Shown in pieces: positions 1-64,000 of a stretch of 64,000 bases of DNA (the stretch's first letter is position 1; the number at the start of each line of letters is the position of its first letter). Source of the stretch: Vulcanimicrobiota bacterium (GTDB lineage: Bacteria; Vulcanimicrobiota; Vulcanimicrobiia; Vulcanimicrobiales; Vulcanimicrobiaceae); assembly GCA_963723515.1 (NCBI GenBank), contig CAVRQT010000002.1:64001-128000 (forward strand), read 5' to 3'. Both the position numbers and the translations under genes were made by a program. The notes beneath the pieces were generated by a model that searched no databases, was not told the origin of the DNA, and saw only the letters and a list, made by a program, of their open reading frames with translations.

Positions 1-394
1 GCAAACCGGGCGTCGCAATATGGCCGCCGATCGGAACGTCCATCTTCGTCAATTCAGCTTCAAGCAAGTCAACTTCGGCGCGCCGTTCGAGCGAAGAGGG
101 GCGCATGATGACCGCGCCATGCTCGAAGCAAACCGCCAAGTCGGCGGCCGCGCATGCCAGCGGCGCGCGGTCCGGCGCATCGATCACGGTCACGTCGACG
201 CCGTAGTAGCGCAATGTTGAAGCGAGCACGTCGTGCTGCTCTACAGCGCGCTTGAAAATTGCTCCCGGCTCGCCTTGAAGCGGCGGCAGCGATTCGAGTT
301 CCGCGGTCGGTTTGACGAGCACCGCTGCGCGCAGCGTCCCAGTCGGATGCGCGATCAGCCGTGGGCCGTAGCGGACGTGCGCGTGCGCCGTCAC
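1..394 (-). CDS. Amidinotransferase/dimethylarginine dimethylaminohydrolase-family protein, 5' part (runs off the window)
   Basis: Manual translation from GTG at 394, overlapping the malic enzyme stop: MTAHAHVRYGPRLIAHPTGTLRAAVLVKP...RAVEQHDVLASTLRYYGVDVTV...DLAVCFEHGAVIMRPSSLERRAEV...HIATPGL. This matches the DDAH/arginine deiminase N-terminal pattern. Confidence 0.7.
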   Translation of the reverse strand, partial: MTAHAHVRYGPRLIAHPTGTLRAAVLVKPTAELESLPPLQGEPGAIFKRAVEQHDVLASTLRYYGVDVTVIDAPDRAPLACAAADLAVCFEHGAVIMRPSSLERRAEVDLLEAELTKMDVPIGGHIATPGL

Positions 395-1843
395 GACGGC
401 ACCGGAACGGTAGCTTCTTCTCCCTCCGTAACGGCCAGCGTGCGGCGCGCAACAGCGTCCTCTATTCCCGCTTGTGCAACCGCTTTTGCAACGGCGTCAA
501 CGACGCGTGGATCGAAGACGCTTGGAATAATGTATTCCGCATTGCGCTCGTCGTCGCCGACGATCGAGGCGATGGCTTTGGCCGCCGCGATCAACATGTT
601 TTCGGTGATCTTGCGCGCACGGCAATCGAGCGCGCCGCGGAAGATTCCGGGAAAGGCCAGCAGGTTGTTGACCTGATTCGGGAAGTTCGAACGGCCGGTT
701 GCGATTACGGCGGCGTACGGCGCCGCAATCTCCGGCATGATTTCCGGCGTCGGATTAGCCATCGCGAAGACGATCGGATCACGCGCCATCGTCGCGATCG
801 CCTCGGGCTGCAAAACGCCGGGGGCGGAGACGCCGATGAAAACATCCGTGCCGCGCAAGACTTCCGAAAGTGAACCGCGGCGGTTTTCCCGATTCGTGTG
901 TTCGGCGAGCCAGCGCCAATGCGAGTTCTCGTACCGCTCGGAACGATTGATTGCGCCCGCGCGGTCGACCGGAATGATGTCGCGAACGCCGGCCTTTAAG
1001 AGCATCTTGATCGTCGCGGTTCCTGCAGCGCCGCTGCCCGCGACGACGATCGTCAAATCTTCCAACCGCTTTCGCGACGACTTGGGCAGCGTTGATGAGC
1101 GCCGCAAGAATCACGACTGCGGTGCCGTGTTGATCGTCGTGCATGACGGGGATGTCGAGCGCTTCGATCAAGCGGTTTTCAATCTCGAAACACCGCGGCG
1201 CCGAAATGTCCTCAAGGTTGATGCCGCCGAAGACCGGCGCAATCCGAACGACCGTCTCGACGATCTCGTCGACATCTTTGGTATCCAAACAGATCGGGAA
1301 GGCGTCGATCGCGGCGAACTGCTTGAAGAGCATCGCCTTCCCTTCCATGACCGGAAGCGCGCCAAGCGGGCCGATGTCTCCGAGCCCGAGCACGGCCGTA
1401 CCATCCGTGACGACAGCGACTGTGTTGCGTTTGATCGAAAGTTGAAACGCTTTGCGGGGGTCGGCGGCGATCGCCATTGAAACGCGCGCGACTCCGGGCG
1501 TGTAGACCATCGAGAGATCTTGGCGCGTCTTCACAGGGATTTTTGGCTCCATCTGAATCTTGCCGCCGATATGCGCGAGAAAGGTGCTGTCCGAAACGAA
1601 GACGACCTTGACGCCTTCGATCTTTTCGACGGCGCGGCGAACCGCTTCGGCTGTTGCTTCCGACGCAACGGTGATCGTGACATCGCGCACGACGACGCTG
1701 CGCGAAACGGAGCCCATGTCCACAGCGCCGATGATGCCGCCGGCGTCACCGATCGCGGAGGCGAGCATGCCGAAAGAACCCGCTTCGTTCGGCATCTCAA
1801 GCCGCATGATGACCGTAAATCCGATTGGAGCCGCCGTTGCCAT
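391..1843 (-). CDS. NAD(P)-dependent malic enzyme with N-terminal ACT-like domain (frameshift near 1070)
   Basis: Motifs YTPGVA, VTDGTAVLGLGDIG, PVMEGKAMLFK, INLEDISAPRCF and HDDQHGTA in ORF 779-1843. Motifs GSGAAG, FIGVSA, FAMANPTPEI and TGRSNFPNQVNNLLAFPGIFRGALD in ORF 391-1107. Confidence 0.93.
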
Positions 1844-1866
1844 GGTCTGCTGTTTCTTAGGTTACT

Positions 1867-3331
1867 TCAAAACTCCGCCAGCCGCTCGACCGCGCGCGCC
1901 ATTCGGCCATCGACATTATTCGGATCATCGCCATTCGCGATCAAGAATGCAAACGCGAATGTTCCCGAGCGTCTTGAAACGACATAGCCGGCAAGCGCCT
2001 CAACGCCGGCGAGGTGTCCGCTTTTCGCACGAACGCGTCCGCGAGCGCCGCCAATGTCGTAATATTTGACCGTCCCTTCAATACCGGCTCGAGGTAATGC
2101 GTTGAACAAGCGTTCGCCGCGATGACGGCGATCGTCGTCAAGCACTCGTGCGAGCGTCAAGGCACTCGAACGGTTATCAGCCGACAAGCCGCTTCCGTCG
2201 ACGAGGTAGAGTCCCGTGCGAGGAATCCGATTCTTGCGCAGGAGCTTTCGCTCCGCCGTGAGGCCGGCTCGATCGCTTCCAACACCGTTGACGACGCGGC
2301 CGATCGTGCGGAGCAACTGCTCCGCTAAGTGGTTGTTCGATTCAAAGAGCATCTTGGAAACGATTTGCATCAGCGGCATCGAGCGGTGCCGCCAAAGCAC
2401 ATGAGCGAGGCGCGGCGCCACGCCGACGCTTGGCGGCTTGACAATGCGGATGTTGCGTTGCTGCAGCATGCGAGTGAGAACGTCGCGCGACATACAACGG
2501 AATGCCGCGAATCGGAACGTAGAGCACGGCCTGGTGAGCGTCGGCGGCGACTTGTCCACCGATTTCAAAGGCATTCGTTTGCCGCAGAGGGTTGATGGCG
2601 ATGGTCGTCGGCAGGCCGGCTGCGACCGTCAACACATCGCCGTTCACGCGGACGGTGTTCGAAGGTGGTTCAAGCCGAAGGTGCGCCGCCAAGCCCTCAA
2701 CGCTCGGCGTCGCGTGAACTTCGATCGTATCTTGATCGAGCGATATCGCGCTTGTGGCGGCCGAAAAGCCGTATTGCGCATCGCTTACTTCCCACAACGG
2801 ATTGCGTTCGGGACCGCTCAAGAAACTGGCATCGACGCGGACGGCGCCGCGCACGATACTCAGGCCTTGCGCCGCGAGAATCTTGACGGCGCCGCGCAAA
2901 TCGTTTGAAATCAGAACCGGGTCGGCGCCGCCGATCAGCCACAAGTCGCCGTTCAAAATGCCGCTCTTGAGCCGTTCGCTAGCCGCCATCGTGGTCGAAA
3001 AACGGTAGGCGCCGCCCAGGTCCGCCAACGCGGTAGCGGCCACGATCAGTTTCTGCGCCGATGCCGGCGGAATGGCTTGTTCAGCGCGGCGTTCGTATGC
3101 GATCATGCCGCGATCGTCGATGACGCAGAGACTCTGCACGCCGCCGCCCGGAAAGGCGGCGTCAATTTGCTCGCGGAGCTGATGCTGTTGCGCGACCGTC
3201 AACGGCTTCGGCGAGGCCGTGGCGGCGGAGAATCTCAGCGGTTGCGGCTGCGGGCGCGTGACGTGCGGCTTCGCGCACGCGCACAATAAAGCGCACAGCG
3301 CACAGATCAGTGCAACCCTACGTTGGTTTAT
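1867..3331 (-). CDS. dacB: D-alanyl-D-alanine carboxypeptidase/endopeptidase (PBP4, peptidase S13), probable lipoprotein; frameshift near 2480, start uncertain
   Basis: SxxK motif PASAQK, then GGADP, SNN (FESNNHLAEQL), DGSGLS and KSG, spread over ORFs 2342-3487 and 1867-2574. Hydrophobic N-terminus with Cys (ALLCACA). Confidence 0.88.
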
Positions 3332-4143
3332 TGCCTGCGCTGAGCAGCAGCCTGCGCTGAGCTTGTCGAAGCGTCGAAGCGTTCGTACGCTCCAGTCAAA
3401 CCGCCACTCACGTCGATGACGGTGCCGGTCAAATAATCCGCGTCGTCCCGGATCAAAAACGAAACGACATCCGCAACGTCTTCCCAAGAGCCGGCTCGTC
3501 CGACGGCGTTTTCGGCCGATTGCGAGCGCGCATCGCTGCGGGAACGATGTTTTTCACGAATATCTCCCGGCTGAAGAACGTGAACCGTGATTCCATGGCG
3601 GCCTTCTTCTAAGGCGAGTGTTCTAGCAAATGCAATCAACCCCGATTTGGCTGCTGCGTACAACGACAAGCCTCGTGCAGGCATCGTCACGTTCGAGCCG
3701 TTCATGCCGAAGAACACGACTCGTCCAAATTTGCGTGCGCGCATACCGGGCAGAAATGCCGCTGCGACTTGCACGGCGCTGCGCAGATTGCCGTTAATCA
3801 TTTCGTCGTAATCTTGCGGCGTCGCCCGCTCGAAGCGCTTCACGACCATCGGTCCGACCCCATGGACGACGATGTCGATTGCAGTTTGACGCGCGATCTC
3901 TTCGAGTTGCGCCGCCACCTCTGCCGGATCAGCCAAGAAGTCAATGCCGTGAGCGTGCGCCGTTACCCCTGCGCTTTCGATCGCTTTCGCCGTCGCTTGC
4001 GCTTCCGTGCCGCCGGGCCGAAATGTGAAATGCACGTCATTTCCCGCGCGCGCGAGCGCGATTGCGATGCCGCGAGGAAGTCCCGCTGCAGCGCCGGTTA
4101 CAAGCGCCGTCCGCGATAAAGAAGAGGGCCGCACGTCTGGCAA
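3328..4143 (-). CDS. SDR-family oxidoreductase (FabG-like)
   Basis: ALVTGAAAGL Rossmann motif, YAAAK catalytic motif, C-terminal YLTGTVIDVSGG. Confidence 0.9.
   Translation of the reverse strand: MPDVRPSSLSRTALVTGAAAGLPRGIAIALARAGNDVHFTFRPGGTEAQATAKAIESAGVTAHAHGIDFLADPAEVAAQLEEIARQTAIDIVVHGVGPMVVKRFERATPQDYDEMINGNLRSAVQVAAAFLPGMRARKFGRVVFFGMNGSNVTMPARGLSLYAAAKSGLIAFARTLALEEGRHGITVHVLQPGDIREKHRSRSDARSQSAENAVGRAGSWEDVADVVSFLIRDDADYLTGTVIDVSGGLTGAYERFDASTSSAQAAAQRRQ
3355..3373. repeat. REP-like repeat copy, inside coding sequence
   Basis: CGCTGAGCTTGTCGAAGCG is identical to 18358-18376. Confidence 0.75.
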
Positions 4144-4177
4144 GTGCGACCCTTTTTTGATGGCGTCCTGGTACGTC

Positions 4178-5242
4178 TTACGACGGATAGTTCACGGTGC
4201 GTGAGGTGGATGCACCATTCGGCGCAAGCGACTGAATTAATACCTGGACGTTGCCGCCCGGAACGGCGTTGACGTTTACCTGTAGCGCGAATGATCCCGC
4301 GCCGTCGGCACTCGTCTGATCGTGAAACGTTCCGGTCCCGATCGAGAAGATGTGACCCAACAGCGTTTGTCCCGTTGCAGTAACGGTGACCGTCGAACCC
4401 GGTGCGGTGCGACCGGTCAACAAGAACGATCCGCTGACGCGAGCGCCCGGCGTTGGATTGAGCGCAGTGATGAAGTTGCTCACGCCCGCTGTTGACGTAA
4501 ACGTCCAGCCTCGCGAAAACGAAGCGCCGGACGTCGTCGTTCCCGTCACACGGACCGTGTGCGCGCCGGGGGGCACGTTGTATTGCGGTGTGAAGTTAAA
4601 GCCGTTCGCGTTGGCGTAGGATTGCGCGGTCACATCACGATTGTCGAAGTAAACGCGCAGTGAATTGGGATCTACCGATTCCGTGAATTGCGCCGAGACA
4701 TTTGGTTGGATCGCCGGCGTCGCGGTATTGGCTTCCGGAATGCGGCCGGTTAAACGCAGCTGGCTGCCGGGCATCGGCTGGGGAGCGGGATTGACATTGC
4801 CGCCGCCTCCACCGCCGCCGGAGTAGATCGCGACGGTTCGCGTGTTCGAATTCCAGTTGACCGTCGCGCCGAGGGATTGCGCGATAAACCGCAGCGGCAC
4901 CATCGTTCGCGGACCAACGAGGAACGGCGCGACGTCGATCGCTACCGGTTGTCCGTTGACGGTCGCACTCGTTGAGCCGATATGCAACGAGATGTTTCTG
5001 CCGTTTCCCGTCGCGTTGATCATTCCGTTCGCATAGACGACGCTCGCGCCTAGGCGCTCGAAGACGCCTCGTAGCGGCACGAAGACGCGGCCTCCGCGCT
5101 CGATGGGAGGCTGATCGAAGGTGACGACCTGTCCATTGACGGTGATCGTGACCCCTTGCGCAGCCGCGATCGTGGGTTGGCCGAAGATCGCGATCGCGGC
5201 CGCAAAGGCCACGATCGCGACACGATTAGTGAATCTTAGCAT
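4178..5242 (-). CDS. Secreted protein with copper-amine-oxidase N-terminal (stalk) domain and C-terminal Ig-like domains
   Basis: Signal peptide; DQPPIERGGRVFVPLRGVFERLGASV and PRTMVPLRFIAQSLGATVNWN; Gly linker; beta-rich C-terminus. Confidence 0.85.
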   Translation of the reverse strand: MLRFTNRVAIVAFAAAIAIFGQPTIAAAQGVTITVNGQVVTFDQPPIERGGRVFVPLRGVFERLGASVVYANGMINATGNGRNISLHIGSTSATVNGQPVAIDVAPFLVGPRTMVPLRFIAQSLGATVNWNSNTRTVAIYSGGGGGGGNVNPAPQPMPGSQLRLTGRIPEANTATPAIQPNVSAQFTESVDPNSLRVYFDNRDVTAQSYANANGFNFTPQYNVPPGAHTVRVTGTTTSGASFSRGWTFTSTAGVSNFITALNPTPGARVSGSFLLTGRTAPGSTVTVTATGQTLLGHIFSIGTGTFHDQTSADGAGSFALQVNVNAVPGGNVQVLIQSLAPNGASTSRTVNYPS

Positions 5243-5283
5243 GATGTGCGTGCTCCATTTACGGCAAGAGAACTAGGCTAGCA

Positions 5284-6030
5284 TTACGGCGCCGTCAAGA
5301 AGTTCCATCCGCGGCTGAACGACGCTCCGGAGGTCGTCGTGCCGGTTACGCGGACGTTGTGCGGCCCGTACTGAACCGAGAACGGCAGCGTCAAATTGAA
5401 ACCGCGGCTGCCCAAGTACGACATCGACGTGATGTCGCGGCCATCGAAATATACGCGCATCGACGAGCTGACGACGGGTTGGGTGAAGTTCGCGCTGATG
5501 CGCGGCGTCGTTGTATGAACCGTTGATCCGGGGGCCGGGTAGCGTGCGACCAGTTCCAAGCCGACGCCGGACGGCGGGTATTGGCCGCCCCCGCCACCGC
5601 CGTTAATCGTCACCGTCCGATTGCTGTCGTTATAGTTGACCGTCGCGCCCAACGATTGCGCGATGAAGCGCAGCGGGACCAGCGTGCGTGGTCCTACGAG
5701 GAACGGCGCGACATCGACCGTGACGGGCTGCCCGTTGACGGTCGCGTTTGTCGAGCCGATTTGCAACGATACGGTACGGCCGTTGCCGGTCGCGTTGATC
5801 TGGCCATTGGCGTAAACGACGCTTGCCCCTAGGCGCTCGAAGACGCCTCGGAGCGGCACAAAGACGCGTCCCGCGCGTTCGATCGGCGGCTGGTCGAAGC
5901 TCATCGGTTGGCCGTTGACGATGACGGAAACGGTTTGGGCGTTCGCGCTCGCCGTCACCATTAGCACCGCCACCGCCGCCGCGGCCGTAGTGCCGGCGAT
6001 TCGCTTGAGTACGTGCTCGTAAAAAGACAT
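5284..6030 (-). CDS. Secreted copper-amine-oxidase N-terminal domain protein, tandem paralogue of 4178-5242
   Basis: Same VFVPLRGVFERLGASVVYANG and VPLRFIAQSLGATVN motifs, plus the shared VRVTGTTTSGASFSRGW segment. Confidence 0.85.
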   Translation of the reverse strand: MSFYEHVLKRIAGTTAAAAVAVLMVTASANAQTVSVIVNGQPMSFDQPPIERAGRVFVPLRGVFERLGASVVYANGQINATGNGRTVSLQIGSTNATVNGQPVTVDVAPFLVGPRTLVPLRFIAQSLGATVNYNDSNRTVTINGGGGGGQYPPSGVGLELVARYPAPGSTVHTTTPRISANFTQPVVSSSMRVYFDGRDITSMSYLGSRGFNLTLPFSVQYGPHNVRVTGTTTSGASFSRGWNFLTAP

Positions 6031-6145
6031 TCAGGTGTACCTCCGAGAGTAAAAACGAAGATCGATGGTCTCGTTGCTTCGTACCCCAAAAGCACGGAAG
6101 GCCGCACCACGGGCGACCTTCCTCTTACTTGTTTTGGGGCGCTTG

Positions 6146-9100
6146 TTACGTGGCGAGCACCGGTTCGCGGAGTTCCGCTTGCATCGCCCGCTGATCCGCG
6201 CGGCGCTCGAGATAGCCGATCCACGTGTTGTAGATCATCGGCACCAAGAAGAGCGTCAGGATCAGAGAGCTGAGCAGTCCGCCGATGATGACGGTCCCCA
6301 TGGCCTGCCGCCATTCAGCTCCTTCCGCAAATCCAAAGGCAAGCGGCAACATGCCGAAGACCATCGCAAACGTCGTCATCAAAATCGGACGGAACCGTGT
6401 GGCGGCTGCTTGCAACACGGCGTCGTGCACGCGCATGCCGCGCTTGCACAACGTATTCGAGTAGTCCACAAGCAGAATGCCGTTCTTCGACACCAATCCG
6501 AAGAGCATCACGATGCCGAGCATCGAGAGCAAGTTCAACGATTGTCCGGCGTCGGGCTGAAGGCGATGCATCAGCGCCAATGCCATGAACGCACCGACGA
6601 TAGCGACCGGAACGCTGAACATCACGATGAGCGGCTCGAGGAACGACCCGTACAGGATCACCATCAGCATGTACACGAGCATGAATGACGTCGTGAGCGC
6701 GATGCCCATGTCGACCATCGTCTGTTGCAAGTATTTCGTGTCGCCTTGCGACTCGAGGCTGACGCCGGCCGGCAAGAATCCCGGCTGATGCAGCTTTCGC
6801 TCCAATGGGCTCGTCACTGCGCCGAGCGAGTAACCGGGCAACACATCGCCTAGGACATTGACGACGCGCTGCTTGTCTAGCCGGTCGATCTTCGTCGGCG
6901 CTTTGGTCCATGTAAAGGTCGCAACATCGGAAAGAGGCACCAGCGTTCCATCGCTCGCGCGCACTCTCACGCTTTGCATCGACTCGACGGTGTTGCGGTC
7001 TTGCGGCGGAAACTGCACGCGCACGTCAACGAGGCCATCCGGCGTTCGCACCTTGGTTGCAACGGCGCCGTCCACGGCAATGCGTGCTGCCGTCGCAGCT
7101 GCACCCGGAGAGACGCCGAGCACTGCCGCTTTAGCGGCATCGATCTGCACGTTCAGACGCGGCGCGGCAACTTCGTTGCTGGTCTGCACGTTGACCGATC
7201 CCGGCGTGTCGCGCAAGAACTTTGCGACTTTCTCGGCCGCCGGTCCGATAGCGTCTTCAGGGCCCTGCAACGCATAGAAGATCGCCGCGCCTGAGCCGCC
7301 GCCGGTATCGCCTTGCACTTGAAACTGGCCACCCGGGACCAAATACCCCAGTTTTCGGACATCGCCGATAACGCGATTCGTTTCGCTGCGGCGATTCTTG
7401 TACGTTTCGGCATCTAACGTGGCATAGTTGCCGCCGACAACGCTGCCCCAACCGAACGGTTTGCGGCCCACGGTCGAGCTGATCGACTGAACGCCGTCGA
7501 CTTTCAGAATCGCGTTCTCGAGCCGATCGACATACTTCGCGGTCGTCTCAATCGGGGTTCCCGGCGGATAGGTTACGGTCATGGCGACGTGGCCAGTCTG
7601 CGTGTTGGGAACGAAATCGAAGCTGATTTGACCCAGGAGCGGCATTACGATCGCAAGCACGATCGGCACGGCGAACCACAGCACTGCAGCGCGCCGTCGC
7701 GTACCGAAGTCGCGAAGCGCGCGGACCTGCGTGCGCAAGATATTCTTTGCTATCGCAAATCGGTGCCAAACGAAGAATCCGACCGCGGCGACGACCACCA
7801 AAAGCGAGAGCAGCGGATTGATGCTCGCGGCCAACGCGGCGAGAACCAGCGTGCCGACGGCTCCGAGCGCAGTCCACAGTATCGCCTTCTTGTCGGCAGT
7901 CCGTGCTGCGCCGTTGCTGTCGCGAGGCTGTTCGCGGTAGCGGCGCAAACTTATTTGGCGCGAACTTGCGCAAGAGCAAGCCCCCCGCAAGCCCGCCCAA
8001 GAGCAGCGCAAAAACGAATACGTCGAAGCGCATCGCCGTCGTTCCGCCGCCGAGCAAGAGAACCGAATTCAGAAACAGCATGGAGCAGACGAAAACGACG
8101 AAGAAACCGTGGCGCATCGCCATCGGCAGCAGCTTTGTGCGATAGGCCGTGAGAATCTCGTCGTAGCGCTGCACGAACGCATTCAACGCCAAAACGGCCA
8201 GCAAGAATACGCCGATGAGCCGCGCAAAGAGCCACGGCGTAAACCACGCTCCGACCGCGAGCGCGGCCAATCCACCGTTCAGCCAAGGGTGTTTCGTGAT
8301 CTCAAGCCATCGCGGCGGCGCACCGCTGCGCTTGCGAACGCTCCACTTCGCCGCAAGCAGCGGCGTGAGCGTGAAGGAAACAAAGAGCGAGAAGAGCGTC
8401 GCCACCACGACCACAAGGGCGAACTCCTTGAGGAACTTGCCGACGATGCCCGAGAGAAATGCGATCGGCAAGAAGACGACGACGTCGACCATCGTGATGG
8501 CGATCGCGGCGCTGCCGATCTCCGTGCGCCCGTTGATCGCGGCGTTGACCGGCTCTTCGCCTTGATCGCGATGCCGCGTGATATTCTCCAAGACGACGAT
8601 CGAATCGTCGACCAAGATGCCGATAATAAGCGAGAGTCCCATGAGCGACATGATGTCGAGATGGAAGCCGAACGCTTTCATCAGGACCATCGTCGCGAGA
8701 ATCGACGTCGGGATCGCCAGCATGACGACCGCCGCATTACGCCATGCGTGCAGGAAGAGCAGCATGACGATTGCGGTCAAGAGAATTCCCTCGCCGAGGG
8801 ACTGCCAGACGCCGCTCAACGATGCTTGCGTATAGTCAGCGGGAGCATCTATCTCGTGAAAGTTCAGCTGCGGGAATTGTGCGTTGATCTTCTTGAGCTG
8901 GTCCCGCGCAATCTTCGTCGACTTGATTTCGTCCGCGTTGATGTTGCGGCCGATCTCGACGTACAGGCGCGGCTCGCCGTTGAAGTGAGAAATCGTGCGT
9001 TGCTCGGCGTGGCCGTCGACAGCAGTCGCGATGTCGCCTAAGCGCAGCTCTTTGTTGGCGCCTCCCGGAACCGGCAGCGGGATGCCGAGCATGTCCGACG

Positions 9101-9809
9101 CCTTATTGATGTCGGCATGGATCGAAACGCTCGCCTCTTGCGTCGGCTGCAACAGCCGTCCGCCCGGAAGCGTCGCATTGTTCGCGGCGACCGCGGTGAA
9201 GATGTCACCGAGCGTCGCATTGACGCCTTGCAGCGCGATCGGATCGGGCTGAAGCTGGAACTCACGCTGCTGCGCGCCGTAGACGTCAACCGTTTGCACG
9301 TTCGGAATTTGCTTGAGGACCGGCACTAAGCGGTTGTTGACCAAGTCCGCGAGCGCTTCGGGACGTAAAGACTTCGAGCTGATCGCGATGTCGAGAAGCG
9401 GCTGCGAGGCGCCGTTCTTAAAAACGTAAGGCGGATCGAGGTCCGTCGGCATGAACGCTCGTGCGGTATCGACGCGCCGCTGCACGTCGATCGCGCCGAG
9501 ATCCAGGTTCGTATCGATTTGGAACTGGACGACGATCGTCGCGACGCCTTCTTGCGCACTGGCGGTCATCTGATCGAGGTTGTCGATGCCGTCGAGCTGA
9601 TCTTCAATCGGCTTGATGACCAAGCGCTCCATCTCATCGGGAGATGCGCCTGGGTAAGTGGACTGTACGACGACAACCGGAAAGTCGGTGCCGGGCGGGT
9701 TCGCGCTGCGCCCTAACGTCAGATAGGCGATAAAGCCGAACACCGCGAGTGCAATAAAGATCATCGCGGTGATGACGGGGCGGTTAATTGCGAATCGAGT
9801 CAACCACAC
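6146..9809 (-). CDS. RND efflux permease (AcrB/AcrD/AcrF family), frameshift near 7940
   Basis: N-terminal MWLTRFAINRPVIT, YPGASPDEME, GILVDDSIVVLENI, VSFTLTPLL, KNGILLVD, RFRPILMTT and GGLLSSLILTLFLVP. Confidence 0.93.
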
Positions 9810-10003
9810 AATAAGAAACTCCGGGGGCTGTTTTTCTTGAAAGGGTACGCCGGCGCGGGGGCCGATGTTTCAGGTCGCCCGCCATTGTAACCCACGAGCC
9901 CCTCCCTACACTATCAAGAAAGTCTAAATATTAAGGAAGGCCGGCCAGCACCGCTTCGTCCGCCCTCCCCACTGCAGTCCGGCCTCGCGCACGATCACGA
10001 TCG

Positions 10004-10027
10004 CCCTTCGACAAGCTCAGGGTGACA
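10004..10027. repeat. REP-like repeat copy
   Basis: CCCTTCGACAAGCTCAGGGTGACA differs by 1 nt from the reverse complement of 18447-18470. Confidence 0.85.
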
Positions 10028-10035
10028 GACGGCGG

Positions 10036-10182
10036 GGCAGGGCAATGGTTCACTCGGGGGTGTACGGAGCGGGCATCTTCCATTTATCAGATTCCGCGGA
10101 GTCAAGCGCACGAGAGGGAGCGTCCCACGAGTCGGACCGTTGCCCTGACCCGAGCAGCGCGATGATTGAACCGGGTGAGCAT
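10036..10182 (+). repeat. Hairpin-closed repeat element or candidate structured RNA, homologous to 18494-18532
   Basis: GTTCACTCGG (10048-10057) pairs with CCGGGTGAGC (10171-10180) using G-U pairs on the + strand. 10036-10074 is 31/39 identical to the reverse complement of 18494-18532. Confidence 0.55.
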
Positions 10183-10183
10183 T

Positions 10184-10267
10184 TGCGCGAGACTGGACTC
10201 GAACCAGCACGCCCTTGCGGGCGCTAGCCCCTCAAGCTAGTGCGTCTACCAATTTCGCCACTCGCGC
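10184..10267 (-). tRNA. tRNA-Leu(GAG), CCA not encoded
   Basis: Reverse complement GCGCGAGTGGCGAAATTGGTAGACGCACTAGCTTGAGGGGCTAGCGCCCGCAAGGGCGTGCTGGTTCGAGTCCAGTCTCGCGCA: 7-bp acceptor stem, anticodon arm CTAGC-TTGAGGG-GCTAG, long variable arm, TTCGA T-loop. Confidence 0.97.
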
Positions 10268-10297
10268 TTAGGCCAGGAACAGCGGAACTTCGCAAGT

Positions 10298-11227
10298 TTA
10301 GGGCTCAGCGCATATTCGGGTCAAGCGCATCCGCAACCCGTCGCCCATGTAGTTGATCGCCAGCACGGTGACGAGAATGCAAAGGCCGGGGAAGACGGCC
10401 GCCCACCAAGCGACCTGCAGATTCGAGATCGCGTTGCTCAGCATGTTGCCCCACGACGCCGTCGGCGGTTGAATTCCAAATCCTAGGAACGATATCGTCG
10501 ATTCAAGCACGATGACATTCGCGACGTCGAGCGTCGCTTGAACGATCAACGGTGCCATTGCATTCGGCAAGAGGTGCCGGAAGATGATGCGGGCATCGTT
10601 GTTACCTACCGCGCGCGCGGCTTCCGTATATTCGCGTTCCCGCAGAGAAAGGAATTGCGCGCGAACCAGTCGCGCGGCGGAGGGCCAAATGAGGGCTCCG
10701 ATGACGATCACGATGACCCCGAAACTCAGCGACGCCTTACTGGAACTCGCGGCCACGATCGCCGTTAGCACGAGCAGCAACGGCAACAGGGGGATCGACA
10801 AAAAGACGTCGGTGATGCGCATGATAATGTAGTCGACCCAGCCGCCGTAATAGCCGGCGATCGCGCCCAAGACCGTCCCGATGATGATTTCCATCAGCGT
10901 AGCGCTGATGCCGACCGTCAAAGAGATCCGCGCGCCGAACATCAAACGCGAAAGCAAGTCGCGGCCGACTTCGTCGGTGCCTAACGCATGATGTGCTATG
11001 CCGGGCGCAAGCGGGGTGCCGAGCCAGTGGACGTTGTCGATTGCATTCGGATCGTAGGGCGCGAGCTGCTTCGCAAAGATTGCGATAAGCACCATGAAGC
11101 CAAGCACGATGATTCCCGCAAGCGCGAGTTTATGGCGGCGGAAGCGCTTCCAAACGGTGACCTTACTGACAACGACGTCGTCTTCAGCTGCGGCGATCCT
11201 TTGATCGATCGGAATGCTTACAGCCAT
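10298..11227 (-). CDS. dppC: Oligopeptide/dipeptide ABC transporter permease (DppC/OppC-like); probable frameshift in the last codons
   Basis: LGTDEVGRDLLSRL, EAARAVG, RHLLPN, SFLGFGIQPPTASWG and NYMGDGLR. The usual DALDP ending lies in the adjacent frame. Confidence 0.92.
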   Translation of the reverse strand: MAVSIPIDQRIAAAEDDVVVSKVTVWKRFRRHKLALAGIIVLGFMVLIAIFAKQLAPYDPNAIDNVHWLGTPLAPGIAHHALGTDEVGRDLLSRLMFGARISLTVGISATLMEIIIGTVLGAIAGYYGGWVDYIIMRITDVFLSIPLLPLLLVLTAIVAASSSKASLSFGVIVIVIGALIWPSAARLVRAQFLSLREREYTEAARAVGNNDARIIFRHLLPNAMAPLIVQATLDVANVIVLESTISFLGFGIQPPTASWGNMLSNAISNLQVAWWAAVFPGLCILVTVLAINYMGDGLRMRLTRICAEP

Positions 11228-11266
11228 CTCGAGCTCCCTTGGAACCTCTGGATATCCAGAGGTTCC

Positions 11267-12238
11267 CTAATCATACTTCACGCGCGGATCGAGCCACGCG
11301 TACGCGACATCCGCCAAAAGATTCGAAAAGACGACGAAGAACGCGCCCAGCAGCAAGTAGCCCATCAGCAGCGCGATGTCGCTCTGTCCGAGAGCATTGA
11401 AGAACAGGCGTCCCGCACCGGGCCACGCAAAGATCGTCTCCGTCACGATGGCGCCGCCGACCAAACCGGGCAGGGCGAGCGCGACGATCGTCACGATCGG
11501 AATCATCGCATTCTTGAGGCCGTGTTTGAAAAGAACGGTTCGTCGGTCGAGACCTTTGGCTGCCGCCGTCCGCATGTAGTCGGTATGAATGACTTCCAAC
11601 ATCGAGCTGCGCATGAAGCGGCTATAGAGCGCCAACTGCAGGAGCGCCAAAACGATCGTCGGCAAAATCAAATGCACGATTCGATCGCTCAATACGAAAT
11701 TGTCATACGTGCTCAAGCTCGCCGACGGCAACCGAATTTCATAGCCGAACGCCTGGATGCCATGCACGGCAAACGCAAGCTGCAGCATCAAGGCGAACCA
11801 AAACACCGGCATCGATTGACCGAAGAACGCGAGCGTGGTGATGAAGTAATCCGAGAGCGAATACGGACGAACAGCGGCAAAGATGCCGGCCGAAAGTCCA
11901 AACGCCAGCGCCACAACAAAGGCGCTGACCTGCAACTCGAGCGTCGCCGGCAGCCGCTCCACGATCGCCTGCAAGACCGATTCGGAATTTGAGGTCGAGT
12001 AACCGAGGTCGCCGTGCAGCAGCTGTCCGAGCCAGACGAAATACCGGTAGATGAGCGGCTTGTCCAGCCCCAAATTATGCTTCAAACGCGCGATGTCGGC
12101 CGGCGTGATGTGCGGATTTTGCAGATATGGCGCAAGCGGGCCGCCCGGAGCATTGTTCAAGATGAGAAACAAGATCAGCGAGATCAGAATCAGCAGCGGA
12201 ATCGCTTGCAGCGTGCGCCGAACTACATAATTGAACAT
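11267..12238 (-). CDS. dppB: Oligopeptide/dipeptide ABC transporter permease (DppB/OppB-like)
   Basis: MFNYVVRR, GDLGYS, RLPATLEL, DYMRTAAAKGL, VTETIFAWPGAG and YAWLDPRV. Confidence 0.93.
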   Translation of the reverse strand: MFNYVVRRTLQAIPLLILISLILFLILNNAPGGPLAPYLQNPHITPADIARLKHNLGLDKPLIYRYFVWLGQLLHGDLGYSTSNSESVLQAIVERLPATLELQVSAFVVALAFGLSAGIFAAVRPYSLSDYFITTLAFFGQSMPVFWFALMLQLAFAVHGIQAFGYEIRLPSASLSTYDNFVLSDRIVHLILPTIVLALLQLALYSRFMRSSMLEVIHTDYMRTAAAKGLDRRTVLFKHGLKNAMIPIVTIVALALPGLVGGAIVTETIFAWPGAGRLFFNALGQSDIALLMGYLLLGAFFVVFSNLLADVAYAWLDPRVKYD

Positions 12239-12255
12239 CGCGGAATGCAGGCCGA

Positions 12256-13107
12256 TTAGGGCCTGCTTGCAGGTTCTCCTGTAACGGTTGCTTCGTGTCT
12301 GCGCAGCCGCAAAATCGTGCGCGCTTCGTTTGGCGTGCACACCTCGCGGCCGGCTTCGGCGGCGAGTCGACGCACGCGCGCCACGAGCTCTTCGTTCGTC
12401 GCTAGGCGCCCGCGCGAATAGTAAATGTTGTCTTCGAGTCCAACGCGCACGTGACCGCCCATCGCGATCGCGACAACCGACATCGGCAGTTGACCGCGCC
12501 CGATTCCCGAGGCAGACCATGTGCATCCCGCCGGAAGATTGTCAACCAAATCGCTCAAATTGTGCACCGTTGCATCGAGGCCGCCAGGGACACCGAGAAC
12601 AAAGTTGACGTGCTGCGGCAGTTGCAATACGCCTTCTTGCTCGAGCCGGCGCGCATTGCTCAGATGTCCCTTATCAAAGATTTCCAGCTCCGGCCGAACG
12701 TCGTACATCTTCATCTCTAGCAGAAGTCCGCGCATAATCGCGAAGCTGTTTTCGAAGATGTGCTCGCCAAAGTTGACGGTGCCACATGTGAGACTCGCCA
12801 TTTCGGGTCGCAATCGTAGCGGAGCGCGACGCTCTTCGGGCGTCATTCCGATTGCGCCACCCGTCGAAAACTGAACGATCAGATCGCTGTTGGCGCGAAT
12901 CTCTTCGAGCGCCGCGGCAAACCGCTCGACACTGTGAGTATTCGTTCCATCGTCGTCGCGGCAATGAACGTGAATAATGGAAGCGCCTGCCTCTTGTGCC
13001 TTAGCAGCAACCGCCCCTAACTGCTTCGGCGTAATCGGAAGGTGCGGAGTTTGGTCAACCGTCAGTTCGGCGCCGGTCGGCGCGACGGTGATGATCAGCG
13101 GCTGCAT
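12256..13107 (-). CDS. kce: 3-keto-5-aminohexanoate cleavage enzyme (BKACE/DUF849 family)
   Basis: LIITVAPTGAE, PITP, GASIIHVHCR, QFSTGGAIGMT, ASLTCGTVNFG and GGHVRVGLEDN. Confidence 0.9.
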   Translation of the reverse strand: MQPLIITVAPTGAELTVDQTPHLPITPKQLGAVAAKAQEAGASIIHVHCRDDDGTNTHSVERFAAALEEIRANSDLIVQFSTGGAIGMTPEERRAPLRLRPEMASLTCGTVNFGEHIFENSFAIMRGLLLEMKMYDVRPELEIFDKGHLSNARRLEQEGVLQLPQHVNFVLGVPGGLDATVHNLSDLVDNLPAGCTWSASGIGRGQLPMSVVAIAMGGHVRVGLEDNIYYSRGRLATNEELVARVRRLAAEAGREVCTPNEARTILRLRRHEATVTGEPASRP

Positions 13108-14707
13108 CGCGACAAAATGTCCTTGGCGCTTTGAACGAGCTCCTTGTCGAGCCCGAGCCACGCCGCGAGCTCGAGCGCATCGGAGGCCGCCTCACGTGCC
13201 TGAGGCGCGCGTTCGATTCGATAGTCCATGCGTTCAGCCAACGCGCGCAGCGCATCCTCCGTGCCGGCAAATTCCGGCGGCGTGCCATCGCTGCGCAGGC
13301 GGCCGACGGCAAAGTGTGCGATCTCAGCCTGCGCATCAAGCTCGATCAAGTGCGTCGCGGCGATGGCGCATCCGTCGCGCTTGCGCAACGCTCCGAGCAG
13401 CGCCAACAACAGCGCGTATGCCTCGCCGGGCGCCGTTGTGCGCGCGAATTCATCGATCAGCCAAAGCGTTCTGGGCCGCTGCTCCAGCAGTTCGCGCAGC
13501 CGCACGATCTCGCGCGCAAACGACGAGAGCAGCGGCTGCCGATCGTGAGCGCTGACATCGCGAGACGCCGAGCCACCGAATGCGCTCGAACAGCGCGACG
13601 GACGCACTTTTTGCCGGAACCGGTAAGCCGAACGCTGCACAAAGCGCGATGAAACCGGCCGTGCGTAATGCCGCGCTCTTTCCGCCCATGTTCGGACCCG
13701 TAAGCACATTTGATTCTCCAAAAGCGAGATCGATTGCAACATAGCGTTGTTCGTTGAGCGCGAGGTTCTCTTCGAGCGGCAAAAACCGGGCGCCACGGAC
13801 CTCGAGCGCTGTATGCGCCACATACTGAGGAACGACGCAACCGTAACGCTGCGCGAACAATGCGGCCGCTATCAGGACATCGGCATCCGCTGCGTCGAGA
13901 CCGCCCGCATTGAGCGCACCGGCAAAGTTTGCGACGACCGCGGAAAGGTTCTTGCGAACGTCTTCCTCCGCAGTTGCGGCAGCCGTCGCGCATCGATCGC
14001 GCATTTCGAGGGCCTCGAGCGCGGGCCGATCCAATTCCACCTCGCATAACAGATAGGTGGGCGCTTCACGAATCACATGAACGCCTGCCGGCAGTTGACC
14101 GCGCAGCTCATCGCGCATCACGATGAATTCATCGGTTGCGATCCCCTCGCGGCGGAGGGCCTCCGCAACGCGCGCATTGAGCGTTGCTCGCAACGCTTCA
14201 AATCGGTTCTCTGCTTCAGCAAGCTCGCGCCGTTTTTCGGCAAGCGTCTCAGAGAACCGATCGCCCAGAAAGAACGAGAATCCACCGCTTCTTCCCGCTG
14301 AAAGCGCTTCGAAGCACCGGGCCGCAAAGCGTCATTCCTCCCGGGAGAATCACCGCATCGATCAGCGCCGCAAGTTCTTTCATTCCGTCGCAAAATTGAA
14401 GCACCATAAAGAGATCGGGATCGCCTAGCGTCTCACCAAGCCGCGCGCGGCCGATTGCCGAGCGAATGTCGGGCAGGCGGCGAAGCACTTCGCGAATCGA
14501 TTCTAGAGTGTCGGATGCAAACGTACGCGCAACGTTGGCGATGCGTTCGCCGTGTTGTTGCGCCGCAGCTTCATCGCCCGTTCGAAATGGTTCCCAACGC
14601 GCAAAACGATCAGCGCCATATTGAGTTAGGGGCTGGAGTTGATTGGCGACCCAATCGAAGCGCAGCTCCGCGGCAGTTATGGCGTCACAGAGTGCACGAA
14701 CGTTCAT
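13095..14707 (-). CDS. kamC: MutS-ATPase-domain protein, KamC-like (putative lysine 5,6-aminomutase reactivase subunit); frameshifts near 14300 and 13570
   Basis: Walker A LTGPNMGGKS, LSSFAREI, LIDEFARTTAPGEA and ATH across three ORFs. Lacks the MutS mismatch-binding domain. Lies between kamB-like and kce genes. Confidence 0.72.
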
Positions 14708-15610
14708 GCGGCGGCACGCGTTCCGGCGTACGCATCAAATGTGGGCAGCCCCGTCTGCTCGGCGACAGCGCGCGCAAACTCGCGCGGTTCAAAATATCGG
14801 TCGCGTCCGATCGAGGCAACCGTTACTGCAACGATCCGTAAGGGATGCTCGCAACGGATCTCGAGCGCTTCAGACGCTTTGAGCAGCGCGTTGCCATGCA
14901 GAACGATGCGCGTTGGATCGGTTACGACGACTTGCCGCCTCTCATGGGCGCCGATTAATGTCTCTGCTGCGAGCGGAATCTAAGACACCGGCGATACGCA
15001 CGAACGGTCTCGCCGGATCGAACGCGGGCGTCTGCAGCCGCCGAACGAGTGCGCCGGTTTGCGTCGCCGCCGCTTCAAGTGTCGCAGCCGCGGAAGCACC
15101 CGTTGCGACGATAACCGCATCATCTTCACCCGCAAGCGCCGCCAATCGATCGACCGCTCCATCGATGATGACGCGTTGGGCACCATGGGCGAACAACCGC
15201 CGCTTCACGCGGTGCATCGCCGACGCATTCGGCGGACCGACGAGCTCGATGTTCGCCGGCGCACGCGTTCGGATAAAGACGATGGCGCCAAGTGCGGTCG
15301 CCATATCTGAAACCTCGAGAATCTCGCACGCCGGCGATGGCGACAAAGCGTCGCGCGCAGTCGCGGCAAAGACGTTCGCTTCCAACCGCAGGCGCGGCTT
15401 GGGCATCGCATCGACCGCATCGATCGCTTCACCATCGCGTCCAACGGATGCAACGCCGAAGGGCCGCTGATGTTTCTGAAGCGCGCCGCACAGCGTTCTC
15501 ACAACGACCGTCTTGCCGACGTTCTTCGCCGTGCCCACGACGGCAATCGAGCGCGAGCCGTGCGCCTCACAAAGCTCCAGCAAGGATTCGCCGACGTCTA
15601 AAGGCCCCAA
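14704..15610 (-). CDS. kamB: KamB-like protein (putative lysine 5,6-aminomutase reactivase partner); frameshift near 14950
   Basis: SIAVVGTAKNVGKT, SVGRDGE...PKPR, LVGP, IIDGAVDR and VATGA pattern typical of KamB in lysine-fermentation clusters. Stop codon overlaps the kamC ATG. Confidence 0.72.
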
Positions 15611-16161
15611 CGCAGCACCTTATTTGCGATAAAAAACAACCCGGTGACGAGCAGCACGATACCGGCCCAAAGTTCAGCGCCTTCTTCCGCGCGCCGCCCC
15701 AGCGTGCGACCAAGTGCTATCCCGGCAAACGTTGCGATTACGGACGCGACACCAATGGCGATCAGTGCCGTATACAACGGCACGCCGATATAAAGGATCG
15801 AAAAGCCGATTCCGAGCGAATCGAGACTGATTGAAAGCGACGCGACCGCAAGGCCCCAGCCCCTCGTCATGTCGAGTGCGCTGCCCGAACGGGCCTCTCG
15901 GAGACTCTCAGCGATCATGTAAGCGCCAAGCGCGACCAACGCGATGAATCCGAGATATCCCGCGACGCTCCCGATCAACTGTCCAAGGACCGAGCCGAGC
16001 CCTACACCGACCAAGCTCATCGCGATCTGCGCCACCGCAAACGAACATCCTATGCGCCATTTAGTCGATGGGCGAACGCCACGCATTCCGACGCCGATAC
16101 TCACCGCAAAGCAGTCCAACGCCAACGATAGCGCAACGAAAAGAATCTTGAGCGCGGCCAC
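15598..16161 (-). CDS. mntP: Manganese efflux pump MntP family
   Basis: LSLALDCFAVSIGVG and SISLDSLGIGFS repeats; about 6 TM segments. Confidence 0.88.
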   Translation of the reverse strand: MAALKILFVALSLALDCFAVSIGVGMRGVRPSTKWRIGCSFAVAQIAMSLVGVGLGSVLGQLIGSVAGYLGFIALVALGAYMIAESLREARSGSALDMTRGWGLAVASLSISLDSLGIGFSILYIGVPLYTALIAIGVASVIATFAGIALGRTLGRRAEEGAELWAGIVLLVTGLFFIANKVLRWGL

Positions 16162-16201
16162 CGTTCGCCATCATACCACTGATTTTGGTAGAGTCTTTTT
16201 T

Positions 16202-16969
16202 GTGAAACGCGCTGCCTGGCCGTTCGTCGTCGCATTAGCGATATTGGCGTTCGCGATGCTCTGGCCGACGCTCGCACTTTTGACCAACGTTTCGCCTGCC
16301 GCCGTCGCAAGTGTCTTCGCCGGTCCGAGCGTTCGCAACGCTGCGCTCGTTTCGCTTATCGCATCCACGGTCGCCGTATTGGCGGCAACGATTCTTGGCG
16401 TGCCGGCGGCATACGAACTCGCGCGCTGGCGTGATGGTCCACGAAGTGTTGCGTTGTTCGTCCTTGGATTGCCGCTTGCGTTTCCGCCGGTTGCGAGCGG
16501 CATCATTCTATTGAACGTCATTGGAGTGCAGACGCCGTTCGGCGCATGGTTGAGCCGCCACGGAATCTTCCTCGTTGATTCTTTGGGCGGCGTCGCGCTT
16601 GCGGAATTCTTCGTTTCCGGATCGTTCGTGGTCATCGCTGCGAGTGCAGCGTTTCGAGCGGTCGATCCGATCTACGAGGAGGCCGCCGCGACTCTCGGCG
16701 CATCTCGGGTGCAGACGTTTTGGCGCATCGCTCTACCGCTCGGGGCGCCAAACATTTTCGCGGGTGTGCTCCTCGCATGGCTGCGCGCGATCGGCGAGTA
16801 CGGCGCGACGTCGATCGTGGCCTATCGGCCGACGTCCTTGCCGGTCGCGCTCTACGTTACGCTGTCGGCGCAAGGCCTCGCCCCTGCGCTGGCGTTGAGT
16901 TACGGATTCGTCGTGCTTGCCGCACTCGTTATTGCCGTGCAATGGGCGGTCCGGCGCCACGTCGTATAA
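16202..16969 (+). CDS. Molybdate/sulfate-type ABC transporter permease (ModB-like)
   Basis: LPLAFPPVASG, YEEAAATLGAS, WLRAIGEYGAT and TSLPVALY. Confidence 0.85.
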   Translation: MKRAAWPFVVALAILAFAMLWPTLALLTNVSPAAVASVFAGPSVRNAALVSLIASTVAVLAATILGVPAAYELARWRDGPRSVALFVLGLPLAFPPVASGIILLNVIGVQTPFGAWLSRHGIFLVDSLGGVALAEFFVSGSFVVIAASAAFRAVDPIYEEAAATLGASRVQTFWRIALPLGAPNIFAGVLLAWLRAIGEYGATSIVAYRPTSLPVALYVTLSAQGLAPALALSYGFVVLAALVIAVQWAVRRHVV

Positions 16970-16977
16970 CGCCGCTC

Positions 16978-17872
16978 GTGGCTCTGCTCGAACGCGTTTT
17001 TGCGCCGGAATCCAGCTTTCAAAAGCGCTTCTTTTTCTTGGCAAGGCGGTTCGTCGCCGGAGAGACGATCGACGACGCACTCGCCGCCGTCCGCGCGATC
17101 AATGAGCGCGGCATGAGCGCAACGCTCGACTTCTTGGGAGAAGATGTAAGCGAAGAGAGCGCTGCGCTGCATACGCGCGACGTCTACTTCGACATTCTGG
17201 ACGCGATTAAACGCGAGGGCGTCGACAGCAACGTTTCCGTCAAGCTGTCGGCTCTCGGTTTGCTGATCTCCGAAGACCTTGCAACGCAGCACCTGACGTC
17301 AATCGTCGAGCGCGCCGCGAACAACCGCGATCCCTTCGTGCGAATCGACATGGAAGGTTCCGGCTGCACGCAACCGACGCTCGGCGTTTTCGAGCGGGTC
17401 TTCGCTTCTCACGCGAAACGTTGGGCCGGTGTTGCAGGCGCTGTTGAAGCGAACGCCGGCTGACGTAGAGCAAATGATCGGGCTAAAAGCACGCGTTCGT
17501 CTGTGCAAAGGCGCCTACAAAGAGCCCGCGGCGATCGCGCACCAATCGATGCCGACGATTCGCCGCGAATATTTGCGACTGGCCGAGCGGCTGCTGTCGT
17601 CCGCAACCTATCCCGGGCTCGCGACACATGACCTGCGTTTGATCGGCGCGATCAAGCGTTTTACGAAACAACACGCGATCGCACCGGATCGCTTTGAGTT
17701 TCAGATGCTCTACGGCGTGCGCCCGCACATCCAACGAGAGCTCATATCTGAAGGGTATCGCCTTCGCATCTACATTCCGTTTGGAACGCATTGGGCGGCG
17801 TACTTCTATCGTCGCGTGCTCGAGCGCAAGGAGAACGCGCTCTTCGCCTTGTCCTCGCTCTTCTCGCGCTGA
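16978..17872 (+). CDS. Monofunctional proline dehydrogenase; frameshift near 17420
   Basis: RRFVAGET, LDFLGE, SVKLSALG, VRIDME, RLCKGAYKE, ATHD, FEFQMLYGVR and YIPFG...YFYRR..ER. Confidence 0.92.
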
Positions 17873-18321
17873 TGCGCGCGGTCGTGCAGCGGGTTTCCTC
17901 CGCGGCGGTTGACGTCAACGGGGAGACAACTGGAGAGATCGCAGAGGGCCTATGCGTGTTGCTCAGCGTCGGTGTTGACGACGCCGACGATGATGCCGCC
18001 GGCATAGCCGACAAAATTGCGGAACTTCGAATCTTTCGCGACGAGCAAGGCCAGATGAACCGCTCCCTCATCGATACCGGCGGCGCCGTGTTGCTGATCT
18101 CTCAGTTCACGCTCCACGGCGACGCGCGAAAAGGACGCCGGCCCTCCTTTATAACGGCCGCTCGTGAAGAGCAGGCAAAGCCGCTCTACGAACGAGTCGG
18201 GCAACTTCTCGAGCGGCGCGGACTCACTGTTGCGTACGGTATTTTCGGCGCGCGCATGAGCGTTCAACTCGTCAACGAGGGTCCGGTAACGATCCTCTTA
18301 GATTCGAAGAAGTTGTTCTAA
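17872..18321 (+). CDS. dtd: D-aminoacyl-tRNA deacylase
   Basis: MRAVVQRVS, LRIF, SQFTL, GRRPSF and NEGPVT. Confidence 0.96.
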   Translation: MRAVVQRVSSAAVDVNGETTGEIAEGLCVLLSVGVDDADDDAAGIADKIAELRIFRDEQGQMNRSLIDTGGAVLLISQFTLHGDARKGRRPSFITAAREEQAKPLYERVGQLLERRGLTVAYGIFGARMSVQLVNEGPVTILLDSKKLF

Positions 18322-18352
18322 GTTCGCAATGCCGGCCGAACGCTGCATAAAC

Positions 18353-18376
18353 TGTCACGCTGAGCTTGTCGAAGCG
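18353..18376. repeat. REP-like repeat copy
   Basis: TGTCACGCTGAGCTTGTCGAAGCG. Confidence 0.85.
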
Positions 18377-18392
18377 CCACTGTAATTGTCAT

Positions 18393-18543
18393 CGTCGCCA
18401 CGTGACGGGGTGACATTTCCCTCGGCGGACGTGACACTGTCATCGTTGTCACCCTGAGCCTGTCGAAGGGGCCTCCTTTCAATAGCGGGAGTCGCCTGCT
18501 CCATACGCCCCCGAGTGAAACGTCACCCCGCCACATGACAACG
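18393..18543 (-). repeat. Long inverted-repeat element enclosing a REP-like copy (18447-18470)
   Basis: 33-nt arms 18393-18425 and 18511-18543 match at 27/33. Five of the six mismatches become G-U pairs on the minus strand. Confidence 0.75.
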
Positions 18544-18574
18544 CGTTACGTCTGCTCACAACGTCGCCGAAAGT

Positions 18575-20053
18575 CTAGCGTGAGTCGGGGATTTGCTCCA
18601 CGCGCGTCATGCGATCGCTTTCCACCAGACGGCCGAGCACGTCGAAGCCGCTGCTCACCTCTCCGAATACCGTGAAATCGCGATTTAAATGCAGTTGCGG
18701 CGAGAGGGTGATGTAAAATTGCGTCCCTGCTGAATCACGAATCGGGCTGTTGTCTTTGTAATTCAAGCCCATCGAAATAACGTAGCTGCGCTGCTCGAGC
18801 GGATTCTCTTCGGCGGGAATCGAGTAGCCGGCATCGCCCTCACCATTGTCACTTGGATCCCCGGTCTGCACGACAAAGTCGGGGACGATTCGGAACCAGC
18901 GCAGGCCATCGTAGTAGCCGCGGTTCGTGAGGTTCAAGAAGTTCTCGACCGTCAACGGCGCCCATTCGGGATAGAGCGTGAGGATCAGCGTGCCTTTCGT
19001 CGTGCGAATTCGAACGCGCGGGTGCGGTCCGGGCATCGGTCCATCCATGAGTGCGGACGTCGTCGGATGCAAACGCGGGCGCGTGATGATGCCTTGCGGA
19101 TCGGGGGCCGATGGTTTCCCGCTAAACGTCGGGCGTGGTAACGGCGCGATTTCCATGAAATTCTGCACGTGCACCGGCGGAACGTGAACGCCGGCAGGCA
19201 TCTCTTTCAGATGATCGGTGGGTGGCTCACCGCGCAGCGCTCGCATCGATTCGATCGTTTGCAGTTGCACGCGCCACGATGCATCATTGAGCAGCGGTTG
19301 CAGCGTCGAAAGCGCATCTTTGTTTTTTAGGCGACCGTACGCGCGAACGGCTTCAATGCGTACGAGCTCGTTACGATCGTGCAATGCGTTCGTCAAAATT
19401 TCGCGAGGAACACGGATCGCATATCCGCGGTAGATCGTCCACATGATGTGCCAGCGAACGTCATCATCGCGTTCGCGGGTGAAGGCGTTCGCAAGCTCGC
19501 GCGAGGCGAGATCGCCCATCAGTCCGGTCCGAAACGCTTCGAACGCCGCCGCCGCGCGACCCCGAACTCGCGGATCGCGATCCGCCTTCAGGGCGGCCAC
19601 AAGTGCCGACGCGGCTGACGATTCATCGTTACCGCGGAATCGTTGCGCAGCCTCATAGCGTGCAATCGCATCGATCGCCGCGACGCGAACCGCGGTCGAG
19701 CGGTCGCTGTTGACGTCGCTGATCAACGTCGGTGCGCTCGCGCCGTTTGCAATCAGGCCCAGACCATACACCGCCATAGCGCGGACGCCGTCATCTCGAT
19801 CGTGGATGTGGCGCTGGAGCAGCGACACGCCGTGCGGATCCTTCGTCCGCCCAATGGCGAGCGCAGCACGCGCTGCAATCGAGGAGTCCTTAGAGGCGAG
19901 ATAGCCGGCGAGCGCTCCTCTGCCAAGCGAGCGGGCTTTCTCGAGACCGGCCATCGACTGGTACGGGTCGGCTGCGCTGGCCAAGGCCGCCATTGCCACC
20001 ATGAGGGCAGCCGCCTTGAAGAGCACTGGGAGCGACCGATTGTTCAGAAACAT
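18575..20053 (-). CDS. Secreted HEAT-repeat protein with C-terminal cyclophilin-type peptidyl-prolyl isomerase
   Basis: Signal peptide; HEAT repeats (VRAMAVYGLG, VRIEAVRAYG); APLTVENF, YYDGLRWFRIVPDFVVQTGDP, GTQFYIT and FTVFGEV. Confidence 0.9.
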   Translation of the reverse strand: MFLNNRSLPVLFKAAALMVAMAALASAADPYQSMAGLEKARSLGRGALAGYLASKDSSIAARAALAIGRTKDPHGVSLLQRHIHDRDDGVRAMAVYGLGLIANGASAPTLISDVNSDRSTAVRVAAIDAIARYEAAQRFRGNDESSAASALVAALKADRDPRVRGRAAAAFEAFRTGLMGDLASRELANAFTRERDDDVRWHIMWTIYRGYAIRVPREILTNALHDRNELVRIEAVRAYGRLKNKDALSTLQPLLNDASWRVQLQTIESMRALRGEPPTDHLKEMPAGVHVPPVHVQNFMEIAPLPRPTFSGKPSAPDPQGIITRPRLHPTTSALMDGPMPGPHPRVRIRTTKGTLILTLYPEWAPLTVENFLNLTNRGYYDGLRWFRIVPDFVVQTGDPSDNGEGDAGYSIPAEENPLEQRSYVISMGLNYKDNSPIRDSAGTQFYITLSPQLHLNRDFTVFGEVSSGFDVLGRLVESDRMTRVEQIPDSR

Positions 20054-20147
20054 CTAACGTTCGGGTGGTTCAGTGCGTTGTAGTATATGGAGCACTCAAG
20101 TGCCGTCCTCCCAGGGCGGACCAACGGAAAGACAGGTTCAGCACACC

Positions 20148-20498
20148 ATGCCCAGCAGTCCCCAATCCAGAAAGAATGGCGGTATGACCGTCCGAGAGGC
20201 CGGTCAAAAAGGCGGCGAGACCGTCAAGAAAAAGTACGGCCCGGAGTTTTATGAAACGATCGGGCGCAAAGGCGGCCAGGCGACGAAGCTGGCTCACGGT
20301 CACGCCTTCTACGAACAAATCGGTAAGAAAGGCGGGAAGAAAGGCGGCGAAGCGACGCGCGACCGCTACGGCCCGAATTTCTACGAACAGATCGGACAAA
20401 AAGGTGGCCAAAAAGTCAAGCAACTCATCGAAGAAGGAAAGCGAGCTGCTGCGGCATCGCGCCGGGCGCAGAGCGCCGAAGAAAAGCGCGCGTCCTAA
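20148..20498 (+). CDS. KGG-repeat general stress protein (GsiB/Con-10-like)
   Basis: MTVREAGQKGG followed by roughly 20-aa repeats of the form G.EFYE.IG.KGG. Confidence 0.88.
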   Translation: MPSSPQSRKNGGMTVREAGQKGGETVKKKYGPEFYETIGRKGGQATKLAHGHAFYEQIGKKGGKKGGEATRDRYGPNFYEQIGQKGGQKVKQLIEEGKRAAAASRRAQSAEEKRAS

Positions 20499-20502
20499 CA
20501 CC

Positions 20503-21245
20503 TTGCGCTGGTTTCTTGTCTGCCTTGCGGCCGCATCTGCGGCCGCAATGAGTTTGCGGGCGATACCAACGCTTGCCGTCCCTGCACCCCAATCGTCACC
20601 CGGGTCGTCAGCGACGAGCGCGCCGACTGCGTTGCCGAGCGGCGCACGCGTCTTGCCGCTTGATTCGAGTGTGCTCTTCGTTCTCGACGACCGCATCGGC
20701 TCACGCGTTTCGCAGACGGGGACCGAAGCCCGCGCGCATCTCAAAGATCCGCTCGTTCTCGGCGGCATCACCGTAGCACCCGCCGGCACGCCCGTACGGA
20801 TAAAGATTACCGACGTCCATGGCGCACAGGCGCCCGATGTTGACGGGTCGATTGACATTCTGTTTGAGCCGATGCGGCTTGCGAATCAGACGCAACTGCC
20901 CTTACGTACGCCGACCGCGCATGTAACCGTTCATGTTACGGCCGGCGAAGCATCGACCGCCGGCGTCGCGGACACGATCAAAGACATCTTCATTCCTTAC
21001 CACTATCTCTATCGGCTCTTCCGCAAAGGGGCAGAACTCGATTTGCGCCCGGAACGATTTTGCGAGCGCGCACCGCGGCGGTCGTCAGAGTTGCAGGCGG
21101 CCTGGTCAGCGTCGTCGCCCCGCCGCCGTTTCACTTGAGCGTCGATCAACCGCACGCGCATTTTTCGCCGCTGCCTTTCTTGACGGTGGCGCCGAAGATC
21201 ACTCCGTCCCCAAGGCCGCGACCGCAGGCAACGCCGCCGCAGTAG
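20503..21245 (+). CDS. Secreted hypothetical protein with TrbI/VirB10-like beta region; frameshift near 21050
   Basis: Signal-like N-terminus; LDDRIGSRVSQTG...AHLKDPLVLGGITVAPAGTPV pattern; Pro-rich tail in ORF 21060-21245. Confidence 0.55.
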
Positions 21246-21259
21246 TCCAAGAGCGCTTG

Positions 21260-21928
21260 ATGATGATCAAGCGCTTTATTCTTACGTTCGCGATCGCCGC
21301 CGGCGCCGTATCGATGCTGGCGGCAGCACCGAAACTTTCCGGAAAGCCGGTTGGCGCCGAAGTGCAATTCATTCGTTCGATCCAGGCTGACTTAATGCGC
21401 CGCTTCCCGACCGCGGCCGATGCCGAGAAAGCCGGCTATATCCGCTACACCGATGAGGATTCGACCGGCGCAATCAGCTACGCGAACCGGCAATGGGAAT
21501 CCGCGGATCCTCAGCACCCGAGCCAATTGTGGTACGACGTCAAAGGGAATTTGCTCGGCGCCGATTTCTCCGTGCTGCAATCAAAGAGCAGCGGTGCGCC
21601 GCACCTTTGGGGCGTCGATCCGTCGCGCTGGATCAAAATTCCGGCACACGTGCATTACATAACGGTCGACTCGAACACAAAACAGCCCGCATACAGCGGC
21701 ATGCGAATGAGCCGGTTTACGGCAGCGGGCGGGGATCCGGCGAATCCAACCGCTGCTGCGCTCGTGAAAGCGGGCGTCGTCAAAGATGCAAGCGCCGTGC
21801 AAACGGTCTTTCTCTTTCCCGCGATTTGGGATCTGATCGTGTGGGTCAAGCCGAATCCGCTCGGCGCATTCGCCGAGAAAAACCCGAACGTCATTCCAAG
21901 CAAGAACGCCGAGAAGGGCAGTATGTAA
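21260..21928 (+). CDS. Secreted hypothetical protein
   Basis: Signal peptide MMIKRFILTFAIAAGAVSMLAA; motifs AEKAGY, PSQLWYD, HVHY and VWVKPNPLGAFAEKNP. Confidence 0.75.
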   Translation: MMIKRFILTFAIAAGAVSMLAAAPKLSGKPVGAEVQFIRSIQADLMRRFPTAADAEKAGYIRYTDEDSTGAISYANRQWESADPQHPSQLWYDVKGNLLGADFSVLQSKSSGAPHLWGVDPSRWIKIPAHVHYITVDSNTKQPAYSGMRMSRFTAAGGDPANPTAAALVKAGVVKDASAVQTVFLFPAIWDLIVWVKPNPLGAFAEKNPNVIPSKNAEKGSM

Positions 21929-21937
21929 CGCCCTAGG

Positions 21938-22606
21938 TTAACAGAACTTCTCGAGGACCGTTTGCGCGTATTGCGCCGAGCGCACTTCCGCGTCACGCAA
22001 GCGATCGCGCATCCCATCGAAGCGCAGATACGACTTGATGTCCTTCGCTTCGGTTGGCATCTGCAAATCCTGGAGCGAGATGCCGCCGATCGGTTGCCCA
22101 GTCAAGTAACGCGGATGAATACCGGCGTAGTCGATCATCGCCTGCACCAGTCCGAAGACGTCGGTTGACATCTGCTTCTGCTTATCGAGCGCGCGCTGCA
22201 TCTCTTGCGCTAGCATGTGGATGTCCGAAGAACGTTCGGGATCGGTTGAGAAGGTTTGCGCTTCTCGCAGCGAGTTGATCTCGCGCTGAATGACCACGTT
22301 ATTTTGCTGCATAGTCGTGACGTAGTGTTCGAGCCTAAGCCGCTCGTCGTAGAACTGCTCCTCCCAATCGATCTTTGAGAAGAGATTGTTGACGTTGTCG
22401 AGCGAGACGCTAATCCGGTCCAGCGTAAAATCGTTTTGCAACAACGGATGGACCGCACCGTTAAAGTGGTTGTAGAACGCCGTGCAATACGGCGTCGAGC
22501 GCACGGACCCGATTTCTTTGAGGGGCGGGCCGGGGCTTGGGGCAGGGACCGGTGACGCGACCGGCGCGGAAATCACGGCCAGCGTCAGAATGAGGCGGGC
22601 GATCAA
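21938..22606 (-). CDS. Secreted helical hypothetical protein
   Basis: Signal-like N-terminus, PSPGPPLKEIGSVRSTPYC, coiled-coil-like core, terminal Cys. Confidence 0.7.
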   Translation of the reverse strand: MIARLILTLAVISAPVASPVPAPSPGPPLKEIGSVRSTPYCTAFYNHFNGAVHPLLQNDFTLDRISVSLDNVNNLFSKIDWEEQFYDERLRLEHYVTTMQQNNVVIQREINSLREAQTFSTDPERSSDIHMLAQEMQRALDKQKQMSTDVFGLVQAMIDYAGIHPRYLTGQPIGGISLQDLQMPTEAKDIKSYLRFDGMRDRLRDAEVRSAQYAQTVLEKFC

Positions 22607-22616
22607 CTCTTAAGCG

Positions 22617-23786
22617 CTATTCGTTGCTCCAGTAATCCTTTAACGCTTTGCCGCGTGAGGGGTGACGCAGTTTGCGCAACGCTTTGGCTTCGATCTGACG
22701 GATCCGTTCGCGCGTCACGCCGAACTCCTGACCGACCTCTTCGAGCGTTCTCTGATGGCCGTCTTCAAGTCCGAAGCGCAGCACGAGCACCTTGCGCTCG
22801 CGCTCCGTCAAATTTTGCAGCACGTCGGCCATCTTCTCTTTGAGCAGCATCACTGAGGCGGCTTCGGCGGGCGCGACGGCTTCCTGATCTTCGATGAAGT
22901 CGCCGAGATGCGAATCTTCCTCTTCGCCAATCGGCGTCTCGAGCGAGATGGGCTCCTGCGAAATCTTGATCACGTCGCGCACTTTCTCCGGCGTTAAGCC
23001 CATCTCGGAGGCGATCTCTTCAACGGAGGGATCGCGACCAAGTTCTTGCAGCAGTTGCCGCGAGATCTTGATCAAGCGATTGATCGTCTCAACCATGTGG
23101 ACGGGAATCCGGATCGTACGCGCTTGATCGGCGAGCGCGCGCGTAATTGCTTGGCGTATCCACCAGGTCGCGTACGTAGAAAACTTATAGCCCTTGCGGT
23201 AGTCGAATTTTTCAACGGCTCGGATCAGCCCTAAGTTGCCTTCTTGAATCAAATCCAAGAACAGCATGCCGCGGCCGACATATTTTTTGGCAATCGAGAC
23301 GACGAGCCGCAAATTGGCTTCGGTCAATTGGCGCTTCGCCTCTTCGCCGCGGACGACGATCGCGGAATTCGCAGCGCCGTCTTTGAGCGCTTCAAGCTCA
23401 CCGGACTCGATGCGCATCGCTAAACTTCTCTCATCTTCCATTGTAAGCAGCGGCACGCGTCCGATCTCTTTAAGATACATTCGGACCGGATCGTCCAAGG
23501 CCAAACCGGCCTGAATCGCGGTCTCGTCACTGTCGTCTTCCGAGTCGGATTTTTCAGCTTTTTGCTCGTCGCCGACCTCAATGCCGGCAGCGGCAACCTC
23601 TTCAAAGAGATCGTCCAAACGCTCGGGGCTGACGTCTTCAACATTTTCAAAGACCGCATTGATCTCTTCATACGTCAGCGAACCGCGTTTCTTGCCGCGC
23701 TCGATTAGCTTGCGGATCTGCTCTTCCAATGGCGCGGGCGGCATTGCTTCAACGGTGGCAGCAGCGCCGGATTTCTTGCGAGCCAT
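22617..23786 (-). CDS. rpoD: RNA polymerase primary sigma factor
   Basis: [46 protein letters not shown] and [23 protein letters not shown] upstream of ATG 23786. Confidence 0.98.
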
Positions 23787-23919
23787 AATTACTTCTTCAC
23801 CTCCTTTCAAATTGGCAACGCACTTCGCGCGATTGCCCCCCGTTTGGCAGCGCCCTTCTCGCTTGCCTAGCGGCCCGCCAGGCACTAAGCCTTTTGAAGA
23901 GTCGCAGGCGGGAACCCCG

Positions 23920-25713
23920 TCATTTCTTCAGCTTTGCGACGAGCGTGTCATAGTCGTTACGCACATTAGCCGGTACATCTTTCCCAGCGCCGACCAGCTC
24001 GTCGATTTCGCGGGACAGTTCCTGATAACGTTGTTTTTCGACCTCGAGTTGCAGCCGATCGATAATCCGTTCCAGGTGCCTGCGCCGCTCTTCACTGTCG
24101 GCATAGCGAACGGTCGAGCTTCGATCGGGCTTCTGCAGGCCGGAAAGCACCGCCGTCATCTCGGGATCATCGGCAAAAATCCCATAAATGTCGGCGCTTG
24201 TGCCCAGACGCGGCGCTTCTTCTTGCAGCCGTTCATAGATTTTCCGGTAGACGTCATTGAGAAAGCGGCTCGGCGGCGGAAGTTCCGCGCCATAGTCTAC
24301 GAGGAGAGTGGGCTCCTCTAAAACGATCGCTAAAATTTCGCGCTCGTACGACGAGGGCTGAAAACTCGGAGCAGCATGGCGGCTGCCCAGCCTCACCGGT
24401 CCGCGCGGCGCGAAGTTCGCCGCATTGGCGAGAAAGCGGCTGTTGCGAAGATCATTCGGGTTCACCTTAAGGCGACCCGCGACGTAAACGCGCCACCGGT
24501 CCCATTCCGCAACCGGCGTCATCTCTCGGATAAGGGTCTCGCCTTTGCGCGCGATTGCGCTCGGTGAATCAAAGCCCGACTGAAATCGCAGGAGCTCGCG
24601 CTCCAATCGAAATTCAATCGCCGGCTTCGATTCTTCGAGCAAAGAGCGGAACGCCTGAGCGCCGTGCGCGCGCACAAAACTATCGGGATCCTCATCCTTC
24701 GGCAGCAGAACAATGCGAACGGAGGAGCCGGCGTTTTCAATCACGCGCAGCGCGGTATCTATCGCCTTCTCCGCAGCGGCGCTGCCTGCCGCATCCGCAT
24801 CGAAACAGACGTAAATGTGCTCCGCGTACTTGCGAAGCTGTCGCGCTTGGTCTTCCGTAAACGACGTCCCTAGCGAGGCAACGGCATTTTCGAAACCCGC
24901 TTGATGCAGCGCGATACAGTCGAGATAGCCTTCGACGACGATCAGCGCACCTTCGGCCGCCGCTGCGCGACGCGCCAAGTTGAGCGCAAAGACGTGGTGA
25001 CCTTTCGTGTACACCGGCGTCGTTGCGGTATTGACGTATTTTTGCTCCGCATCGCCCAAGGCGCGGCCGCCGAAAGCGATGATCTCGCCGGTCGTGGCAA
25101 GTGTCGGAATCATGAGGCGGTTGCGATAGAAATCGTAAAAGCCGCCGCTTTGACGCGGTTTGATGAGTCCCGCCTTCGCCGCAAGCGCGAGATCGATTCC
25201 GCCTGCGCGCAGTTCATTAACCAGCGAATCCCAGCTCTCAGGCGCATATCCCAACGAAAAGCGCTCGACCGTCGCAGCGGTGATGCCTCGCTGCTCACAA
25301 TAACGCCGCGCCTGCGCGCCTTCTTCGCTTGCCAACGCGCGCGCAAAGAATGTCGCGGCAACTTTGTTCGCTTCGTAGATCGTCTCTCGTTCGCTCCGGC
25401 GCCGCGCGTCGACCGGCGTCTCAGCCGAAAGTTCGATTCCGGCGCGTGTCGCCAAGACGCGCGCAGCATCGGGAAAGGCGAGATTTTCCATGCGCATCAT
25501 GAAGCCGATCGCATCACCTGAGGCGCCGCAGCCGAAACACTTGAAATAGCCTTCTTGCGGGTGAACGTGGAACGACGGAGTTCGTTCGCTGTGAAATGGA
25601 CAGAGACCGACGAGATCGCGGCCCGCTTTACGCAATGAAACGAACGAACCGACTAAGCTCGCGAGGTCGGTCCGCGCATGAATCTCGCGAATGGTCGTTG
25701 AGTCGATCCGCAT
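23920..25713 (-). CDS. dnaG: DNA primase
   Basis: CPFH...CFGC zinc finger, RLMIP, FGGR, VEGYLD and [14 protein letters not shown] motifs; upstream of rpoD. Confidence 0.97.
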
Positions 25714-25771
25714 TGCTGCCGCGAAGGTCAGTTCGCCGGAGTGTCGGCGCTTACCCACGAAAGTGCGCGCG

Positions 25772-26980
25772 GTGAAGCGGATTTTCGATCCGATCCACCA
25801 TTTTATTGAGCTATCCACAGCCGAGGCGAAGCTGCTCGATTCCGACGTGATGCAGCGGATGCGTCGTTTGCGTCAGCTCGGGCTGGCTTATCTGGCCTTT
25901 CCTTCCGCCGAGCATTCGCGCTTCAGTCATGCGCTCGGGGCGTTGGCCGCCGGCACACGTGTTTTCGAAACGCTCGTCAGATACTCAGCAGAAGCATTTA
26001 CCGACCAAGATGATATTGACTATCAGCGCCGGCTCTTGCGCGCCGCGCTCCTATTGCATGACATCGGACATGGCCCATACAGTCACGCATGCGAAGCGGT
26101 GCTCGGCATCCGGCATGAACAACGAACGCAGGCGCTCATCGAGCTTCCGCACATGCGTGAATTGATTGCGGCCTTGGAGGTGGATCCGGCCGACGTTCTC
26201 TCGCTGATCGTCGGTAAGGGAGGCGATCGGCATCGCGTCTTAGCGGAGATCGTCAGCGGTCCCAACTTAGACGCCGACCGCATGGATTATCTATTGCGCG
26301 ACGCGTACTTTACGGGGGTTGCGACCGGCCACTATGACAGCGAACAGCTCTTCGGTTCGGTGCGGATCTATCACGATTCGGGGCAGGCGATTTTGGGAGT
26401 CGACAGCCGCGGCGTCGTTGCGTTAGAGTCGTTCGTGTTGGCTCGTTACATGATGTTTGCCACCGTGTACTTTCATCACACCACACGGATGTACGAACGG
26501 ATTTTGCAAGAAGCGTTGCGCGAATTGTGGCCGAATCCACGGTCGCTCGATGATATTCAAGAATTCCTGCGCTGGGACGATGCGCGCGTGATGACCGAGC
26601 TTGAACGGCTTGATTCCGATGCGGCGCGTGCATTGCGCGGGCGCATTCGCGTGTACGCGCTCGCTGCGGAGTTCAATGCGGAGGACGACTTAGGTGTCTT
26701 CGAGACCTGCGATGCCGCCCTGCGCTCGCGATGGAACGGCGCCGTCTGGGCGGATTCGCAAGAACAGTTGATGCATCGTCTCCCACTCGGCTCCGACGAT
26801 CGGCGCGCGACGGTGATGGTTGGGACGGGCGATTCGTTCGTGGATGCGCGCGAAGCATCCGATTTGATCAAGCGGCTCGCCGAACACGCGTACTGGCGTA
26901 AACTCTTCGTTCGCCGCGATCAAGTGGAGGTCGAAGCGGCGCGAGAAATATGTCGGACGATCATCAAGGCGCAGCGTTGA
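25772..26980 (+). CDS. HD-domain phosphohydrolase (SAMHD1/YwfO-like dNTP triphosphohydrolase family)
   Basis: DPIH, QRMRRLRQLG, HSRFSHALG, LLHDIGHGPYSH, DADRMDYLLRD and VYFH. Confidence 0.9.
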   Translation: MKRIFDPIHHFIELSTAEAKLLDSDVMQRMRRLRQLGLAYLAFPSAEHSRFSHALGALAAGTRVFETLVRYSAEAFTDQDDIDYQRRLLRAALLLHDIGHGPYSHACEAVLGIRHEQRTQALIELPHMRELIAALEVDPADVLSLIVGKGGDRHRVLAEIVSGPNLDADRMDYLLRDAYFTGVATGHYDSEQLFGSVRIYHDSGQAILGVDSRGVVALESFVLARYMMFATVYFHHTTRMYERILQEALRELWPNPRSLDDIQEFLRWDDARVMTELERLDSDAARALRGRIRVYALAAEFNAEDDLGVFETCDAALRSRWNGAVWADSQEQLMHRLPLGSDDRRATVMVGTGDSFVDAREASDLIKRLAEHAYWRKLFVRRDQVEVEAAREICRTIIKAQR

Positions 26981-29485
26981 TGCGCCGCTCAACGAAGATC
27001 TTCGCCGCTTTCACGCTCGCGAGCATCGTCGCAAGCACGGCGCTATTGCCGGCGTTCTCAAAGCCGCCCAAAGTTCATCCCCGTCCCTTTGGACGAGGCC
27101 ACGCATACGTTCACCAGACCCAGATTGCGCCGTATCGATTCGAGAAGCAGACGATCAAAGCACGTTTTAACGTTCATGCCGGTACGCTCGATGCGATAAC
27201 GACGAGCATCATGGTTGCGAAGCATGACGGATTAACGAGCGTTCCGTTTGATTCGCTCGGCCTGCACTATAACAGCGTCACGCTGAACGGCTCGCCGGTG
27301 CGCTTTCATACGACGCCGAATCGACTCTACATTGATTTGCCGTCGCCCGCAAAATCGGGCGAACGCATGATCGTTGCGGCCGCGTATAGCGCAAGACCGA
27401 GCAGCGGCGTCTATTTCATGCGGCCGGATCGTTTCTATCCCCACTATCAGCCGGAGATATGGTCGCAAGGCGAGGCCGAGGACAATCGGCGATGGTTTCC
27501 AACCTGGGACGAGCCGAACGAAAAGACGCCGACCGAGCTCATTTTGACCGTTCCGCATGGTTGGAGCGTCGTCGCAAATGGCGCGCTTCTCTCGCACCGC
27601 GACGATGGACGGTATGCAACGTGGGATTGGCTCGAACGCCATCCGCATTCGACGTATCTGACGGCCTTTGTCGCCGGTCCCTATGTGAAGTTGCTGGACG
27701 CGCTGGGATCGCTTCCGGTCAACTACTACGTCTCAAAAGAGGATGCAAATTTGGGACGGCTGTGCTTTGGACGCACGCCCGCGATGATCGCGTTCTTTCA
27801 AGAGAAGATCGGTGTGCCGTTTCCCTGGGAGAAGTATTCGCAGAGCGCGGTCGAGCGCTTTACCGCGGGCGGCATGGAGAACGCTTCGGCAACGACGGAA
27901 ACCGAAACCGCGATTCATCCGCCCGAAGCTGAACTGACGAATTCGTGCGAGGGGCTCGTCTCGCATGAACTCGCGCATCAATGGTGGGGCGACGACGTCA
28001 CGACTGTCGATTGGCCTAACATCTGGATCAACGAAGGCTTCGCAACGTACTTTCAGGAGCTGTGGTTTGAACATCGCTTCGGAGAGGCGGAGTTTCAGTA
28101 CCAGCGTTACCACGCGCAGCAGAGTTACTTCAGAGAAACGAAACGCTACTGGCGTCCGATCGTTGATTACGATTATGCGCAGGCCTTTGATCTCTTCGAT
28201 GCCAGCGGCTATCAGCGGCCGGCGCAGGTTCTCCACATGCTGCGCTATCTGCTCGGCGAACATGCATTTTGGAAATCTCTGCACGATTATCTGGTCGCAT
28301 ATCAATGGAAGAACGCCGATACGCGACAGTTCGAAGCGGCGATCGAGAAGTCGAGCGGCCGCGACCTGCGCTGGTTTTTCGACGAGTGGTTCTTCCGGCC
28401 GGCCTATCCGAATTTCATCGTCGGTCAAACATACGATGCGCGGCGAAAACTGTTAACGCTCGACGTTCGGCAGCACAACCACGATGGCCGGCCCTTCACG
28501 ATGCCGGTCGCGATCACGATCCAAACGGCGAAAAACGTGCGGAACGTTCACTTCAGCGCCCACGCGCTCCATCAAACACTTTCGCTTAACGGCGTCGCGA
28601 GCGCCCCTCTGATGGTGCTCTTCGATCCGGATAACAACCTCGTTCGTAAGCTCACCTTTGCGAAGTCTATTGCGGAATTGCGTTATCAGGCGCGCAATGC
28701 GCCCAGCGTTGCGGATCGGCTCTGGGCAATCGATCAATTGGGAAATTCCCGCAAGAGCGGATCGTGATGCGGCCCGTGCAGCGGTACGCGATGCAATCGC
28801 GCACGATCCGTTCTACGGCGTGCGTGTCGATGCGCTCGATGCAGCTACTTCGCTCGACGATGCCCTCGCGGTCGATGTCGCGCTCAACGATCGTGACCCG
28901 CGCGTCGCTGTCGCCGCCGGCAACGCCGTCGCGGATCTCGACCATCCACAAGAGGGCTCGCTCGTCGCGGATCTCCGGCGTCTGGCTTCTTCTTCGAATC
29001 CCGTGATTGCGGGCGCAGCGCTGCATGGGCTCGGTGCAACAAAGGCGCCTGGTGCGTATGCAATCCTTGTCGACGGATTGCAGCAGCATGTTTTTCATGA
29101 ATACATCGCCCGCGGTGCTGTCGCCGGCTTCGGCGAGTTGAAAGATCTGCGCGCCGTGCCGCTGGTTGAAGCGCACAGCGGGTACGGCATTGATGAACTG
29201 GAGCGGTCCGATGCGATTCACGCGCTGGGCGAGCTTGCAAAAGATAAACCGCCGCTCGTCGTGCCGTTTCTGATCAAAATCGCAAGCCACGATCCATATT
29301 TCCGAGCCCGCACCGCGGCGGTTCAAACGCTTGGAAAGCTCGGCGATCCCGCTGCGATTCCGGCGCTCGAACGCATTGAAGACAACGACACGGAGTCGAG
29401 CGTGCGCAACAACGCTTGGGATGCCGTGGCGGATATTCGCGACGCCGTCAAAGCCAAGCACGAAAAGAAAACCGCGGCGCGTTAG
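26980..29485 (+). CDS. Secreted M1-family aminopeptidase with C-terminal HEAT repeats; frameshift near 28760
   Basis: GGMEN and HELAHQWWG...WINEGFATY (HEXXH-X18-E) motifs; HEAT repeats in ORF 28658-29485. Confidence 0.92.
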
Positions 29486-29518
29486 ACGCCGCGGTCAGAG
29501 TGCAGACGATTTAGAGAG

Positions 29519-29845
29519 TTATTGGCCGGGGTGCTGCAGATCCCACTGCTCCGCAAGCAGCAACTGCTGGCGCGCCTGCTGCATCAACTGGATTGCGGCG
29601 ACACGATGGCCGCCGTAGTCGTGCGGATCCCGCTGTAACTGGTCGAGCAGGCGCTCGAGCCGTATGCGCACTTGGTAGATGTTTCGCGCTCCGCCCCGCT
29701 CACCGCGCCGATAGGGGTTCGGAGTTTGGTAGATTTGCGCTACCTGTTGCGGGGCGCTCGATGCGGGCGTCGTTTGTGCGCTCGCCGCACCGGCGATCAT
29801 GGCTGTCGCGAGCACGCCGCTCGCCAGAATGAGTTTGAGGTTCAT
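29519..29845 (-). CDS. Small secreted helical hypothetical protein
   Basis: AAGGAG RBS, signal peptide, DYGGHRVAAI helical-hairpin motif. Confidence 0.75.
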   Translation of the reverse strand: MNLKLILASGVLATAMIAGAASAQTTPASSAPQQVAQIYQTPNPYRRGERGGARNIYQVRIRLERLLDQLQRDPHDYGGHRVAAIQLMQQARQQLLLAEQWDLQHPGQ

Positions 29846-29975
29846 GCATAGCTCCTTGAAATGGGAGTGACTATGCCGCTAAAACGCCGCACATATTTCC
29901 CGCTGTTCCTTTAGAGTACGAATCTAATAGGGAACTAAGCGCCGCTTAATGCAGTCCTAATCGAAAAAGGTGCTG

Positions 29976-30776
29976 TCAGTTCAAAATCGGGTTCAACGCT
30001 GAATTAACGACTTCACCTGTTTGAATGCCCGGCATGAACGCTTCCCAATCGGCGTAGTGCTGTTTTCGTTGCGGCGCAGTTAGTCGGATGCCGTCAGCCA
30101 TGTAGATGACCGTCATAACGGCGCGAGGTCGATTCGTTTGATTGGGACCGGTGTGATGAAATGTCCAGCCCGAATGAAAACTGACGTCACCGACATCGAA
30201 TGCAGCGACGTCTTCCGGATAAGAGCCGCTTTGCAATCGATCACGAATGAGCCGTTCGCTTTCGTCGCTGATCTCGAGGTCGCGGCCGAACGTCATTTTG
30301 TGGCTGCCGCGCGCAAAGGCGATCGGTCCCATTTCGAGGGGCGTTTCCTGCAATGGTATCCATGCGGTGATCGTTTTGTCGGAATCGAGGGGCCAGTAGA
30401 ATTGGTCCGCATGCCAAGGCGTGAATCCGCCGCTCGGCTCTTTGAACAGCGCTTGATCGTGATAGAGACGCACTTTCGGAACGCGCAGCAACGCCGCCGC
30501 CGCCGATGCAAGACGTTTACCAAAGACAAATGTCTTCGCAATCTCGCTGGTGCGCCAAAGATTGGTGACTTGCAGAAACGCGCGATGGTACGTGTCACGC
30601 TTTTCGAGCGGTACCGGTACGGGGTTGCGTTGGACGACTTCTTGTGCAATGTGTGGCCCAAAGCGATTCAGTAAGCCGGTGCTCAAAAGCGCTTTAATGC
30701 GAAGAAAGCCGTCGCGCTCGTAGGCAGCGATGCTCTCTTCGCTAAGTTCAGCAGCAGTGTCTAAATCAAGAAGCAT
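29976..30776 (-). CDS. Phytanoyl-CoA dioxygenase-family Fe(II)/2-oxoglutarate oxygenase
   Basis: YERDGF, TPWHAD (HxD), WIPL, GSH and FH..WTFH...N...R. Confidence 0.9.
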   Translation of the reverse strand: MLLDLDTAAELSEESIAAYERDGFLRIKALLSTGLLNRFGPHIAQEVVQRNPVPVPLEKRDTYHRAFLQVTNLWRTSEIAKTFVFGKRLASAAAALLRVPKVRLYHDQALFKEPSGGFTPWHADQFYWPLDSDKTITAWIPLQETPLEMGPIAFARGSHKMTFGRDLEISDESERLIRDRLQSGSYPEDVAAFDVGDVSFHSGWTFHHTGPNQTNRPRAVMTVIYMADGIRLTAPQRKQHYADWEAFMPGIQTGEVVNSALNPILN

Positions 30777-30787
30777 GATTTTGGTTG

Positions 30788-30809
30788 CGCTTCGACTCGA
30801 GGCTCAGGG
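30788..30809. repeat. Degenerate REP-like copy
   Basis: CGCTTCGACTCGAGGCTCAGGG resembles the consensus C(C/G)CTTCGACA(A/G)GCTCAG with a small insertion. Confidence 0.45.
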
Positions 30810-30843
30810 AAGTGAGCTCACGGAAAGGCGAGGCGCAACGCCT

Positions 30844-33515
30844 CTACGTGAGCGAACCCAAAGCCGCTTGCGCTGCCGCGAGGCGCGCGATGGGCACGCG
30901 ATAAGGCGAGCACGAAACGTAATTCAGCTTGAGTTGATGGCAAAACGCGACGCTCGACGGCTCGCCGCCGTGCTCGCCGCAGATGCCGATCTTCAAATCA
31001 GCGCGCGAGTCGCGTCCTCCGCGCACCGCCTCCTGCATCAAGGAGCCGACGCCTTTGCGATCGAGCACCAGGAACGGGTCGTCTTTGAGAATCTTCAATT
31101 CCAAATATTTCGGAATGAATGATGCTTCTGCGTCATCACGGCTGTAGCCGAAGGTCGTTTGCGTTAAGTCGTTGGTTCCGAACGAAAAAAACTGCGCTGT
31201 TTTGGCTAGCTCGCCGGCCACGATGCAAGCACGCGGCAATTCAATCATCGTTCCGATCCGATATTGAATCGAACGGCCGCGCTGCGCGCAAACTTCGTCG
31301 GCGACGCGTTTGGCCGCCGAGTACGTCGTCTTCATCTCCTCCGGCGTGCCCACACCTGGAATCATCACGTCCGGACGCGCATCGACACCTTGCTCATGCA
31401 AGATGCACGCGGCTTCAAAAATCGCACGCACTTGCATCGCGTAGATTTCGGGATAGACGATGCCTAACCGGCAGACGCGCAGGCCAAGCATCGGATTCTG
31501 TTCGTGCATTTGCCGTACGCGCTGCAAGACCGCAAATTTCTGCTTGTATTCGGCATTCTGTTCGCCACGCTGCAAGCGCAGCTCGGTCGTTTCAACGAGC
31601 AGCTTCTCAAGCGACGGCAAGAATTCGTGCAGCGGCGGGTCGAGTAGGCGAATCGTGACTGAATAGCCTTGCATGGCTTTCAGAATGCCGATGAAATCGT
31701 CGCGCTGGAACGGCAGCAGCTTCTCGAGCGCTTCAGCACGGGCTTCCGGAGTATTGGCCAGGATCATTTGCTGTACGATCGGCAGCCGGTCTTGCTGCAT
31801 GAACATGTGCTCCGTGCGGCAGAGCCCAATGCCGGTCGCGCCCAGATCGCGCGCCTTGCCTGCATCTTCCGGCGTGTCGGCATTTGCCCACACTTCCATT
31901 TCGCGCGCCTCGTCGGCCCACGAGAGAAACTCCGCCAGCCAATCAGGCAGTTTGGAAGGCGGATCGATCAGTGAAAGCCGTTTGGCAATCACGTCTCCGG
32001 TCGAGCCGTCGATCGTGATCCAATCGCCTTCGTGCAACATCGCGCCGTTCATCGAGGCCGTTCGTTTGCGCGGATCGATCTCCAATGCTTCACATCCGGC
32101 GACACAGGGTTTGCCCATGCCGCGCGCCACGACGGCCGCATGCGACGTTGCGCCGCCTTTGGCAGTCAACACGCCACGCGCGGCGATCATGCCGTGCACG
32201 TCGTCGGGCGTTGTCTCCGTGCGTACTAAGATCGTCTCTTTGCCGTCTTGCTTCCACGCGACCGCAGCGTCAGGGTCGAAGACGATTTGGCCAGTTGCCG
32301 CGCCCGGCGACGCGTTCAATCCACGCGCGACGGCTTCAAAGTGCTCGGAAGGATCGATGCGCGCGTGAAAGAGCTGGTCGAGCGATGCGGCGTCGACACG
32401 CGTCACCGCTTCGCGCCTTGAGATGATCCCTTCATCGACAAGCGCCATTGCGATCCTAACGGCGGCTTGCGCGGAGCGTTTTCCGTTTCGCGTTTGCAGC
32501 ATGTAGAGCTTGCCGCGCTCGATGGTGAATTCGAGATCTTGCATGTCACGGTAATGCCGCTCTAGCTTGCGAGCGATGTTATCGAATTGAGCATACACCT
32601 CGGGTTGCAAGCGTTGCAGATCTGCGATTTGCTCGGGCGTTCGAATGCCGGCGACCACATCTTCACCTTGCGCGTTGCGCAGATACTCGCCAAAGAGCTT
32701 CGCTTCGCCGGTGTTGGGGTCGCGCGTGAACGCAACCCCGGTTCCGGAGTCGTCGCCTAAATTCCCGAAGACCATCGCCACAACATTAACGGCCGTGCCC
32801 CAGTCGTCGGGAATCTTATGGTAGCGACGGTACTCAATCGCGCGCTTTGAGTTCCACGATTCAAAGACGGCCCGAATGGCGAGGTCCAGTTGTTCGCGCA
32901 CATCTTGTGGAAAGTCGTGCCCGCGTCTTTTCTTTGACGATCGCCTTGAATTTGTCGACGAGCGCACGCCATGTTGCGGCATCAAGCTGCGTATCGTCCC
33001 GCACGCCGAGCCGTTTTTTTGCGGCTGCGATCTGCTCCTCAAAGATGTGCTTATCGACATCCAACACGACATTCGAGAACATCATGACAAACCGGCGATA
33101 GGCATCCCAGGCGAAGCGTTCGTTGCCGGTCATCTTGACAAGCGCTTGCACCGTCTGATCGTTTAAGCCGAGATTCAGAATGGTATCCATCATGCCGGGC
33201 ATCGAGGCGCGTGCGCCGCTGCGCACGGAAACGAGCAGCGGGTTTTCGCGGATCTCCGAAACGTTTGCCCGTCTGTTTTTCAAGCCGTTGCATCGCATCG
33301 TCGATTTGCGCCTGGAGGCCACTCGGATAGCGGTCGCCTTGCGCGAAAAATTCCAAGCAGGCTTGCGTTGTGATCGTAAAGCCATCCGGAACGGGTAGAC
33401 CGGCGCGCGTCATCTCGGCCAAACCCGCGCCCTTGCCGCCGAGCAGCTCCCGCATCGACGCATCGCCCTCGTCGAAGAAGTATACGAATTTCGCCGCTCG
33501 CTCAGAGGCGCTCAT
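30844..33515 (-). CDS. ppdK: Pyruvate, phosphate dikinase; frameshifts near 33250 and 32930
   Basis: [51 protein letters not shown] (phospho-His), [18 protein letters not shown] and GICGEHGG. Confidence 0.97.
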
Positions 33516-34851
33516 CGAAGTATCCTTTCAGCGAGTCAACGCTGATGCGGTCCTGCCGCATTGAATCGCGATCGCGAACGGTCACGGATTGGTATTCTAG
33601 TGTTTCATAATCAACCGTGACGCAGAACGGCGTGCCGATCTCGTCTTGGCGCCGGTAGAGTTGTCCGATGTTGCCCTCGTCATACTGCGTCCGAAGCTTC
33701 TCGTGGAGTGATGATTCGATCGAACGCGCGCGTTCGACTAATTGCGGCTTGTTTCGCGGCAAGCGAAAAGACGGCGACCTGCAGCGGCGCAACCTTCGGA
33801 TGAAACCGCAGGACGACGCGCTCCGTCTCTTTACCGTTCGGATCGACGCTCTTCTCCAATTCGTAGGCATCGATCAGCATCGTCAGCGTCGTGCGGTCCA
33901 TTCCGGCCGAGCTTTCGATCAAGAGCCGGCGTATAATGCGTTTTCGTCGCTTCATCGAAGAAGCGCAAATCTTTGCCGGAGAGCCGCATGTGCGCATCGA
34001 GGTCGTATGTACCGCGGTGGGCGATCGACTCCAGTTCGCCCCAGCCCCACGGAAAGAGATATTCAACGTCAACACCGGCTTTCGCATAATGTGGACGCTC
34101 TTCGGCGCTCAATTCGTAGAAGCGCAAGCGATCCGGTTTGACGCCGTAATCGGCGTACCATTTCTTGCGAGCCTGCACCCAATGCTCGAACCACTTCAAG
34201 TCGTTGCCGTCGTCGGGAACGAAATATTCGAGTTCGGCTTGCTCGAATTCACGCAGGCGATACGTTAAGTTGCCCGGCGTGATTTCATTGCGAAACGCTT
34301 TGCCGAACTGCGCGACGCCGAATGGCGGCCGCTTGCGAGCGGTTTGATAGATGTTTTTAAAGTTAACGAAGATGCCTTGCGCGGTTTCGGGGCGCAGATA
34401 CGTGCGCGAAGCTGAATCCTCCATCGGCCCGAGCGATGTCTGCAGCATCAAATTGAAATTGCGCGGCTCGGTAAACGAATGTTTCGAGCCGCAGTCCGGA
34501 CAAACGTCTGGATTCTCGAGGTGATCCGCGCGAAAGCGATGCTTGCAGACGCGACAATCGACGAGGCGGTCGACGAAGGCGTCCAGGTGCCCGGAGGCTT
34601 TCCACGCCGAGTGGGTGCATCAGAATGGCGGAGTCGAACGCCACGACGTCGTCACGTGACTCGACCATCTCGCGCCACCAGGCTTCCTTTATATTGCGCT
34701 TTAGGAGCGCTCCAAGCGGGCCGTAGTCATAGACGCCGGCGAGGCCGCCGTAGATGTCGCTCGACGGGAAGATGAAACCGCGGCGCTTCGCGAGTGCCGT
34801 GATCTCTTCCAAAGATGCGCCGGTCGCTTGGGCATGCTGCTCGACCGTCAC
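33502..34851 (-). CDS. glyQS: Glycine-tRNA ligase, homodimeric alpha2 type; frameshifts near 34610, 33930 and 33760
   Basis: [52 protein letters not shown] and [12 protein letters not shown]. Confidence 0.95.
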
Positions 34852-35243
34852 CCCTGACCTCGCTTCGCGAGAAATGCCGCTGCCATGCGCTTCGGCGCGC
34901 GCGCGAGCCATGCTTCGGTCATGAGATTCTTCAATTCTCGAATGCCGATCTTACTGAGCTGCACCAAGATGGCCGGATAGCCGTCGAAATGCGGCGTCGT
35001 AAAGTACACGCGGGGGTTGCTTGCAAGGAGCACGTCCTTCATTTCAAGGTCGGCAGTCCGCACTCCCAAGATCTGGCCCTTCGGCGCTTTATCGCCAAGC
35101 GCAATCAGGTCCGAACGCCGCAGCGGACGCTCCCAAACGAAGAACTTATCGCCGACCGTCCACGCCGCGCGCTCGTGTGACTTGATTTCCTTGGCCGCCG
35201 GAAATGCGAGCGCAATCCGGCGCACATCCCGCCAAGAAGCCAT
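34848..35243 (-). CDS. MmcQ/YjbR-family protein
   Basis: [28 protein letters not shown] and [10 protein letters not shown]. Confidence 0.85.
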
Positions 35244-35300
35244 AAGAGCGCGACTTTGTTGCACGTAAAGCACCGGTTCCTTGAGGAGCGCTGGGAACGC

Positions 35301-35925
35301 CTACGAGGCTTTAGGAGAACCGTCCGATTCAGGCGGTGGTACTGGCCAACGACAATGTAGTTCCATCCGGTGCGTACCGCGAGGATAAGAACTCCAGGAT
35401 GAGACTTTATCCAGTCTTCGGACAACGCTGCCAAATATTCAAAGTTCTCCCAGCCGGCGTTCGTGTCCATCAACTCACGACCAGTGCAGTGAAGGGCTCG
35501 AGTCGCTTCCACGCCCCCGATGTGAGGGCGCAATACTGGTCCACAGACAACTTGGGGTCCACGATCTGGTGGCAGAACCATCAGACCAAGTGAGTCAAAA
35601 GTGTTTCCAACGAGCACGACGGCGTGATGCATGTCGACGTACTCCTGTTTAACATCGGACGGCGGCGGCAGAACGCCGCCAGATCGAGATCTTCATAATC
35701 ACGATAACGCGGATCTTCGAGCAACACCTCAAGACGGGCGTTGGCTAATGTGAGCCCTTGCTACGTTAAATTGCGGTCGTTCAGTTGGCCGTCGACTGTG
35801 AGCAGGGCTTGAATCTGGTTTCCGGCTCGCAGATGCCTCAGCTGCACGAGCGCTGCAATCGCCGTCGCGGCAATGATCGCGACGGTTGCGAGCGCCGCGA
35901 TTGCGTTGATCACCTCGAGCCGCAC
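35301..35925 (-). pseudogene. Degraded paralogue of 35935-36484 (DUF4760-like membrane-anchored protein)
   Basis: GTG at 35925 after an AAGGAG RBS reads VRLEVINAIAALATVAIIAATAIAALVQLRHLRAGNQ. In-frame TAG near 35762 and several frameshifts. WENFEYLAALSEDW..HP matches FENFEWLAARAERW..HP. Confidence 0.75.
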
Positions 35926-35934
35926 GTCATCTCC

Positions 35935-36484
35935 TTATTGCTGAGGGTTTGGCAGAACCGCGCCGAGCATACGTGGCTCGCCGGGTGGATAATCGCCATG
36001 CGGGTGCTGATCCTGCCAACGCTCGGCTCGCGCTGCGAGCCATTCGAAATTCTCGAAAACGTACGGAAGGCCGCGACGAACCTCCGCGACGACATCGCGC
36101 AGCAACCGCCAGTAAAGATGGACGTTCCACCACTCGGTCTGAAGAAAAACCTTCTCGTCGATGAGCCCGCTGCGCACGAAGGAACCGACATGGTTATACA
36201 TATCGCAGAGATAAAGTTCCGGATGCTGGCGGCGGTCGACCGGAATTTCGCGCAAGCTAGCGACAAACTATTCGTCCGTCATCCGATCGCTCCAGATCGT
36301 GCCGAATGTAGTTGACCAACTCCCGTACAGCGGGATCCATAAGCATGTTGAATGCGCTTTGCAAGCCCGCGAGTTGGTTCGAAAGCCGAATGTGGCGAAG
36401 TTGTACAAACGCTGCGATTGCGGTCGCAGCGATGACGACAAATGTCCCTATCGCGGCGATCGTGCTCCAAGCTTCGAGCGACAT
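35935..36484 (-). CDS. DUF4760-like protein with N-terminal TM helix; interrupted near 36260-36290
   Basis: MSLEAWSTIAAIGTFVVIAATAIAAFVQLRH in ORF 36257-36484 continues as YNHVGSFVRSGLID and FENFEWLA in ORF 35935-36255. Confidence 0.65.
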
Positions 36485-36564
36485 CCCGGGCTGGTTCCTT
36501 TAGGTCCTATAAAATACCGTTACATGAACGGTACTTACGGACGATGCGCTGAAAGGACGGCGTA

Positions 36565-37207
36565 ATGAGCAAGGTTCGCGTTGCAGCGTTTTCAGTTTCA
36601 CTCGACGGGTTCGGCGCCGGGCCGAGGCAGGACTTGAACAATCCACTCGGTGTTCGCGGCGAAGAACTTCACGGATGGTTCTTAGAGACGGAAGCGTGGA
36701 ATCAGATGCACGGTCAGAACGGCGGAAGCCGCGGCATCGATAATGATTTCGCGGTCCGATCTTTCGAGAACATTGGCGCTTGGATATTAGGACGAAACAT
36801 GTTCGGCCCCATTCGCGGACCTTGGGAAGACGATTCCTGGAAGGGGTGGTGGGGAGACGAGCCGCCGTACCACACACCGGTCTTCGTGCTCACGCATTAT
36901 GCGCGATCGCCGCTTCGGATGCAGGGCGGCACGACGTTCTACTTCGTCACCGACGGCATCGAATCGGCTCTGCAACAAGCGAAAGTGCGGCCCAAGGCAA
37001 AGACGTTCGAATCGGCGGTGGCGTCTCAACAATACGCCAGTATCTGCTGGGCACCATATTGATGAGTTGCAGCTTTCAATGTCGCCCGTGCTACTGGGCG
37101 ACGGTGAACACCTGTTCAACGACATTAACTTGCCGGCGCTAGGCTTTAATTCGATCGAGCGAGTTCCCGGCGAGCGCGCGACCCACGTCGTCATTAGGAA
37201 GGCCTGA
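36565..37207 (+). CDS. Dihydrofolate reductase/RibD C-terminal family protein; frameshifts near 36985 and 37050
   Basis: SVSLDGF, ILGRNMF, PVFVLTH, FVTDGIESA, IGGGVST and PVLLGDG. Confidence 0.88.
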
Positions 37208-37293
37208 CGTTAAACGCGGGTTGGGAGCGCTTCAGTCCCGTTTGGCTGCGTCTCGGCACGGAGTCGAACACCGCTCCGCGCCAGTGAAAACCC

Positions 37294-37677
37294 CTACGGA
37301 CAGTCGTGCCGCTGTGGGAACGCACGCCAAGCGCGGTTTGCTGCGATTTGGGCACCGTGAACATCGCCCGGATGACCGTTAAGATACGCCGATCCAGATT
37401 GCGCCGAGGTAATGCGTATCTGCGCTCCTTCGGCAACACATCGCCGAATGAAGACATTGTGGATCAGCGGTAGGTATTTCTCCGTGGAACGAAACTGTGC
37501 GAGAGCCTGCGTGTATTTGTGCCGGTCCATAAGTCGCTCTCCCGGCGCCCAACTCGCTTGTACTTCGTCGATTGCAGGTTGATCCGCTCCAAAATGAACG
37601 CATGCGCGCACATCGGACGGGAAGAACACAGCTAAGCTCAATGCGACATATGCGGCGCAGATTGAGAGCCTGCTCAT
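37294..37677 (-). CDS. Small secreted hypothetical protein
   Basis: Signal-like N-terminus MSRLSICAAYVALSLAVFF; helical; several Cys residues. Confidence 0.5.
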   Translation of the reverse strand: MSRLSICAAYVALSLAVFFPSDVRACVHFGADQPAIDEVQASWAPGERLMDRHKYTQALAQFRSTEKYLPLIHNVFIRRCVAEGAQIRITSAQSGSAYLNGHPGDVHGAQIAANRAWRAFPQRHDCP

Positions 37678-37784
37678 AGCTACATAATCTGCGTACCTCA
37701 CGTCAGCTTCCTCCGGCGTCCTACCGCCGCTGCGTGGAACGCATTGATATCTCTTCAGCGCGTGCAACGGGTGAGATAACTCAT

Positions 37785-37978
37785 GGGGGACTAGTCGTCT
37801 GCGCTGCAGAGAGCGATTGAAAACCGCTGGGGCGCTTCGATGGTGTTGACTGGCGGCTTGATACCCCGTCCAGCCCCGGGTTCGATTCCCGGGCGCTCCA
37901 GCCGCCGCAGCGCTTTGCTGTTGTGAAGTCGTGAGACGTGTGGTATTGTCGACTGGGGTATCAAGCCGAAAGACACAT
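37785..37978 (+). ncRNA. Candidate structured tRNA-mimic ncRNA (Y-RNA/YrlA-like)
   Basis: Canonical T-arm CCCGGG-TTCGATT-CCCGGG (37875-37893). Perfect 14-bp stem 37854-37867/37955-37968. GCCGAAAG at 37965-37972. D-loop-like TGTGGTAT. Intrinsic terminator immediately downstream. Confidence 0.6.
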
Positions 37979-37987
37979 TGAAACGCG

Positions 37988-38022
37988 CGAGGCGTCGCAG
38001 TAATGCGGCGCCTCGTTTATTT
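37988..38022 (+). terminator. Rho-independent terminator
   Basis: CGAGGCGTCGCA-GTAA-TGCGGCGCCTCG followed by TTTATTT. Confidence 0.85.
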
Positions 38023-38083
38023 AGCGGCAGCCGCTGTCATCGACCGAGACGCCTCAGCTTCTTTGCCTCGACGGACTCGTCCG

Positions 38084-38107
38084 CCCTTGGACAAGCTCAG
38101 GATGACA
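38084..38107. repeat. REP-like repeat copy
   Basis: CCCTTGGACAAGCTCAGGATGACA differs at 2 positions from 10004-10027. Confidence 0.8.
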
Positions 38108-38140
38108 AAGAGTTGCGCGCTATCGGGCAGCGCAGCGGCG

Positions 38141-39240
38141 TTAAGCCGTTGCTTTATGCGCCTTCGGTTGTGTTTCCGCCCGCAGTTGGCCGCACGCGGC
38201 GGTGATATCGCGGCCCATGTTCGCGCGCACCGTCACCGGTACGCCGGCCGCTTCTACGATCGCCGCAAATTCCCAAATCCTTGCATCCGGCGTAGCGCCA
38301 AAATTCCCGTCCGGCGTCGCGTTGTATGGGATCAGGTTCACATGATAGAGCCGCCCGCGCATCAACGCAGCCAACTCCTGCGCCTGTGCAGGCGAATCGT
38401 TCATGCCGGCGAGCATCACGTACTCGAAGAACACTTTGCGATTTGTCTTCTCGATGTAACGCTCGCAGGCACTCATTAGCTCGTAGAGATTCCAGCGCCG
38501 GTTCACCGGCATCATCTGCGAGCGGAGCGCGTCATTGGGTGCATGCAGCGAAATCGCCAAATTGACCTGAACCGCCTCCTCAGCAAACCGATCGATCTTC
38601 GGCACGACGCCGACGGTGGAGATCGTGATGTGACGCTGCCCTAAGCCGAAGCCGCGCGGATCGTTCAGCAAAGCCACCGCATCCATGACGGCGTCGTAAT
38701 TGGCGAACGGCTCACCCATGCCCATAAAGACGATGTTTGTTATGCGCTTGCCCTTTTGCGCAAGTGTTTGTGCAAAGAAGCGTGCCTGTTCGAAAATTTC
38801 CGTGGCGCTTAATTGCCGCGTAAAGCCGCCTTGGCCGGTCGCGCAGAAGGCGCAGCCGTACGCACAACCCGCCTGACTTGAGATGCAGACCGTGTTGCGG
38901 TCGCCGAAATGCTCCATCAAGACCGTTTCTACTTCGACGCGATCGCGCAAAGCGAAGAGCGCTTTTGTAGTTTGCCGATCGTTCGAGCGCTGCACCGTAA
39001 TCGGCGAGAGTGAATTGAGTTCGAAGCCGCTTGGCGCAAGCCAGAGCGCAGATCTTTCGGCAGTACACTGATGTCGTCGATATCGCTAAGAAGCTCTCGC
39101 GTTGCGGCGCGATAGAGTTGCGCGATCCGGTAGGGTTTCAATCCAAAGCGGCGCGCAAGGTCAGCGCCGTCAGAAAAACCAGCCGTGCGCGCCTTCTCGT
39201 CGATCCAAATCGCGCGTGCCTCTCGATTCACGGCGCTCAT
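38141..39240 (-). CDS. rlmN: Dual-specificity 23S rRNA/tRNA A-C2 methyltransferase; frameshift near 39030
   Basis: CISSQAGCAYGCAFCATG, FMGMGEP, ISLHA, VNLIPYN and DITAACGQL. Confidence 0.95.
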
Positions 39241-39325
39241 CCTACCATAGTCGCTTTCGGGGGTCGACGCTGAGACGCTTCTGAGACGCCCCATCGGCTA
39301 TGCTCGCCGGAAAGGAGGCAAAACG

Positions 39326-39517
39326 ATGCAGAATTCTAGCCGCAGCTACATTGACTGCCGCGAATATCCGAGTGAAAAGAATTGCAGTTTGCGCATTTCA
39401 GGCACCGAGCAAGAGGTGCTACCAACCGCTGAGGCCCACGCCGTTTCAGCTGACGGACACACGCAAGGCTCTGAACTGCGCGAGAACTTGCGCAAAGCGC
39501 TCAAGAAAGAGGGCTAG
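39326..39517 (+). CDS. DUF1059-family small protein
   Basis: AGGAGG RBS; YIDCREYPSEKNCSLRISGTEQEVL..AEAHAV..GH. Confidence 0.82.
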   Translation: MQNSSRSYIDCREYPSEKNCSLRISGTEQEVLPTAEAHAVSADGHTQGSELRENLRKALKKEG

Positions 39518-39520
39518 ACG

Positions 39521-40601
39521 ATGGCCACGCAACTCGACCAACGACCGATAGACAGCGAGAAGTCCGAAGCGTTCTTAATGAAGATGATTGCTGATATCGG
39601 CGCGACGATAACGGGCGCATCCGTGATCGTCGGTGACAAACTTGGACTCTACAAGACGCTCAACGAACGCGGACCGATGACATCCGTCGAGCTGGCAGCA
39701 GCGACCGGCACACACGAGCGATACGTTCGTGAATGGCTCGCAAACCAAGACGGCAAGCGGCTATCTCGAATACAATGCAGACGCGAAAACCTTCACCTTA
39801 CCGCCTGAGCATGCGCCGGTGCTGGCTGATGAAAACAGCCCTGTGCTCCTGTGCGGCCTCTATCAAATCGCGCAGACGCTCTACACCGACGAACCTGCGA
39901 TCACCAACGCGTTTCGTCAAGGCAGCGGGGTTGGATGGGACCAGCATGACAAACGTCTTTTCGCAGCGACGGAGCGCTTCTTTCGACCTGGCTACAGTGC
40001 GAACGTGACGACGAACTGGATTCCGGCGCTCGACGGCGTTGACGCGAAGCTGCGCGCCGGCGCATCTGTCGCCGACGTCGGGTGCGGCCTTGGCACCTCA
40101 ACGATCATTATGGCAAAGGCCTATCCAAAATCACGTTTCGTCGGTTTCGATTACCACGATGGCTCTATCGACGCGGCTCGCAACGCTGCCAAAGCAGCCG
40201 GAGTCGATGATCGCGTTCGGTTCGAGGTCAGTTCGGCGAAGGCGTTTCCCGGGAGGGATTACGACTTCATCGCCTGTTTCGATTGCATCCACGACATGGG
40301 AGATCCGATCGGCGCGGCGATGCACATCAGAAAAGCGCTAAAACGTGACGGAACATTCATGATGGTCGAACCGTTTGCGAACGACCGCTTTGAGGACAAC
40401 CTCAACCCGGTAGGACGCATCTACTACGGTGCATCGACGTTTCTCTGCACGCCGGCATCGATCGCGCAAGAAGTTGGCGCGGCGCTGGGAGCTCAGGCCG
40501 GTGAGGCAAGGCTTCGTGCGGTCTTTGAAGAGGCGGGATTCAGCCGCTTCAGGCGCGCGACTGAAACTCCGTTTAATCTGATCTTCGAGGCGCGGCCGTA
40601 G
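39521..40601 (+). CDS. Class I SAM-dependent methyltransferase with N-terminal winged helix (Rv2258c-like); frameshift near 39750
   Basis: GDKLGLY, ERYVREWL, VADVGCGLG, FDCIHDMGDP, LGAQAGE and ETPFN. Confidence 0.9.
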
Positions 40602-43600
40602 CGAATAGTGTCTGGTTAAACGGCAGTGCCGCATAGGCGCGGCGTGTTGGTTCATCCGGAATGCGTGCGAGGCGCTCTTCAAAGATGTTGAGCGCCTCGC
40701 CGCGCAGCGCTTTGCTTCTTTTCGTCTGATGTGCAGCTGCGAACACGTTGGCAGCGCCGATTAGCCACTCTACCGGCTGCGGCGCGAGCTGACGATTTGC
40801 GGCGTGCATTGCAACAAGCTCCTCAGCAGCGGCAAGTGAAGCTGCAATTTCGCCTCGCGCCGACAACGTACGCGCCAGCGCGCAAAGATTATCGCCGAGC
40901 CGCGGAGACGGCGCGCCGCGACGAAGCTCGACGGCTCGCTCGAGCAATTGCTGCGCATCCTGAAGCTGCCCGAGAAAGAATTGCGCTGTTCCCAGTGTGC
41001 CCAACGCAGCCGACTCAAGTTGCGGCGATTGAAGCGCTTTAGCACCTTTCAGCGCACGCTTCGCGTAACGCGCTGCGCCGTCGTAATGCGCTTGAAGCCG
41101 CTCACAATACGAAGCGTTGATCGACGCGCAGCACGATATCCACGTAGACCCGATATCGGCGGCGAGCCGAAAGGCTTCTTGATTGAGGTTCTCAGCTTCC
41201 CGAAATACGTCCGAGCTCGGTATGAAAGAGCGCTTGATCGACCGCAATCCCGGCGAGTCCGACGGCGTGGTTCAGCATGGCGTATAATTGACGCGCGCGT
41301 GCGTAGAGCTCTCGCGTTTGCTCGACATCGAAAGTGTAGAGCAGGCCGTTGGCGATGTTGTGCAGGGCGAGTGCTTCGCCCTCACGATCGCCGATCGCCG
41401 ACACTGACGGCGTGCGCCTGCCATGCATAATCTGCCATCGAAGCATAGTCTTGTTGCACGAGTGCGGCTCGGGAGAGCGCCATCAATACTGACGCAAACT
41501 CGCGTCGCTGCTCATCTTTGTTCAGCGTCGCGCGAACCCGATCGAGGAAGGATCGCGCCTCCGTCAGGCGCCCCTGGTAAATCAGCGTATCCGCATGGGC
41601 TAGGAATGCGCTTGCAAAGCGCTCGCTGTCTTTGTCGAGGAGTGCCGTCAGCTCATTGAAGCGCCTTTCCTCTTCGTCAAATCTATTGAGACTACGTAAT
41701 CGCTTTGCGTCGGCTTCGAGCGCAGAGGCGACCCACTGGCGTAAGCCATGCCGATCCGCCAGCGTGCGAAGCTCTTCGATGTCGTGCGACGCCGCATCGT
41801 GCCGGCTCAGACTGTTTGCTAAATCGATTCGGCGCCTCAGCCAAGGGCAGCGTTCTTCCGGCCCAAGCAAAGCAAGTGTCTGTTCTGCAGCGTCCAGCAG
41901 TTCGTGCTGTTCTTGCCGAGCGCCCCGAAGGGACGCGATGCCCTCGAGCAGCATGAGCGTCTCAAAGCGGAGACGCGCGTCGCCTACGAGCTCAAGTGCG
42001 CGCTGCAACGCGCTTTGCGCTTCGTCTAGCGCGAAAATTGCCAGAGCACGCCGCCCGACTTCGGCATAGTACTGCGAAGCGCGGCCGGCATCGCCTGCGG
42101 AATCCCAATGCCGAGCAAGTTGCGAAACGACGGCGGAATCGCGCACGGTGTGCAATCGTTCTAGCACTTGTGCCACGCGGCGATGTTGCAGGCGTCTAAT
42201 AGGTTCCGGGATCTCACGATAAAGCGCGTCCCGAATTAAGTCGTGAGAAAACGTGTACGTGCCGCGCGCGCAGTTCAAAGCTTTGCATGATGATGTGCCG
42301 GTCAGTCAGTTCGGAAAGCGCATCCGCGACGTCAGCTTCCGCCCAATTTGTGACTTCACGCAGGAGTTCGATCGAAACATCGCCCGTGCAAATTGCTGCA
42401 ACTTCTGCTAAGCGATCGCATGCGAGCACCCAGCGTATCAAGTCTTCGCAACAGGATCTGCGAAAACGTTGAATGATCTTTTGCAAGCGGCATGCCGCCG
42501 CGCAAAATCTCCGTTACAAAAAGTGGATTGCCGTCGGTCGCTTCAATCACCCCGGTGAGCGGGAGGTCTGAGCCGGCGCTTCCCGCCTCTAAGAGCCGGG
42601 CGACGTCGTCTTCAGTCAACCGCCGTAGTGGAATGTCGACGGATGATGCCTGATCGGATTCGCGACGAATTTGACGCAACTCAGGCGGCAGATGCGGTTC
42701 GTCATCACGATATGACAGAGCAATAAGCGTCTTAGAACGATGCAGGCGCCGCTGCACGTAACCGGCCATTTCCAACGTGCCTGAACGTGCGTTATGGAGA
42801 TCCTCGATCACGACGCATACCGGCCGGCGTTCCGAAAGCGCGATCAGCGCCAATGAAACGGCCTCGAAGAGACGTGCTCGCTGACGCTCGACCTTAGAGA
42901 GTTGCGAATCTTTGGCAGGGCGGCGTTCTGCCACCAAATCTGCCAGCGCCGACCGCCATACGTCGTCGAGCTCAACGGTTTCCAGAAACGGCAACGTAAT
43001 TTTTATCAGCTCTACGAACGGCTCGTACGGAATTTGTTCCGGCGTGGAGACGGCCGTCCAGAAAACCCGTCCGCCGCCGGCTTCGCACTGCAATGCAAAC
43101 TCACGCAGCAGTCGCGTCTTCCCGATGCCGGCTTCGCCGACGACGTACGCTGTTCGCTGCTCTCCGGCGGAAGCTTCCGTCCATATCCGTTTCAACTCTC
43201 GCAGCTCATTCATCCGTCCCACTAGCGGAAGATCGCTCAACGGTGCGGATTGAATTGAAGCTGCGCCCAGCGATCCCGCGGGTACAATGTCGCGCCGGAT
43301 CGCTTCGTATATTGTCGCCGTTTCAGACATCGGATCCGTCTGCAGTTCCTCGCGCAAGCGTTCGCAAAAACGTTCGTACTCCGCAATCGCCCCCGCCCGA
43401 TCTCCGGCCTCATACTTCGCGAGCATCAGCTGGCGAATTGCGTCCTCGCGCCAGGGATCGTACGCGAGCAGCTTGCGTGACCAGTGCACGGCATCCCTGA
43501 GCGAACGGCGTGCGCGGCACGACATCGCCAGCTCGGCCAGCATTGCCGTATAACGCTGAGCCAATTCGCGGCGAGCCTCTTCAAGCCACGGCTCCTCCAT

Positions 43601-43978
43601 TCCATCGCAGAGGTCACCGCCGTAGAGAGCGACAGCATCTTCGAACCGCTGGGGATCAGCAGACAGACGATTAAACTGGTCAACATCGAGCGAGCACGCC
43701 GACCGTTCGTTCCAGCGTACATGCGAAGCCGCCGTGTGAAACCATTGGGCGCCTTTGGGCAGCCATTGCTTCAGGTAAGCTAAATGGCGGCGCAGATTCG
43801 CGCGAGCTTCTGAGTCGCTGTATTCGGGCCAGAGATCTGCCGCGATGTGATGACGCTCTGCGCCTGCATGCAAAAGTAAATAGGCCAGTAAGGGCAGTAC
43901 TTTTGGACGTGCGGCGCCTGCGATGAAGTTGTCGCCGTAGCGCACTGCCGGCCGCCCGAGCAAAGAAATTCGTAACAT
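40573..43978 (-). CDS. SARP/BTAD-AAA(STAND)-TPR transcriptional regulator; about four frameshifts (near 42430, 42280, 41400 and 41200)
   Basis: N-terminal LLGRP...LLAYL winged helix, BTAD (DPWRED), Walker A GEAGIGKT, IEDLH, GNPLFV, FSHDLIR, then TPR-like helices. Confidence 0.88.
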
Positions 43979-44653
43979 CTACGGATTGAAGAGCGAGGCT
44001 TGTTCCGCGGAGCCCGCGGCATTTGTGCGTTCGGCAAGCAGCGCGCCAAGTTTATCGCGCACGGCTTTCAAGTCGTTCCAAACGAGCCGCTTGACACCGG
44101 TGATTTCTGCGCCGCTTTGGCGCAGCACGTACGCCGGGTGAAAGGTGATCATAAGCGGGATACCGTTTGGTCCCGCAAACCACTGTCCGCGCTGTTTGGT
44201 GATGCCGAATGTGGGTCCTAAGAAGCAGCGCGCGGCGGGTGCCCCCATCGCGAGAATGACCTCCGGTTGGATGATGGCGATCTGCATGTCCAAGAACGGC
44301 CGGCAGTTCGACATTTCCACAGGGTCCGGCGGCCGATTTCGAACCGCATTCCCGTCGGTCAATGTCGGCCGGCACTTGACGGTGTTGCAAATGTAGACGT
44401 CTTCACGCGGCAAATCGATCGCGGCGAGCATTTGGTCGAGCAGCGCGCCGGCACGTCCGACGAACGGACGCCCAAGCCGGTCTTCCGTTTCACCCGGCCC
44501 TTCGCCGATCACCATCAGACGCGCGCACGGATCGCCTTCACCGTAAACGTTTTTCTGACGCGTATAGCCGATCGCGCATTTGCGACAAGCGGCCGCACGC
44601 GCGGCTTCCTTTTCCAAGAGCCGCTCGCGACGCGCCCGCTCTTCTAAGTTCAT
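43979..44653 (-). CDS. Family-4 uracil-DNA glycosylase (Fe-S)
   Basis: CRKC, GEGPG, PFVGRAG, NTVKCRP and FHPAY. Confidence 0.94.
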   Translation of the reverse strand: MNLEERARRERLLEKEAARAAACRKCAIGYTRQKNVYGEGDPCARLMVIGEGPGETEDRLGRPFVGRAGALLDQMLAAIDLPREDVYICNTVKCRPTLTDGNAVRNRPPDPVEMSNCRPFLDMQIAIIQPEVILAMGAPAARCFLGPTFGITKQRGQWFAGPNGIPLMITFHPAYVLRQSGAEITGVKRLVWNDLKAVRDKLGALLAERTNAAGSAEQASLFNP

Positions 44654-45535
44654 CGCTTCGCTAAGCGGCGAACCGCCAAAGCTGTGCCCGCAAGAATCGC
44701 GCCATAGAGAAGATAACGCGCGACGAGCGCGGCGCTCAACGAATAGTACCAGAGCCGGCCGTGATGCTTGACCCAATACTTGCGGCGAGAGCGCTGCTTA
44801 TACGACTCGACACCGCGGCCCCCGGAACTTCCTTGCCCGCTATGCGTGGCCTCGGCGCTTGGAACGAACCACGCTTCGTATCCAGCTTCGTGAACGCGTT
44901 TTGCCAGATCAACCTCTTCATGGTACATGAAGAAACGCTGATCGAATCCGCCGAGCGCCTCGAAGACCGAACGCCGCAGCATGAGCGCTGCGCCGATCAA
45001 GAGATCAACCTGCCGTTCATCCGAGTAGTCCCACGCGCGGAGGGCCGCTCCGTTCGCGAACCGTCGCAGCGGCGGCAATTCGCCCCAGGCGCTGGAGCGC
45101 AAGAAGGCCCCGACCCATGTATCAAACTCGCCGCACGACTCCGCCACATTTCCGTCAGACTCGTAAATCTTTGGTCCCGCTAACGCACAACGCGGATGCG
45201 CTTCCATAAAACCCGACCAAATTGCGAAGCGCTCCGCTCTTGAGCGTCGCGTCCGGATTGAGCAGCAGAATGTATCGTGCATCCGTCTCCTGGACGGCAC
45301 GATTGACGCCTGCCGCGAATCCGAGGTTCCGAGCATTTTCAAGGATCCGAACTCGACCATTGTAGCGCGCGCGGACGCGGACGATGCTTTCGTCGGTCGA
45401 GCCGTTGTCCGAAACTGTTACTCTTGCAAAGTCAGGATCCGCCTTCACTTCCGGCAACGCAAACACCGAATCCAGCGCTGTTTCTAAATTATCAGCGTCG
45501 TTCCAGTTGACGACGATGACGTCGACGAGATTCAC
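44650..45535 (-). CDS. GT2-family glycosyltransferase (WbbL-like); frameshift near 45210
   Basis: VIVVNWN, DNGSTD, NLGFAAGVN, LLNPD, GAALM and GFDQRFFMYHEEVDL. Confidence 0.92.
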
Positions 45536-46645
45536 CGCGCCGGCTCGGCTGCCGGCCGTCGCTGCAAATACGGCCAAATGAAAAGGTCGATCGCGCCGTC
45601 GAGGACGGCTTGCGTATTGCCGGTCTCGACGTTTGTGCGGTGATCTTTTACCAGAGTATAGGGATTGAGCACGTACGAGCGGATCTGCGAGCCCCACTCG
45701 GTCGCTTTGCGCTCGCCGCGCAGCTCCGTCAGGCGCTGATCGCGCGCTTCCATTTCGCGTTGCACGAGTTTGGCGCGCAAAATTTTCATCGCGACCTCGC
45801 GGTTTTGCATCTGCGACCGCTCTTGCTGTGAGGCCACGATGATGTTAGTTGGAATATGTGTGACGCGAACCGCGGACTCTGTTTTATTGACGTATTGGCC
45901 ACCCGCGCCACCGGCTTTAAACGTCTCGATGCGCAGATCTTCGGGACTGATCTGGATGTCGGTGGCCTCTCCGGCTTCGATTTCCGGAATCACATCCACA
46001 CCCGCAAACGACGTATGGCGGCGATGCGCCGCATCGAACGGTGAGATGCGCACCAAACGGTGAACGCCGCGCTCGCTTTCCAGAAGTCCGTGCGCGTTCC
46101 GTCCGCGGACGAAAAATGTCACCGATTTGAGGCCTGCTTCTTCGGCGAGCGATTCATCCGCAATTTGCGTCGCGAAACCTTTGCTTTCGGCCCAGCGCAA
46201 ATACATTCGCAGCAACATCTGCGTCCAATCCGCCGCATCAACGCCGCCGGCACCGGCATAGATCGTGACAATCGCGTTGTGGTCGTCGAATTCGCCGCTG
46301 AAACTCGCTTCGATCTCAAGGGCATCCAGCGCCCGTTCTGCCCGCGTGATACCGTCATCGATCTCGGCATCAGCACCTGGCTCGTTGCCGAGCAGTTCCA
46401 CCGTTTCGCGCGCTTCAGTAAGCGTTCGACCGATCGACGCAATGCGCTCGGTGTCCGCGCGCAGATCGGCGAGCTGCTTCATCACGCGTTGCGCAGCAGA
46501 AGGGTCGTTCCAAAAGGCTTCGTTGTGAGTCTGGGGCTCGAGTTCGCTCAGTGTGCGCGTCTTGCGCGCGTAGTCAAAGACGCTCCTTGAGCGCATCGAG
46601 GCGCTCGCAGAGGCGGGTGATTGTCGAAAGTTGCGCTTCACTCAT
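45532..46645 (-). CDS. prfB: Peptide chain release factor 2 with programmed +1 frameshift
   Basis: SPF and GGQ motifs. The first ORF from ATG 46645 ends at CTT TGA C (46579-46573), preceded by internal SD AAGGAG. Confidence 0.97.
46573..46588 (-). promoter_or_regulatory. prfB programmed frameshift cassette (internal SD plus CUU UGA C)
   Basis: Minus strand reads AAGGAG CGT CTT TGA C. Confidence 0.95.
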
Positions 46646-46734
46646 GGCGGCGCTCGTTTTTCTGCCGTGCCGAAGTCGACCCCTTGAGCAATCGCGCACC
46701 GCGCGTGAAAGAACGCAGACCGCAGGAGGTGCTC

Positions 46735-47652
46735 ATGGATCAGCTTTCCGTTCCGCTTGACCGCTTGCCGCAATTCGGCTTTCAGCCGACGGCGTATCCC
46801 GACGGCGATTCAGACGCAGTCAACAATTCATCATCGCCGCCGATCTGGAATGCCGACGGACTTTCGACATTGTCGATGCCGGCGCCCAACGGCAGCGACG
46901 CCGGCCCCTCGTCAGCCTTCGGTTCCTTTGGTTCAGCGTTGGGGTTCGGCAACATCGGGTCGATCGTTCAACAACTCGTCGGATTGTTGCAGCAGCTGCT
47001 GCAAGTGCTCACTGGCGGCGGAATCTCGCAATCTGGTGCGGTGAATTCCCCATCCACAGACCCGCAAGAATATTTCAATAGCGCCAACGGCGCATCGCAA
47101 GGCGATCCGCATCTCTCGTTCAGCGGGTTGGACGGCAGCAACCACTTGGAGACGTCCCGCTTCGATAGCATGACGGATCATCCGAATCTCTTGAATTCGA
47201 GTTCGTTCCCCGGCGGATACCAACTCTCAACGACGGTCGGAGCGCCTCGCTCCAACGGTGCGACGCTCAATCAGAGCGCAACGATTGCCACGAACTTCGG
47301 CCGCACGAACGTCTCGATGAACGGGGACGGCAGCGTATCGATCTCGCGCTGCGGAAAGCCGCTCTCGATTGCCGATGGGCAAACGCTGGACCTCGGACAC
47401 GGTGAAACGGCGACGAAAAACAGCGACGGGTCGTTAACGGTTGTCAACACGAACGCCCAGGGTGGCCGCATCGCCACCACGCTCAAGCCAAATTCCTCCG
47501 GCGGAGTCGACGTCTCAGCAGACGCCAACGGCGTTGATCTCGGCGGCGATCTCGTGACGGAAGCGCAGAACAATGGGAACTTCGGTCTACAAAATCTGAA
47601 CGGTTCTTACGAACCTCGGCCGCGCTTTTGGTTCGCGCCTACGATACAGTAG
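46735..47652 (+). CDS. Hypothetical Gly/Ser/Asn-rich protein with GDPH motif
   Basis: AGGAGGT RBS; amphipathic IVQQLVGLLQQLLQVL; SQGDPHLSF followed by a beta-rich domain; no classical signal peptide. Confidence 0.8.
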   Translation: MDQLSVPLDRLPQFGFQPTAYPDGDSDAVNNSSSPPIWNADGLSTLSMPAPNGSDAGPSSAFGSFGSALGFGNIGSIVQQLVGLLQQLLQVLTGGGISQSGAVNSPSTDPQEYFNSANGASQGDPHLSFSGLDGSNHLETSRFDSMTDHPNLLNSSSFPGGYQLSTTVGAPRSNGATLNQSATIATNFGRTNVSMNGDGSVSISRCGKPLSIADGQTLDLGHGETATKNSDGSLTVVNTNAQGGRIATTLKPNSSGGVDVSADANGVDLGGDLVTEAQNNGNFGLQNLNGSYEPRPRFWFAPTIQ

Positions 47653-47664
47653 CGGACGTCGAGG

Positions 47665-50293
47665 TTAAGCGGCCGCGCCGTGGCAGCGTTTGTACTTTTT
47701 GCCTGAGCCGCACGGACAAAGTTCATTGCGCCCGACTTTCGCGCTCGCGCGCACCGGCTTGCGCGGCTCACCATCTTCAGTATTTGTATGCATCACGCGC
47801 TGCGGTTTGCCCGGAACCGGCCCGAGCAGCTGCTCGGCGGCGGCCGGATCGAGGCGCGGCGGCGCTTCTGCCGGCTGCGCGGTCAATTGACCGGATGGAA
47901 TCGGCTCAAACATCGGTGACGGTGCTGCAGCCCCTTCGGGGGCGCCATGCTCGACGACAACGTGGAAGACACCCTTGACGGCTTCGTCGGCGATGTTGTT
48001 CTTGAGATCTTCAAAGATCTCGTAGGCCTCTTTTTCGTACTCGACGCGCGGATCTTTTTGCCCGTAACCGCGTAACCCGATACCGGTCTTGAGCGCATCC
48101 ATCACGTGCAGATGATCGACCCACATGCGATCGATGATCGGCAGCATCAAGTACCGTGACTCGACGACCCGCATGATCTCCGGCGTGATCTCGCTTTCTT
48201 TGGCTTCGTAGGCTTCAAAGGCCGCGTCGCGTAGGCGCTTGCGAACCTCTTCACGATCGAGTTTCTCGAGGGTAGCGACGTCGATCGCTTTCTTGACCGG
48301 AAAGATCAAATCGAGCTCGTTGAGGATTTCGGGCAGATCCCACTCGCTCGGATGCATGTTCTCGCCGGCATACTGATCGACGACTTCATTGACTTTCTCT
48401 TCGAGCGTCTGGAGCATGAACTCGCGCGTATCGAACTTTGCCTTCGAGGATCGCGCGGCGGTCGCCGTAGATCACCTCGCGCTGCTTGTTCATGACGTCG
48501 TCGTACTCGAGGACGTATTTGCGTGCTTCGTAGTTATGGTTCTCGACTTTGCGCTGGGCGCGTTCTAGAGATTTCGTGACGAGCGCCGCTTCGATCGGCG
48601 TCTCATCGCTGAAGCCGACGCGATCCATGATGTTGCTCATGCGCTCGCCGAAGAGCCGCATCAGCTCATCTTCAAAGGAAACGTAAAAGCGCGTGCTGCC
48701 CGGATCGCCCTGGCGGCCCGAACGGCCGCGTAACTGGTTATCGATGCGCCGCGACTCGTGGCGCTCCGTACCGATGATGTGCAGGCCGCCCATGCCCGGA
48801 ATGCCGTCGCCGAGCTTGATGTCGACGCCGCGGCCGGCCATGTTCGTCGCGATCGTCACGGTGCCGTATTGACCGGCGTCCTTGATGATCTGCGCCTCTT
48901 GCTCGTGATACTTGGCATTTAGCACGCTGCACTCGACGCCGCGCCGCCGCAATTTTGCGGCGAGATATTCGGATTTCTCGATCGAGCGTGTGCCGACCAG
49001 CACCGGGCGGCCTTTTTGATGCTCCGCGATGATCTCGTCGATGATCGCGTTAAACTTCGCCTCTTCGCTCTTGTAGACGATGTCGGAGTTATCGGTACGA
49101 ATCATCGGACGGTTCGTCGGAATCACGAGCACGTCGAGCCCATAGATGTCGCGGAACTCGCGCTCCTCCGTCTTTGCCGTCCCGGTCATGCCCGCGAGCT
49201 TGTCGTACAAGCGAAAATAATTTTGAAAGGTGATCGTCGCCAGCGTCTGATCTTCGCTGCGAACTTTGATGCCTTCTTTGGCTTCGATCGCTTGGTGGAT
49301 TCCGTCCGAGTAGCGACGTCCGTACATCAACCGGCCCGTGAACTCGTCGACGATGATGACCTCACCGTCTTTGACGATGTACTGCTGGTCCTTATGAAAG
49401 AGATTCCAGGCCTTGAGCGCCGCGTTCAGTTGATGCGTCAGCTCTAGATTGCGCTGATCGTAAAGATTTGTGACGCCCAGCATCGTCTCGACTTTGGCCA
49501 CGCCCGCCTCGGTGATGGGCACCGCGTGCGCCTTCTCATCAACGGTGTAGTCTTCGTCTTTTTTCAAGCGCGGAATGATCTGCGCGAACTTTTGATAGAG
49601 CTCAGTAGCTTCTTGGCCTTGTCCGCTGATGATCAGCGGCGTACGCGCCTCATCGATGAGGATCGAGTCCACTTCGTCGACGATCGCGTACGAAAGCCGG
49701 CGCTGCACCATGTCATCGAGCGACCACGCCATGTTGTCACGCAAGTAATCGAAGCCGACTTCGTTGTTTGTGACGTACGTGATATCGCAGTTGTAGGCCG
49801 TGCGCCGCTCGGCGCTGTCCATGCCATGTTGAATGATGCCGACCGTTAACCCCAAGAATTCGTAGACCGGTCCCATCCATTCGGCGTCGCGCTTTGCGAG
49901 ATAGTCGTTGACGGTGACGATATGCACGCCTTTGCCGAGCAGCGCATTGACGTAGGCGGCGAGCGTTGCCACGAGCGTCTTGCCCTCGCCGGTTTTCATT
50001 TCGGCGACCTTGCCCTCGTGCAAGACTAGCCCGCCGATCAACTGCACGTCGAAATGGCGCATGGCGATCGTACGCTTTGCTGCTTCACGGCAAACCGCAA
50101 ATGTTTCCGGCAGAATCTGGTCGATCGTCTCGCCGTCTTCGAGCCGGCGCCGAAATTCGGCGGTCTTGGCAAGCAGCGCCTCATCGGAGAGCGCTTGGAT
50201 CTGCGGCTCGAAAGCGTTTATCCGCTCAGCGGTGCGGCGATACCGCGCGATTTCGCGCTCGTTGCTGTCAAAGAGCGTCTTGAGCAGGGCCAT
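47665..50293 (-). CDS. secA: Preprotein translocase ATPase SecA; frameshift near 48430
   Basis: [56 protein letters not shown] and C-terminal [18 protein letters not shown]. Confidence 0.98.
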
Positions 50294-50508
50294 ACGGTGT
50301 TCTATAACGTTCGGCGGGCCGTGCAGTTGCACTCTCGGTGCTTCAGGGACCTCTGAAGAAACCTCCGTGCTCCAGCGTCGCAACGATTTTTGGTCAGTTC
50401 GAGGCGCGAGAACGGACGCAATGCAGCGCATTGTGGCCGCCGCAGCAACGACGAAATGGCCGAAAAGCGATGCGGCGATGGGGCGCGTGGGGCTTCTTCA
50501 GAGGTCCC

Positions 50509-51507
50509 TTAAGGCGAGAAAGCGAGGCCGATTACATTGCCGGGCGGCGTGATGACGGCGGAGGGCGCAACATTGACGTTGCCTTTTAGGCCGCCGGGAA
50601 AGACGAGAATCTTGCCGTTCCCGTTACAGACGTAAACGTTATTGGCGCTATCGACCTTGACGTCGGTTGGACTAAAGAGTTGGGTCTGGCTGCCGCCGAT
50701 CGAGGTGATCGGCGGAACGTTACCGTTCTTGCTCGCGATGACGCTTGCCGCAAAGATCAAAATGCGTGACGTTGCGACGTCTGTGACGTAGACGTTGCCT
50801 GCTGGATCGAGGCTGAGTCCCGTCGGCGTGTTTAGCGTCGTCAGCGGTCCGCCGATCGTGATCATCGGCGCCACATTTCCCGGTGTGCCGTTTGTGAAGA
50901 CGCTGATCGTACCGGCGCCGGCATTGGCGGCGTAGACTCTGCCGCTCGTATCGACGGCAATCCCAACCGGGCCGTTGAGCCCGGTCAGCGTTCCTGAAAT
51001 CGTCCCAGGCGTGACGTTTCCCGACGAGTTCGCCGGAAAGATCAAGATCGAGCTTGTGGCGAGCGGCGCGTTGCTGACGTTGGCCAAGTAGATGTTGCTG
51101 ACCGTATCGAGCGCGATGCCGCGCGCCGAGCCGATGCCGGTCGAGGTGCCGCTGATCGCCGCGACGGGAAGCACGTTGCCCGTTGCTTGCGACGCATAGA
51201 CGGTGATCGAACCGATCGTCGTGCCTGCGTTGTAATTGCTGACATACAGCCGCTTGCCTGAGTCGAACGCATCATACTGTGGTCCGTTCAGTTGTGTGTT
51301 GCTGCCGCCGATTTCATTGATTGGCTGCGTCGAAGAACTTGGATTCGGCGGGTAGATCGAGATCGCGTTCTGCGTGCTATTGGTCACGTAGAGGGAGAGC
51401 GTATTGAAGTTCGGCCCGATGCTGATCGACGACGTGGAAGAGCTGCAGCTCACGAGCACAACACTTGCAAACAGGCCGAAGGACAAGGCGACAATACGAC
51501 GCGGCAT
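50509..51507 (-). CDS. NHL-repeat/beta-propeller lipoprotein
   Basis: Lipobox LVSC; repeated I.G..T.L..P.GIA.D..G..YV.N units. Confidence 0.82.
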   Translation of the reverse strand: MPRRIVALSFGLFASVVLVSCSSSTSSISIGPNFNTLSLYVTNSTQNAISIYPPNPSSSTQPINEIGGSNTQLNGPQYDAFDSGKRLYVSNYNAGTTIGSITVYASQATGNVLPVAAISGTSTGIGSARGIALDTVSNIYLANVSNAPLATSSILIFPANSSGNVTPGTISGTLTGLNGPVGIAVDTSGRVYAANAGAGTISVFTNGTPGNVAPMITIGGPLTTLNTPTGLSLDPAGNVYVTDVATSRILIFAASVIASKNGNVPPITSIGGSQTQLFSPTDVKVDSANNVYVCNGNGKILVFPGGLKGNVNVAPSAVITPPGNVIGLAFSP

Positions 51508-51738
51508 ATACTCTCCTACTCTCTGGGAAACGTTCGCCCGTCGTTTTTTCTCTTACGGGCGATTTCCTGGCCGCGTTCGCAAGTGTCCCTAAACCCTCAC
51601 GCCATGCATCGCGATTGCGTAAGCAAGCAACGCGAGCGCCATGACCACGACCGCGACAACAATGACTCGCCGCGCGACACGGCGGCGATACGCGGGGCGG
51701 CTAGACTCCGTATCGATGATCTGACGCGGCATCGAACG

Positions 51739-52557
51739 TTAGACCGCTCGCCGCAGCGGATGGTTGATCTCTTGAATCGATGCTTTCTGCATGAGTTGGC
51801 TCATAGTGACGAATTCGTACCCGCTCTTTCGAAAGCGTCCAATGATTTCCGGCAGCATGGCAACAGTTGCCAGATTACCGCTGTGCAGCAAAATGATTTC
51901 AGGCGCTGTCGCATGCGCCTCGATGTGATCGGCTAAGGCGCGCGGACCCAAGACACGCCAATCACCCGGATCATCGTTCCAAAGGATCGTGTAATAACCC
52001 AAGTGCTGCGCCGCGCGAAGGGTCGCTTCGGTATAGCGCCCATGCGGCGGCCGGAAAAGAATTCCGATTCCCGGGTCATTCGTAAACGACTCCAATGCGG
52101 CGCGGCCTTTGATCAACTCGCTGACCACAACAGCGGACGGCAATTGGTCGAGGTTCGGATGCGAGTATGTGTGGTTGCCGATCTGGTTTCCCAAGCGCTC
52201 GATGCGGCGTGTCAGCTCAGGGAAGTCGCTCGCATCGCGTCCGATCAGAAAAAACGTCGCCGGCACATGGAGATCGTGCAGTCTTGCGAGCAACAGCGGC
52301 GTCGTAACCGGATAAGGCCCATCATCGAAGGTCAAAGCGATCAGTCGTGGACGATGCGAACGGTCCCCGCCGGAGCGATCGTGCAATAGACGCGCGACAC
52401 GCGCATCGAACGAAGTTGAGATCGCCGCATGCACGTCCATCGCCGGAGTGACGATTGCCGGGGTCGGCGGTGCGCTCGAATGTAAAAAGAGCCGGTAGCC
52501 GACCGCTACAACGACGACCGCGATAACCGCCGCCGCCAGTAGGCGGGGGCGGTTCAC
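51739..52557 (-). CDS. Polysaccharide deacetylase (CE4)
   Basis: ALTFDDGP, NHTYSH, FRPPHG, DPGDW and ILLH; N-terminal TM. Confidence 0.94.
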   Translation of the reverse strand: MNRPRLLAAAVIAVVVVAVGYRLFLHSSAPPTPAIVTPAMDVHAAISTSFDARVARLLHDRSGGDRSHRPRLIALTFDDGPYPVTTPLLLARLHDLHVPATFFLIGRDASDFPELTRRIERLGNQIGNHTYSHPNLDQLPSAVVVSELIKGRAALESFTNDPGIGILFRPPHGRYTEATLRAAQHLGYYTILWNDDPGDWRVLGPRALADHIEAHATAPEIILLHSGNLATVAMLPEIIGRFRKSGYEFVTMSQLMQKASIQEINHPLRRAV

Positions 52558-53873
52558 TTCAGGGAAGCTTCAGGCGCAGATGCGGTGATGTCGCGTCCGA
52601 CGATGATCGTGACGTCGTTTTGCGGCGCGGTACTGGTGGGCTCGGTTACGATTGGAACGTTCGCAAATGAGCCGGGCAACGCGGAACGAACCTTCGCGCC
52701 CGCAAGCATCTGCGTCGTGTAGTCGTGGATTTCCGTGTTGTATGCGGCCGGCGCATTGCCGATCGCCTCGATGACGAAGCCCTTGTTTCGCAGGCCGTCG
52801 GCAATCTTGCGCGCCTGTCCCGCGATCCCGGTCGCATTCATCACCGCGACACGCACTGATGAAGGCAGCAGAGCAATCAGCTGTTTGCGCTGCATCGACG
52901 GCGGTGGAGAAGGCGGAAGCAAAAGTGCAGTGACAAGTTTCTTCTTTGCGTCTTCGTCCGGAATCAAGACATTGCCGGCGGTCAGCGTATCTTTGGTATC
53001 CACGTACGGGATTTGCGCCGTTTTCATCATCTTCGGATCGAGATTAAAGAACGCAGCAGCCAACGCCAACATCTCCGTGCTGTTCAAGTCGGTGTCGACG
53101 TTGCGCTGAAAGACTCCGATCAGCGTCCCGGCATGCGTTAGATCGTTGAACTTGTTGTTCTTCAGCTTGTTTACGATGATTCGCAGCACTTGCTGCTGAC
53201 GCGTGATGCGGCATGGGTCGCCGCATGAGTCGTGCCGGAAGCGCGCGTATGACACGGCTTGCTCGCCGTTCATGTGATGGATGCCGGGCTTGAAGTGGAT
53301 GTGCAAATGGCCCCAACTATCGTCGTAGTCCATCGGCTCTTTGACCGGCACATCGATGCCGCCGATCGCATCGACGATCGATTTCGTCGCGTTGATCCGC
53401 AAAACGACGTAGCGATCGAATCCCGGAACGCCGAGAAATTTTCCAATGACGCTCTCGGCTTCCGGAACGCCGCCTTCGGAGAGCGCCTCGTTAATCTTCG
53501 ATTCCGTGCCGTTGGGGAGAATCGTATCCATGTCGCGCGGGACGGAGAGTTCGTTGACGCGATGGTTGATGAGATCCAAGGCGTACACTTGGATTACGTC
53601 GCTGCGCGCTGCTTTCGACGTCTCGTAATCTTGCGGGCTGTAGTCGTAGTCTTTGCCCATCAGCAAGACCAGGATGCGATCTTTTCCGAAGAGCTGGCGC
53701 GGATCGGGCGCTACGGCCTGGGTGAGTGCGGTGAAGAAGTTTTCGTGCCGCGCGACGGCGAGGCCGTAGATCGCCGCACCGGCCGCAATGAGGGCGATCG
53801 AGACGGCGATGGTGATCACCCGCCATACTGAAGACTTGCGCCCCTGCTTTGCCGGCGCGAGATGCTTGCCCAA
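52554..53873 (-). CDS. LCP (LytR-CpsA-Psr) family protein with LytR C-terminal domain
   Basis: TM anchor; RSD, SVPRD, KIN, VDAIGGI, YARFRH and RITRQQ; C-terminal VAVMNATG..G.A and DVTIIVG. Confidence 0.92.
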   Translation of the reverse strand: MGKHLAPAKQGRKSSVWRVITIAVSIALIAAGAAIYGLAVARHENFFTALTQAVAPDPRQLFGKDRILVLLMGKDYDYSPQDYETSKAARSDVIQVYALDLINHRVNELSVPRDMDTILPNGTESKINEALSEGGVPEAESVIGKFLGVPGFDRYVVLRINATKSIVDAIGGIDVPVKEPMDYDDSWGHLHIHFKPGIHHMNGEQAVSYARFRHDSCGDPCRITRQQQVLRIIVNKLKNNKFNDLTHAGTLIGVFQRNVDTDLNSTEMLALAAAFFNLDPKMMKTAQIPYVDTKDTLTAGNVLIPDEDAKKKLVTALLLPPSPPPSMQRKQLIALLPSSVRVAVMNATGIAGQARKIADGLRNKGFVIEAIGNAPAAYNTEIHDYTTQMLAGAKVRSALPGSFANVPIVTEPTSTAPQNDVTIIVGRDITASAPEASLK

Positions 53874-53877
53874 CCTT

Positions 53878-55281
53878 CTAACTCTCCTGAACCGACCTGA
53901 GCATTCGCTGTGTAAGCTGCGGCTGCGCTGCTGTGCCCGCATAGTCGAACGGGCCAGCCCACTCGAGCTTCACATCGACAAAACGTCCAACCGCTGCGTC
54001 TCCCGAGAAGTAAATCCCTCCATCGACACCGGGCGCTTCGCCCATCGACCGGCCGTACCAGAGGGTTGCGCCGCCAAGTTGACGGCGCACCGGATCGGTC
54101 CGACGCAGCCGGCGTTGCTCTTCGGCAAGCACGCGCGCGGTGCTTCCGATGCGCCGCTCGCGCGCTCTTTGCGACGCTCGGCGCTGCGTTTCGCGTAGTT
54201 GGATCAACCGCCGCCGCTTGACGGAAGCTGGAATCTGTCGGGACAACCCAGCGGCGGGCGTACCGTCTTCGCGCGAGTAAGCAAAGAAGCCGACGCGATC
54301 GAGCTCCGCTCTTTCGATCCAAGCCGCTAAATGCTCGACATGCTCCTGCGTTTCACCCGGAAAACCGACGATGAAGGTGCTGCGCATCGTCAGCTCCGGA
54401 ATCCGCGCGCGAAAGTCTTCGATTAACTCCAGATAGCGATCACCGTTCGATGGCCGCTGCATATTTCGCAAGATGTGCGGATGGGTGTGCTGCAGCGGCA
54501 TATCGACATACTTGCAGACCTTCGGCAACGCCGCAATCGCATCGATCAATTCACGATCGACCGTTGCGGGGTAGAGGTAGAGCAAGCGAATCCACTCGAT
54601 TTTTTCGATATCGTGAAGCCGTTCGAGCAATCTGGCGAGGCCGCCCCGGCGGCAGCCGCGGTCGCGACCATACATCGACGTATCTTGGGCAATCAAGATC
54701 AATTCTTTGGCGCCGCCCTCGACGAGCGCCGCCGCCTCTTTGAGAATCGATTCCTCACTGCGGCTTTGAAACGCGCCACGCAATTGTGGAATGATGCAAA
54801 AGGTGCATGGGTGGTCGCAGCCTTCGGCAATCTTTAAATAGGCCGTTGCACGAGGCGTCGTAACCAGGCGCGGCAAGAAGTCGTGCTCCGGAGCTGCGTC
54901 GAGATGCAGCCGAATCGGCCGCTCCCCCGCGCGCACGTCCTCGAGAAGATCGACGATCCCGGCGTAAGCACCGGTACCGACCACTCCGTCGATCTCAGGA
55001 ACGAGCGCCTGAAGCTGCTCGCCAAAGCGTTGCGCTAAGCAACCCGCAACGATCAGTTGCTGGTCATTTCGTTTTCGCGCGGCGACCTCCAAGATCGTCT
55101 CCGTAGACTCTGCTTTTGCGGCATCGATGAACGCGCAGGTGTTGATGATGATTGCGTCCGCATCATCGTCGTCGGAGGTCAGCGCCCAATTTGCGCCCGC
55201 CAGCTGGGCCGCCATCACCTCGGTGTCGACGAGATTCTTCGCGCAGCCGAGGCTGACAAAACGAACCTTCGACTGCTTCAC
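53878..55281 (-). CDS. rimO: Ribosomal protein S12 methylthiotransferase
   Basis: SLGCAKNLVD, NTCAFI, YLKIAEGCDHPCTFC, FIVGFPGET and APGVDG. Confidence 0.95.
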   Translation of the reverse strand: MKQSKVRFVSLGCAKNLVDTEVMAAQLAGANWALTSDDDDADAIIINTCAFIDAAKAESTETILEVAARKRNDQQLIVAGCLAQRFGEQLQALVPEIDGVVGTGAYAGIVDLLEDVRAGERPIRLHLDAAPEHDFLPRLVTTPRATAYLKIAEGCDHPCTFCIIPQLRGAFQSRSEESILKEAAALVEGGAKELILIAQDTSMYGRDRGCRRGGLARLLERLHDIEKIEWIRLLYLYPATVDRELIDAIAALPKVCKYVDMPLQHTHPHILRNMQRPSNGDRYLELIEDFRARIPELTMRSTFIVGFPGETQEHVEHLAAWIERAELDRVGFFAYSREDGTPAAGLSRQIPASVKRRRLIQLRETQRRASQRARERRIGSTARVLAEEQRRLRRTDPVRRQLGGATLWYGRSMGEAPGVDGGIYFSGDAAVGRFVDVKLEWAGPFDYAGTAAQPQLTQRMLRSVQES

Positions 55282-55766
55282 CGGTAGTTGACGAACTGTA
55301 GCGGCAGCTCGAAGTCGAGCGCGCGTAAGGTTTGCTGGGCCTTTTGAAGATCGTCTTTGCTCTTCGACGAAACGCGGATCTGCTCGCCCTGGATTTGTGC
55401 GTTCACTTTGAGTTTAGTCGCCTTGATTGCCTCGATCAGCGGCTTACTCTTTTCCTTCGGTATGCCGCTGCGCATCGTAATGACGCGCCGCACGGTGTTC
55501 TGCGCCGCGGGCTCATCACTTCCCCACTCGAAGGCTTTGATCGAGACACCGCGCCGCACCAGTTTGCCCTGCACGATGTCGATGACATTGCGCATCTTGA
55601 GCTCATCATCGGAGACGATCGTAATTTCTTTGTCGGTGTCTTCTATGCTGGTCTTCGAATTCTTGAAATCGAATCGGCCCGCAATTTCTTTGCGAGCTTG
55701 ATTGAGCGCATTATCGAGCTCCTGTTGATCGATCTTCGAGATAACATCGAATGAGTATTCAGGCAA
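55278..55766 (-). CDS. yajQ: YajQ-family nucleotide/c-di-GMP-binding protein
   Basis: SFDVISKID, RFDFK, QIQGEQIRVS and LQFVNYR; AGGAG RBS before TTG. Confidence 0.95.
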   Translation of the reverse strand: MPEYSFDVISKIDQQELDNALNQARKEIAGRFDFKNSKTSIEDTDKEITIVSDDELKMRNVIDIVQGKLVRRGVSIKAFEWGSDEPAAQNTVRRVITMRSGIPKEKSKPLIEAIKATKLKVNAQIQGEQIRVSSKSKDDLQKAQQTLRALDFELPLQFVNYR

Positions 55767-55823
55767 AGTGGCTCCTAATACCGAAGAGCGGCATGACTGC
55801 AAAGCTATGATTGAGACGGTGCA

Positions 55824-56528
55824 CTAGAGGATAAAGTTGCGCTCGACGACGTCACCAGGACCGCCGAGCTTTCCCACCGGTTTTCCGTCGACTGCAAGAT
55901 CGACCCCGCCGGCATTTCCAATCCTCACCAATGCCGCACGTCCATGAAACGATTTCGCAGTACCGGCCGGAAAAGTACCTTCCATACTAACATTTCCGTC
56001 AATTGTGACGCGCACCCATGCGGGTGCTGAGATCCGCAAGGTCAGGGTGTTCGGCTGCCGTTGCGGCGTGGGCGACGCTGACGGGGCCGGAATACCGCTT
56101 TGCGACGCAGTCGGCAGAGGTGCGACGGCGACGTTTCGGATAGGGGTGTTACGGCGGAGCGTAGCGGCATTGTAGATGACAAATGCGATCAGGAAAATCG
56201 CAACCGCGCCCGCAATCCAGATCAACGGAGAGAGACCGCGGGGCGCTCGCTCCGCCGATTCAGCGGCATCTTCTCGCGTCGCCGGGATCGGCGTTGCGGG
56301 GAGAGTTCGATTGAATTCGGCAACCGCTTCTTCCGGATCGAGGGCGAGAAAGCGCGCATACGTCCGCAGGAATCCGCGAACATAGACCGGCGCGCCGATG
56401 GCGCGCCAGTTCTCCGCCTCGATTTCGGCGAGATAGACCGCTCGAATATGGATTTCTTCGGCGACCTCCGACAGCGAGAGGCTACGCGCTTCGCGCGCCG
56501 CCCGAAATTTTGCGCCGACGGGAGGCAT
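55824..56528 (-). CDS. rodZ: RodZ-like HTH-TM-DUF4115 protein
   Basis: N-terminal HTH with [15 protein letters not shown] helix, C-terminal [11 protein letters not shown]. Confidence 0.9.
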
Positions 56529-56574
56529 GGATTTTGAGTTTGCGTCTCTACCCTGTTATCCTGTTCTCGTTATC

Positions 56575-57657
56575 GTGAGAAATCAACGCGTCATCGCTGC
56601 AATGAGCGGCGGAGTTGATTCCGCCGTTGCAGCCGGCTTGCTGCACGAAGCGGGATACGACGTCATCGGCGTCACGATGAAGATGTATTCGCCGAAGAAA
56701 GCGCCGCATGCGCGCTCGTGTTGCGGCAGCGACGACTTTGACGACGCACGCCGAAGCGCTGCAATGTTGGACATCCCGCACTACGTCTTGGATTTCGAAG
56801 ACGTATTTCGCCGAGGCGTGATCGAACGGTTCGTTGATGACTACTCGCACGGCCGTACGCCGAACCCATGCGTATCCTGTAACAACTTCGTCAAGCTTGG
56901 TACTCTGCGGACTTATGCCAAACAGCTCGGGGCGCGTTACATTGCGACCGGACACTATGCGCGCTTAGAACACGGTCGCGATGGTCCGCATCTCTACCGC
57001 GGGACACGTCTGAAAGATCAGGCGTATGCGCTCGCTCAATTGACGCCTGCTCAACTCGAGATGCTCTTGCTGCCGCTCGGCGCGTTAGACAAAGACACAA
57101 CACGCGCGCATGCGCGCCGGTTGGGCTTACCCGTTCATGACAAGATCGAGTCGCAAGATATTTGCTTTGTCGAAGGCGCCGATTATCGCGACATCCTCGC
57201 GAAATTTCGCCCCGATGCCGTCCGCGAAGGTGCCTTCGTAACGCCAAACGGCGAAGTTGTCGGAAGACACAGCGGCGTCGCAAATTTCACGATTGGACAA
57301 CGCCGCGGTTTGCCAAGCACATCGAGCGGCCCGCATTATGTCACGCAAATCGATAGCGCGAGCAACACAATTGTCATCGGTCGCGAAGATGAATTGTTTG
57401 CGAACCAGCTCTACGCTAACGAAGTGAACCTCATCCGGCCGGAACGGTTCGCGACGGGCTCTCAGACAGCGGTGCGCGCAATGGTCCGCTATCGCGCCGA
57501 GGCAGCGCCCGCGCTCGCGGTCGTCAACGCGAATGGGATGCTGCATCTGCGGTTTGACCGGCCGCAGCGCGCCGTTTCACCGGGCCAGCTGGTGGCACTC
57601 TTTGACGCTGACGGCGACGAAGTGCTCGGCGCGGCAACGATCTCCCAAGCGGCCTAA
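56575..57657 (+). CDS. mnmA: tRNA 2-thiouridylase
   Basis: [40 protein letters not shown] and PGQ. Confidence 0.96.
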
Positions 57658-57690
57658 ATTGATCGGGTTTGCGCGCAGGAGAGCGGCTTA

Positions 57691-58959
57691 GTGGACCACC
57701 GGCGGATTGTAGTCGCTGCGTTGCGGCTACTCTTCGGCGAACGGTGTGCGCGGGATTTCTCGGTACGGCTTTGGGACGGTACGACGTTGCCTGCGACCCG
57801 AGCAGCGCGTTTTACTATGTTGATCAACGAGCCCGGGGCGCTTCGAGTCGCGTTCAGGCCGCCGATCGATCTCAATGCGGGCCGTGCCTTCGTCTGCGGA
57901 CTCCTCGATTGCGAAGGCGACATCGAAGCCGGCATCGCCGAGCTTCAAACTGCTGCCGAGCGCTTTCCTAAACGGAAATTGCCGCAACTCTATGCGCTGC
58001 TGCTTAGGCTGCCGAAAGCGCAACCTCACGAACTGCGCGAGGCGCGTCTGGGTGGCCCGCTACACTCCATCAGTCGCGACCGCGCCGCCGTCGCATTCCA
58101 CTACGACCAACCCGTCGCATTTTATCGCGCGTTTTTGGATCGCGAACTCGTCTACTCGTGCGCGTATTTTGACGATGATATCACCTCGCTCGACGAGGCC
58201 CAAATTGCGAAGATCGACTATACGCTGCAGAAGCTCCGCCTGCGCGGGGGTGAGAAGCTGCTCGACATCGGTTGCGGCTGGGGAGCACTCGTGATTCGCG
58301 CGGTACAGAAATTCGGCGCTCGTGCGCTCGGAGTCACGCTGAGCACACGCCAGCACGCGGAAGCCAATCGCCGTATCACTGAATTGGGCCTCGCAGATCG
58401 AGCCGCTGTCGAGCTGCGTGACTACCGAGAAGTCACCGGGACCTTCGATAAGGTTGTGAGCCTCGGGATGTTCGAGCACGTCGGGCGAGCCAAACTCGCC
58501 CGCTACTTTAGCGCGGCCTTCGAAAGGTTGCGGCCGGGCGGGCTCTTTTTGAACCACGGAATCGCCGAACAAACCCCAAGGCGAACGGGCGGAAGGGCAC
58601 GCGGTTTCATGGCGCGTTTCATCTTTCCCGACGGCGAGCTTGTCGCGGTATCTGATGCGCTGCAGATCGCCGAACGGGTGGGCTTTGAAGTGCGCGACGT
58701 CGAGAACTTGCGCGAGCATTACGTTCGAACGCTGCGCTGCTGGGTGCAGAATATCGAACGCAACTACGATGCCGTCCTCGCCAGCGCCGGAGTAGCGTCA
58801 TACCGCGCTTGGCGCCTCTACATGGCAGGTAGCGCACGCGGTTTTTCCGTGGGCCGCCTGGGGTTATTTCAAGCCTTGCTCGCTAAACCGACCGCTGCCG
58901 GCAGCGTCTCTATCCCGGCGACGCGGCGCGATCTTTACAAAAGCGCGCCCGCCGTTTAG
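57691..58959 (+). CDS. cfa: Cyclopropane-fatty-acyl-phospholipid synthase family methyltransferase
   Basis: HYD, YSCAYF, LLDIGCGWG, GMFEHVG, IFPDGEL and HYVRTL. Confidence 0.92.
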   Translation: MDHRRIVVAALRLLFGERCARDFSVRLWDGTTLPATRAARFTMLINEPGALRVAFRPPIDLNAGRAFVCGLLDCEGDIEAGIAELQTAAERFPKRKLPQLYALLLRLPKAQPHELREARLGGPLHSISRDRAAVAFHYDQPVAFYRAFLDRELVYSCAYFDDDITSLDEAQIAKIDYTLQKLRLRGGEKLLDIGCGWGALVIRAVQKFGARALGVTLSTRQHAEANRRITELGLADRAAVELRDYREVTGTFDKVVSLGMFEHVGRAKLARYFSAAFERLRPGGLFLNHGIAEQTPRRTGGRARGFMARFIFPDGELVAVSDALQIAERVGFEVRDVENLREHYVRTLRCWVQNIERNYDAVLASAGVASYRAWRLYMAGSARGFSVGRLGLFQALLAKPTAAGSVSIPATRRDLYKSAPAV

Positions 58960-58981
58960 CGTCGTTGCCCGGCGGCGCTTC

Positions 58982-60067
58982 TTACCCGGCGGTTGCGAGC
59001 GCAACGTCGTCGCGCAAGTTCCAGTACGTGTCGCGGATAACGGGCCGGAAGCCGGCGTCGATGATGAGCTCTTCCAGTTGTTTGCGGGTCGCCTCGTTCG
59101 TCGAGCCGGCATCATGGACCACCTGCTCCTCGATGATCGTGCCGCCCATGTCGTCGCAGCCGTAAAAGAGCGCCAATTGCCCTAACTTCACTCCAGGCGT
59201 CAGCCACGACGCCTGCAAATGCGCAAAGTTGTCGAGGTAAAGACGAGAGATCGCCAGCATGCGCAGATAATCGAGACCGCTTGCTTCCCGGCCGCGTAAC
59301 GGCGTTTTGAACGGCACGTAATACCACGGGATGAAGGCGGTGAAGCCGCCGGTCTCATCTTGGAGGTCGCGCAACACCGCCAAATGTTCAATGCGCTCTT
59401 CGTGCGTTTCGATCGACCCGAACATCATCGTTGCGGTCGTCGGCATGCCGAGCCGCTGCGCTTCGCGCATCACGCCGAGCCACTCATGCGGCTTGACCTT
59501 GCGCGCGCTGATGCGCTTGCGCACGCGCTCGACTAAAATCTCCGCGCCGGCGCCAGGCAACGATTTCATGCCGGCTTGCTTCAGGCGCACGAGCACTTCG
59601 CGCGTCGTCATCTCCTCAATGTGCGCGAGTCCGACGATCTCCGAAACGCTGAGCGAGTGGATGTCTGCGTGCGGATATTCGCGGTGGACGCGCTCGAAGA
59701 GTCGCTCGAACCACTCGAGCCGGAGCGCCGGGTTGACGCCGCCTTGAATCATGATCTGCGTCGCGCCCTGGTCCGCCGCGAACTTGACACGCTCCAGCAC
59801 CTGATCGTGCGTCATCGTTTCGCCTTCCGCATGGCCTTCCGGCCGGAAGAAGGCGCAAAAGGTGCAGTGGACGTTGCAGACATTGGTGTAGTTGATCGTC
59901 GTGTCGATCACATAGGTGACGCGGTCGGCGGGGTGCATTTGCAGGCGGCGCGAGTGCGCCGCAGCACCGAGCTCGTGGAGCGGTGCTTCCTTATATATAC
60001 GCACTCCCTGCTCGAACGAAAGACGGTCACCGGCGGCGGCCGCATCCAAGAGATCAGCGAGCGACAC
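58982..60067 (-). CDS. mqnC: Cyclic dehypoxanthine futalosine synthase
   Basis: NYTNVCNVHCTFCAF, QGG, LPGAGAEIL, TATMMFG, FTAFIPW, QASW and DMGGTIIEEQV. Confidence 0.9.
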   Translation of the reverse strand: MSLADLLDAAAAGDRLSFEQGVRIYKEAPLHELGAAAHSRRLQMHPADRVTYVIDTTINYTNVCNVHCTFCAFFRPEGHAEGETMTHDQVLERVKFAADQGATQIMIQGGVNPALRLEWFERLFERVHREYPHADIHSLSVSEIVGLAHIEEMTTREVLVRLKQAGMKSLPGAGAEILVERVRKRISARKVKPHEWLGVMREAQRLGMPTTATMMFGSIETHEERIEHLAVLRDLQDETGGFTAFIPWYYVPFKTPLRGREASGLDYLRMLAISRLYLDNFAHLQASWLTPGVKLGQLALFYGCDDMGGTIIEEQVVHDAGSTNEATRKQLEELIIDAGFRPVIRDTYWNLRDDVALATAG

Positions 60068-60888
60068 TGGCTACCTCTTCGCCAATGTCCGGCACCCGTT
60101 CGATCTCGCCCATCGCCTGGAGCTCGGTCCAATACCGCATCAGGCCGCGCGCGCGCACTCCTGTCCAGCTTAAATTTCAACGCATCATAGTAGAAGTCGT
60201 AGAAGCCGTCCGGCCGCGGCCGTATCCGCTGCGCCGCGGCGGCGACGCGCTCGAGGTTGGCGAGTCCCCAATCGCGTGCTCGGAGAAGCGCGTTCAAGCA
60301 ATCGTTGACCTCGTGCGATCGCGTTTCACAGACGTCCCTGCGCGCAGCCCAAACCGCGAAGACGCTCTCCTCACCGGTCCAGTCTCGCCATAGACGGCCG
60401 AGATCGTAGACGTTCTCCGCTTCAAAGATGAAGCGTGCATCGATCGCACTATCGCCGATCAGCAACGCCGGCTTACCCGCCCGAGCCGCGTTGAGCGGTC
60501 CATGCGTTCGCCGATACGTCGCTCGAACGCCGTAGTGTCGCAGGAGCAAGATGCGCAACAATCCCACCGCGCTGGCCGATTCATCGGTGAGCGCTATCGT
60601 TGCGCCGTCCAGCCCCGATGGGGGCGTCGGGGAGACGAGCACAACAGAGATCACATCATCTCGCGCACCGATGCAGAGTTCCGGAAGCATGACCAGCTCA
60701 TCCGCATGCTTCGCGAGCGCAAATGCGCTGATTGGGCTGAAATCTAGCTTGCCCTCAAGCAGCATCGCGTTCAATTTCGAAGGTACGTCGCTGTGCAGCG
60801 TCCCGGGATAAGCGAGAACGCCCTCATCGAACGCCGCGTAGATCGCGAGATCGTTCGTGTAGGCGATGCGCCCGCAGCGCAACGGCAT
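60054..60888 (-). CDS. mqnA: Chorismate dehydratase; frameshift near 60150
   Basis: GRIAYTN, VPSKLN, V.SV, SASA..L, LLIGD and DLG..W...TG...VFAVW; lies between mqnE and mqnC. Confidence 0.88.
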
Positions 60889-62024
60889 TATATTAGGGCC
60901 ATCTCAGCTTCAGGCTTCCAATCGAACGCAAACTCCTCGTAGGTAGAATTGCGCCGCACCGGCTCATATCCGGCTTCTTCGATCAACCGGCGAAACTCGC
61001 GATCGTCGACATATTGTCCCGACTGCGTGCCTGCACTGTGGTAAATGCGCTCCTCATCGGTGCTGCCGTGGGTGCCGTCCATATCATCGGCACCGAAATC
61101 GAGCGCGACTTGGCAGACCTTCAGGCCTTGAATCATCCAGTACGCCTTGATGTGGTCGAAGTTGTGCAACATCAATCGCCCAACCGCAAACATCCGGATA
61201 TCATCCAAACCGGTCGTCCATCCGCAGTAACTCAGTTCGTTGCCGTCCGGGTGAAACGCCAGTGGAATGAACGCATTGTATCCCGGTGAGCGCGCTTGGC
61301 TTTCACGCAGCCGCACGAGGTGATCGAGCCGCTCCTCGAGCGTCTCGATCGTGCCGTAGAGCAGCGTTGCATTTGAGGCGATGCCTTGGCGATGCGCCTC
61401 TTCATGAATTTCAAGCCACTGTTCGGCCGTGACCTTATTCGGACAGATCTGTTTGCGAACGCGCTCGGCAAAGACTTCCGCTCCGCCGCCGTTGATGTTA
61501 TCCAGGCCGGCGGCGCGCAACTCGGCGAGCAATACTGCATACGTCGCCCGATGACGGCGCGCCATGTAGTCGATTTCAGCGGCGGTGAACAGCGAAAGCT
61601 GAACGTGCGGCAGCTTCTCTTTAAACCGGCGCATCAGCGGCAGCCAATAGTCGAGCGAAAGCTGACGCGGATCGTGGCCGCCGACGATATGAAGCTGATT
61701 GAAGTTGGTACCGGTTTCGAGCGCTTTGGCCATCACTTCGTCCGCCGACATCCGGATCGCCCTCTTGGCTTCTTTGAATTCATCCGCCGCAAAAGAGCAA
61801 AACCGGCAGCCGGCATAGCAGACGTTTGTTGAATTGATGTAACGGTTCAGGACGTAGAAAACTTTTCGTCCGCTCTTTCGCAATTTCGCTTCGCGCGCTA
61901 GTCGGCCGAGCGTATGAAGATCCGCCGTCCGCAAAAGCGTGAGCCCGTCTTCGATTGAAAGCGGGATGCCTTCTTCGACTTTATGTTCGATCGGCAGCAG
62001 CGCGCCATCCGCAATCACAGCCAT
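60888..62024 (-). CDS. mqnE: Aminofutalosine synthase
   Basis: NSTNVCYAGCRFCSF, HIVGG, GGGAEVF, SNATLLYG, FIPLAFHP, HIKAYW, FGADDMDGT and ERIYHSAG. Confidence 0.9.
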   Translation of the reverse strand: MAVIADGALLPIEHKVEEGIPLSIEDGLTLLRTADLHTLGRLAREAKLRKSGRKVFYVLNRYINSTNVCYAGCRFCSFAADEFKEAKRAIRMSADEVMAKALETGTNFNQLHIVGGHDPRQLSLDYWLPLMRRFKEKLPHVQLSLFTAAEIDYMARRHRATYAVLLAELRAAGLDNINGGGAEVFAERVRKQICPNKVTAEQWLEIHEEAHRQGIASNATLLYGTIETLEERLDHLVRLRESQARSPGYNAFIPLAFHPDGNELSYCGWTTGLDDIRMFAVGRLMLHNFDHIKAYWMIQGLKVCQVALDFGADDMDGTHGSTDEERIYHSAGTQSGQYVDDREFRRLIEEAGYEPVRRNSTYEEFAFDWKPEAEMALI

Positions 62025-62053
62025 GGCGCCCTACCTTTAGAGAGAGTGCGCCT

Positions 62054-62713
62054 TCAGTCCCCGAGGAAGCCGGGGAAAAGCTCGATCCGCAGCACGAGAC
62101 AGAGTGCCAGCGCGAGGTTGATCGCGGTGAATCCGAGTAAGAAGCCGCCCGCGAGATCGCTCGGATAATGCGCGCCCAAGGCAAGCCGCGCCCAGTAGAT
62201 CGCCGCGACCAAGAGCGCAAGCGCGCAGGCGAAGATCGCGCGCGCCTTCCCCGTCAGGTCACTCTGTAAGATAAGCCAGAACCAAAAACCGTAGAAAGCG
62301 ACGGCGAGCGTCGCGTGCGTGCTGGGATAAGACGCCGCCGTTTCGTGTTTGACGACCCATGCGAGCGGCCGCGCGCGCATGAACGTGCGCTGAAAGAGAT
62401 CCGAAGCGCCCCACGCGACCAACAGCGTCACGATCGTCACCGCGACGCGAGCGCGCCAAGCCGGAAAGACAAGCGCCGCGATGACCAGCACCAAGCACAA
62501 CGGCATGAGCCAGTAGCCGTAGAGCGTCCATGTGAGAATCCACGCGATGAGATCGCTGTGCCCGACCAAGGCTTGGGCCGCACGATCGAAATCAACCGGC
62601 GGACGATGCGAGACGAGCATTCCGAGAGTTAGGAAGAGCGCGTAAGCAATGATCGCGCTGATTAAGGGGCGCGCCGCAGCGCGTGCGATCGGTCCGCTAG
62701 GAGCCGGTCGCAA
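62054..62713 (-). CDS. PAP2-family membrane phosphatase (start uncertain)
   Basis: R.RP, SYPSTH and RLALGAHYPSDLAGG. Confidence 0.9.
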   Translation of the reverse strand: MRPAPSGPIARAAARPLISAIIAYALFLTLGMLVSHRPPVDFDRAAQALVGHSDLIAWILTWTLYGYWLMPLCLVLVIAALVFPAWRARVAVTIVTLLVAWGASDLFQRTFMRARPLAWVVKHETAASYPSTHATLAVAFYGFWFWLILQSDLTGKARAIFACALALLVAAIYWARLALGAHYPSDLAGGFLLGFTAINLALALCLVLRIELFPGFLGD

Positions 62714-64000
62714 ACAAGTCTTCTTGGATGTTCTTCGTGAGCCGCTGCGAGATCGTCTCCAATTCCGGTAAGCCGATCAGGATGCGCCGCGGTTTTGTGC
62801 CTTCGTGTGGGCCGACGATGTTGAACTCTTCCAATTGCCGCATCAAACGCACAGCGCGTGGATGTCCGATCGAAAATTGCGATTGCAACTGCGCGGTTGA
62901 CGCGTAATTCATTTCAATGATGAACTTCGCGGCCTCGTAGCAGAGCGGATCGAGATTCTTCGTCAAGCTTTCATCGTCCGAAATCGGCGTGACATCGACA
63001 TCGAGCAGGTTGTCCGGCCGGCCTTGCTTCTTCCAGAAGTCGACGAGGCGCGCGATCTCACTGCCGGTGATCAATGCGCCTTGGGCTCGAATCGGCTTCG
63101 GCGAATCGATCGGCAGATACAACATGTCGCCGCGGCCGAGCAAACGTTCTGCGCCCGCCATGTCAAGAATCGTCCGCGAATCGACCTGCGAGCTCGTGGC
63201 AAATGCGATGCGAGATGGAATGTTGGCCTTAATGATGCCGGTGATCACGTCAACGGATGGCCGTTGCGTTGCGACGGCGAGATGGATGCCGGTGGCTCTT
63301 GCAAGTTGCGCCAGACGGCAAATCATTGTTTCAACCTTGGCAGGCGCGACCATCATCAGATCGGCCAGCTCGTCGATCGCAATGACGACGTAGGGCAGTT
63401 TCTCGTCGGGATACTTTGCGTTGTATTCCTCGATCTTGCGCACGCCGGCTTTCGCAAAACGCTCGTAACGCTCGTCCATCACCTTGGTCATCTCAAAGAG
63501 AGCGCCGGCGGCAAGGCGCGGATCCGTGATAACCTCCTTGATCAGGTGCGGAATACCATCGTAAACGGCGAGCTCGACGCGCTTTGGATCGATCATCAAT
63601 AACTGCACTTGATCGGGCGTTGCGGAGACGAGCAGCGACGCGATGATGCAGTTGAGACAGACGCTCTTGCCGCTTCCGGTTGCACCCGCGATGAGCAGAT
63701 GCGGCATTCTTGCGAGATCGCCAAAGACGGGGCGGCCGGTGATGTCTTTGCCGAGCGCCATCAAGAGCGGCGGAATGACCCCGCGATTCGGCAGCGCCTC
63801 CAGAATTTCGCGCACCGCAACGATGGAAATCGTCGCGTTCGGAACTTCGATCCCGACCGCAGATTTGCCGGGAATCGGCGCCTCGATCCGCACGCTCGTG
63901 GCCGCTAAGGCAAGCGCGAGGTCGTCGGCAAGCGACGATATTTTCGAAATCTTGACGCCGCGTTCAGGGCGCAGCTCGTACCGTGTGATCGACGGACCGC
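62697..64000 (-). CDS. ftsK: FtsK/SpoIIIE DNA translocase, 3' part (5' end outside the window)
   Basis: RIEAPIPGK, PHLLIAGATGSGKS, IDPK, DELADLM, ATQRPSVDVITG, GAERLLGRGDML and a gamma domain. Confidence 0.97.
   Translation of the reverse strand, partial: GPSITRYELRPERGVKISKISSLADDLALALAATSVRIEAPIPGKSAVGIEVPNATISIVAVREILEALPNRGVIPPLLMALGKDITGRPVFGDLARMPHLLIAGATGSGKSVCLNCIIASLLVSATPDQVQLLMIDPKRVELAVYDGIPHLIKEVITDPRLAAGALFEMTKVMDERYERFAKAGVRKIEEYNAKYPDEKLPYVVIAIDELADLMMVAPAKVETMICRLAQLARATGIHLAVATQRPSVDVITGIIKANIPSRIAFATSSQVDSRTILDMAGAERLLGRGDMLYLPIDSPKPIRAQGALITGSEIARLVDFWKKQGRPDNLLDVDVTPISDDESLTKNLDPLCYEAAKFIIEMNYASTAQLQSQFSIGHPRAVRLMRQLEEFNIVGPHEGTKPRRILIGLPELETISQRLTKNIQEDLFATGS

Follow-up and report, generated by a model that had tools for sequence, protein, structure and literature searches.

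What is encoded by a short stretch of a Vulcanimicrobiota genome (GCA_963723515.1, contig CAVRQT010000002.1) in which a T-arm (37876–37892) lies between two segments, 37854–37867 and 37955–37968, that are exact reverse complements of each other, and in which a terminator-like hairpin of 13 pairs (37987–38016) follows? Coordinates refer to the window, the 64,000-nt stretch at positions 64,001–128,000 of the forward strand of this contig. The original prediction had described these three elements correctly, had taken the 14-bp helix for a stem closing one RNA, and had proposed either a divergent Y RNA or a new class of tRNA mimic. Complementarity of this length stands out from the background: in 638 background windows of this sequence, each a comparison of 40 nt with the 100 nt that follow, complements measured 10 nt at most, and none reached 11 nt. 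The stretch 37845–38030 folds at z = −6.4 relative to shuffled sequences. The best reading of the element is a two-gene module of about 230 bases rather than a Y RNA, with a tRNA-like RNA followed by a short antisense RNA that has a promoter of its own (both promoters are predicted; Table 1).

Table 1. Features of the module and its convergent neighbour, in window coordinates.
Feature	Position	Strand	Details
P1, predicted weak promoter of the tRNA-like gene	37792–37820	+	−35-like TAGTCG 37792–37797; 17-nt spacer; degenerate −10 GATTGA 37815–37820
3-nt leader	37826–37828	+	pairing possible with 37900–37902 (A73 and two bases beyond it), which would lengthen the precursor acceptor stem
72-nt tRNA-like RNA	37829–37900	+	ARAGORN, homologue structure counts, covariation
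7-nt anticodon loop	37858–37864	+	anticodon GAU (Ile) 37860–37862; A37 at 37863
Variable trailer hairpin	37903–37925	+	between tRNA and P2; 3' strand overlaps the −35 box
P2, predicted internal sigma-70-type promoter	37921–37949	+	−35 TTGTGA 37921–37926; 17-nt spacer; TG 37941–37942; −10 TATTGT 37944–37949
Predicted antisense small RNA, ~65 nt	37955–38020	+	5' end predicted
Intrinsic terminator hairpin and U-rich tail	37987–38023	+	common to antisense RNA and any P1 read-through
Radical-SAM gene, convergent, outside the module	38141–38995	−	PF04055

YrlA-type Y RNAs are defined, in passages of PMC4201824, by a motif near the 5' end, by permuted arms and by a Ro60/TROVE gene within 4 kb. The element shares a T-arm with this class, which comes to lie inside the long helix when only 37845–38030 is folded, and this copy does contain a string resembling the motif GNCGAAN(0-1)G. 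However, the string sits on the 3' strand here instead of near the 5' end and is present at the corresponding position in 3 of 100 homologues. The supposedly permuted arms gave way to a cloverleaf in normal order with covarying acceptor, anticodon, and T stems. A TROVE gene, already noted as missing from the window, was not found in the source genome (88% complete), and among 61 related genomes the only one that has it (G018) contains no match to the element. A scan of the element region against Rfam returned no family at gathering score; the best weak match was tRNA-Sec (22 bits, 37828–37900), and no Y RNA was among the six weak matches listed. Failing on motif, arm order and Ro60 linkage, a divergent Y RNA is extremely unlikely, while the idea of a tRNA mimic was right in kind. 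ARAGORN labels 37828–37903 as tRNA-Ile(gat), and this call brought to light an acceptor stem (37829–37835/37893–37899) that had been overlooked when the 5' limit was placed at 37854. According to the comparison of homologues, conservation begins at about 37826–37829, some 25 nt farther upstream. The hairpin previously seen as a closed acceptor-like stem is the variable trailer hairpin, and the presumed D-arm is the extended −10 box of P2. Also rejected was a tmRNA, in main or rearranged form, that would carry its tag downstream: a normal tmRNA exists elsewhere in the genome, and the TAA found in the loop of the terminator hairpin is not conserved. This ordinary tmRNA (G000:C1:47840–48193, 92 bits, with an unusual T-loop) was missed by ARAGORN at default settings, and lowering the tmRNA threshold produced 1685 noise calls.

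Relatives of the element were found by a DNA search, with matches at E ≤ 0.01 in 28 of 61 genomes, often partial and in some genomes as tandem copies, and by a GTDB pattern scan that returned 96 stretches. The titles listed (80 of the 96) mostly name Vulcanimicrobiota/Eremiobacterota or their genera, and several stretches labelled otherwise have the same neighbouring gene at 61–75% identity. Of 106 distinct matches, 103 were kept after removal of three short or duplicate rows. Copy L009 among these 103 comes from the unpublished genome G029 and copy L015 among 70 aligned from the unpublished G022; no claim depends on either. The search pattern left U70 and A73 free but prescribed the six bases at the start (including G3) as well as the D-stem and the T-loop, so that the invariance of these prescribed parts is no evidence.

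The tRNA-like domain presents acceptor, D-, anticodon, and T-arm in this order. A 7-bp acceptor stem is followed by a 1-nt connector, a D-arm of 4 bp with a 5-nt loop (37837–37849), a long and bulged anticodon arm (37850–37873) with eight stacked positions on its 5' strand, a 2-nt variable loop, and the T-arm. The tRNA part measures 72 nt in 98 of 103 copies. Across 67 distinct sequences, 98.4% of the cells in the cloverleaf pairing are paired, and two-sided changes occur in 11 of the 23 cloverleaf pairs (6/7 in the anticodon arm), which is above all 500 shuffles and six slid controls. The acceptor, anticodon, and T stems covary; the D-stem is nearly constant in the main alignment, with other D-stem sequences in divergent subfamilies. 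The isolated tRNA of this copy has a non-cloverleaf minimum fold (−35.3 vs −30.4 kcal/mol), and 54 of 95 family members fold within six pairs of the cloverleaf. This RNA lacks the features of a canonical tRNA-Ile(GAU), namely a standard D-arm, a 5-bp anticodon stem and a match at the RF00005 gathering score, and contig C3 of the same genome carries an ordinary tRNA-Ile(GAT). The window itself also contains a tRNA-Leu(GAG) at 10184–10267 (−) that is ordinary by Rfam and ARAGORN.

Alanyl-tRNA synthetase (AlaRS) recognizes G3·U70 together with A73 as the identity marks for alanine. Both are present here (37831/37897 and 37900), and U70 is found in 102 of 103 copies and A73 in equally many. The loop of the anticodon arm tells a different story. 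The arm is 26 nt long in 97 of 103 copies. Among these, G34 is invariant (97/97), position 37 is A in 89 and C in 8, and position 33 is U in 75 and C in 22. The anticodons are GAT (Ile, 68), GAC (Val, 19), GTC (Asp, 9), and GAA (Phe, 1), and none is for alanine. Reading by eye did not reveal an alanine anticodon in the divergent subfamilies either. Identity marks and anticodon thus disagree in 97 of 97 cases. CCA is not encoded in the tRNA-like gene; the genome encodes AlaRS, a PF01743 nucleotidyltransferase, and SmpB. The AlaRS gene appears in three pieces at G000:C2:554031–555559.

The ends of the tRNA-like gene are conserved as well. Watson–Crick pairing of the leader is found at −1, −2, and −3 in 93, 94, and 99 of 103 copies; none of 500 shuffles reached the value at −2 or −3, and all reached that at −1. 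This 3-bp leader–trailer pairing might slow trimming. The trailer hairpin has a mean energy of −9.9 kcal/mol vs −4.6 for one shuffle each (n = 100). A profile of 100 upstream regions contains a GA(T)NGA box, an anchor motif picked by eye, which lies 14–15 nt upstream of G1 in 84 of 100, and TTG some 23 nt ahead of this box. The genome contains 30 P1-like motif sites, a number that comes with no control count.

Downstream of the tRNA, 100 of 103 copies contain the extended −10 sequence TGnTAnnnT. A TTG −35 element precedes it at a 17-nt spacer in 92 of these 100 and at an 18-nt spacer in 6, with spacer sequences that drift. P2 is closer to consensus than P1; it is absent from the list of a consensus promoter scanner. 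In 65 of 100 copies, the longest perfect complement to the tRNA starts 5–7 nt past the −10 box, and the start of the complement would coincide with the expected transcription start site. All 99 copies in which the sequence extends far enough have a hairpin below −15 kcal/mol, and none of the terminator-like sites listed separates the tRNA from the complement. In the divergent copies L026, L027, L139, and L197 of family f3, the stretch from the tRNA to P2 contains one or two additional hairpins, which in some of these copies repeat part of the antisense sequence. A small-peptide toxin was considered and rejected: no conserved peptide was found, the sole ATG frame ranges in length from 9 to at least 68 codons, and it is stop-free no more often (38/103) than a control frame (36/102).

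The complement covers the anticodon loop and arm (37955–37968 with 37854–37867), and the following segment 37971–37986 can pair with the D-arm and the 5' strand of the acceptor. Across the family, arm positions 6–13 are paired in 91–95 of 95 copies, in a register chosen by best fit, and pairing to the D-arm recurs in 73 of 100. The duplex predicted for a tRNA and its own partner averages −27.8 vs −14.9 kcal/mol for other partners; the own partner is the best in 53 of 100 copies and within the top 5% in 90. All 13 tandem copies are predicted to pair best with their own antisense. Cofolding, which charges the unfolding of both RNAs, leaves a net binding energy of −22.6 kcal/mol for this copy, and for the family a mean of −23.5 vs −12.5 kcal/mol with a random partner (n = 95). 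The 14-bp helix is best read as a duplex of two RNAs and not as a stem closing one.

Only 3 of 48 tRNA-like cores in the genome combine a complement of at least 12 nt with a P2-type promoter; the others reach at most 9 nt. These three are the present element, a paralog with a GAC loop (G000:C2:835041–835229, −), and a divergent copy (L133, G000:C3:1038678–1038748, −), which has a GUC (Asp) loop by eye and a promoter box, an antisense stretch, and a terminator of its own. An additional HMM match at C3:459011–459091 has no cloverleaf. The locus contains two conserved and mutually complementary RNA units, one of which combines alanine marks with a non-alanine anticodon-like loop.

Does the antisense partner go with the mismatched anticodon? 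To obtain an independent sample, a loose pattern (alanine acceptor, early D-loop GG, and T-arm) was applied and gave at least 120 matches each in viral and metagenome contigs and at least 208 distinct sequences, of which 131 with a fully paired acceptor and sufficient flank were kept and 77 dropped. Among the matches listed, an antisense partner (z < −3.5) accompanies 15 of 63 versions with a non-alanine anticodon and none of 68 with an alanine anticodon (p = 6e-6); after crude clustering, the counts among these matches are 11/37 and 0/14 (p = 0.023). Anticodon calls are heuristic in this comparison, and kin are not independent. Seven of the 15 antisense-bearing sequences resemble Eremiobacterota subfamilies. 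The other eight (L316, L336, L352, L389, L399, L403, L411, and L437) lie on contigs of 39–66% GC, whose proteins match the source genome weakly, briefly, or not at all, and a cluster look-up of neighbouring proteins on the distant contigs yielded no taxon. By eye, P2-type boxes precede the complement on distant contigs too. Of the viral sequences, L293 and L295 failed the z-test for a partner and L316 alone passed it; L428, despite a complement of 14 nt and a promoter, was left out for an imperfect acceptor. Among the matches listed, 48 of the 63 non-alanine versions, 11 of them with stop-codon anticodons, have no detected partner, although L390 and L434 look like members missed by the cut-off. 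A wrong anticodon, then, need not always have a partner.

In the versions with an alanine anticodon among the matches listed, the distance from D-loop to anticodon is 16–17 nt in 60 of 68; it is 17 nt in the present element and 15 nt in the ordinary tRNA-Ala of the genome. At least three other tRNAs lie alongside 43 of the 48 such versions with long flanks vs 0 of 12 antisense-bearing ones, and in 31 of those 43 the flank examined contains no other tRNA-Ala. Since these versions share the geometry, sit in tRNA arrays, and often are the only tRNA-Ala there, the scaffold probably decodes. This non-canonical tRNA-Ala (L214–L453; early D-loop GG, long anticodon arm, mostly UGC, CCA encoded) is common in tRNA arrays. 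In one phage array (L258:1501–1572) the Rfam tRNA model misses it and scores its neighbours. A search of phage records with one alanine-anticodon scaffold gave a single 36-nt unannotated match, and no paper on the scaffold was found in the literature searched.

Within Vulcanimicrobiota (Eremiobacterota) the module is patchy, present in multiple and sometimes tandem copies, and it recurs on distant contigs. A covariance model, with 32 candidates scored per genome, detected it in at least 37 of 150 genomes of the phylum with 1–5 matches each: in 32 of 70 genomes of its own family, in 4 of 9 of one other family, and in 0 of 70 elsewhere. A looser pattern matched 108 of 400 genomes and included at least one ordinary-looking tRNA. 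The radical-SAM gene, which we take to be RlmN-like from its motifs, adjoins the element in 35 of 80 loci examined, and its 3' end is a frequent site. The same site lacks the element in 5 of 5 single-contig relatives checked. No fixed partner protein emerged from varied neighbours (130 of 132 picked ORFs scanned). The family pattern had no match in IMG/VR viral contigs, a 3'-end pattern had one match in viral contigs that looks like a tmRNA end, and plasmid and phage records gave no family match.

We consider it moderately probable that this module consists of a putative alanine-misincorporating tRNA toxin that would be silenced by its cognate antisense RNA, which amounts to a two-RNA toxin–antitoxin (addiction) module. 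In this mechanism, the weak promoter P1 would give rise to a precursor that is trimmed to the 72-nt tRNA and receives CCA. By the recognition rules of AlaRS, G3·U70 and A73 should lead this enzyme to load alanine regardless of the anticodon. The GAU anticodon would then read Ile codons, insert alanine at wrong places, and make growth suffer; the anticodons of relatives would read Val, Asp, Gly, Leu, or Phe codons. The stronger P2 would produce the short antisense RNA, the pairing of which is documented by covariation. This RNA may start at the anticodon loop, zip along the anticodon and D-arms, and unfold its own tRNA, and in cis the same stretch could cover a precursor made by read-through. 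Upon loss of the locus or a drop in P2 activity, the more stable tRNA would outlast the presumably faster decaying antisense RNA. The marks at odds with the anticodon, the partner's own promoter, the copy-specific covariation, the split between non-alanine and alanine versions, and the patchy tandem copies argue for such a toxin. On the other hand, exchanges of Ile or Val for Ala are mild; the long anticodon arm, C33 and the non-cloverleaf minimum fold argue against it, as do the many non-alanine versions without partner among the matches listed, the missing plasmid, phage, and IMG/VR matches, and the many loci at one site, a concentration that fits vertical inheritance as much as addiction.

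The same chemistry could serve regulated adaptive mistranslation instead of addiction: the antisense RNA would be a switch, and stress or infection would release it so that statistical proteins are produced. This would agree with a P1 −10 box that is conserved yet non-consensus and could need an activator or another sigma factor, with the many copies at one chromosomal site, and with the antibiotic tolerance that mistranslation conferred according to parts of PMC10404621. Yet the element was not found in many near-complete relatives, single-contig genomes included, and a private antisense RNA for each tandem copy suits selfish modules better than one host switch; we regard this alternative as unlikely. 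We give equally little weight to a mimic that is charged with alanine and does not decode at all. Such an RNA could be a decoy or poison directed at SmpB, EF-Tu, AlaRS, or anticodon nucleases; one example would be the tRNA-like domain of a tmRNA that has lost its reading frame. The antisense RNA would then switch the mimic off, and the loop would be no more than a seed for pairing. Like the tRNA-like domain of tmRNA, the element has a G3·U70 acceptor, a T-arm, and, in the main subfamily, a GG-NN-UCGAC segment with a C–G-closed arm of eight positions that by eye resembles the 5' end of the genome's tmRNA; the third copy in the genome scores 21 bits with the tmRNA model, below the cut-off, U33 is not invariant, and SmpB is encoded. 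Unlike tmRNA, it contains no tag reading frame or pseudoknots, an anticodon-like loop caps the arm, the Rfam gathering score is not reached, and the permuted tmRNA model matches 17 nt of the T-arm at 12.9 bits. Moreover, divergent subfamilies swap the motif for other D-stems and keep the 7-nt loop, mostly with G34 and a purine at 37, the genome has an ordinary tmRNA anyway, and the distribution of antisense partners between alanine and non-alanine versions points at the anticodon.

Might the complement instead belong to a single transcript, as a cis mask that keeps the precursor shut until processing, with P2 as an incidental feature? The read-through RNA does fold in this way at −105 kcal/mol, and the list of terminator-like sites has no entry that would separate the two parts. 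Against this idea, promoter boxes and a spacer of 17–18 nt are kept in 98 of 100 copies with varying spacer sequence, the complement begins where +1 would fall, and by eye the same boxes stand before the complement on distant contigs. These observations make a cis mask quite improbable. Still less credible is a reversal of roles, in which the small RNA would be the effector and act on mRNAs, and the tRNA-like RNA would be a sponge for it or an antisense scaffold of the C4 kind. C4 antisense RNA, which is tRNA-shaped and processed by RNase P, provides a precedent, and P2 is nearer to consensus than P1, but the sequence of the small RNA tracks only the neighbour's arm, and a sponge needs no G3·U70, A73, or anticodon-like loop. 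The module most likely works like a type I or type VIII toxin–antitoxin pair in which the tRNA is the putative toxin.

Type I loci such as Ldr/Rdl, Ibs/Sib, and TisB/IstR are arranged in tandem with copy-specific antisense RNAs. The module resembles them in its repetition, its private antisense partner, and pairing that starts from a loop, and differs by the lack of a conserved peptide. In type VIII systems both partners are RNA, and TADB 3.0 (passages of PMC10767807) names two validated kinds, CreTA and SdsR–RyeA. As judged from sequence, the present partners would also be adjacent RNAs (two promoter motifs, terminator, no conserved ORF), and the putative antitoxin is predicted to be specific to its own toxin. 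CreT, as the candidate toxin would, acts on translation via tRNA (PMC8501985), but it does so as a mini-ORF that ties up a rare tRNA, whereas here the candidate toxin is itself a tRNA. CreA, a crRNA-like guide, uses CRISPR–Cas to repress transcription, in contrast to a putative antitoxin that pairs with an anticodon arm, and SdsR and RyeA lie on opposite strands, in contrast to a same-strand downstream gene.

Natural mistranslating tRNAs similarly combine the identity for one amino acid with the anticodon for another. Passages of PMC5389517 describe miscoding allo-tRNAs that kill E. coli and often occur near protein toxin–antitoxin systems, as well as irregular tRNAs that are charged yet not used in translation, and passages of PMC10404621 describe mistranslating tRNA-ProA/N/T that impair E. 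coli. Allo-tRNAs have an 8/4 or 9/3 acceptor branch; this RNA has a 7/5 branch and a 2-nt variable loop. The tRNA-ProX group typically occurs with a ProRS isoform, as stated in PMC10404621. The word antisense does not appear in the main texts of PMC5389517 and PMC10404621, and three motifs of the family are absent from the allo-tRNA table of PMC5389517, the supplementary figures of which may show similar RNAs. The architecture has a precedent: passages of PMC7609411 describe a working tRNA-Pyl with a 0–1-nt connector, a small D-loop and a long bulged anticodon stem, with the bulge of M. alvus tRNA-Pyl on the 3' side. Such a connector, a small D-loop, a long anticodon stem, and a tiny variable loop are shared by our element, tRNA-Pyl and type I mitochondrial tRNA-Ser(UCN), while the longer anticodon arm (eight stacked positions vs 6 bp in tRNA-Pyl), the alanine marks, and the antisense partner set the element apart from both.

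The conserved two-RNA module is real and apparently undescribed. In the literature searched, to which subscription papers and bioRxiv supplements did not belong, we found neither a description of this module nor a natural system with a dedicated antisense RNA on the anticodon arm of a tRNA. The wider proposal that the module represents a widespread and so far overlooked all-RNA class of selfish or defence elements is plausible and falls just short of probable. The toxin of such a class would be a programmable mistranslator, namely a compact tRNA charged with alanine in which the anticodon can be exchanged, and the antitoxin a small RNA directed at this anticodon; the class would derive from the likewise overlooked tRNA-Ala scaffold that is common in phage arrays and would be an example from nature of a tRNA gene under the control of an antisense RNA dedicated to it. 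Should the tRNA be toxic, the module would formally belong to type VIII, with deliberate mistranslation without protein as a new toxin chemistry. It would also explain how cells can carry miscoding tRNAs, expose a tRNA-Ala scaffold in phage arrays that Rfam's tRNA model can miss, and make the tRNA-Ile labels of ARAGORN wrong for such elements. The more than 100 natural and mutually specific pairs could serve as switchable recoding parts.

Several further observations concern the surroundings of the module and the scaffold. Small accessory genes at 34848–37767 (DUF4760 at 35935–36255, the others without Pfam match) lie between the module and a glycyl-tRNA synthetase-like gene; in genome G007 the radical-SAM gene directly adjoins the latter, which marks this locus as a variable cargo site. 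A short palindromic repeat at 38085–38108 is also found after the C3 copy and in many relatives, and this repeat swamped a BLAST search made with the third copy of the genome. Several housekeeping-like genes, among them one like pyruvate phosphate dikinase and one like glycyl-tRNA synthetase between 29976 and 46641 of the window as well as the AlaRS gene in three pieces, appear to be split across frames, which suggests indel errors in the assembly. Finally, scaffold versions with an apparent CUA or UUA anticodon and without antisense (L266, L295, L298, L304, L347, L381, L395, L397, and L418) are, within the limits of heuristic anticodon calls, possible alanine-inserting amber or ochre suppressors.
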